DNA from: Candidatus Bathyarchaeia archaeon
GTDB taxonomy: Archaea; Thermoproteota; Bathyarchaeia; Bathyarchaeales; Bathycorpusculaceae
Reading direction: 5' to 3'
DNA length: 33,851 nt
Assembly (NCBI GenBank): GCA_049512935.1
Contig: JBEKWR010000022.1
Span: 1 to 33,851 of the forward strand
Positions 1-33,851 of this stretch are shown here, in pieces. Below the pieces are notes generated by a model, which was given only the letters and a program-made list of their open reading frames with translations, ran no database searches and was not told the origin of the DNA. How positions within the stretch are numbered: position 1 is the first letter of the stretch; every line of letters starts with the position of its first letter. A program made the position numbers and the translations under genes.

Positions 1-638
1 AGGCTTTTTTGCCGATTGACACTTTGAAAGGCATTATTCTCGGTGGTCCTGGTCCTACGAAGTATGATTTTGAGAAGGGCGGCTTCTTGAATTATCAGTT
101 GAAGGACAAGATTTTGGACGTTGTTGACACGGCTTACGTTGAGGAGCAGGGCGTTAAGGAAGTTATGGATAAAGCGCCTGAAATCATGAAGAAAGTCCGC
201 TACATTGAAGAGAAAGATATCATGCAGAAGTTCCTCTACGAAGTCGGCCACGACACGGGAATGATAACTTACGGCGAGGCTGAGGTGAGGCGGCTTCTTC
301 AGGCGGGAGCAGTCCGTTTGCTTATCATGTCTGAAAGCTTGGATTTGGTCCGCGTCACCGTGAAATGCAGCGCCTGCGGCTACGAGGAGCAGCACACCGT
401 GAAGGCTCAGGAAGTAGCGGGTTTCGAGCAAGGGCTCGTCGGCAAACCCTGTGCGAAATGCAGCGCGCCATCAACGACCGTTCTGGAGAAGAAGGATGTT
501 ATAGACGATTTGGCTGAGTTAGCTGAGCTTTCTAATACGGATGTGGAGATTATTTCGACTGAAACTGAAGAGGGGCAGATGCTTAAGAACGCGTTCGGCG
601 GTATAGCGGCGATGCTCAGGTTCAAACAGCAAGGTTAA
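1..638 (+). CDS. prf1: Peptide chain release factor aRF1, C-terminal part (5' truncated by window edge)
   Basis: GIILGGPGPTK, VDTAY-EEQGVKE, YGEAEV, CxxC...CxxC mini-domain, and STETEEGQML..AFGGIAAMLRF C-terminal signature of aRF1/eRF1. Confidence 0.95.
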   Translation, partial: AFLPIDTLKGIILGGPGPTKYDFEKGGFLNYQLKDKILDVVDTAYVEEQGVKEVMDKAPEIMKKVRYIEEKDIMQKFLYEVGHDTGMITYGEAEVRRLLQAGAVRLLIMSESLDLVRVTVKCSACGYEEQHTVKAQEVAGFEQGLVGKPCAKCSAPSTTVLEKKDVIDDLAELAELSNTDVEIISTETEEGQMLKNAFGGIAAMLRFKQQG

Positions 639-858
639 ACTGCTTTTTGTGTTGAAATTTTGTCACAAATAGTAGCCTACCCTGATGGGTCGGGAATTGT
701 TTAACATGCTTCATTTTTGTGATGGTTTTTGGTCACAAATACTAGACCCCTCCCCCTCTCGTCGCCAGTCAGGGCTTGTTTTGCGTTGCTTTTTTGGTTT
801 AGGGCTTGAATCGCTTGTAGTCGTAATTCCTTTCGATTGATCGGAATTGATGGCGGGC

Positions 859-1536
859 TCAATGGGCGCTGTAGGTTGCTGTTACGTCTTGGAATGCGCC
901 GTCTTCAAACGCGTAGACCCTTACGGTCGTGCCGATGTACTTGCCCCAATCCCAGCTTGGCCCTAGGTACCTTGAAGGGTCGTTCCACACCGCATCGGAT
1001 GGGTCCACGTGAACCCAGCGCCCGTTGTAGTAGTCTTCTGCCCAGACGTGAATGTAACTCCAGCTTGAAGTGTCAACAGCCACCACGAGCCTGCTCTGGT
1101 AGCCGAGCGCAAGGCAAGCCGACACGTAAACAATGCTCCACTGCACGCAGATGCCGTCGCCGCTAGCTAAAATCTGGAATGGGTTTTCATAGAATCCGTT
1201 AGGGTCGTTGGCGAACGTAAGCTTGCTCTTCTCCCACGTGAAAAGGTCAGTTTGATTATAGTTCGGGTTAAGCAGCGCAAGCATTTGGGTTTTTGTTTGG
1301 CTTGAATTCAAGTTTTTCATCACGCTCAAATAGCCTTCAGCGAGTGATTTGAAGCCTGACGGCATGCTGTTCAGTTCATTGTTAAGCTGGTTGTTTGCTT
1401 GTTTGCTGCTTGTAGGGAACCAGAAGTACGCGACAGCTATCAGCATCGCGATTAGAAGCACAGCAAAGACCACTGCCGCGAGGTTATTGGATTTCTTCTG
1501 TTTTCTTGTTGCCTGCGCTTTCTTGACGGGGCACAT
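859..1536 (-). CDS. Membrane-anchored transglutaminase-like protein with a PNGase (Png1)-like core
   Basis: N-terminal basic stretch and TM helix; Cys-His-Asp triad in GICVQW / HVWAE / WVHVDPS; C-terminal WGK...AF...DVT..Y. Confidence 0.8.
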   Translation of the reverse strand: MCPVKKAQATRKQKKSNNLAAVVFAVLLIAMLIAVAYFWFPTSSKQANNQLNNELNSMPSGFKSLAEGYLSVMKNLNSSQTKTQMLALLNPNYNQTDLFTWEKSKLTFANDPNGFYENPFQILASGDGICVQWSIVYVSACLALGYQSRLVVAVDTSSWSYIHVWAEDYYNGRWVHVDPSDAVWNDPSRYLGPSWDWGKYIGTTVRVYAFEDGAFQDVTATYSAH

Positions 1537-1654
1537 GCATGTTAGTCAATAGGGTTCCTCGTAAAAAGTTATCCCAATTTTACTCCAGTAACGGCATACT
1601 CCATCCTTGAGCAGGTCTTTTGAAAACGAAGAATCCCATCCGTGCCCCAAAAGT

Positions 1655-1703
1655 TGTTCTGCTGCAGAACAGAAAAGCGGTGATCTTGTTCTGGCGCAGA
1701 ACA
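1655..1703. repeat. Two tandem palindromes TGTTCTG-N3-CAGAACA (possible operator pair or RNA hairpins)
   Basis: tgttctg-ctg-cagaaca at 1655-1671 and tgttctg-gcg-cagaaca at 1687-1703, 32 bp apart. Confidence 0.65.
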
Positions 1704-1865
1704 ATTATGGCTCATTCTCAAAAAGTTGCTGTTGAAAATCGGTTTTGGGGTAAGGTGAGGGAGGAAACCCCTCTCCCTTGAACTACAACTCTTTACAATT
1801 GTCTTAAGCGCTTGTTTGGTTTAAAAGGGATATTTCGGTTCTCGTAATATATCCAGTTCAACGCA

Positions 1866-2138
1866 TCAACAGTTCAAAAGCCGCTCGATTTGGTTTTTTG
1901 TTAAATCGTGAACAAACAACTGCTTCTGCCTCGAAGTGGCACCGCTTACAATCTCAACTTTGGCATGCAAAAGCTTTGAAAACTCTTTCGAAATTTTTTT
2001 GTTTACTTTTCCCTTGACGGGTTCTTCTGTGCTGTGGACAACGATTTCTTCTCCGTCAAGCTCTACTTTGAATTTTGGGGAGTTGGGTTTGACAAAAATG
2101 GTGATGATTGTGCCATCTTTGGTTTCTTTGATGCTCAT
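1866..2138 (-). CDS. yggU: DUF167/UPF0235 (YggU) family protein
   Basis: IFVKPNS...EEPVKGKVN...VEIVSGATSRQK motif; ATG at 2138 overlaps the topoisomerase stop (ATGA), so the track's 40-aa N-terminal extension is unlikely. Confidence 0.9.
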   Translation of the reverse strand: MSIKETKDGTIITIFVKPNSPKFKVELDGEEIVVHSTEEPVKGKVNKKISKEFSKLLHAKVEIVSGATSRQKQLFVHDLTKNQIERLLNC

Positions 2139-3805
2139 GCGGTTATGCACTCGGCTGCCTGCGCTTGCGCCTTGTTGCTTTGTAGTGCCCAGCTGAACTT
2201 GTTGCGGAGGGTTTTGGGGTAGAATTTTTCGATGTCGAACTTTACTTTTTTCGCCCATTTCACGTAAGCCGTCGGGTCAATGTACGACTTCAGCGAAGTG
2301 CCCAAGTTGTACTCTTTGGTGAGTTTCGTGAGGTTTACGTCGAGTTCAGCTTTAGCTATGCGTTTTTCAAGCGCTTCAGTTTTTTTGCCAGCAGCCTTCT
2401 TAACCTGCAGCTGCGCCTCAAGAGCCTTGAGGTTGGCTTCCTTCTTCTCCAACCGCTGATCAAAGGTTGGGGGTATTTTCTTTTTATGGTTGGCAACAAC
2501 CGCGACTTCATAATTGGCAATCTTTGCATGGTATGTTTTCACGTAATCTTGTGAATCTTTCGTGACTGGTTCGTTTTCCAATGGTTGTTGCCTTTTGAGA
2601 GCGTCTTCAAGTGTAGACGTACACTTCCACGTGCGAAACACTTTCGCAGTTAGTTTGGGCATCTTTTCTGAGAGGAATCTTGAGACTTTTTTGGAGTCGA
2701 CGCCTTCGAAAAGGTAATCTTTGCTGGACTCCATTAAGCTTCGGATGTTCTGGATGATTCCAGGCGGCGCGGATACGTCTTTTTCCCATCTGACGCTGTC
2801 TTTGCCGAGGAAGTCAAAGTGGATTTTGCCGTCCTCAGGGAAGCTGATGTGTTCTTTCCTAAGTGTAATCGCGCCCACCGTGTCTGCCTCGTCTGGGTCT
2901 TTTTCGTCGCCGACCCTCATGTTGACCGCGAAAATCAGCCAGGAAACCGTCGCAACCTTCCGCCTCGACTCATCCTTGTCGTCGAGGTTCCGAAGAATGT
3001 GCTGCTCAATGGTTCTGATTTGTTTGCCGAGGGTTTCGGCTTTCTGGAACTTTTCCTTCTCGCGGTTCTGCTTCAGAAACGCGGTGTCGCTGAACCAGAC
3101 GTACTTGATTTTGCCCGTAAGCTTGTCTTCCCACTTCGCCACGTACATCTTGTCGGGTTCCCAAACAACCCCTTTCCATTGTCCCGCTGGAACAGGCGCG
3201 TCAGGAGGTAAGTTCAAAACGATGTCCTGCTCGCTTGGCCCGTTCTTCCATTTTCCGCGCTGCGGATGATCGCCGCGACCAGCAAAAAGGCAAGATGGCT
3301 CAGCAGTCCAGTTGGCAATCTCCAGCCGTTGCCCATCGACGTCTGCGTAACCGAACTTTTCTTTGAATTCCAGTCGACGGATTTTGCGTTCTTCAGCTTG
3401 TCGCTTTTTGACTTCTTTGGTTAAGGCTTCTTTCTTTGCTTTTTCTGTTTCGATAAAGTTGCAGACTTGGCTGAAGTCGATTTCGTCGGCTTCGCAATTG
3501 GCGCTATGGTTTTCAGAAGGATGTACGATGCTGCCCAAGTAGCTTGGGACAAATGAGTCTAAGAAGCCTGCGGAAGGGTTCTCTTTCTTTAGTTCGCTGA
3601 GGAACTCCTTCATGAAGTTGAGTTTGAAAACTTTGTCGGGCGGGGACACGGTGGACAGGCTCTTTCTGGTCCATGCAACCGCCATCTGCTCGGTTTTAGG
3701 CGTCAGTTTTAGGGTTTGACCCTTGATTTTGACGTTGAAGCCTTTGTAATCGTAAACTGGAACGAATATGCCGTTATGCTTCAGGCTTTTCATAACGTGT
3801 CGCAT
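2135..3805 (-). CDS. DNA topoisomerase IB (eukaryote-like type)
   Basis: EPSCLFAGRGDHPQRGKWK; catalytic residues in MRVGDEKD, FLGKDSVR, AKVFRT, ANHKK and LGTSLKSYIDP; coiled-coil linker before the catalytic Tyr. Confidence 0.96.
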   Translation of the reverse strand: MRHVMKSLKHNGIFVPVYDYKGFNVKIKGQTLKLTPKTEQMAVAWTRKSLSTVSPPDKVFKLNFMKEFLSELKKENPSAGFLDSFVPSYLGSIVHPSENHSANCEADEIDFSQVCNFIETEKAKKEALTKEVKKRQAEERKIRRLEFKEKFGYADVDGQRLEIANWTAEPSCLFAGRGDHPQRGKWKNGPSEQDIVLNLPPDAPVPAGQWKGVVWEPDKMYVAKWEDKLTGKIKYVWFSDTAFLKQNREKEKFQKAETLGKQIRTIEQHILRNLDDKDESRRKVATVSWLIFAVNMRVGDEKDPDEADTVGAITLRKEHISFPEDGKIHFDFLGKDSVRWEKDVSAPPGIIQNIRSLMESSKDYLFEGVDSKKVSRFLSEKMPKLTAKVFRTWKCTSTLEDALKRQQPLENEPVTKDSQDYVKTYHAKIANYEVAVVANHKKKIPPTFDQRLEKKEANLKALEAQLQVKKAAGKKTEALEKRIAKAELDVNLTKLTKEYNLGTSLKSYIDPTAYVKWAKKVKFDIEKFYPKTLRNKFSWALQSNKAQAQAAECITA

Positions 3806-3930
3806 GCTTTAAACCTCAATTTTAGATTTAATTCGGCTTTTTAGGGTTGATTCTGCAACTTCCCAATACGCTTTCGCCGAGACTTAAAAACGTATAGCAG
3901 AAAACGGCAAAGTTTTCTCGCAGACGACGG

Positions 3931-4335
3931 CTACATCAGGGTTCTCTGCTTTCTGGCAGCCCTGTCATTCTGCAGTTTCCTGTAGACGGCTTCCACGTTT
4001 TTCCTCTCAACGTACCCTTTATGCGGGCGGAAACCGCCGCTGAAGCCGCCTGGAATGTGCATAAGCTCATGAATCAGCGTTTTCTCTTTGTCTTCCGCCG
4101 ACATTTTATCGTAAATTTCCGAGATGACCTCAATCGTGTATGACGGCGGCAGGTTCAAAACTCCCTGCCAAATCTTGCCTAAGCCGTGAATGCGCGCGAT
4201 GGTTCGTCTCGCTTTAGAGCCTCTGCTTCTGACGCAGAAAACAAACTGTGGCACGACATGGTAGAATTCGCATTCTTCCGCTAACTGGTCAACCTGCTTT
4301 TTGATTTCTGGCGCTTCAAAATACTTTATCGGCAA
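3931..4335 (-). CDS. Small putative zinc metallopeptidase (HExxH)
   Basis: LIHELMHIP with a downstream His (RPH); ARIHGL and YTIEVISE motifs. Confidence 0.75.
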   Translation of the reverse strand: MPIKYFEAPEIKKQVDQLAEECEFYHVVPQFVFCVRSRGSKARRTIARIHGLGKIWQGVLNLPPSYTIEVISEIYDKMSAEDKEKTLIHELMHIPGGFSGGFRPHKGYVERKNVEAVYRKLQNDRAARKQRTLM

Positions 4336-4429
4336 CCTTATTTCCCTCTTTTCCCTGACGGCTTTGTATATGATGTTTGGGTTATGAAGTTAAATGCTTT
4401 TCCAAAGGGCAGGCGCGGGCAAGAGCGGT

Positions 4430-4741
4430 TTACCCGATTATACGCTTTACGTACGGCACTTTCAGCAGCGGGTAAAGCACAAGGCACGTTACAGTAAACG
4501 TTAGCACTGTCATTACTGGGATTTCCAGTATGGTCGGCAAAGAGTAGATGCCTAATCGCCAACCCAAGTAGGTTTCAATCAACTCAAGCAGCATCACGTG
4601 GAAAAGATAAATCGGCAACGTGTTTGCGCTGACCCAGCGGAGCACGCGGTTGAAGTTGACGTGTCCGTCAAATCGGTTTTTGGGACAGTGAGCAGAAGCG
4701 TGAAAGTGCGCCTGACGCTGCGACGGTGGTGAAGAGTAGTC
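4430..4741 (-). pseudogene. Frameshifted C-terminal remnant of an acyltransferase-3 family gene
   Basis: VSANTLPIYLFHVMLLE matches the AT3 C-terminal IYLxH motif; upstream segments FTTVAASGAL / FTLLLTVP / KNRFDGHVNFNRVLRW join only across frameshifts; N-terminal part is absent. Confidence 0.65.
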
Positions 4742-4900
4742 CTTTTGCGTCTAATTAAGCCAGTTAACCTTGGCATCGTTTTCCGTTCCTTCTTCCGTAA
4801 TTCCGCGTGTGCGCCAAAGTAATATTTATATTGGCTTGAAAGATATCGAACTGAAACATATCAGCGTAAAAACGATTAACTTTAGAGGTCCGCTAATCTT

Positions 4901-6580
4901 ATGGTTGACTATAAATGGGTTGCTCTTTCAAATACGACTCTCGGAACTTTGATGGCTTCAATAGACGCCACTATTGTCCTAATTGCGTTGCCCGCCATCT
5001 TTCGCGGAATCGACATCAACCCTTTTACGTCCTTCCAGTACATGCTTTGGATACTGTTCGGGTACAGCATCGTAACAGCCACGCTGCTCGTCACCTTCGG
5101 CAGACTCTCAGACATGTTCGGACGAGTAAGGCTCTACAACCTTGGGTTTGCCATCTTCACAGTCGGCTCGATTCTGCTTTCAATAACCCCCAGTAAGGGC
5201 GACGCAGGCGCAATCGAGTTAATAGTCTTCAGAATAGTCCAAGGCACCGGCGGCGCATTCTTGTTTGCAAACAGCGCAGCAATAATAACCGATGCGTTTC
5301 CAAGTAACGAACGCGGAAAAGCACTGGGAATAAACCAGATTTCTTTCCTAGCAGGCTCATTAATCGGTTTGGTTCTGGGTGGGATCCTGGCGGTTATTGA
5401 CTGGCGGCTTGTATTTTTGGTAAGTGTGCCCGTCGGGGTCGTCGGTACGGTTTGGTCGTATCTGAAGCTGAAGGAAAAGGCTACTATTAGAAAGAACCAG
5501 AAATTAGACATTTGGGGAAACATTGCTTTCGGCGGTGGCCTAACATTAATTTTGGCAGGCGTCATCTACGGCTTAATACCTTACGGAAACTCCGTTATGG
5601 GCTGGGGCAACCCATGGGTCATTGCTTCCCTCGTCGCTGGCACGGGTCTTCTCGTTGCCTTTCCCTTCATTGAAAGCCGCGTTGCTGAGCCGATGTTCAG
5701 GCTTGACTTGTTCAAGATACGGGCGTTTAGCGCCGGTAATCTTGCTTCGCTTTTCAGTTCCATGTCAAGGGGCGGAGTGATGATAATGCTTATCATACTG
5801 CTTCAGGGAATTTGGCTTCCTCTGCACGGGTACAGCTTTTCTTCCACGCCGTTTTGGGCTGGAATACTGATGATTCCGATGTCTATAGGATTCGTCTTAA
5901 CCGGACCGATCAGCGGCTGGCTATCAGACAAGCACGGCGCAAGGCTGCTCGCCACTTCGGGTATGGTAATTTCCGCCGCCTCCTTCATAGGCTTCGTGCT
6001 GCTCCCAGTCAACTTCATCTACATTGCCTTTGCAGCTGTACTTTTAATAATGGGACTTGGCGGCGGCATCTTCGCCTCTCCAAACATGGCATCCATAATG
6101 AACTCGGTTCCTGCAGAGCATAGGGGCGCAGCGTCAGGGATGCGTGCGACTATACAGAACAGTGCAAGCACGATAAGTCAAGCTGTCTTTTTCACCATCA
6201 TCATAGTGTCGCTAAGTGCCACTCTTCCAGGCGCCCTTTCAGCCGCGGTTACCAGTGCAGGCGCGCCTCAGCTTGCATCTGCCTTGAGTGCCACCCCAGC
6301 CTCCGCAGCCCTTTTCGCCTCGTTTCTAGGATACAACCCAGTTGCAACGATATTGCAAAGTCTTCCTGCCTCTTTGGCAAATACCATACCTAAAGCAACC
6401 AGCGCCTACCTCACCGGATCAACCTTTTTCCCAAACGCGATTTCGTCCCCGTTCATGACTGCGCTAAGGGAAGCATTCGTCATCGGAGCAGTAATGTGTG
6501 TTATAGCTGCAGTTTGTTCTGCATTAAGAGGCAGTAAATACGTTGCTGGAGAGCAGGCAACGGCTGAAGGGAAGAAATAG
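4901..6580 (+). CDS. MFS transporter, DHA2 (EmrB/QacA-like) family
   Basis: [27 protein letters not shown] (motif A), [21 protein letters not shown]; many TM segments. Confidence 0.93.
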
Positions 6581-6648
6581 ACCGTGGCTGCGTCGTCAAA
6601 TCCTTATATGACAACGCTTTTATTCCCAAACGGTTTTCTCCTAGTTGG

Positions 6649-7086
6649 ATGACTATGCCAGCGGTTAAGGATATAATGACTAAAAGTGTGATCACGATCG
6701 ACGTTAACAGAAGCGTTTTTGACGCCGCACAACTCATGACGGCAAAAGGAGTAGGCTGCTTGGTGGTCACGGACAACGTCGTTCCCGTCGGAATCGTAAC
6801 AGAACGGGACTTCGTCAGGCGAATTGTGGCTCAATGCGCGTCTCTTGACACGAAAGTTTCCGAAATAATGACCAAACCCATTGTGACGGTTGACCCTGAC
6901 GTCTCAATCAAGGAAGCGGCAAGGTTGATGTCAAGCAACAAGATCAGGCGACTGCCCGTTTTAAAGCAAAACAAGCTCGTGGGAATAGTTGTCGCTACAG
7001 ACTTGGTTCGAAACGTCGGGAAAAAGACAACCGCCGAAGAAATCCTCGACGCCATAGGACGTTACCCCACGGGGCCGATCACGTAA
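6649..7086 (+). CDS. CBS-domain pair protein
   Basis: VKDIMT, VGIVTERD, VSEIMTKP, IRRLPV, LVGIV. Confidence 0.95.
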   Translation: MTMPAVKDIMTKSVITIDVNRSVFDAAQLMTAKGVGCLVVTDNVVPVGIVTERDFVRRIVAQCASLDTKVSEIMTKPIVTVDPDVSIKEAARLMSSNKIRRLPVLKQNKLVGIVVATDLVRNVGKKTTAEEILDAIGRYPTGPIT

Positions 7087-7254
7087 CCAAGCTTGACCCC
7101 TCATAAAATCCAGCAGTTTGCCCATGAAGCAAGGCTTAACTTAGGTTAAACAATCCTTAAATTGGAATTTGTTTTTCGCAACCTATTTTGCGCTGATTTA
7201 GAAAAACTTTATTACATCGCCAAGCGTTCTGGATTCTAAAAAGGTAGAAGCAAA

Positions 7255-8178
7255 TTGAAATTCGGCACATACATGTTTGAAGCAAAGAAAGTTGCAGGCT
7301 TCGATTTTGACCTTTTCCGAGTTAAACCAGAAGTAGGCAGACGACTACCCCCAAAACCCGACATGCACAGCAACATCGCAATCTTCGGAGACAACGTTAC
7401 TGCCCGTAACCACCCAGACTGGATTTCCCAGTCAGCCCTCGGCCCAGCATGGAGAACCAACGACAATTTCAACGTAAGATGGGACATTCTGTGCGCAACC
7501 CAGCCGGAACACCGCGCGGAACAACTTGACTACATCGAAGACGTCGCCCGCAAAAGCCCCGGCATATGGCTCAACAGCATCCACTTCGCAGAACACGGAC
7601 ACTGCATCTGCCCACGCTGCCAAGAACTTCACAAGAAAAGCGGCTTAAGCTGGTACGAATGGCGCAGAAAAGAAATCACCGAGTACATGGCGAAAGTCAG
7701 CGAGCGCGTACGCGACAAAGCAAAAAGCAAATTTGTCATAGGCGTCCTCCCAGACCCAGTCACGAACTATGAACGCTTCGGCGTTGACTTCGATGACTTA
7801 GCACCGCTAACCGACGAGTTCCTCGTTGTCATGTTCAGCAAAAACTACGCTACACCATGGTACTGGGAAATGCTCACCCGTAACTTCAAGAAACTCTTCA
7901 AAGACGTCAAACTGAACATCGCGTTGTACGTCATCGGCCCCGGCGACGACCCACGTGAAACACCGACCCCAAATGAACTCTTAACCGTTTCAGTGCGTAT
8001 GGCAAGAGCAGGCGTAGACGGCATTTTGTACTTGACAGACAAGGCTGCGCAGATGGTGGAGTTCCAGAAGGCTGTGATAGCTCAGAAGGACACTCGTGAA
8101 CGCCTTAAGAGCTACGGCGGAAGAGCAGGGCAAGAAGTTCTTGACTTAGTTACAAGCTGGGAAAAGATCGTAGAGTAA
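7255..8178 (+). CDS. Hypothetical protein, glycoside-hydrolase-like TIM barrel with a CxCxxC metal site
   Basis: HPDWI, GIWLNSIHF, CICPRC, W..WRRKEIT, FG(V)DF..L, VMFS pattern resembles GHL10-like proteins. Confidence 0.55.
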   Translation: MKFGTYMFEAKKVAGFDFDLFRVKPEVGRRLPPKPDMHSNIAIFGDNVTARNHPDWISQSALGPAWRTNDNFNVRWDILCATQPEHRAEQLDYIEDVARKSPGIWLNSIHFAEHGHCICPRCQELHKKSGLSWYEWRRKEITEYMAKVSERVRDKAKSKFVIGVLPDPVTNYERFGVDFDDLAPLTDEFLVVMFSKNYATPWYWEMLTRNFKKLFKDVKLNIALYVIGPGDDPRETPTPNELLTVSVRMARAGVDGILYLTDKAAQMVEFQKAVIAQKDTRERLKSYGGRAGQEVLDLVTSWEKIVE

Positions 8179-8210
8179 GCCAGAAAAAAACCGACACGTT
8201 GCAGGCATGA

Positions 8211-8252
8211 GTGGTGAAAAAAACCACCAGGCTGCCACTTTTTATTTATTTT
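8211..8252 (+). terminator. Hairpin plus T-rich tract between convergent genes
   Basis: gtggt-gaaaaaa-accac followed by ttttta-tttatttt. Confidence 0.4.
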
Positions 8253-8263
8253 TCGCTCACAGT

Positions 8264-8695
8264 TTAGTGAATGTAGTCTAACGCTTTAGTTTTGGTTTCC
8301 CGTATTTCCTTCATAGACTCGTACTGGGCTTCTATGAGGATTTTGAGCGCGTCAATGTTCTTCTTTATGTCTTCCAACTCGCCCGTCTTCAGCAGAATAC
8401 CCGACTTCACCAGCTGGTCGTCCATCCTATCCACAGTAACCTCAAGCACCTTGACTTTAAACGCGAAAATCTGCAGCATGTAAATGAGGCTCAGCTGCGA
8501 GTTCAAGGTTTCAAGTTGATCCAAGTACCGGGTTTTCTTGATAAACGCCTTGATTTTCTGCTCGTCCGAAGCATCAGGCGCCAGCATTATCTGCTCATAG
8601 AGCGCTGATTGCTTCCACGTCGCTTCTTTTGTTTCATCCACAACTTTCTGCAACCGCTTGGCGGTTTTATCTAACATGTCTAAGACTTCATCCAA
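8264..8695 (-). CDS. Hypothetical helical/coiled-coil protein
   Basis: 143-aa ORF with heptad-like pattern; purine-rich SD-like GGGGAG and TATA-like TTATATATAA upstream. Confidence 0.75.
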   Translation of the reverse strand: MDEVLDMLDKTAKRLQKVVDETKEATWKQSALYEQIMLAPDASDEQKIKAFIKKTRYLDQLETLNSQLSLIYMLQIFAFKVKVLEVTVDRMDDQLVKSGILLKTGELEDIKKNIDALKILIEAQYESMKEIRETKTKALDYIH

Positions 8696-8856
8696 ACCCT
8701 TTCTCCCCCAAACACACCATTGTTACGGTTCCAACACTGTAACAACCATTATATATAATTTTAAACCCAAGCCCAAACTAGTTGTGCGCCCTACTTTTCT
8801 CCTGCACGCACGAAACAAAAATGCGCTCACATTACAAAAGGAACCTTTTGAAAAAG

Positions 8857-8919
8857 AGCAGGAAGCAGAGGGGAGTCGCACCATTGGGCAAGGGCGCAAC
8901 GTTTTCTATGCCTCCTGCT
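8857..8919 (-). ncRNA. Candidate structured RNA (two-stem hairpin followed by a U tract)
   Basis: AGCAGGAGGCA/UGCUUCCUGCU (11 bp) and GUUGCGCC/GGUGCGAC (8 bp) pair fully only on the minus strand via G-U wobbles; followed by CUUUUUC. Confidence 0.4.
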
Positions 8920-9116
8920 TGCTGACTTATGATGTGTCGACTTTTCGTAACAATTTTGTCCCTTACATTTACGGGTTTATTGAGGGTTGTTGTCTGCTTC
9001 GTTTCCAGAAGCTTTATTGCATCACCGTCCTTCTGAGCAAGGTTATTTCTTAAACGTTTCTTTTCTTTGATTTCCCTAATTTTTGAAGGCGAAGCTTTGA
9101 GAGTGATTTAGCTTGG

Positions 9117-9254
9117 TTAAGCGTTTGTTTCAAGTGTCAACTCTATCAGTTGTATTTCCTCAGTCAGTTGGGTCATTTCTTTTTTCAGTCGGGTTAGTTG
9201 TCTTTGTTTTGATTCTCTGTCGTTGCTTCTTAGGATTTTTACCATTTTTGACAT
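9117..9254 (-). CDS. Small 45-aa coiled-coil protein (below the ORF-track cutoff)
   Basis: MSKMVKILRSNDRESKQRQLTRLKKEMTQLTEEIQLIELTLETNA*; SD GAGGTGG just upstream; TATA-like TTAAATAT further upstream. Confidence 0.6.
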   Translation of the reverse strand: MSKMVKILRSNDRESKQRQLTRLKKEMTQLTEEIQLIELTLETNA

Positions 9255-9494
9255 TCTTCCACCTCGGACACGCATATTGAATCGCATCAGTCACGATATT
9301 TAAGGGTTGCTTTTCAACCGAGTACGCGTTTGCCTGAACTACAAATCTACACTTCTGATTCAGATTTGGCTTCTGCACTTGTGTTGAACAGGTGAACAGT
9401 CGTGCTTGTGTATTAGGTATCTTTATTAGTAATATATAATATCGCAATATATCATATTAAGCGACGCCGCACACGACGGAGTGAAAACAAAAAA

Positions 9495-10322
9495 ATGAAA
9501 ATCAAACAAAAACTCCTTCTATCATACCTAATCATAATAGCACTCTTCATAGCCGCAGGAGCAACAATCACCTACAACGCGATAAGAATGAACCAGCTGC
9601 AAAACAACGTAAAACAACAAGAAACCATCAACGACAACGCCTACAACTACCAACAAGGCCTCGACCGAAAGCAGTTCGGCACCTTAATGTACAGCGCAGA
9701 CCAGGAGCAGGAAGGCTCAAACATCGTTGTAGCCAGCGCAGACGAAGAAACACAAGCACAAGACTACTTGGCAACCGCCTTAACTTCTAACTCAAGCCTC
9801 CTCGCCCAATTCGACGGGGTACTCGCGATCGACACCAACACCATTAACCCCGCAATCAGCCAGATAGTAACACTGTACAACGGCGACCTCAACTCATCGG
9901 CAAAATACGTTCAAATCTGGGATCAAATGACAAGCGTTATGAACGCAACCGCCACAGCTGACACGCAACTCGCTGCAATCAGGTCAGACACTCAAACAAA
10001 CGTCCAAAACGCTGTCAACACGTCACAAAACTACACCAACTTCAGCATCGCCGTGGCAGTCATATTCATCGGGGCCATAACTGCCACTTCAGTCGCGTTA
10101 TCAATAGTCATGGGGAACCGCATCACCAACCCGCTTAAGAACCTCGCTAACATCGCCCAGAAAGTAAGCCAAGGAGACCTTGACCAAAGATACTACCTCA
10201 AACAGAATGCTGACCCTAAAACTGGCGACGAAATCGACGAGCTTGTCGACGCCTTCAAGAAGATGATCAACGCTTACAGGATGCAGGAAGCACTACTCAA
10301 GGAAGATGAAGGTAAAGACTAA
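9495..10322 (+). CDS. Membrane sensor-like protein: TM, extracellular helical domain, TM, HAMP, with no output domain
   Basis: MKIKQKLLLSY (MCP-like start); HAMP motif ITNPLKNLANIAQKVSQGDL...DEIDELVDAFKKM; stops about 17 aa later. Confidence 0.85.
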   Translation: MKIKQKLLLSYLIIIALFIAAGATITYNAIRMNQLQNNVKQQETINDNAYNYQQGLDRKQFGTLMYSADQEQEGSNIVVASADEETQAQDYLATALTSNSSLLAQFDGVLAIDTNTINPAISQIVTLYNGDLNSSAKYVQIWDQMTSVMNATATADTQLAAIRSDTQTNVQNAVNTSQNYTNFSIAVAVIFIGAITATSVALSIVMGNRITNPLKNLANIAQKVSQGDLDQRYYLKQNADPKTGDEIDELVDAFKKMINAYRMQEALLKEDEGKD

Positions 10323-10324
10323 AA

Positions 10325-10549
10325 ATGACGCTGGAACAAGACTGCCTTTCAGTGCTCACAAAACAGATGGGTCCAGCCGCCAAAGTCTTTTTGAACCGTC
10401 AGTGCCGGAATCATCTAAAGAAAGAGGCGTCTGAACTCCAGAAAGAGGACCTTCCTGAACTGGCAAAACTGTGCTTCATAGGAACACAGCCAGCGCTGGG
10501 GGTAGTGGCGGCAGAGAGCCTGAAGAAAGGCATCATTGCTCTCGAATAA
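10325..10549 (+). CDS. Small helical hypothetical protein, co-transcribed with the HAMP protein
   Basis: Starts 2 nt after the HAMP gene stop; L..QMGPAAKVFLNRQC motif. Confidence 0.75.
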   Translation: MTLEQDCLSVLTKQMGPAAKVFLNRQCRNHLKKEASELQKEDLPELAKLCFIGTQPALGVVAAESLKKGIIALE

Positions 10550-10636
10550 AAAACTGACCCTTTTCTTCAATTTCCACTTGCAAGTTTCCCACTGAAATTT
10601 TTTGGGCCACTCAAAATTTTAGAAGACTGTTAGAAA

Positions 10637-11809
10637 TCATTTGACAACTGGTTTGATGGTGACCAACGAGCCCTCTTTAACCATTAGTTTTTGCCGAATC
10701 AATTTGGGAATTTGAATCCGCCCTTTTCCCTCGAATTCTGAATCCTTCTGTATTTTGAATTTGCAGCGAACGGATTTTCCCAGAAGAATGTCGTTTATTG
10801 TCACTTCTTCAATTTTTTCTTGGCCGTAGAATTCCCTCCATCTTTCAACCAAGCCTCCGTCGAAACGCACTTTGTCTTCTCCCATAAAATTCCCAAACCC
10901 AGAAAGATCCTGGACTATGAGTTGGCACGCAGGGGAATCAGGCAAAAACTCTTTCATGGTATGTTCTTCAGGCTGCTTTTCTACGTTTGCGACCTCAACG
11001 GCTTGTTCAGGGGGCTCTTGTTCGATTACTGGTTTTATCAGAACTTTCGATCCTTTTTTGATTTGGAGAATCCGCAGAAGCATTTCGGGAATCAAAGCCG
11101 TGTCTCGCCGCGAATCTTTTGACTCCTTTATCGGTTCAAACTTGCACTGAATTGTTTTGCCGTTGCTTGGCGATTTTAAGGTTATTCTGCGAATTTTTTT
11201 TTCCCCATAGAGGTCTGTCCACCGGCCGACCGTTATCATGTCTAAGCGGACAATGTCATGAGAAGCTGATATCACGTCTAACCTTCCCATTTGGTCGACA
11301 GTGAACTCGGTGAATTCTGGTTCTGGAAGATCTAGGATGGTGGATTCCGTTTGTTCTGAACTCAGCGATGGTGCGGTTTCAACGGTTTGCTTTTGTTCCA
11401 AATTGCTCTGTGGGGCAGTTTCATTTGGCGGCTGTTTAATTGATTGCGTCTTCTCTTTTGTGCGATTGATTATGGATGGCGCTAAAACGCGCGTTAAATT
11501 GTTCATGTTTTCGTCTGTAGCTTCTTTTGAGGCTACGGTAGTTAGGAAATAATCGTTAATGCGGGTGATGTCGACCCTTCCGTTTGCGCCTTGAATGGTG
11601 ATTGATCTTATTCCGTCTATGACGTTGGCTCTTTCGTTTATTTCTTCAAAAGCTTCGATTGTTTTCTTTGCTTCCTCTTCTTTTACCTGCTCATCCTTCG
11701 CGAGAATGTTTCCTTTTCCGAAAAGGAAGGCTTTTGAAACGTCTTTGCTTGCATCTTTTATCTCGTTTAACGCCTTTGTTTGTTCGAGGTCGTGCAGGTT
11801 TTCTTCCAT
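10637..11809 (-). CDS. Roadblock/LC7-like N-terminal domain plus two CDC48-N-like double-psi beta-barrel repeats
   Basis: N-terminal ALNEIK..SKDVSKAFLF...GNILA; low-complexity linker; two ~90-aa internal repeats ending IP.....L..K.GS.V.IKPV; SD AGGTGA before ATG at 11809. Confidence 0.6.
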   Translation of the reverse strand: MEENLHDLEQTKALNEIKDASKDVSKAFLFGKGNILAKDEQVKEEEAKKTIEAFEEINERANVIDGIRSITIQGANGRVDITRINDYFLTTVASKEATDENMNNLTRVLAPSIINRTKEKTQSIKQPPNETAPQSNLEQKQTVETAPSLSSEQTESTILDLPEPEFTEFTVDQMGRLDVISASHDIVRLDMITVGRWTDLYGEKKIRRITLKSPSNGKTIQCKFEPIKESKDSRRDTALIPEMLLRILQIKKGSKVLIKPVIEQEPPEQAVEVANVEKQPEEHTMKEFLPDSPACQLIVQDLSGFGNFMGEDKVRFDGGLVERWREFYGQEKIEEVTINDILLGKSVRCKFKIQKDSEFEGKGRIQIPKLIRQKLMVKEGSLVTIKPVVK

Positions 11810-12007
11810 TTTATCAAAGCTCACCTGTTTTTCTTCCTTGGACGCCTGAGAACGTGTAACATTTATTGAGTCTTAATACATATTATGTAGTCGAGAGTTA
11901 TAAAAACATTACCCCCCAATCCGGCACCCCTGCGCCGCCAGCAAAACGCTGGGAGTTCTTCGACCAGTATTTGTGCTGGACAAATGCGGATTTGAAAACA
12001 AAATCAA

Positions 12008-12026
12008 TAATATTTATTAATATTTA
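12008..12026 (+). promoter_or_regulatory. TATA-like region with a TAATATTTA direct repeat
   Basis: taatattta at 12008-12016 and 12018-12026, upstream of the Zn-protein ORF. Confidence 0.4.
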
Positions 12027-12077
12027 CGATACGTTTCAATAGTTCAACACCAACCACGAACAAAGAGGGAAAAAAGA

Positions 12078-12410
12078 ACGTTAAAATGCTCAAACCCTTC
12101 CTGCGGAAAAACTTTCAACACACCGATAAAATCGTTAAATGTTCAACAAGGCTCAGCAGAGCAGTTCGCTTGCCCATGCTGCCTAACAAAAATAAATGAG
12201 TCTCCGATAGTATCTGACAAGAAACCTGAAAAAAGTCAGGGTGAAACGGAGCCGCTGAAAGAGAAGTCAGCCAAAGATAGGGAGAAGCCGTACGCCTGCA
12301 ACTACCACTTCGGATACTTGAGCGAGCGGAAGCAGAAAAAGGAAATCCCCGACGAATGCCTTGTCTGCAAAGACACCGTCGAATGCATTCTTGGAAGAAT
12401 GAAAACTTAG
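12078..12410 (+). CDS. Double Zn-binding protein (110 aa), apparent ACG start, absent from the ORF track
   Basis: Frame reads (M)LKCSNPSCGKTF...FACPCCL...ACNYHFGYLSER...IPDECLVCKDTVECIL..*; no ATG/GTG/TTG between the in-frame TAA at 12018 and the first Cys; GAGGG lies 8 nt before the ACG. Confidence 0.75.
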   Translation, partial: TLKCSNPSCGKTFNTPIKSLNVQQGSAEQFACPCCLTKINESPIVSDKKPEKSQGETEPLKEKSAKDREKPYACNYHFGYLSERKQKKEIPDECLVCKDTVECILGRMKT

Positions 12411-12475
12411 TGCGCAGCTAAACCAGAACCGATTCTTCTTAAATAAGCCTCTGCGGGTTGGAGGTCAGTTTGTTT

Positions 12476-14284
12476 TTAAGTCGCTTCTTTTTGGTTGTGG
12501 TTTAGCGCGGTGACCCATTCTTTGGTGTTCATTAGGCACGGCGAAGACGAGTGTTTTTTCCTGTAGGCGTGGCTGAGTCTGACTGCCATCGGCGGTATTA
12601 TACCTGCCATAGCGAGCAACCCCTCGTCTGCGAAGAATCCTCTTGTTGAGCCGTCGTAGAGCACTGTGCCGCTGTGCATCACTATGACTCTTTTCGTGTG
12701 TTCCGAAACCAAGGTCATGTCATGCGTTATCGCCAGGATTGTCGTTCCTGCCCTGTTTAGTTCGTCAAGCAGGTTCATTATGTCCTCAGACATTCTGAAG
12801 TCTTGACCCGTAGTTGGCTCGTCAACAATCATGATTTTGGGGTTCATGGCAAGAATGGACGCCACGGTTAGGCGTCGTTTTTCACCTTTCCCCAGGAACA
12901 TCGGGTCCTCATCGATCTTCGCCATTAAACCAACGCTCTTCAACGCCTCTTTGACTCTGGGGTCAATCTCTTGCTGGGGAATCTTTAGGTTCTTCAATCC
13001 GTAGGCTACTTCATCGTAGACTTTGCGCATGAAAATCTGGTTGTCTGGGTTCTGGAAAACGTAGCCGACGTAGCAGGGGATTTTCTGAATCACTTTCTTG
13101 TCCCGCAGGTTCAAACCCATGACTTTTGCTTCGCCTTGAAACTTCTTGTATAAGCCGCTGATTACCTTGGATATTGTTGATTTGCCTGCGCCGTTTTGGC
13201 CTATAAGCCCAACGTACTCTCCTTTTCTTATGGTAAAGTTTACGCCTTTGAGCGCCTGTGTCCCATCTTCGTAAGAGAAATCAAGGTTTTTGACGCTTAT
13301 TATTTCCTCAGCGTTCTCAGCAGGCGTGCTATCCTCGATGTCTGTTAAGACTGTTTCTTTTTTTGATTCACATGCTTCTACCATTTCGTCGACGGTGAAG
13401 GGAACCCTACCCTTGTAGCTTAAACCTGATTGCCACCCGATTCTCGCTATGTCCGAGGCGTAGAGTCCATTTTCCTGGAACAGTTTGGATTGACAATACA
13501 CTTCTTCGGTGGTGCCGTACGCAATTGTTTGCCCGTTATTTATGGCAAGCACCTTGTCAGCGTACTTTTGAATTACCTCTGGGTTGTGTTCAACAACAAT
13601 TATCGTTATGTCATAATCGTTTCTTATTCGGTCAATAGCCTGAATAATGCTTAGTTTCCCTTCCGGGTCAAGGTTAGACATGGGTTCATCCAGCACCAGC
13701 AATTCAGGTCGCAGAGCAACGAAAGAAGCTATCGCAGCCCTCTGCTTCTGTCCGCCTGACAGCTCGCTTGGGTGAACAAGGTCTGCAATTGGCCACAAGT
13801 GACCCAGACCAACAACTTCAAGCGCTTCTTTAGTTCTTCTCTCAATCTCGTCGGTCGGCAGCCCCAAAAGTTCCATGCCGAAGCTGATTTCGTGGAGAAG
13901 ATCCATTCTTAAGAACTGGTTGTCGGGGTCTTGAAGTAGCAGTCCAACTCTCGGCGCTGTCTGCTTTATGCCAACAACTTTATCGACTGTTCTGCCTGTC
14001 TTCTCATCAATTACAGATTCCACTTTAGTTAGTGTTTGCCCGAACAGTTTTATTTCGCCTTTTATGTGCTCTCCCGCTTTTCCGATGGGAACTGTAAAAA
14101 CGTGCGGTATCACTCCAGTTAAAGCGTAGCAAAGGGTGGTCTTGCCCGCTCCGCTGGGTCCGATGATTCCGAAGAATTCTCCTTTTTCGACCTTGAATGT
14201 TAAACCTTTTAGCGTGTAGGGGTTCTCGACTCCCACGTAAGATCGGTATTTCCACCAGAAATCATTTACTTCCAATACCGACAT
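12476..14284 (-). CDS. ecfA: ECF transporter ATPase, fused duplicated ABC domains
   Basis: Two Walker A motifs (GPSGAGKT, GQNGAGKS), Q-loops QDPDNQ/QNPDNQ, LSGGQKQR, DEP Walker B; SD GAGGT before ATG at 14284. Confidence 0.93.
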   Translation of the reverse strand: MSVLEVNDFWWKYRSYVGVENPYTLKGLTFKVEKGEFFGIIGPSGAGKTTLCYALTGVIPHVFTVPIGKAGEHIKGEIKLFGQTLTKVESVIDEKTGRTVDKVVGIKQTAPRVGLLLQDPDNQFLRMDLLHEISFGMELLGLPTDEIERRTKEALEVVGLGHLWPIADLVHPSELSGGQKQRAAIASFVALRPELLVLDEPMSNLDPEGKLSIIQAIDRIRNDYDITIIVVEHNPEVIQKYADKVLAINNGQTIAYGTTEEVYCQSKLFQENGLYASDIARIGWQSGLSYKGRVPFTVDEMVEACESKKETVLTDIEDSTPAENAEEIISVKNLDFSYEDGTQALKGVNFTIRKGEYVGLIGQNGAGKSTISKVISGLYKKFQGEAKVMGLNLRDKKVIQKIPCYVGYVFQNPDNQIFMRKVYDEVAYGLKNLKIPQQEIDPRVKEALKSVGLMAKIDEDPMFLGKGEKRRLTVASILAMNPKIMIVDEPTTGQDFRMSEDIMNLLDELNRAGTTILAITHDMTLVSEHTKRVIVMHSGTVLYDGSTRGFFADEGLLAMAGIIPPMAVRLSHAYRKKHSSSPCLMNTKEWVTALNHNQKEAT

Positions 14285-14288
14285 TTTT

Positions 14289-15353
14289 TTACCTCGTGAA
14301 TAAGGCGGTGATGGAGTGTCCAAGGATGACCTCGTATATTAAGAATGCTGCCAATATCGCTAATATCGTGAAGTCCACGTAGCTTAACCGTTTTGTCTCT
14401 TTGAAATCTGTCACGCGTTTTGACGCCTCGAATCCCCTTGCGTAGAGCGCTACACCCGTTTCTGTAGAACGCCTTATCATGGTTGCAACCAGCGGAATCG
14501 ATGTTTGTGCAAGGTCAATTATCTTGGAAAAAATGCTTTTCCTGATTACATTTGCCGCGCGGGCGGTCTGAGCGATTTTGATGTCTTGATAGTCAAGCAG
14601 TATCGTGTTTAGATTTCTAAACATCAACGCGACGAAGAATGACTTCCGAAATGAAAGACGAAGTTGTCTAAGTGCTCCAGCAATCTCTACATCTCGCGTG
14701 GTTAAAAGGAAAAGAAACGATGTGTAAATTAGCACTCCGTACCCGAGCGCTTTGGATAACGCAACCGTGGTTGACCACTGCGGCAGCGAAAACGAGTAGG
14801 TCACTCCAATGGGAATTCTTGCCCATGTTGTTGCCGACGAGAAACTGAGCGAGCTGGGCATGATGGTAAACCACCATAGTAGCAACCCAGCAACGAGTGA
14901 CCAACCGATGCTTCGTAACTTGTAGTAGACGAGGCTAAAGACGCCTACAAAAACCAGGGTTGATATTCCTATTGGTAAAAAGCCCGGCCACAGGTAAAAG
15001 ACAATTTTTGCCCCGGGCAGCGAGCCGTTGAAGAACAGCCACCAGAAGAATTCGCCGAAAAGAACTGGCAAAGCCAATATTAAGTATGAGCTTACTAAGT
15101 GCTTTGCGGTCCTTGAAATTATCAAGAGACCAAATACGAGAACTAGCAAAAGAACTAGCCCTATGATGTCGGGGCCGCCTTTTGAAACGGGAATGTCAAA
15201 CATGTAAAGAGCCAGCACGGACATGGCTGCGATCATTAAGAATTTTGTTATGACATGTAGTTTTTCAATTGGGGTTCCTGTTCTCATAGAAAAAATAAAG
15301 GTGCACACGTACTTCTTGGAAGCACGTGCCTCCTCTTTCGGTTTTTCCAACAA
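14289..15353 (-). CDS. ecfT: ECF transporter transmembrane component T
   Basis: Hydrophobic protein with TPIEKLH..TK, AQTARA and ALYARGF (conserved Arg motifs). Confidence 0.88.
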   Translation of the reverse strand: MLEKPKEEARASKKYVCTFIFSMRTGTPIEKLHVITKFLMIAAMSVLALYMFDIPVSKGGPDIIGLVLLLVLVFGLLIISRTAKHLVSSYLILALPVLFGEFFWWLFFNGSLPGAKIVFYLWPGFLPIGISTLVFVGVFSLVYYKLRSIGWSLVAGLLLWWFTIMPSSLSFSSATTWARIPIGVTYSFSLPQWSTTVALSKALGYGVLIYTSFLFLLTTRDVEIAGALRQLRLSFRKSFFVALMFRNLNTILLDYQDIKIAQTARAANVIRKSIFSKIIDLAQTSIPLVATMIRRSTETGVALYARGFEASKRVTDFKETKRLSYVDFTILAILAAFLIYEVILGHSITALFTR

Positions 15354-15391
15354 CTTTCCCCTTAATTTTTTCTGTTAAGGAAGAGTTGTTC

Positions 15392-16096
15392 TTAAGTTAC
15401 CCATCCGTGGTTGACTAAGCCCTGTCTTTCAACGAGGTTTGTGAGTCCCTTGACAAGTACTGGAGTTATGATCACCATTGCCAGCAAGTCGCCTGCGAAC
15501 CATCCTGCCCACCATAGCCAATACGCGCTGCCTGGAACAAGTCCCAATTGAAATTGTATTCCGATTCCCAGCTCTGCACTGATTGCGTTGAGTATGATTC
15601 CGTTTATGAGTATAAACCAGAACCATGCGCCTACTCTATTTGTTTTGAAGCCTGCAACTTCTTTTTCAGTTAAGTCTCTCCATAGCGGATCAAAGCCTCT
15701 ATTTGCTAGCAATCCACGCCAGACCATGAACGCGACCAGCGGCGGAACAAAGTCAGCTATCGAATAAGCCAATGACGGAACGACGCCTAAACCAACCATC
15801 AGTCCTGCTCCGAGTACACAGCCGACATATGCAGAGATTATACCCCAGATTCCCCACCACATAGTGAACACAAGGAAGAAGGGGTACACAAAGTAGAATA
15901 GTGAAATGCCTGAGTAGCTTAATGGACCGAGCAAAGAGACGCTAAGGTACGAAAGAATGATAATTGCCGCGATCTGCACCGCATACAGCACGTACTGCGT
16001 TGTTGAAACTGGTTCTCCTCTGCCTAATTTCAGTGTATAGTTGCTCCAAGGATACTTGGTTTCCGTTTTTGCTTCTGTTTTTTCTCCCCCACTCAA
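15392..16096 (-). CDS. Integral membrane protein, probable ECF substrate-binding (S) component with MASE1-like features
   Basis: About 6 TM helices; first gene of the ecfT-ecfA operon; WWGIWG and WWAGWFAGDLLAM..ITP motifs. Confidence 0.65.
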   Translation of the reverse strand: MSGGEKTEAKTETKYPWSNYTLKLGRGEPVSTTQYVLYAVQIAAIIILSYLSVSLLGPLSYSGISLFYFVYPFFLVFTMWWGIWGIISAYVGCVLGAGLMVGLGVVPSLAYSIADFVPPLVAFMVWRGLLANRGFDPLWRDLTEKEVAGFKTNRVGAWFWFILINGIILNAISAELGIGIQFQLGLVPGSAYWLWWAGWFAGDLLAMVIITPVLVKGLTNLVERQGLVNHGWVT

Positions 16097-16376
16097 ATGA
16101 AATCCCCGCTCCTCATAGTCAACGCTATCAGTATTTAATACTTTTCAACAAAATTAAAACAAAAGATTGATTAAAATTGCGACTAAAAAGGCAACACTTA
16201 CTCCGAAAGAGCCGCGGTCAAAGTGGATTTTACGTGTTTTTAAGGCAATTTCACTTATATAATTTCCATGCGTGTTGCTTAGAACACCGCAAGAAACCGC
16301 AAGTTTCAGCAATTTGCCACGCGGGCGTCGGGAAGAATTAATAAATCCCAAACTTGCATTTCATCTGGGCTACCAA

Positions 16377-17177
16377 ATGATGTTCACTGTTTCCGCCATT
16401 TTTCTTCTACATTTAATTCTCTCTTTCGCTGTCGGAAGCTTATGGGTAACATTAATCACGGTTATTGCTGAAAAGAAGGGCAGCGTCTTGGGCGGCATTC
16501 TCGGCGGACTTCCATCTACATCCGCGTTCTCGTTCTTCTTCATCGGGATTAACCAGTCCACTGCAGCCGCTGTCGAAGCAACCACGGTTTTCCCGCTAGC
16601 CTTCGGCGTCACGAGCGCTTACCTGTTCCTTTACGCCTTTTTCGCTTCGAAAAGCTTCAGCCGCGGAATCGGCTTTTCGCTTCTTATTTGGTTCGCAGTT
16701 TCAGGCTTGATAGTTGCGTCGGGCTTGAAGGATTTCGGCGTGTGCTTAGGGGTCGGAGCGGTTGTTTCGGTCTTGACATATTACGGGTTTGCCAAGGTGC
16801 TGAGGCTGCAGAATTTGAAGGGGCAAGAAACCCGTTATAAGCTCTGGGAAATCGTGTTCCGCGGAGTCGGCGCAGGAGCTCTTGTGATGGTTGCGGTGCT
16901 TTTAAGCCAGGTTGGCGGTCCAGTCTTAGGCGGCATTGCAGCTGCGTTTCCCGCGGTTTTCACTTCAACCCTGATAATCCTTCAAAGAAGCAGGGGAACA
17001 GAGTTTTCGCGCGCCGTAACCAAGCCGCTGGTGCTTTCGGGCATTTTAACCATCATTCCGTTCTGCGTGGCAGTTAGGTACCTGTATCCTGCCCTTGGAG
17101 TTCTGTTTGGAACCTTAGTCTCCTACGTTCTAGTGGTCCCGTTAGCGGTTCTGTCGTACTACTTGGCGCAACGTTAA
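16377..17177 (+). CDS. DUF3147-like multi-pass membrane protein with an internal duplication
   Basis: AEKKGSVLGGILGGLP and SQVGGPVLGGIAAAFP repeated halves; ATG at 16377 follows TATA-like TTAATAAA. Confidence 0.7.
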   Translation: MMFTVSAIFLLHLILSFAVGSLWVTLITVIAEKKGSVLGGILGGLPSTSAFSFFFIGINQSTAAAVEATTVFPLAFGVTSAYLFLYAFFASKSFSRGIGFSLLIWFAVSGLIVASGLKDFGVCLGVGAVVSVLTYYGFAKVLRLQNLKGQETRYKLWEIVFRGVGAGALVMVAVLLSQVGGPVLGGIAAAFPAVFTSTLIILQRSRGTEFSRAVTKPLVLSGILTIIPFCVAVRYLYPALGVLFGTLVSYVLVVPLAVLSYYLAQR

Positions 17178-17193
17178 GCGGCGAGTTTGCGGC

Positions 17194-18015
17194 TTAAGGT
17201 GATGGGCTGGTCTCAGGAACAAGTTTAATTTGGTAGAGGCTTTGCCAGTCCTTGCCCGTCACGAAAAGCCTGTTGTTTTGCTGGTCGTAGGCGATGCCGT
17301 TTAGCACGGCGTTGAAGTTCGAAGCACTTGCAACTGCGGCTGGCAGACCTGTGAGGTTTATCGAAGCCGTAACTTGTCCCGTTTCTGGGTTGATTATGAC
17401 GATTTCGTTTGTCATCCAGACATTGGCGTAGACGGAGCCGTTGATGTAGCACAGCGAGTTAAGCTCGGGTACGGTTGCGTTTCCTTCATGCACTGTGACT
17501 TGGCCTATCGGCTGAAAAGTCGTTGCGTTCAAAAAGTAAAGGTGGGCGGAGCCATCGCTCATGATTAACTCTTTGCCGTCGTAGGTTAAGCCCCAGCCCT
17601 GCGTCGGGTACGTGAAGTTGCCTAAGAGCGCGAACGTGTTTTTGTCGTAAATGAAGCCTATGTTCGATTGCCATGTTAACTGCACGATTGTGTTGTTGAC
17701 GACGGCTATGCCCTCGCCGAAGTACTGGGCTGGCAGGGTGTATTCTTGCACGACCTTGCCCGTGGTTAGGTCCACTTGGCGTAAAGTTGAAGCGGCGCCG
17801 TTTCCACTTCCGCTGCTTTCATACAGGAAGCCGTTTGAATAAACCAGACCCTCGGTGAAGGCGCTGGTGTCATGCGGATACGTGTTAACTATAGTGTAAC
17901 CGTAAGTCACCGTGGAGTTTGTGGATGCACCGCTGTTTTTTAAAGAAGCGTACATTAAAGCGGCTAAGACAACGATTACAATAACGGCGACTACAATTAT
18001 TGGCAGTTTCTTCAT
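17194..18015 (-). CDS. Glutaminyl-peptide cyclotransferase (plant/bacterial beta-propeller type), secreted or membrane-anchored
   Basis: YPHD..AFTEGL, YFGEGI, QLTW, GWGLT, SDGS, ANVW, VLNGIAYD, VTGK.W; N-terminal signal/TM. Confidence 0.92.
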   Translation of the reverse strand: MKKLPIIVVAVIVIVVLAALMYASLKNSGASTNSTVTYGYTIVNTYPHDTSAFTEGLVYSNGFLYESSGSGNGAASTLRQVDLTTGKVVQEYTLPAQYFGEGIAVVNNTIVQLTWQSNIGFIYDKNTFALLGNFTYPTQGWGLTYDGKELIMSDGSAHLYFLNATTFQPIGQVTVHEGNATVPELNSLCYINGSVYANVWMTNEIVIINPETGQVTASINLTGLPAAVASASNFNAVLNGIAYDQQNNRLFVTGKDWQSLYQIKLVPETSPSP

Positions 18016-18289
18016 CGAAGTCTAAATTAACTGTTCTCATTAATATGTAAAACGCAAGAATCCGTTTTTTCCCTCGTCACATGTCATAAGCTGAACGTCC
18101 AGCGGCTTTGCTGTCTGTTGGCTGAATTGTGAAGTACACTCAAAGACCTCCCATGTTTCAATGCAAAAACAAACCGTTCAGGATGAGGCACGAGAAAATT
18201 GGCAGAGACACAGACAAAGATTCCTTTTTAAATCAGAAGGTTACGCCTTCGTGTTCGCTCAGCATTCAAATAATTGAGCGTAGCAACGG

Positions 18290-19420
18290 CTAGTCCGGTG
18301 GTTCTTGCTGTTCTGATAGCACGTTCGGTGTATCTGGCATTTTCCTTTCGCTCAAAGTCTTTCGCGTGTTGTTAGGCTTGGATGCGAGCAGCACTTTCGC
18401 TCCCATGAACTGTACGCAGACGAAACTTACGAAGAGTGGGAACCAGAATGACGCGACTCTCACAAAGACGGCTGCAACCCCGCTTGATCCGCTGCTTATC
18501 CCGTAGAGAATAAAGATTGTCGCCAACAGAATGTCAAGTGAACCCACAGAGAAGCTAGCTAGGGCGTCCTGAAAAGCCGTTGCAACAAAATAGACAACGA
18601 CGTAAAATACAGGCGACGCCGCTGGAATTCCCAGCGCATAGAAAACAAAAACGTAAACCGATAGACCCAAAATGTACGCTGCGATGTGGAATATGAACGG
18701 CTTAGCTAAAGATCGCGGGTTTTCTCTGAACACTTTGAAACCTTCGTAGAAGCTGGCGAGCGTTTGCTCATTCTTCCTTAATTCGTCTAATGTGGCTTTT
18801 CTGGGACGTATCCGCTTATTAATGTTAAAATATAATTTTGCTATCATTTCCGCCGCGCCTTTGTAAAACGCTAAGAAAAGCAGAACGGCAAGATAGGCGA
18901 TGGACCCAAGCAGCAACAGGATGAACAAGTTCCCTATCAACGGGGGAACATCCGTTTTCAAACTCAGGAAAGCTGAGCCGACGCACAATCCTGTGGTAAC
19001 CACGCTGTAAGCGACAATACGGTTGGTCACCGCCGAAGCCGCTATGACGCCGTAGTTCTCTTTAGTTTCTTTCTGGACAAGATACAGCCTAGTAACTTCA
19101 CCGCAGACAGTTGCGCATGGAATAATTAGGTCAGCAAAGTCGCCTATCCAATAATAGAGGTATGCTCTCCTGTAAGAAATGTCGATTGAAAGCGCTTTTA
19201 AAATGTTGTTCCATGCGGCTGACCAACAAAAAACCGAAGCCAGAACAGCCATAATCGCGAGAGCGTAGAAGAGTCCGTACTGCTCCAGGTTTATGTTTTC
19301 TAAAACATCTAGAATTTGGGAGGAGCCGATGAAAAAGTAGAGGTAAGAGACAAAGACAATTAGCCCTACAACCATGAACAACGCCGATTTTCTGAACGAG
19401 ATGTACTTGGATCCGTACAA
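18290..19420 (-). CDS. Lysylphosphatidylglycerol-synthase TM-domain (UPF0104, flippase-like) protein
   Basis: W..IL.AL, IPCATVCGE..RLY, R..SFWFP motifs; multi-pass. Confidence 0.85.
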   Translation of the reverse strand: MYGSKYISFRKSALFMVVGLIVFVSYLYFFIGSSQILDVLENINLEQYGLFYALAIMAVLASVFCWSAAWNNILKALSIDISYRRAYLYYWIGDFADLIIPCATVCGEVTRLYLVQKETKENYGVIAASAVTNRIVAYSVVTTGLCVGSAFLSLKTDVPPLIGNLFILLLLGSIAYLAVLLFLAFYKGAAEMIAKLYFNINKRIRPRKATLDELRKNEQTLASFYEGFKVFRENPRSLAKPFIFHIAAYILGLSVYVFVFYALGIPAASPVFYVVVYFVATAFQDALASFSVGSLDILLATIFILYGISSGSSGVAAVFVRVASFWFPLFVSFVCVQFMGAKVLLASKPNNTRKTLSERKMPDTPNVLSEQQEPPD

Positions 19421-19541
19421 TTGACCGCTCTGACCTCACTTTTGGGCTAAAATGCTTGCGGGTTGCAAACGATTTTAGGAGAGTTACTCTTTCCACAAGG
19501 GGGTTTAAGTAACTTGCGCTTATCGCAGAAGTTCCCCAAGC

Positions 19542-20051
19542 TTAAATTTGAATCATGGCGACGATAGTGGTTTGTGCTTCTTCGATTCCTTCAACTTGGC
19601 TGTGAACCGTTTGAACCACCCGTTCAAGATCCACGTTGTTTTTTGCTCTCACAGGAACTATCAGGTCGCATGGTCCAAAAACGAAGTCGGCGGAAATGAC
19701 CTGCGGAAGCTTAATCAAAATCTGCTGCGCCGCTTCGGCGTCTCTTGGCTCAACGTTCAGAAACATAAACGCGAACGGTGTTTCCATGTACGCTGGTCCT
19801 TCAATGACCACGATGTACGTTGTTGTCTTCAAAATGAGTTTTTCTTCAGCCCCTATCATTCGAACAGGGTTGAACCACTTCTTCACAAACTCGTCCACGC
19901 TGCTGAACCCGTCGAACCTGACGAGCACATCGACTGGTCCGTAAAGGAGAAAAATGTTTCCGACTGGAATATCCATCTCTGTAAGCTTCTCTATCACTTG
20001 GTTGTAGCAGCCGCCTTTGCAGGTTAAACCCATGTAAGCTCTCAAAATCAA
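19542..20051 (-). CDS. Tandem Lrp/AsnC ligand-binding (RAM) domain protein without an HTH
   Basis: Two repeats: AYM...LLYGPVDVLV...KTTTYI and AFMFLNV...VFGPCDLIV...EGIEEAQTTI. Confidence 0.85.
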   Translation of the reverse strand: MILRAYMGLTCKGGCYNQVIEKLTEMDIPVGNIFLLYGPVDVLVRFDGFSSVDEFVKKWFNPVRMIGAEEKLILKTTTYIVVIEGPAYMETPFAFMFLNVEPRDAEAAQQILIKLPQVISADFVFGPCDLIVPVRAKNNVDLERVVQTVHSQVEGIEEAQTTIVAMIQI

Positions 20052-20233
20052 TCACCAACACTATATTAGAAGTCTTTGCGGTAAAAAGATTTTCTATGCC
20101 TATTTAGCGGTATATTGCCAAAGAAACCTATCGAACCTTATGCGCTAAGCAAACTGGACATTGCCGATTGTAGCGGTTAACACCCGACCTCTCGAAGGGT
20201 TCAAAAAGACGCTGAAACATTGATAGCAATCGT

Positions 20234-20554
20234 TCAACTGGCTGTTTGTAACAGCGGCTCAAGTTCTCTTATTCGGTTACGGACCATTTCAACCAGTTGT
20301 TTTCTGAGCCTCTCGCCCGAAATCCCCCTTCTAATGAAGCACATCTTGTTAGCCAACTCCTTATCGCCTAACGTGTCATCTATCCACCTCTGAAAGTCGC
20401 CGCGGGGATAATGAAAAAGAACAGAATTCAGATCGATTGTTTCTAATTTCTGGGCAAAATCAGCGAGACTAGTCGCAGTTATTCCCGTGTAACCTTCTTC
20501 TGTTGAGAAGTGGAATCCACGTTCAAACTGGACATTACCTAAGATTTTATGCAT
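20234..20554 (-). CDS. DUF5752 family protein
   Basis: FHF...GYTG..ATSL.DF...L..ID..S..FH..RGDFQRWI..TLGD.ELA motif; start is ATG 20554 or in-frame ACG 20581. Confidence 0.8.
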   Translation of the reverse strand: MHKILGNVQFERGFHFSTEEGYTGITATSLADFAQKLETIDLNSVLFHYPRGDFQRWIDDTLGDKELANKMCFIRRGISGERLRKQLVEMVRNRIRELEPLLQTAS

Positions 20555-20679
20555 GCTGGTTTCAAGATTTGTTTGGCTCGTAAAATCACCGCCTAAATCA
20601 CGGCTAAGCCAATAATATCTATTTGTGACTACTCGCTGAAACCACAAACGGTGACATGGACCGTGTTGTAGTTCGCAAG

Positions 20680-22407
20680 TTATGTGGAGATTACGCCTTT
20701 TGACCCGTCGATTGTCACTTTTTGGCCGTTGTAAAGCAGTTGGCAAGCGTTTTGAATGTTTGTTACAGCGGGGATCCCGTACTCCCTTGACACGACCGCG
20801 CCGTGCGATAGGATTCCGCCTGTTTCAGTGATTAAACCGCCGATTTTGCTGAACACGGGAGTCCATCCTGGATCGGTTCTGGGAACAACAAGTATTTCGC
20901 CAGCCTGCACATCTCCGATGTCTTCGACACGGTTTAGGACTCTGATTGTTCCAGTTAGCTTGCCTTGGCTAGCGGGGATTCCATGCAGGATGCAGCCGGT
21001 GTTTTTTTCTTTTTCATCCAGTTCATTGGCGCCTTGGATGAACTTGGCTGGAGTCACGTTTTCATACTTTAGAAATTCATCCTTGCGGCTTGAAACTGAC
21101 TCGTGAATTCTGCCTCTGCTTTCAGGGCGTTTTCCGTTGACCAAGGATCGCACTTCGTTTTTCGTGAGGAAAAACACGTCTGAAGCTTCCTCTAGGAATC
21201 CTTGTTTCTGCAGGTTTCTTCCGATATCCATGTAGATTCGGCGGTTCATGGTGATCCATCTGTCAAGGTTGTACCGTTGGTTCTCTCGGAAAACAATGTA
21301 TTTCCTTGCGAACCCAAGAATCGTCGAGAGCAGTTGCCATTCGAACCAGCCCAAGGGGCGTTTCTTTATTCGGCGTTCGATTCTGCTTGTTTGAAGCTTC
21401 TGCTCCGTTTTTTGTTGACGTTTCGCTGGGGCTTCATCTTGGACGAGTGATTTCAAGATGTCGAATACGTATTCGGGCGCTTCGTTCCACCGCGGATAGT
21501 AGGGTTCACGGGTGAAGCCTCGGACTCCGAAGTCGCGCATGAACAACTTCAACTCTTGCTTAAATTCTTCTAACTGCGGATTATCATCTGCCACGAGCAA
21601 CAGGAAGATTCGGTTTGAAGGCGTTTCCAGGACAAATGATTTCGTAGCGGTTGAAGTTCGCACTGTGCTTGCGAGTTTGAGGATGCGGTCGTTCATTTCG
21701 CTTGTTTTATGCTCGAGCCCAGATATCAAAACGGGGTAAACTTCAGCTGCTTCTTCTCCTATGAAGCGTCCGAGCAAGTACTGCGCTATCAGGTTCATGC
21801 CGATGTTATGGACTGGAATTCCGTATCTTACCAAACGGAAGTGCCCGATCATCAGCCGATCTAATTCTGCAGCCAGCTCCAGCAGGGCTGCGGGGTTGCC
21901 TTCCACGTCAATTTTTGATATTCTCGAATCAAAACTTTGGTAAAACGGTTCGAACTTGGTTTTGCTCCATTTTTCGTATGCCGACTTCGTTTTTGTGATT
22001 GAACCTTCATCATCGTAGAGCATGACGCGGATCTCAGCCAGAACTCTCTTGCTTAGTCTGAAGGGCTGTTTTTTCATGGTTTGCTTGCCGTAGGGTCCGC
22101 TGCCTTCCATGAAGTAGTTCAGGATGTCATCGTTGCGGACGAAGGGCGGAATCTCGTATTCAACCTTGCGTTTGAGAACTTCCAAGTTAAAGTATGCGTG
22201 ACCGTGGTACAGCCTCAAAAGCTTGTCAGTTTCTCCGTTGCCTGGAGACGAATATCCCATGATTCCGTTTAGTTCAATATTCACGATCTGTGTCAGTTGG
22301 TCTCCGAGTAAATCGAAAAACAAAGGGGAAACAGGGTCGTTCCAGTAGTCATCTGAATAGCCTCTTGTCCAAATGACTTCCTTCTCAGAGCTGCCCGAAT
22401 TATTCAT
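20680..22407 (-). CDS. PEP-utilising phosphotransferase subunit: acceptor-binding domain plus phospho-His swivel domain, no ATP-grasp (RPH / phenylphosphate synthase A-like)
   Basis: WTR...D...DPVSPL, GHAYFN, FGVRG...PRW.E.P, RENQR; C-terminal GIPASQG, TDPGWTPVF, GGILSHGAVVSREYGIPAV. Confidence 0.85.
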   Translation of the reverse strand: MNNSGSSEKEVIWTRGYSDDYWNDPVSPLFFDLLGDQLTQIVNIELNGIMGYSSPGNGETDKLLRLYHGHAYFNLEVLKRKVEYEIPPFVRNDDILNYFMEGSGPYGKQTMKKQPFRLSKRVLAEIRVMLYDDEGSITKTKSAYEKWSKTKFEPFYQSFDSRISKIDVEGNPAALLELAAELDRLMIGHFRLVRYGIPVHNIGMNLIAQYLLGRFIGEEAAEVYPVLISGLEHKTSEMNDRILKLASTVRTSTATKSFVLETPSNRIFLLLVADDNPQLEEFKQELKLFMRDFGVRGFTREPYYPRWNEAPEYVFDILKSLVQDEAPAKRQQKTEQKLQTSRIERRIKKRPLGWFEWQLLSTILGFARKYIVFRENQRYNLDRWITMNRRIYMDIGRNLQKQGFLEEASDVFFLTKNEVRSLVNGKRPESRGRIHESVSSRKDEFLKYENVTPAKFIQGANELDEKEKNTGCILHGIPASQGKLTGTIRVLNRVEDIGDVQAGEILVVPRTDPGWTPVFSKIGGLITETGGILSHGAVVSREYGIPAVTNIQNACQLLYNGQKVTIDGSKGVIST

Positions 22408-22502
22408 GGTTGATTTTCCTCTTATTAGCAGGCGTGAGTGCGGTATCTTGTTTGAGGCACTACGTATTTAAGCCTAAGTGGAATCTCGCAAGCTTCTCTA
22501 GC

Positions 22503-23504
22503 TCATGCGTGTTTTGCCCTCAGAGTTTCAAACGTCCCGTAGCCGCCGGAGACGCCGTCCATTTCGAAAGTTCCGAAGGATTGTGTAAGGATGGAGATCT
22601 GTCCCTTTTCGTCGCTGAACGGAATGGGAACTGCGGGTCCAGCTTTGCCTTCTAACGTGTGCGTGGAGCCTTCTTCATCGAGGAGTTCCAGTTTTGAGCT
22701 GACGGGAAAGATTTCGCTGCTGAACTGCTGGTCCAGAACCCGAATTCTCGTGATCGGGATGTTCCTTCCGTTTTTGAAAATGAATCCTCCCGTCGACACC
22801 TTTCCGTCTTCGGCGACGATTGCTGCAGGGTTCACGGCAAGATCTTCAGAGAACCAGACGACGTAGTAGAGCCAGCTTCCTATTCCCGTCCAGTCGCGGA
22901 CACCGTGGGTGTGGTCCCTCTGCCCGAGTACATTTGCTACTTTGAACGTGCTGTCGCCCAGAACAACGTCGCCTTGGACTTTGGCGATTTGCTCCCAGTG
23001 AACGTCGCCTGCTTTTTTTCCAAGCTCACGGCTCTCAGCGCTCATATGGCTGCTGTACTCATAGACGCGGTTTATAGGTTTGAACGTTAGATTCATTGAG
23101 GCTTTCTGAATGCCCAACACCACGGAAGGTTGGGCTCGTAGCTTAAGCAGGTCATGCGGGTTCTTCAGCAGCATCATGTTGCCACTGAAACTGTAGTGCC
23201 ACGTGCCATCGGGGTTCCTGTGGTGTGTCATGCCGTTAACGCGCAGGTCAGCGGGATAGCTGGAGTCTCCAATTCTTTCCGTGGCTTGGTGGATTGCTAC
23301 TTTTCCATCGGGGAGAAAAAGAATGAAAAACGTCATGCCTTCTTTTTTGTTCGGTTTGAAACCCAGCCTTGTGACGCCGCCGAACTCTTGTTCTTTTGAG
23401 TAGAAAACGAAGTAATACGATTCATTCCACTCCGTGTGAGACCCCGCTGGGTGATTTAAGGGTTCAGAATCCAAGTTGAAGTCAAGATTCGTTTCTTTCT
23501 TCAT
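22503..23504 (-). CDS. CrtC/tocopherol-cyclase-like beta-barrel protein (paralog 1)
   Basis: WNESYYF, RLGFKPN, HWEQ, GQRDHTHGVRDW motifs; SD AGGAG before GTG/ATG at 23507/23504. Confidence 0.65.
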   Translation of the reverse strand: MKKETNLDFNLDSEPLNHPAGSHTEWNESYYFVFYSKEQEFGGVTRLGFKPNKKEGMTFFILFLPDGKVAIHQATERIGDSSYPADLRVNGMTHHRNPDGTWHYSFSGNMMLLKNPHDLLKLRAQPSVVLGIQKASMNLTFKPINRVYEYSSHMSAESRELGKKAGDVHWEQIAKVQGDVVLGDSTFKVANVLGQRDHTHGVRDWTGIGSWLYYVVWFSEDLAVNPAAIVAEDGKVSTGGFIFKNGRNIPITRIRVLDQQFSSEIFPVSSKLELLDEEGSTHTLEGKAGPAVPIPFSDEKGQISILTQSFGTFEMDGVSGGYGTFETLRAKHA

Positions 23505-23601
23505 CACGCGTTCTCCTTCTGGTTTGCTTTTACCCAATTTTTAAATACCAAGACAGCCGTAACTGGTTACCTATTAACTTTCAGGCTTAAGTGATTTTGC
23601 A

Positions 23602-24471
23602 ATGTGCAAGTGGTGCATGAAACACGGGGCAGGCGGAAAGTGGTACCTAAACGCGAAGAACTACTCCAACGAGCTTGCGGAACATGAGAATCTTGAAGCC
23701 TATCTTGAGGAGCAGTGGAGAAACTTCGAAACGGTCTACATCCGAAAGATGATGGGTATGTCTTCTATAGGTCTTGGCTACAAACTTAAAATGCCAATCA
23801 TCGGGCGCGTTGTCCGCTGGAAAGCCGAAAGCATGATCCATTCTGAAAGCAAGAACAGGAATCCAGTCAGGGCAGACGGGCATTTTGGGCAGGTGATTCC
23901 GATTGAAGAAGCCAAGCTTATCATGATGAACTTGGCGGCTGAACCTATAGCTCAGAACTACTGCATGTGCAGGATGATGCAGAGAGGAGTCAAGGATGTC
24001 TGCTGCATCAACTTCGGGTGCCTATCAAACGTGATCGAGAAGCTTCCACGGTTTATTCCTGAAAAGAGCAAGTTTAAACTGGGCAGGGAGGAGGCGGTTG
24101 CAGCTTTAGATGAGCAGAATAAGAAGGGAAGAATCGCGACTGTTTGGTTCCAACCCGTGCCTTACGTCAACGCTATTTGCTCGTGCGAGGTTCCTCAATG
24201 TGGAGGGCTTAGACTTAGAACGGACTTTGGCCTGAACGCAGTTTACAAAGCAGAATACGTCGCCAGCGTTGACCCTGACCTGTGCCAAGCTTGCAAGTCA
24301 TGCGTTTCCTATTGCCAATTCGGAGCCGTAAAGTTTTCACCCACCCTGAAAAGAGTGACAATTGATCAAAACAAATGCTTCGGCTGCGGGCTTTGCAGAG
24401 ACCGCTGCAAATTCGGCGCGATAAAGCTGATTCCAAGGGAAACTGTTCCTGGAATTGCCACCATGTATTAG
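23602..24471 (+). CDS. Multi-Cys Fe-S protein with a C-terminal 2x[4Fe-4S] ferredoxin domain
   Basis: CQACKSCVSYC and CFGCGLCRDRC; additional CKWC, CMCR, CC and CSC....C motifs. Confidence 0.9.
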   Translation: MCKWCMKHGAGGKWYLNAKNYSNELAEHENLEAYLEEQWRNFETVYIRKMMGMSSIGLGYKLKMPIIGRVVRWKAESMIHSESKNRNPVRADGHFGQVIPIEEAKLIMMNLAAEPIAQNYCMCRMMQRGVKDVCCINFGCLSNVIEKLPRFIPEKSKFKLGREEAVAALDEQNKKGRIATVWFQPVPYVNAICSCEVPQCGGLRLRTDFGLNAVYKAEYVASVDPDLCQACKSCVSYCQFGAVKFSPTLKRVTIDQNKCFGCGLCRDRCKFGAIKLIPRETVPGIATMY

Positions 24472-24483
24472 CATGAGAGGCTG

Positions 24484-24744
24484 TTGATGATGAAGAAGAC
24501 AAAAATCAAAATTGACTATTCGAAATGTGGAAACGCGACTGGCGGCATCGATCCCAGGGAATGCAGCGTGTGCCTCAAGGTTTGTGACCCGGCGATTTTC
24601 CTCCGCCACGAGGCTTTCAACGTCGAAGAGTCAAATCGCAATGACCCGCAATTCTGGCAGATAACTGCTGTTTGGCTGGATCTGTGCACTCGATGTGGAA
24701 AATGCGTGGCTGCGTGCCCTCAGAAAGCCATAACAGTGTCATGA
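24484..24744 (+). CDS. Small 2x[4Fe-4S] ferredoxin
   Basis: C-x11-CSVCLKVC and CTRCGKCVAACP; SD GAGG upstream. Confidence 0.88.
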   Translation: MMMKKTKIKIDYSKCGNATGGIDPRECSVCLKVCDPAIFLRHEAFNVEESNRNDPQFWQITAVWLDLCTRCGKCVAACPQKAITVS

Positions 24745-24836
24745 ACAAGTTCCTACAACGGGCAAATCGGCATCTTCGAAATGATCGCATTTCTTTCGCC
24801 GATAACTCCAAGCAAGTTTACTGATTATTTACACAC

Positions 24837-25733
24837 CTAAGGTTTTGGGTGGGTGAAGAGGAACTCTATGAGTCCTGTTCCTTTTTCTCCTGTCGCGACG
24901 GATTCGTGTACAGCCATGCCCTCAAAGAGTTCGGTGGTTCCCTTGGGGAAGCTTCTGGAGAACTTGAAGAAGCTTTTTGGCGAAATCAACTTGGAAATGA
25001 ATGTGTCCACTCTTCCATCCTCGTAATGTATCGTAGTCGAGGCTCCGACTGGGTTCTTTCCGTCTTCGTCGTCATATTTTATCTGAAGGTCAATCTGAGA
25101 AGCCGCCGCCTGTTTACTCGCGGATGACAACCCGCCTGACACGTAAGAGGCGCCGTTCACAGTGTCTTTTCTCAAGCCGACAGCGTACGTTTCAAACTGG
25201 GCGTGGAGTGCAAACCAGTTTTCTATGAACCAGTCTCGAGGCCCCCAGCTCTTGTCCCGCTGGCTGAACCCGTGGATTCTGATTTTTGTCCCATCGGAAA
25301 GGGCTGCTTCTCCTTCGACGATGCCTGACTGCTCAAAGTGTCCCTTCCATGAGGTTCCGCTGCCTTTCCCGAAATCAAACGGTGGAAAACGGGCTTCCCA
25401 TTTGAGGTGCACGTTGAGGTTTTGGTCGGCGACGGTGATGTCCCATTTCCGCAAGGGTTCAACAAGCTTGTACGTCAGGGCGCCATCTGACAGAAGACTC
25501 GATGATTGCTCGTCTGTGAGGGTTTGCTCTTTATAGTGTATGTTCAGTTTGTCCTCGTGGAATAGGGCAAGGATGAATTCTCCTTTCTTCTGGTTGGGTA
25601 GAATCCCTATGGTGCTGAATCCCGAGGTTTTGGTTTGTGCGTCAACAAAATTGAAGTAGTAACTTTCTCTCCAGTCTAAACTGTCTTCGGCAACATGAAG
25701 GTAATCGTCGGTTTTCTTGATAGAACTCAACAT
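24837..25733 (-). CDS. CrtC/tocopherol-cyclase-like beta-barrel protein (paralog 2)
   Basis: WRESYYFNF, IGILPN, GHFEQSG, SQRDKSWGPRDW; similar motif order to 22503-23504. Confidence 0.65.
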   Translation of the reverse strand: MLSSIKKTDDYLHVAEDSLDWRESYYFNFVDAQTKTSGFSTIGILPNQKKGEFILALFHEDKLNIHYKEQTLTDEQSSSLLSDGALTYKLVEPLRKWDITVADQNLNVHLKWEARFPPFDFGKGSGTSWKGHFEQSGIVEGEAALSDGTKIRIHGFSQRDKSWGPRDWFIENWFALHAQFETYAVGLRKDTVNGASYVSGGLSSASKQAAASQIDLQIKYDDEDGKNPVGASTTIHYEDGRVDTFISKLISPKSFFKFSRSFPKGTTELFEGMAVHESVATGEKGTGLIEFLFTHPKP

Positions 25734-25758
25734 CGTCTCATCCTCGCTGGCGTTTTGG

Positions 25759-26937
25759 TTATTTGGGCAAAAGATACATTATCGGGTCTTTCTCCTTCAG
25801 GAACGGGAGAGTTTTCATCTTTATGATTTTTCTCTTGATTCTTGAGAAGGCAGGGTCCTCGTTGGCTTTCATGAAGATGGGCAGGTACTCGTCGAGAACT
25901 GGTTTGGCGAGGCTCCATTGGATTTTATCTGTGACACCGACGCAGTCCGTGTACCTGGCGAAGCATCTCCAGTAGGCGGTGGCGCCTGAGATAAGCAGTT
26001 GCGACCTGTCCATTTGGGCGAATTTCATGTAGAGTTCAGCCTGAGCGTTGTCTGCTGCTTCGGCGTATGCGGGTAACTCGTCCATTCCAACTGGAACCAC
26101 TTTGTCTCCGCTTTTCTTGTAAGCCGCGATGCCAGTCACGAGTTTAGAGTACTCGCCTGGGTTGACAGTCATTGTGCCGATGTCGTTGAAGGTGGTTTTC
26201 GCGTTTTTAAGCGTCATGGCGACGCCTAAGCTTGAAGAGGGAAGTTTAGCTTCAGTTGCCGACCACGGAAGCCACAGCCTGTCTTTTCCATCATAAAGAT
26301 TCGTGTATTCCATAAGCACAAGGTCCTCACTGTTTTCAATCGGGTAAGGTCCGTGGTTTACGATTTTGGCTCTTGCCTCGCATTCATCGATAAAAGCGTA
26401 TAGGTCGATTGAGCCAAGGACTCTCCTCACTTTCTTGGTTTGCTCCGCTGTGACGGGTTGAACGTGGTCTTTCACCCAACTGATCGACTCGTCGCCGAGA
26501 CCTACGTTTTTCTTGCCTGAAGCAGCAACGGTCGGCTTTCCAGAGGCGAAGTAGCTTGTTGCAAGGCTGTGCCATTTTTCAAGCATCCATTTCCACTGTT
26601 CCCTTTTCTCAGCGGGCTCCTTTGCAGGGTCGCCTTCGCATTTGTTGTAGATTGTGCCCATGCGCGCAAGCGAGTAGTACATCCAGAGGTACGAAATCGA
26701 AAGCGCCTGCACGGGCGAAAGCAGGCTTCTGCTTTTCTTAGCCAATTCTTCCGGGGTGATTGTGTCCCAGACCTGCTTCATGACGCCGTAGAGTTCGTGG
26801 TAGGTTTGGTAGAACCCGAGACTGATGTAAGCGTTAACAGGGAACAGTTTTGACTCAAGCAGGCTTCTTTCGAGAACTATGTCGGAGAAGACCTTGCTTA
26901 GATGAGTGATGAGTTCGTTGATTTCTTCAACCTTCAT
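25759..26937 (-). CDS. Hypothetical soluble protein (392 aa)
   Basis: Long ORF upstream of paralog 2; ERSLLESKLFPVNAYI, YAFIDECEAR...NHGPY and LWLPWS motifs. Confidence 0.85.
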   Translation of the reverse strand: MKVEEINELITHLSKVFSDIVLERSLLESKLFPVNAYISLGFYQTYHELYGVMKQVWDTITPEELAKKSRSLLSPVQALSISYLWMYYSLARMGTIYNKCEGDPAKEPAEKREQWKWMLEKWHSLATSYFASGKPTVAASGKKNVGLGDESISWVKDHVQPVTAEQTKKVRRVLGSIDLYAFIDECEARAKIVNHGPYPIENSEDLVLMEYTNLYDGKDRLWLPWSATEAKLPSSSLGVAMTLKNAKTTFNDIGTMTVNPGEYSKLVTGIAAYKKSGDKVVPVGMDELPAYAEAADNAQAELYMKFAQMDRSQLLISGATAYWRCFARYTDCVGVTDKIQWSLAKPVLDEYLPIFMKANEDPAFSRIKRKIIKMKTLPFLKEKDPIMYLLPK

Positions 26938-27071
26938 ATCCCTAACCCCATTGCTTGGAAACCATATTCAGGTTTGAAGTAATAAGATTTGGCATCAGGC
27001 ATTTTTTCGGGCAAATCTAATATCTAACTTCGGCTGATTAGGAGGCTACCGATTGGCTGGCAGGATAGAAA

Positions 27072-27425
27072 ATGAAGGTCATAGGCAGCGGAAGGATAAC
27101 TTTGAACGTCTCGGCGAAGGGTGAACTTCGGACGGTTTCTTCGATTCAGGACGTGATCAACCTTTGGAAAGAGGGCGCTGACGGCAAAATCGTCATTGTT
27201 GAAGACGCGGGGACAACCACTCTCGGACCGATTCTTCCGAAGCTTGCAGGGGTAGTCTGCAAAACTGGCGGTATAGGTTCACATCTCGCGATTGTGTCGC
27301 GTGAATTCTGCATTCCTGCTTTAATGGGTACAAAAATCGACACAGATGAGCCTCTGAACAGGCGTCAAGCGATGATTCAGCCCAACGGGAACAAAGATGG
27401 GCTGCTGATACTTTCTGATTTATAG
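27072..27425 (+). CDS. Stand-alone PEP-utiliser mobile (phospho-His) domain protein
   Basis: DAGTTTLGPIL, GVVCKTGGIGSHLAIVSREFCIPALMG. Confidence 0.9.
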   Translation: MKVIGSGRITLNVSAKGELRTVSSIQDVINLWKEGADGKIVIVEDAGTTTLGPILPKLAGVVCKTGGIGSHLAIVSREFCIPALMGTKIDTDEPLNRRQAMIQPNGNKDGLLILSDL

Positions 27426-27539
27426 CCTAATTCATTAATGAAATCAAACCGCACTTTATTGTTGAATAATCGAGGAGTTATTGTGGTTAGTTTTTTATTT
27501 CCCAGTTGCAGTAATATGTGAGCATAAAGGGTAGTACCT

Positions 27540-28385
27540 GTGGGCAAACTCGGCGGTTTCCTTCGATTGATCAGGCCAATGAACTGCATAGTGATGAGTT
27601 TCGCAGTTCTTGTTGGAGCCAGCCTAACAGGTTTCGGCAATCTTCATTGGCTGAATTTGGTTTACGGAGCAGTAACCGCGTTCACTTTGACTGGGGCTGC
27701 AATGGCGGTCAACGACTACTACGATTTTGACATAGACAAAATAAATGAACCAAAGCGCCCACTCCCGAGCGGCGCAGTTTCGATGAGAGAGGCACTGGTG
27801 TTGACAGGCGTTCTAACGGCGATCGGTCTGGTCTTCGCCTTCGTCATAAGCCTCTATTGCCTCCTGTTTGCCTTTGCAGCTTGGGTCATCATGGTCGCTT
27901 ACACGACCGTTGGAAAGCGAAGCGGGTTCGCTGGCAACTTGCTGGTTAGTGCATGTGTCGCCGCGCCTTTTCTGTACGGTAGCCTAGTGGCTGTCAACAC
28001 CATCAGGTTTAACATCTTGCTTTTCGCGTCAATGGCGTTTCTTTCAAATACGGGTCGGGAAATTGCAAAGGGCATCGTTGACGTGCAAGGCGACAGCGCG
28101 CATAACATCAGGACTCTTGCTGTGTCCTTCGGAGACAGAAAGGCTGCTTTCGCAGCGGCTGCCTGCTTTGTTTTTGCTGTCTGCCTGTCTCCTCTTCCTG
28201 TGATTTTCAATTTAGTTTCCATATGGTTTGTTCCGTTTGTGCTGGTTACCGACGTTGGCTTGGTTTGGTGTTCAGTATCGTTGATAAGGAATTCTTCAAG
28301 AGATAATGCGCGTCAAATAAAGAAGATTGTTCTTTTCTTATTCGTTTTCGGTTTGCTTTCATTCATTTTCGGGACATTCAGGTGA
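27540..28385 (+). CDS. Digeranylgeranylglyceryl phosphate synthase (UbiA family)
   Basis: LIRPMN, NDYYDFDIDKINEPKRPLPSG, GNLLVS, GREIAKGIVDVQGD. Confidence 0.9.
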   Translation: MGKLGGFLRLIRPMNCIVMSFAVLVGASLTGFGNLHWLNLVYGAVTAFTLTGAAMAVNDYYDFDIDKINEPKRPLPSGAVSMREALVLTGVLTAIGLVFAFVISLYCLLFAFAAWVIMVAYTTVGKRSGFAGNLLVSACVAAPFLYGSLVAVNTIRFNILLFASMAFLSNTGREIAKGIVDVQGDSAHNIRTLAVSFGDRKAAFAAAACFVFAVCLSPLPVIFNLVSIWFVPFVLVTDVGLVWCSVSLIRNSSRDNARQIKKIVLFLFVFGLLSFIFGTFR

Positions 28386-28392
28386 CAAGGAC

Positions 28393-29106
28393 ATGGCTGA
28401 GCCTGAAATCGTGATGAATTTAGGTCTACTCGGCTTATGTTACGTGTACATAATCGCCATAATCCTGATAACAAGCAAGATTAAAGATCGTATACCTGCA
28501 AATCTTTCCCGTAAATTTCTGCACATTATGATAGGCAACTTTATTTTTATTATACCATTTTTCACGCTCACAACGTTTCCGCTCTGCTTTCCCTTCTTCG
28601 TGGCTGCCCCTTTCATTTTGGTTACCTTCTTGTTTTCTCCCCTGTCTCCAGTTGACTTAAGCAGTAAAATTAGCGGGTTGGCTGAGGTCACAGGCGGAGG
28701 TCACAAGTTTGGGCTGGTTTATTACGCGATTTCTTACACTGTTCTAGCCTTATTCTTTTCAACGAAGCCGTACATTATTGCGGCAGGCATTTTGCCGATG
28801 GCGTTCGGTGACGCCGCAGCTTCTTTGGTTGGACAAAAAATTGGACGACATAAATACAACATTTTCGGTACGAAGAGCTTTGAGGGGTCAATGGCGATGT
28901 TTGCCATTTGCATTTCTGGTCTAATGGTTTGTCTTCTATTTTTCTCGCGTCTTTACCCAATCTCAATCCCGACCTTCGCGCTGGCTTCTTTAGGCGTCGC
29001 CTCAGTGGCAACGGTTTGCGAAGCGCTCACCCCGAAAGGCTTTGACAACTTGACCGTTCCGTTGTTCAGCGCCGCCGTATTTCTGCTGTTGATAGGAGGA
29101 ATATAA
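28393..29106 (+). CDS. CTP-dependent polyprenol/phytol/dolichol kinase (SEC59/DGK1/VTE5 family)
   Basis: SRKFLHIMIG, GLVYY, FGDAAASLVG, KSFEGS, E...P.GFDNLTVP. Confidence 0.88.
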   Translation: MAEPEIVMNLGLLGLCYVYIIAIILITSKIKDRIPANLSRKFLHIMIGNFIFIIPFFTLTTFPLCFPFFVAAPFILVTFLFSPLSPVDLSSKISGLAEVTGGGHKFGLVYYAISYTVLALFFSTKPYIIAAGILPMAFGDAAASLVGQKIGRHKYNIFGTKSFEGSMAMFAICISGLMVCLLFFSRLYPISIPTFALASLGVASVATVCEALTPKGFDNLTVPLFSAAVFLLLIGGI

Positions 29107-29676
29107 TTGAAGCTAGTAATCATTGACGGTTTAGACGGCTGCGGGAAAAGCACTCAAGCACATCTTATGCTGCAGTCACTGAAAAAAATGAATAAGACCG
29201 CTTGCCTGCGTGTTCACCCAGAAATTGACAACTGGTTCGGTCTCAAGGCGCGGGCTTACTTGTATTCGAAAGGTAAAAGCGCGCATTTCGCCTCAGCCCT
29301 ATTCTACATGGCAGATGTCATTCATTCAATACTCCTGTATTCATGGAGAGACGCGGACTTCGTTATTTTTGTCAGATACTTAATGGGAACTGCTTACTTG
29401 CCGTCGCCTTTAGACACGGTTGCATACAACTTCTTCGCCTCGGTAGTTCCAAAGTCAAACAGCATGTTCTTTCTTGACGTTAACCCTGAGGAAGCAGCCT
29501 CTCGAATCGCCAAAAACCGCAAACAGACTGAAATGTTCGAAAACCTTGGGGCTTTGAAAAAAGTCAGGGCTAAGGCTCTTTCGTTAACCCGTTTTGATAA
29601 GTGGATCATTATCGATTCGAACAAGCCTGCTCTCGAAGTGGCTTCAGCGTTAAAGACAAATTTGTTCGCCGAATAA
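29107..29676 (+). CDS. Thymidylate-kinase-like P-loop NMP kinase (divergent)
   Basis: IDGLDGCGKSTQ P-loop, FLDV.PEEA..RI, EMFE; VRYLMGTAY replaces the canonical DRY motif; starts immediately after the kinase stop. Confidence 0.75.
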   Translation: MKLVIIDGLDGCGKSTQAHLMLQSLKKMNKTACLRVHPEIDNWFGLKARAYLYSKGKSAHFASALFYMADVIHSILLYSWRDADFVIFVRYLMGTAYLPSPLDTVAYNFFASVVPKSNSMFFLDVNPEEAASRIAKNRKQTEMFENLGALKKVRAKALSLTRFDKWIIIDSNKPALEVASALKTNLFAE

Positions 29677-29776
29677 AGTAACCAGCAATGTTAACCTGAA
29701 GGGCGAACAGGAAGCGGAACCTAGCCATCGCTAAGTTTTTACCATAGTTACGCCCAATAATAGGTTGTGGGTAGGC

Positions 29777-29998
29777 ATGGCTAAAACTTCGCTTCTCCTT
29801 AAATGTCCCTATTGCAACTGCGATTTTGAAGCGACGCCTCCGGACAGTCTGCATTTTGACTACCTTTTCAAGGAACCGCCTGCAAGCAGCACGGAAAGCG
29901 ACGTGTTGAAAAGAGAAGTTGTCTGTGAAAACCCCGAATGCGGAAAAACCATCAAAATTTACTGGTATGCGCCAATAGAGTACTTCTGCAGAATGTAG
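29777..29998 (+). CDS. Small Zn-ribbon protein
   Basis: CPYC ... CENPEC...IYWY; ATG at 29777. Confidence 0.7.
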   Translation: MAKTSLLLKCPYCNCDFEATPPDSLHFDYLFKEPPASSTESDVLKREVVCENPECGKTIKIYWYAPIEYFCRM

Positions 29999-30177
29999 CT
30001 GACTACGAGTTAACGATCGAAAACGCTAAAACAACGATACACTATGCCTGCTTTAAAGACCATACGCTTTTTGCGGCGCATTGAAGCATTCAGAAACGGC
30101 GCAGACAAATTGCTGGAACTATCCCTTTTAGCCTTCGGTTGTCATAGAACTATTTTTTTCTTTAGGCATGGCCGGGC

Positions 30178-31473
30178 TTACGTATTCACAGCAGTTTCCG
30201 CCAGATCTGCCACTGTGAACTCTTCACCATCTTCAAAGCAGAGATTCTTGTAAATCTGCAGTGTCTGCTCAGCAGCTTCCCTCCACGTGAAGTACCGAAG
30301 TACTCTTTTCCTCCCCTTTTCTCCCCATTTCTTTGCTCGGTCAGGGTTAGAGAGGGTTTCTTTTATTCCCCACGCGATGTCAACTGGGCTTCCGCCGTTC
30401 ACGTGCACGCCGTTTTGGTCAGGCCCAGACGGCACTACCTGCTCCCTAAAGCCAACGACGCCCTGCGCACCGACTATTATCGGCTTCGCCATCGACATAG
30501 CTTCAAGACTCACTATACCAAACGGCTCATAGGTTGAGGGAAAAACGCAGACATCCGCCGCCGCATAGTGCAGAATCCGCTCTTTTTCAGGAACAAACTC
30601 AAATCTGCATGAAACCTTATCCTTTATCCCGAGCCTGTCCGCCAATTCGGTCACGTCGTTTTGCTGTTCACCCTTTCCAAGAATAACCAGTTTTGCATTC
30701 GGGTAGTCTGCTAACACCGTGGGCATGGCTTGAATCAGGTTTGTCACGCCCTTGACCCATGTCAGCCTACCAATGAACAAGATCATCTTGTCTTCGGGTT
30801 TTATCCCGTATCTTGCGCGAACCGCAGCGATTTCCTCAGGCTTTGCCACGTTTGGGCGGTATTTTTCGGGGTCTACACCGTTCCAAACGACGCTTATCTT
30901 CGATTTCGGCCAACCATGCCTAACTAGGTCTTCCTGCATGGCGTAGCTCACAGTTAATATTCTGTCTGCTTTTTCTGATGAGGCGTATTCAATGTGCGAG
31001 ACGACTTCTGAGCCTGGACCGCCCGCTCTTCCCCACTCTGTGCTGTGAACGTGGAACACGACGGGAATCTTCGTTTCGTTCTTGACCATCATGCCTGACA
31101 TGCTGCTCAACCAGTCGTGAACGCAAACCAAATCGAAGTTGCATCCCTCCTTTTTTATCATGCTGTTGATGAACTTTGAAGCGCTGAGCACGTTGTAGAT
31201 GAAGATGTTGTTGAACATGCGGATGTTCGTGCCCCATTTTTTTAAGTCTTCAGTAACGAACATTGGGAAAATGTTGCTTGCATCCGCGATCAAGGGCCGA
31301 TGTACCTCTACCCCTTTTATGATTTCTCTGGTCTTCAGTTTTCCAGGATTCAACGTGAAAACCGTTACGTCATGCCCCATCGCCACGTATTCACGAGTTA
31401 TGTAATCGGCGTAAGTGCCAAGTCCGCCAACCATTGCTGGTGGGTACTCCCAAACAAAGAACCCTATTCTCAA
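30178..31473 (-). CDS. Glycosyltransferase family 4 (glycogen-synthase-like)
   Basis: WEYPP.MVGGLG, HDWLS, HSTEWGR, NGVD, GRL..VKG, PSTYEPFGIVSLEAM. Confidence 0.93.
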   Translation of the reverse strand: MRIGFFVWEYPPAMVGGLGTYADYITREYVAMGHDVTVFTLNPGKLKTREIIKGVEVHRPLIADASNIFPMFVTEDLKKWGTNIRMFNNIFIYNVLSASKFINSMIKKEGCNFDLVCVHDWLSSMSGMMVKNETKIPVVFHVHSTEWGRAGGPGSEVVSHIEYASSEKADRILTVSYAMQEDLVRHGWPKSKISVVWNGVDPEKYRPNVAKPEEIAAVRARYGIKPEDKMILFIGRLTWVKGVTNLIQAMPTVLADYPNAKLVILGKGEQQNDVTELADRLGIKDKVSCRFEFVPEKERILHYAAADVCVFPSTYEPFGIVSLEAMSMAKPIIVGAQGVVGFREQVVPSGPDQNGVHVNGGSPVDIAWGIKETLSNPDRAKKWGEKGRKRVLRYFTWREAAEQTLQIYKNLCFEDGEEFTVADLAETAVNT

Positions 31474-31781
31474 TTTTAGCCACCGTCACGAAACATGCTA
31501 TACAAGAGCGTTAAGCGCACAAGATGTTCCCTGCATAAACGTAGCTCAAAACGAATAAATCAGTTATGAATTTCTAATTTGAATTCAGATTAACCGAGTT
31601 TGCCACGGATTTTGGTACTGGCAATACAAAAAAGGCGTCAAGAGAAAAACGCAAGAAACTGCCAACCGACTCGTCAAGCATAACGGCATCATGGAATGCC
31701 GCCGCCCATGCAGGAAGCGGCAGACTTGCCGATTGAAAATGAGGTTGAAGCGGTAAAAAACCGCCATGAGCGCCTTTATTG

Positions 31782-32612
31782 TTAGGTTTGTTTTGTCTGC
31801 GACTTAGCTTCAGGATTGACTGCAGGATTTTTTATGTTTTTCAAGCCGAGCGTGCCTATTAGGGACGGTCCTGCTTCAGGCATGTTTGCGGGCACCAGCA
31901 TTATGGTGTTTGACCCTGACTGTTGCCCAAGCTCGTAGAGGATGTTCATCCACCTTAGTCGTAGACCATCGGGGCTTTGCTCGTACATTTTGGCGGCTTC
32001 AATCATCTTCTGTGATGCTTCGAACTCGGCTGTTGCTAGGGTTACCCTGGCGATGCGTTCCCGTTCTGCTTGTGCTTGGCGGGACATGGCGTCTTGCAGG
32101 TTGTTTGGGATGATGACGTCTCGTACTTCGACGGCGGTAACTTTGATTCCCCATGACTCAGTTTTTTCGTCAATGATTTCGCGTAGTTTAGCTCCGACTT
32201 TTTCGCGTTCCGCAAGTAACTCGTTTAGGCTTTGTTTGCCGATGACTTCCCTCAAGGTTGTTTGTGAAGCAAGTTGAGTTGCTTGGTAATAGTTTTCAAC
32301 CTGTAAAACTGCTTTTTCCAAATCCACAGGCTTCATGTAAAGCACAGAGTCCACGTTTACTGGCACGTTGTCTTTTGTGAGGGTTGATTCTGTCCGAAAC
32401 TGTATCGTGTCTAGCCTTGTTGAGATTTTCAGCGGTGCCCTGTCAATTATCGGGACAAGGTAAATGATTCCAGGTCCCTTCAAGCCTACGTAGCGTCCAA
32501 GACGCAGCACAGGCATTCTTTCCCATTCTCGTAACACTCGGATTCCGCTTAAAAGGAAAACTATGACGACGAAAACTATGAATCCTATCAGACCGATTAA
32601 AACTTCATCCAT
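31782..32612 (-). CDS. SPFH/stomatin (band 7, slipin) family protein
   Basis: EWER..VLRLGR, TKDNVPVNVD, QTTLREVIG, WGIKVTAVEVRD, QAQAERER. Confidence 0.95.
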   Translation of the reverse strand: MDEVLIGLIGFIVFVVIVFLLSGIRVLREWERMPVLRLGRYVGLKGPGIIYLVPIIDRAPLKISTRLDTIQFRTESTLTKDNVPVNVDSVLYMKPVDLEKAVLQVENYYQATQLASQTTLREVIGKQSLNELLAEREKVGAKLREIIDEKTESWGIKVTAVEVRDVIIPNNLQDAMSRQAQAERERIARVTLATAEFEASQKMIEAAKMYEQSPDGLRLRWMNILYELGQQSGSNTIMLVPANMPEAGPSLIGTLGLKNIKNPAVNPEAKSQTKQT

Positions 32613-32652
32613 TCTCTCTTTGCCTCAGTATCCTATTCTGCGGTCTATGCAG

Positions 32653-33048
32653 TTAAGCTTTTTGCTCGGCTAGTTTAACCACAAGTGTGTTGCCGTCCAT
32701 GCTCACGACTTCCACTTCTTGTCCAGCGTCTATCGGCGTGTCTTGGGCGGTCGCTTCCCAGAACTCGCTGTTGACGCGGACTTCGCCTTTGGGTTTAAGG
32801 TCGGTTGTAGCTTTGCCAATTGCTCCGATTAAGGCTTCTTTCCCTGTTTTGACGCGTGTGAACTGGGCTTTGAATCCCGCGGCGAAGATGAGGATTATGA
32901 TTGCTGCGACGGCAAAGAGGGTTGCTGCTAAGGCAGCTTCGTCTGCTGCGTTTAGCCCGATGAAGGTTATTCCGTAAATGGCTACGTACAGTAGAAATGC
33001 TCCGACGGCTACCAGGACGCCGATGACTAAGGCGAGTGAAACGTGCAT
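32653..33048 (-). CDS. nfeD: Short NfeD-like protein (stomatin operon partner)
   Basis: Two TM helices then TGKEALIG..G.A.TDL.P.GEV.V.SEFWEA; directly upstream of the SPFH gene. Confidence 0.9.
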   Translation of the reverse strand: MHVSLALVIGVLVAVGAFLLYVAIYGITFIGLNAADEAALAATLFAVAAIIILIFAAGFKAQFTRVKTGKEALIGAIGKATTDLKPKGEVRVNSEFWEATAQDTPIDAGQEVEVVSMDGNTLVVKLAEQKA

Positions 33049-33266
33049 GCGAACCCCTGCTTACTACTGGATAGTCAGAGTCAGCTTATAAGATAATTGA
33101 TAAGCCAAGCGAACTGCCCTTCCGTTCGCAGCTCCCAGCAATTTTCAAAGGCTCCTTTTCCCAAGGGCAGGTTTCATGCAGGTGAAGATTAGCCCAGAAA
33201 ACTTTTTCTTGGGAACACATATAAAAGAGGGAAAAACAACATTGCTCAATGTTAAAGCTGAATAAC

Positions 33267-33605
33267 ATGACTGAGCAACCAAACGAACCGAACACTAACC
33301 AGCCCCAAACCGAGAAACTTTTAATCGACAACCCCTCAAACTTCCAGTTCCACGCTGCATACCTCGTTTATTTTGAAACCTTTGACCATGCAGGTGAAGA
33401 GGGGCAAAAGGAACTTAACCAGAACCTTGAAGATCTGAGGTCAAACAAAATAGACTATGAAACATTCTACATGAACATTTCACGCTACCGCCACATTGAG
33501 CAGATGCCAAGGCAGGGCGGAAGGCTAACTGTTGCAACGCAGAGAAAGAAAGATTGGCGCATGAAGACTCAGCGGCAGGAAAGAATCAAAAGGCACAAAA
33601 AGTAG
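33267..33605 (+). CDS. Hypothetical protein with a basic C-terminal tail
   Basis: ORF from MTEQPNEP; FHAAYLVY core; RKKDWRMKTQRQERIKRHKK tail. Confidence 0.7.
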   Translation: MTEQPNEPNTNQPQTEKLLIDNPSNFQFHAAYLVYFETFDHAGEEGQKELNQNLEDLRSNKIDYETFYMNISRYRHIEQMPRQGGRLTVATQRKKDWRMKTQRQERIKRHKK

Positions 33606-33756
33606 CCTGTCAAGACAGACTCTAAAGTCAAAATTCTTCTCTTCAACAGACTCTATAACAAGCGTTTAATTTAATCGTGTTTAAACGGTATAAACGGAAT
33701 CCTTAATTGGCACACGTTATCTGAAGGTTAAGCCTAACTTAGAGCGGGGTCTAGAT

Positions 33757-33851
33757 TTGAAAACGCTAGATGTTGCAGTCATCGGGATATGCGCAGCGCT
33801 TTACGCTGCAGTTGGGTACCTAACGGCTGGAGTGACATTTCTCGGTGTAGC
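33757..33851 (+). CDS. N-terminus of a probable ECF S-component membrane protein (3' truncated by window edge)
   Basis: TTG start; MKTLDVAVIGICAALYAAVGYLT has the AALY pattern typical of S-component TM1. Confidence 0.55.
   Translation, partial: MKTLDVAVIGICAALYAAVGYLTAGVTFLGV

Follow-up and report, generated by a model that had tools for sequence, protein, structure and literature searches.

The window analysed here, meaning the whole stretch of 33,851 nucleotides of contig JBEKWR010000022.1 from a Candidatus Bathyarchaeia archaeon, carries ten adjacent genes arranged in four alternating units (Table 1). All ten open reading frames listed in an earlier note on this DNA are real and lie where it placed them, an ATG at 28390 being the likelier start for the membrane protein. 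Pfam searches find PF00391 in PEPut575 and swivel117, DUF7065/DUF7064 in barrel-1 and barrel-2, Fer4 motifs in FeS289 and fdx86, and UbiA and Thymidylate_kin in their respective proteins. DNA of the window is also present in peat and wetland metagenomes.

Table 1. The ten genes of the locus, with their positions in the window and their assignments.
Gene	Position	Strand	Assignment
PEPut575	20680-22407	minus	HpeH/PpsA-like dikinase component; proposed kinase of module A
barrel-1	22503-23537	minus	DUF7065/DUF7064 double barrel; candidate phospho-lyase, module A
FeS289	23602-24471	plus	uncharacterised N-domain and C-terminal 2x[4Fe-4S] ferredoxin domain
fdx86	24484-24744	plus	small 8-Cys ferredoxin; starts 12 bp past FeS289
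barrel-2	24837-25733	minus	25-phosphosteroid lyase homolog; candidate phospho-lyase, module B
O392 (392-aa protein)	25759-26937	minus	conserved family; proposed acceptor-binding/phosphotransfer partner of swivel domain
swivel117	27072-27425	plus	stand-alone phospho-histidine swivel domain, divergent from O392
UbiA prenyltransferase	27540-28385	plus	DGGGP-synthase-like; neighbour, outside conserved system
membrane protein	28327-29106	plus	neighbour; homologs named dolichol/phytol/polyprenol kinase by sources
thymidylate-kinase-like (TMK-like) P-loop kinase	29107-29676	plus	neighbour; conserved pair with membrane protein

The arrangement of seven of these ten genes is more than chance, because their core recurs in 80 related archaeal loci in other genomes, which form our comparison set. 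In 79 of the 80 loci the gene directly downstream of O392 is barrel-2, and a swivel gene is found in 66, nearly always adjoining O392 in divergent orientation; in eight loci of Hermod type, O392 and the barrel are present and the flanks contain no swivel gene. The FeS289 and fdx86 pair occurs in 46/80 loci, fdx86 coming after FeS289 and the positions and orientations of the pair varying. Barrel-1 orthologs (55-83% identity) are present in 13/80 loci, and the dikinase gene, found in ten of these 13, adjoins barrel-1 in each. A gene for a stand-alone ATP-grasp (PPDK_N) protein directly adjoins the swivel gene in 33/80 loci, every one of them Asgard-type, and thus completes the dikinase, while PPDK_N is absent within 10 kb in 43/80. 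Co-occurrence across genomes holds for the seven core genes but not for the three lipid-type genes, which accompany the core in two loci only, both of them close relatives (85-89% identical); the lipid genes adjoin the core in L005 and are 6 kb distant in L006.

Comparison of their profiles indicates that barrel-1 and barrel-2 are paralogs (hhalign probability 99.5, E 1.7e-22). By profile and predicted structure, barrel-2 is related in both sequence and fold to 25-phosphosteroid lyase (25-PSL): its profile matches PDB 9fzn, 9g2i and 9g4c with E 1.1e-7, the motifs YYFN, F.Q.G..SG and RD+SWG.R are common to both proteins, and 25-PSL heads the Foldseek matches to its AF2 model (pLDDT 93.9; E 2.9e-13, TMq 0.76), at an identity of only ~15%. 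Barrel-1 scores above cut-off for DUF7064 (45.5 bits) and DUF7065 (43.5 bits), its own profile matches 25-PSL at E 0.45 only, and it has RDHTHGVR in place of the RD(R/K)SWG.R common to 25-PSL and barrel-2. Foldseek also matches AttH (2ich), kievitone hydratase (7a0t), 7e5t and 6kbc (E 2e-10 to 5e-8), which bears out the AttH/CrtC-type double-barrel fold suggested earlier, and Pfam CrtC and tocopherol cyclase give no match to the barrels at E≤0.01. These hydratases and fungal decalin-forming Diels-Alderases share the double beta-barrel fold and act on hydrophobic, often prenylated, substrates, but they rank below 25-PSL and are not known to act with a kinase. Since the fold houses them too, phosphate elimination is one of several possible barrel chemistries.

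PEPut575 has a PF00391 domain at residues 501-571 (83.6 bits), covers no more than the C-terminal two thirds when aligned to the 860-900-aa NCBIfam models for PEP synthase, RPH and PigC, and matches Listeria RPH (5fbs/5hv1) by profile with E 3e-47 over query positions 234-578. In four other loci the homologous proteins measure 906-911 aa, with an N-terminal PPDK_N domain found by Pfam in two of the four and by a custom profile in all four. Judged by sequence, PEPut575 is the RIF-binding-like plus C-terminal swivel-His part of an RPH/HpeH-type dikinase, without the ATP-grasp domain. The idea of a split dikinase resembling rifampin phosphotransferase and phenylphosphate synthase is supported, and the best reading, on the strength of dikinase homology, remains that a hydrophobic substrate is phosphorylated at a hydroxyl. 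We found no ATP-grasp outside PEP synthase in the source genome; there and in five relatives PPDK_N is confined to PEP-synthase-length or fused proteins. Single-chain dikinases of 880-911 aa lie beside barrels in L013, L023, L029, L064, L119 and Rhodococcus ZPP.

In swivel117 (PF00391, 42.7 bits) the histidine within GG.GSHLAIVSRE is invariant in 17/17 orthologs. The adjoining O392 had been called an orphan, which it is not: 231 homologs are found at E≤0.001, with 40-90% identity, and a wider search gave 218 representatives. O392 has no match in Pfam (E≤10), NCBIfam or PDB sequences, and comparison of its AF2 model (pLDDT 89.2) with known structures returns nothing close (Foldseek best E 0.32, VIA-wide best Z 4.8), so that by sequence and model it is a conserved protein outside known families and folds. 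Residues R92, R189, G196 and P197 are invariant across 36 distant members, and four of 18 longer distant relatives are swivel-O392 fusions. By analogy and from these fusions, we propose that O392 may be an acceptor-binding domain.

The Fer4 families in FeS289 are limited to residues 220-276. Its two CxxCxxCxxxC motifs are invariant across 22 orthologs, and its N-domain has eight invariant cysteines (C2, C5, C121, C123, C135, C193, C195 and C200) and two invariant histidines; PDB matches cover the ferredoxin domain only, the N-domain having none. The cysteines of fdx86 are spaced C-x11-C-x2-C-x3-C and C-x2-C-x2-C-x3-CP. FeS289 and its ferredoxin are encoded elsewhere in five of five genomes examined in which the O392 locus lacks them, and in L119 the Fe-S genes adjoin module A alone.

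Related parts are not restricted to archaea, as bacterial catabolic plasmids carry O392, swivel, barrel and ATP-grasp parts. Rhodococcus sp. 008 has a gene run of O392-like, swivel, barrel (E 1e-33) and PPDK_N proteins, a Mycobacterium branderi plasmid has a barrel beside an APH-type phosphotransferase, and a Rhodococcus pyridinivorans cluster combines swivel-O392 genes with a biotin/lipoyl protein and a 4-hydroxyphenylacetate-hydroxylase-like gene. Barrels hence adjoin three kinds of kinase: split PPDK_N/swivel/O392, single-chain dikinase and APH-type phosphotransferase.

We somewhat favour the interpretation that the window encodes two paralogous phosphorylate-then-eliminate (ATP-dependent dehydration) modules with a shared Fe-S redox partner. 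The closest precedent would be the 25-hydroxysteroid kinase (25-HSK)/25-PSL system of Sterolibacterium denitrificans, in which 25-PSL is described as following a kinase when a tertiary C25 alcohol undergoes ATP-dependent dehydration (PMC8449060, PMC11061730). As in that system, a kinase and a double-barrel protein occur together, and we propose that an unreactive alcohol is phosphorylated and the phosphate expelled to give an alkene; however, the window kinase is a phospho-histidine dikinase in pieces rather than an APH-type phosphotransferase, a 392-aa component and an Fe-S pair are added, and the hosts are archaea. The two-component small-molecule dikinases HpeHI, CreHI and PpsAB and the single-chain rifampin phosphotransferase, described as working via a phospho-His intermediate, share the RIF-binding-like and C-terminal swivel-His domains of PEPut575, and the separate ATP-grasp protein of the Asgard relatives resembles HpeI/PpsB. 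They differ in that the source genome has no detected ATP-grasp partner, that the module B swivel is its own protein with the unrelated O392 replacing the RIF-binding-like domain, and that the partner in both modules is a lyase-like barrel, not a carboxylase. The statement that this is not a described pathway needs qualifying, as kinase plus phospho-lyase (in anaerobic cholesterol degradation) and two-component dikinases have been described; it stands for the whole combination, since the literature searched held no description of the gene combination, the 392-aa component or the Fe-S partner.

Peat phenolics could instead be phosphorylated as by HpeHI/CreHI/PpsAB, with the barrels and Fe-S proteins transforming the aryl phosphate without elimination. 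The place of PEPut575 within the RPH/HpeH/PpsA lineage, the occurrence of window DNA in peat and wetlands and the content of the R. pyridinivorans cluster are all in keeping with this, but we consider it unlikely: no carboxylase/UbiD-type gene is among the recurring families of the 80 archaeal loci, the closest relative of the barrel carries out its elimination on an alkyl phosphate rather than an aryl one, and hhalign (probability 0.1) shows no relationship between O392 and the RIF-binding-like domain with which HpeH binds phenols.

Activation or salvage of isoprenoid alcohols or lipid fragments, feeding the synthesis or remodelling of ether lipids through the neighbouring genes for a DGGGP synthase, a polyprenol kinase and a TMK-like protein, was the function first suggested. 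The UbiA protein (PF01040, 152.8 bits), the better of two in the source genome, is of the UbiA family and DGGGP-synthase-like, yet it falls below the NCBIfam DGGGP synthase cut-off (NF009521, 188.7 bits against 296) and scores 249.1 bits for NF009523 (cut-off 269). The polyprenol kinase label has behind it only the source names of homologs (dolichol kinase, phytol kinase, diacylglycerol/polyprenol kinase family), and a Pfam search as permissive as E≤10 gives no match; the TMK-like protein matches PF02223 (E 3.4e-30) and is below cut-off for TIGR00041 (62 bits against 83.25). Besides these names, adjacency in the window and L005 and the isoprenoid side chain on which 25-PSL acts speak for a lipid role, as do the many B12-radical-SAM genes flanking Jord/Freya loci, an enzyme class that includes archaeal lipid-modifying enzymes. 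Such a role nevertheless seems quite unlikely. Beyond the two close relatives mentioned, the lipid genes do not travel with the core. The membrane protein is found in 46/151 genomes of the class and 0/5 of the genus, and its gene is paired with the TMK-like gene, without the module, in 27/29 other Bathyarchaeia loci, where the ~1.5 kb of flanking sequence shows no swivel gene. O392 is detected in 3/151 genomes of the class and 0/15 of the family, a distribution too patchy for core lipid synthesis, and the same parts occur in catabolic clusters of bacteria, which to our knowledge have no ether lipids. The lipid genes look like chance neighbours of the module genes.

Decidedly unlikely, in our estimation, is a system that, having no ATP-grasp, is ATP-free, moving phosphate between small molecules, or runs in reverse, from alkene and phosphate via a high-energy phosphoester to the swivel His. 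The confinement of ATP-grasp to PEP synthase in the source genome and its relatives would fit; HpeH alone, one component of a two-component dikinase, is reported to shift phosphate between small molecules (PMC12167813), and the steroid C25 phosphoester is described as roughly equal to ATP in group-transfer potential, its kinase being fully reversible (PMC8449060). Asgard and bacterial versions, however, do have an ATP-grasp protein, and PEP synthase might serve in trans to load the swivel domain. That the ten are unrelated neighbours without joint function, as four alternating transcription units and the inconsistent co-occurrence of Fe-S genes and O392 in the class sample (three genomes have FeS289 but yielded no O392, and the converse also occurs) might suggest, is very improbable, being contradicted for the O392/barrel-2/swivel core by linkage, fusions and the presence of the same parts together in bacteria, though the Fe-S pair may still be such a neighbour.

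For the two phosphorylate-then-eliminate modules, the homologies, gene linkage, fusions and invariant histidine suggest the following order of steps. In module B, His71 of swivel117 would carry a phosphoryl group to O392, which would bind as acceptor the hydroxyl group of a tertiary alcohol that is hydrophobic and possibly of isoprenoid type; barrel-2 would then expel phosphate from the phosphoester to form an alkene. PEPut575 and barrel-1 would perform the same chemistry in module A. The swivel His would be loaded from ATP by the stand-alone ATP-grasp protein in Asgard relatives, and candidate donors in the source genome are PEP synthase in trans or another phosphorylated molecule. FeS289 and the ferredoxin may perform or feed a redox reaction of either substrate or product, such as alkene reduction. 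Overall, an alcohol that is otherwise unreactive would be dehydrated at the expense of energy.

The ten ORFs of the studied region are arranged as four alternating units, in full agreement with the earlier note. A scan of species-representative genomes yielded 134 relatives, and 80 loci were kept with 10-kb flanks; recurrence was counted by tblastn of the window genes against these loci. The core formed by O392 (the 392-aa protein), barrel-2 (the second double barrel) and swivel117 (a lone phospho-His swivel domain), together module B, recurs, but the lipid-type genes proposed as its partners do so in the two closest relatives only. For the swivel gene we used the tblastn count rather than the ORF-based profile count (51/80), which is too low, as antisense ORFs took the place of the swivel ORF.

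Coordinates of the features and their recurrence among the 80 related loci
Feature	Coordinates	Loci	Arrangement
Studied region, ten ORFs	20680-29676		
O392		80/80	
barrel-2		79/80	always directly downstream of O392
swivel117		66/80	divergent from O392 almost always
FeS289 (289-aa Fe-S protein) and fdx86 (small ferredoxin)		46/80	either side, either orientation
barrel-1 orthologs		13/80	
PEPut575 (575-aa dikinase component)		10/80	
DGGGPS, membrane and TMK-like genes	28327-29676 (membrane and TMK-like genes)	2/80	L005 and L006, the closest relatives; 6 kb off in L006
DUF5752 ORF	20234-20746	0/80	downstream of PEPut575
Topoisomerase IB gene	2135-3805		
'Phage metallopeptidase' gene (PF18894)	3931-4335		
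Gene set on M. petroleiphilum plasmid RPME01	480093-483884 (plasmid)		

The DUF5752 and AsnC genes downstream of PEPut575 fall outside the system, tblastn having found them in none of the related loci; with a TTG start the DUF5752 ORF would run 67 bases into the 3' end of PEPut575, and a later ATG is likelier. The region is set apart by neither a tRNA gene nor a composition break, and the content elsewhere in the window is archaeal (eRF1 and a topoisomerase IB of eukaryote type, among others); related loci carry Bathyarchaeia titles. The topoisomerase gene adjoins the small metallopeptidase gene. Sequencing runs with matching DNA are peat and wetland metagenomes, and no RNA runs are listed among those with matching sequence. 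Many Thorarchaeota loci (L030-L066) continue after barrel-2 with conserved genes for a 575-aa alpha/beta hydrolase, a methyltransferase, histone-deacetylase-family and URO-D-family proteins and PolX, a run that may reflect synteny within the lineage or additional genes of the pathway. In the Jord- and Freyarchaeia loci L068-L073, O392 is duplicated, in the order O392, barrel, swivel, O392, with up to five paralogous genes for B12-binding radical-SAM proteins of ~535 aa on the flanks of the set.

Both double barrels belong to the family of 25-phosphosteroid lyase (25-PSL; PDB 9fzn, 9g2i and 9g4c, dated January 2026), as seen from their DUF7065/DUF7064 matches and, for barrel-2, from likeness in sequence and fold to the solved enzyme. 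Barrel-1 lies above both Pfam cut-offs (DUF7064, 45.5 bits against 24.7; DUF7065, 43.5 bits against 27) and barrel-2 above that for DUF7065 (56.3 bits against 27), its DUF7064 score of 19.6 bits being under 24.7; with NCBIfam Rv3169_fam the barrels score 35.6 and 50.9 bits, under the cut-off of 150. A profile of 28 barrel-2 orthologs matches all three 25-PSL entries (E 1.1e-7), with the motifs YYFN, F.Q.G..SG and RD+SWG.R common to both in the HMMER alignment. The five best Foldseek matches of the barrel-2 AlphaFold model (pLDDT 93.9) are 25-PSL (E 2.9e-13, TMq 0.76), followed by fungal Diels-Alderases, AttH and kievitone hydratase. The two barrels are paralogs (hhalign probability 99.5), but the profile of barrel-1 itself reaches 25-PSL at E 0.45 only, and the link of barrel-1 to the lyase runs via barrel-2 alone; barrel-1 carries RDHTHGVR at the position where RDKSWG.R otherwise stands. 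The earlier note had likened the barrels to the isoprenoid enzymes CrtC and tocopherol cyclase. Pfam lists neither family for either barrel at E<=0.01. The barrels have their fold in common with AttH and kievitone hydratase, and the list of solved matches is without any tocopherol cyclase. In the available portions of two studies, 25-PSL is proposed to expel phosphate from 25-phospho-steroids produced by the ATP-dependent kinase 25-HSK, the two together dehydrating a tertiary alcohol to an alkene; the lyase gene is not yet assigned in those portions (PMC8449060; PMC11061730).

PEPut575, which with barrel-1 forms module A, ends in a PF00391 swivel domain (residues 501-571) carrying the GGILSHGAVVSRE motif, and its profile matches Listeria rifampin phosphotransferase (RPH, 5fbs) at E 3e-47 over query positions 234-578, a stretch that takes in the swivel domain and part of the RIF-binding domain. 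It is therefore the counterpart of the HpeH/CreH/PpsA component, having the catalytic swivel His no more than about 50 residues from the C-terminus and a RIF-binding-like domain, as RPH and two-component dikinases do. The catalytic His of swivel117 is likewise kept in 17/17 aligned orthologs. PEPut575 differs from PEP synthase and pyruvate phosphate dikinase, scoring far under the NCBIfam PEP-synthase cut-offs and lacking their C-terminal TIM-barrel; indeed, Pfam finds no match to this PEP/pyruvate-binding domain (PEP-utilizers_C) in PEPut575, swivel117 or O392. In Hermod-type loci, the 161-aa gene that precedes O392 was considered as a swivel domain and rejected (own profile negative, no Pfam match).

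According to the part of the source available, the His of two-component small-molecule dikinases is loaded by a separate ATP-grasp protein, HpeI or PpsB (PMC12167813). The ATP-grasp domain (PPDK_N) is absent from PEPut575 by Pfam and by alignment, and in the host genome (93% complete) it was found only in an 822-aa ORF of PEP-synthase type on contig C7; in five relatives' genomes, too, it occurs only in fused proteins or those of PEP-synthase length. Elsewhere, a stand-alone PPDK_N protein of ~330 aa directly adjoins the swivel gene (33/80 loci by ORF clustering, all titled Asgard or "uncultured archaeon" and none TACK). Four TACK loci have a longer PEPut575 homolog, of 906-911 aa, with an N-terminal PPDK_N domain (own profile in all four, confirmed by Pfam in two), and the window's 575-aa protein starts at the exact end of the ATP-grasp in these long homologs. 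The missing ATP-grasp is the largest gap in a reading in which these modules phosphorylate and then eliminate. In a genome without a dedicated ATP-grasp, the phosphate may come from something besides ATP, or the system may run in reverse; in the portions of the sources available, HpeH by itself moves phosphate between small molecules (PMC12167813) and a steroid phosphoester is close to ATP in energy (PMC8449060).

O392 is not the orphan it had been taken for: it has 231 homologs (40-90% identity, none named) in Bathyarchaeia, Methanomethylicia and Thor-, Loki-, Hod- and other Asgard archaea, and a profile run against 1.84 billion representatives brought up 218 relatives. It has no sequence match in Pfam, NCBIfam or the PDB, its confident predicted model (pLDDT 89.2) has no fold match in the PDB (Foldseek best E 0.32; exhaustive aligner best Z 4.8), and the ESM Atlas gave no usable match. 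That it is a diverged RIF-binding or ATP-binding dikinase domain was rejected (hhalign probability 0.1). An N-terminal swivel is fused to the O392 domain in 4 of the 18 longer relatives scanned, two of these fusions (Gordonia, Citricoccus) being named "PEP-utilizing enzyme". The C-terminal extensions of two long relatives, P0321 and P0380, were rejected as barrels (hhalign probability 0.1-0.3). R92, R189, G196 and P197 are invariant among 36 members reaching down to ~20% identity (motif E.R.G..DHGPY); the conserved arginines are compatible with a phosphate site, a pattern that is only suggestive. A complex prediction for O392 with barrel-2 scored 0.00, the mark being 0.32; made without controls, it is evidence neither way. 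In two other Bathyarchaeia (L120 and L121, genomes G125 and G149), distant paralogs of swivel and O392 (23-26% identity) adjoin a full-length RPH-like dikinase. No barrel match was found in the stretches fetched there, so the O392 family also occurs without the lyase.

FeS289 has a 2x[4Fe-4S] domain at its C-terminal end, and the adjacent fdx86 is an eight-Cys ferredoxin. The FeS289 N-domain, with eight invariant Cys and two invariant His, has no relative among the PDB matches and only unnamed, mostly bacterial clusters in the ESM Atlas. A full-length ortholog lies elsewhere in 5/5 checked genomes whose 10-kb flanks miss it. In L119, FeS289 stands divergent beside a full-length dikinase and barrel-1, with no O392 on the 9.6-kb contig, and the four TACK loci whose dikinase measures 906-911 aa are laid out alike; FeS289 can thus accompany either of the two modules. 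Among 151 genomes sampled from the class, 4 gave a match to FeS289 (with only 16 candidates scored per genome) and 3 to O392, the host genome alone to both.

Bacteria carry counterparts. A tblastn search of plasmids returned 9 records with O392-like genes and 14 with barrel-like genes, the two sets overlapping and the parts confirmed by our own profiles. Plasmid pR8L1 of Rhodococcus sp. 008 has, in one run, an O392-like gene, a swivel, a hypothetical gene, a barrel (E 1e-33) and a PPDK_N protein, with alcohol and aldehyde dehydrogenase genes upstream. In Rhodococcus ZPP an 880-aa dikinase is directly followed by a barrel, and on a Mycobacterium branderi plasmid an APH-type "phosphotransferase family protein" is, inside a cluster of P450, ferredoxin, CoA-transferase and dehydrogenase genes. 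From these three layouts, the barrel family pairs with three kinds of kinase; M. tuberculosis Rv3168/Rv3169 is presumably a pair of such a kind. Plasmid RPME01 of Methylibium petroleiphilum PM1 has, downstream of transposases, the order barrel, O392-like gene, hypothetical gene, swivel; 4 kb further downstream come genes encoding B12-binding and AMP-binding proteins, MeaB and a mutase. We take this last group to be similar to the 2-hydroxyisobutyryl-CoA mutase genes of the MTBE and tert-butyl-alcohol pathway, which, if correct, would be another tertiary-alcohol context.

The lipid-type neighbours are a separate matter. The UbiA protein matches PF01040 (152.8 bits) and lies under the NCBIfam cut-offs for DGGGP synthase (NF009521, 188.7 against 296; NF009523, 249.1 against 269), being the better of the genome's two UbiA genes. 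The membrane protein has no Pfam or NCBIfam match, its homologs being named dolichol or phytol kinase (JGI) or diacylglycerol/polyprenol kinase family (NCBI) at source, and the last gene has a Thymidylate_kin match. The membrane gene is followed without a gap by the TMK-like gene in 27/29 Bathyarchaeia loci (L087-L113), with a DGGGPS-like UbiA gene upstream of the pair in 6; no swivel gene was found within the ~1.5-kb flanks of such pairs. The two genes could be a two-step salvage route from prenol to prenyl diphosphate feeding ether-lipid synthesis, activities for which we know of no archaeal genes. No O392 turned up in the 5 genomes of the genus and 15 of the family that were searched, and at ~19.4-29.9 kb the window has no DNA match in five congeners save ~190 bp in the UbiA gene (blastn being near its limit at such divergence). 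The module is patchy and accessory, and therefore ill-suited to core lipid synthesis. Of the earlier interpretation, the split dikinase with hydrophobic hydroxyls as its targets holds, as does the barrel fold, but the tie to ether lipids is wrong or at least unsupported, and the tempting link of the window to archaeal lipid synthesis is removed.

The modules are a variant of two known kinds of system, 25-HSK/25-PSL and the two-component dikinases. Their best reading, towards which we lean with some reserve, is as two phosphorylate-then-eliminate modules with an Fe-S partner. A literature search found nothing on the O392/swivel/barrel system. New from the window are a TACK form without ATP-grasp, a second module (PEPut575 with barrel-1), an Fe-S pair with either module, bacterial operons and the lack of a conserved lipid link. 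Much bolder, and improbable in its entirety, is a joint picture in which anaerobic archaea of peat and sediment, and bacteria via catabolic plasmids, would run a novel multi-protein phospho-His relay. With O392 as an acceptor-binding subunit of new fold, it would strip unreactive, probably tertiary isoprenoid-type hydroxyls (alcohol to alkyl phosphate to alkene) ahead of an Fe-S/ferredoxin-dependent redox step; in lineages without ATP-grasp another donor would charge the relay, or reverse running would conserve the energy of a high-energy phosphoester.

To our knowledge, ATP-dependent dehydration by a kinase and a phospho-lyase has so far been known from one bacterial sterol pathway. Here a lyase of the same type is linked to phospho-histidine dikinases of no fewer than three architectures, and its range takes in Asgard and TACK archaea as well as catabolic plasmids of bacteria. 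This broad spread and the several dikinase architectures suggest that phosphorylation followed by elimination is a general, testable O2-free attack on inert alcohols. A testable role thereby emerges for three function-less families, O392, the FeS289 N-domain and DUF7065/7064 (including M. tuberculosis Rv3169), with the Rhodococcus operon as a genetically tractable model.
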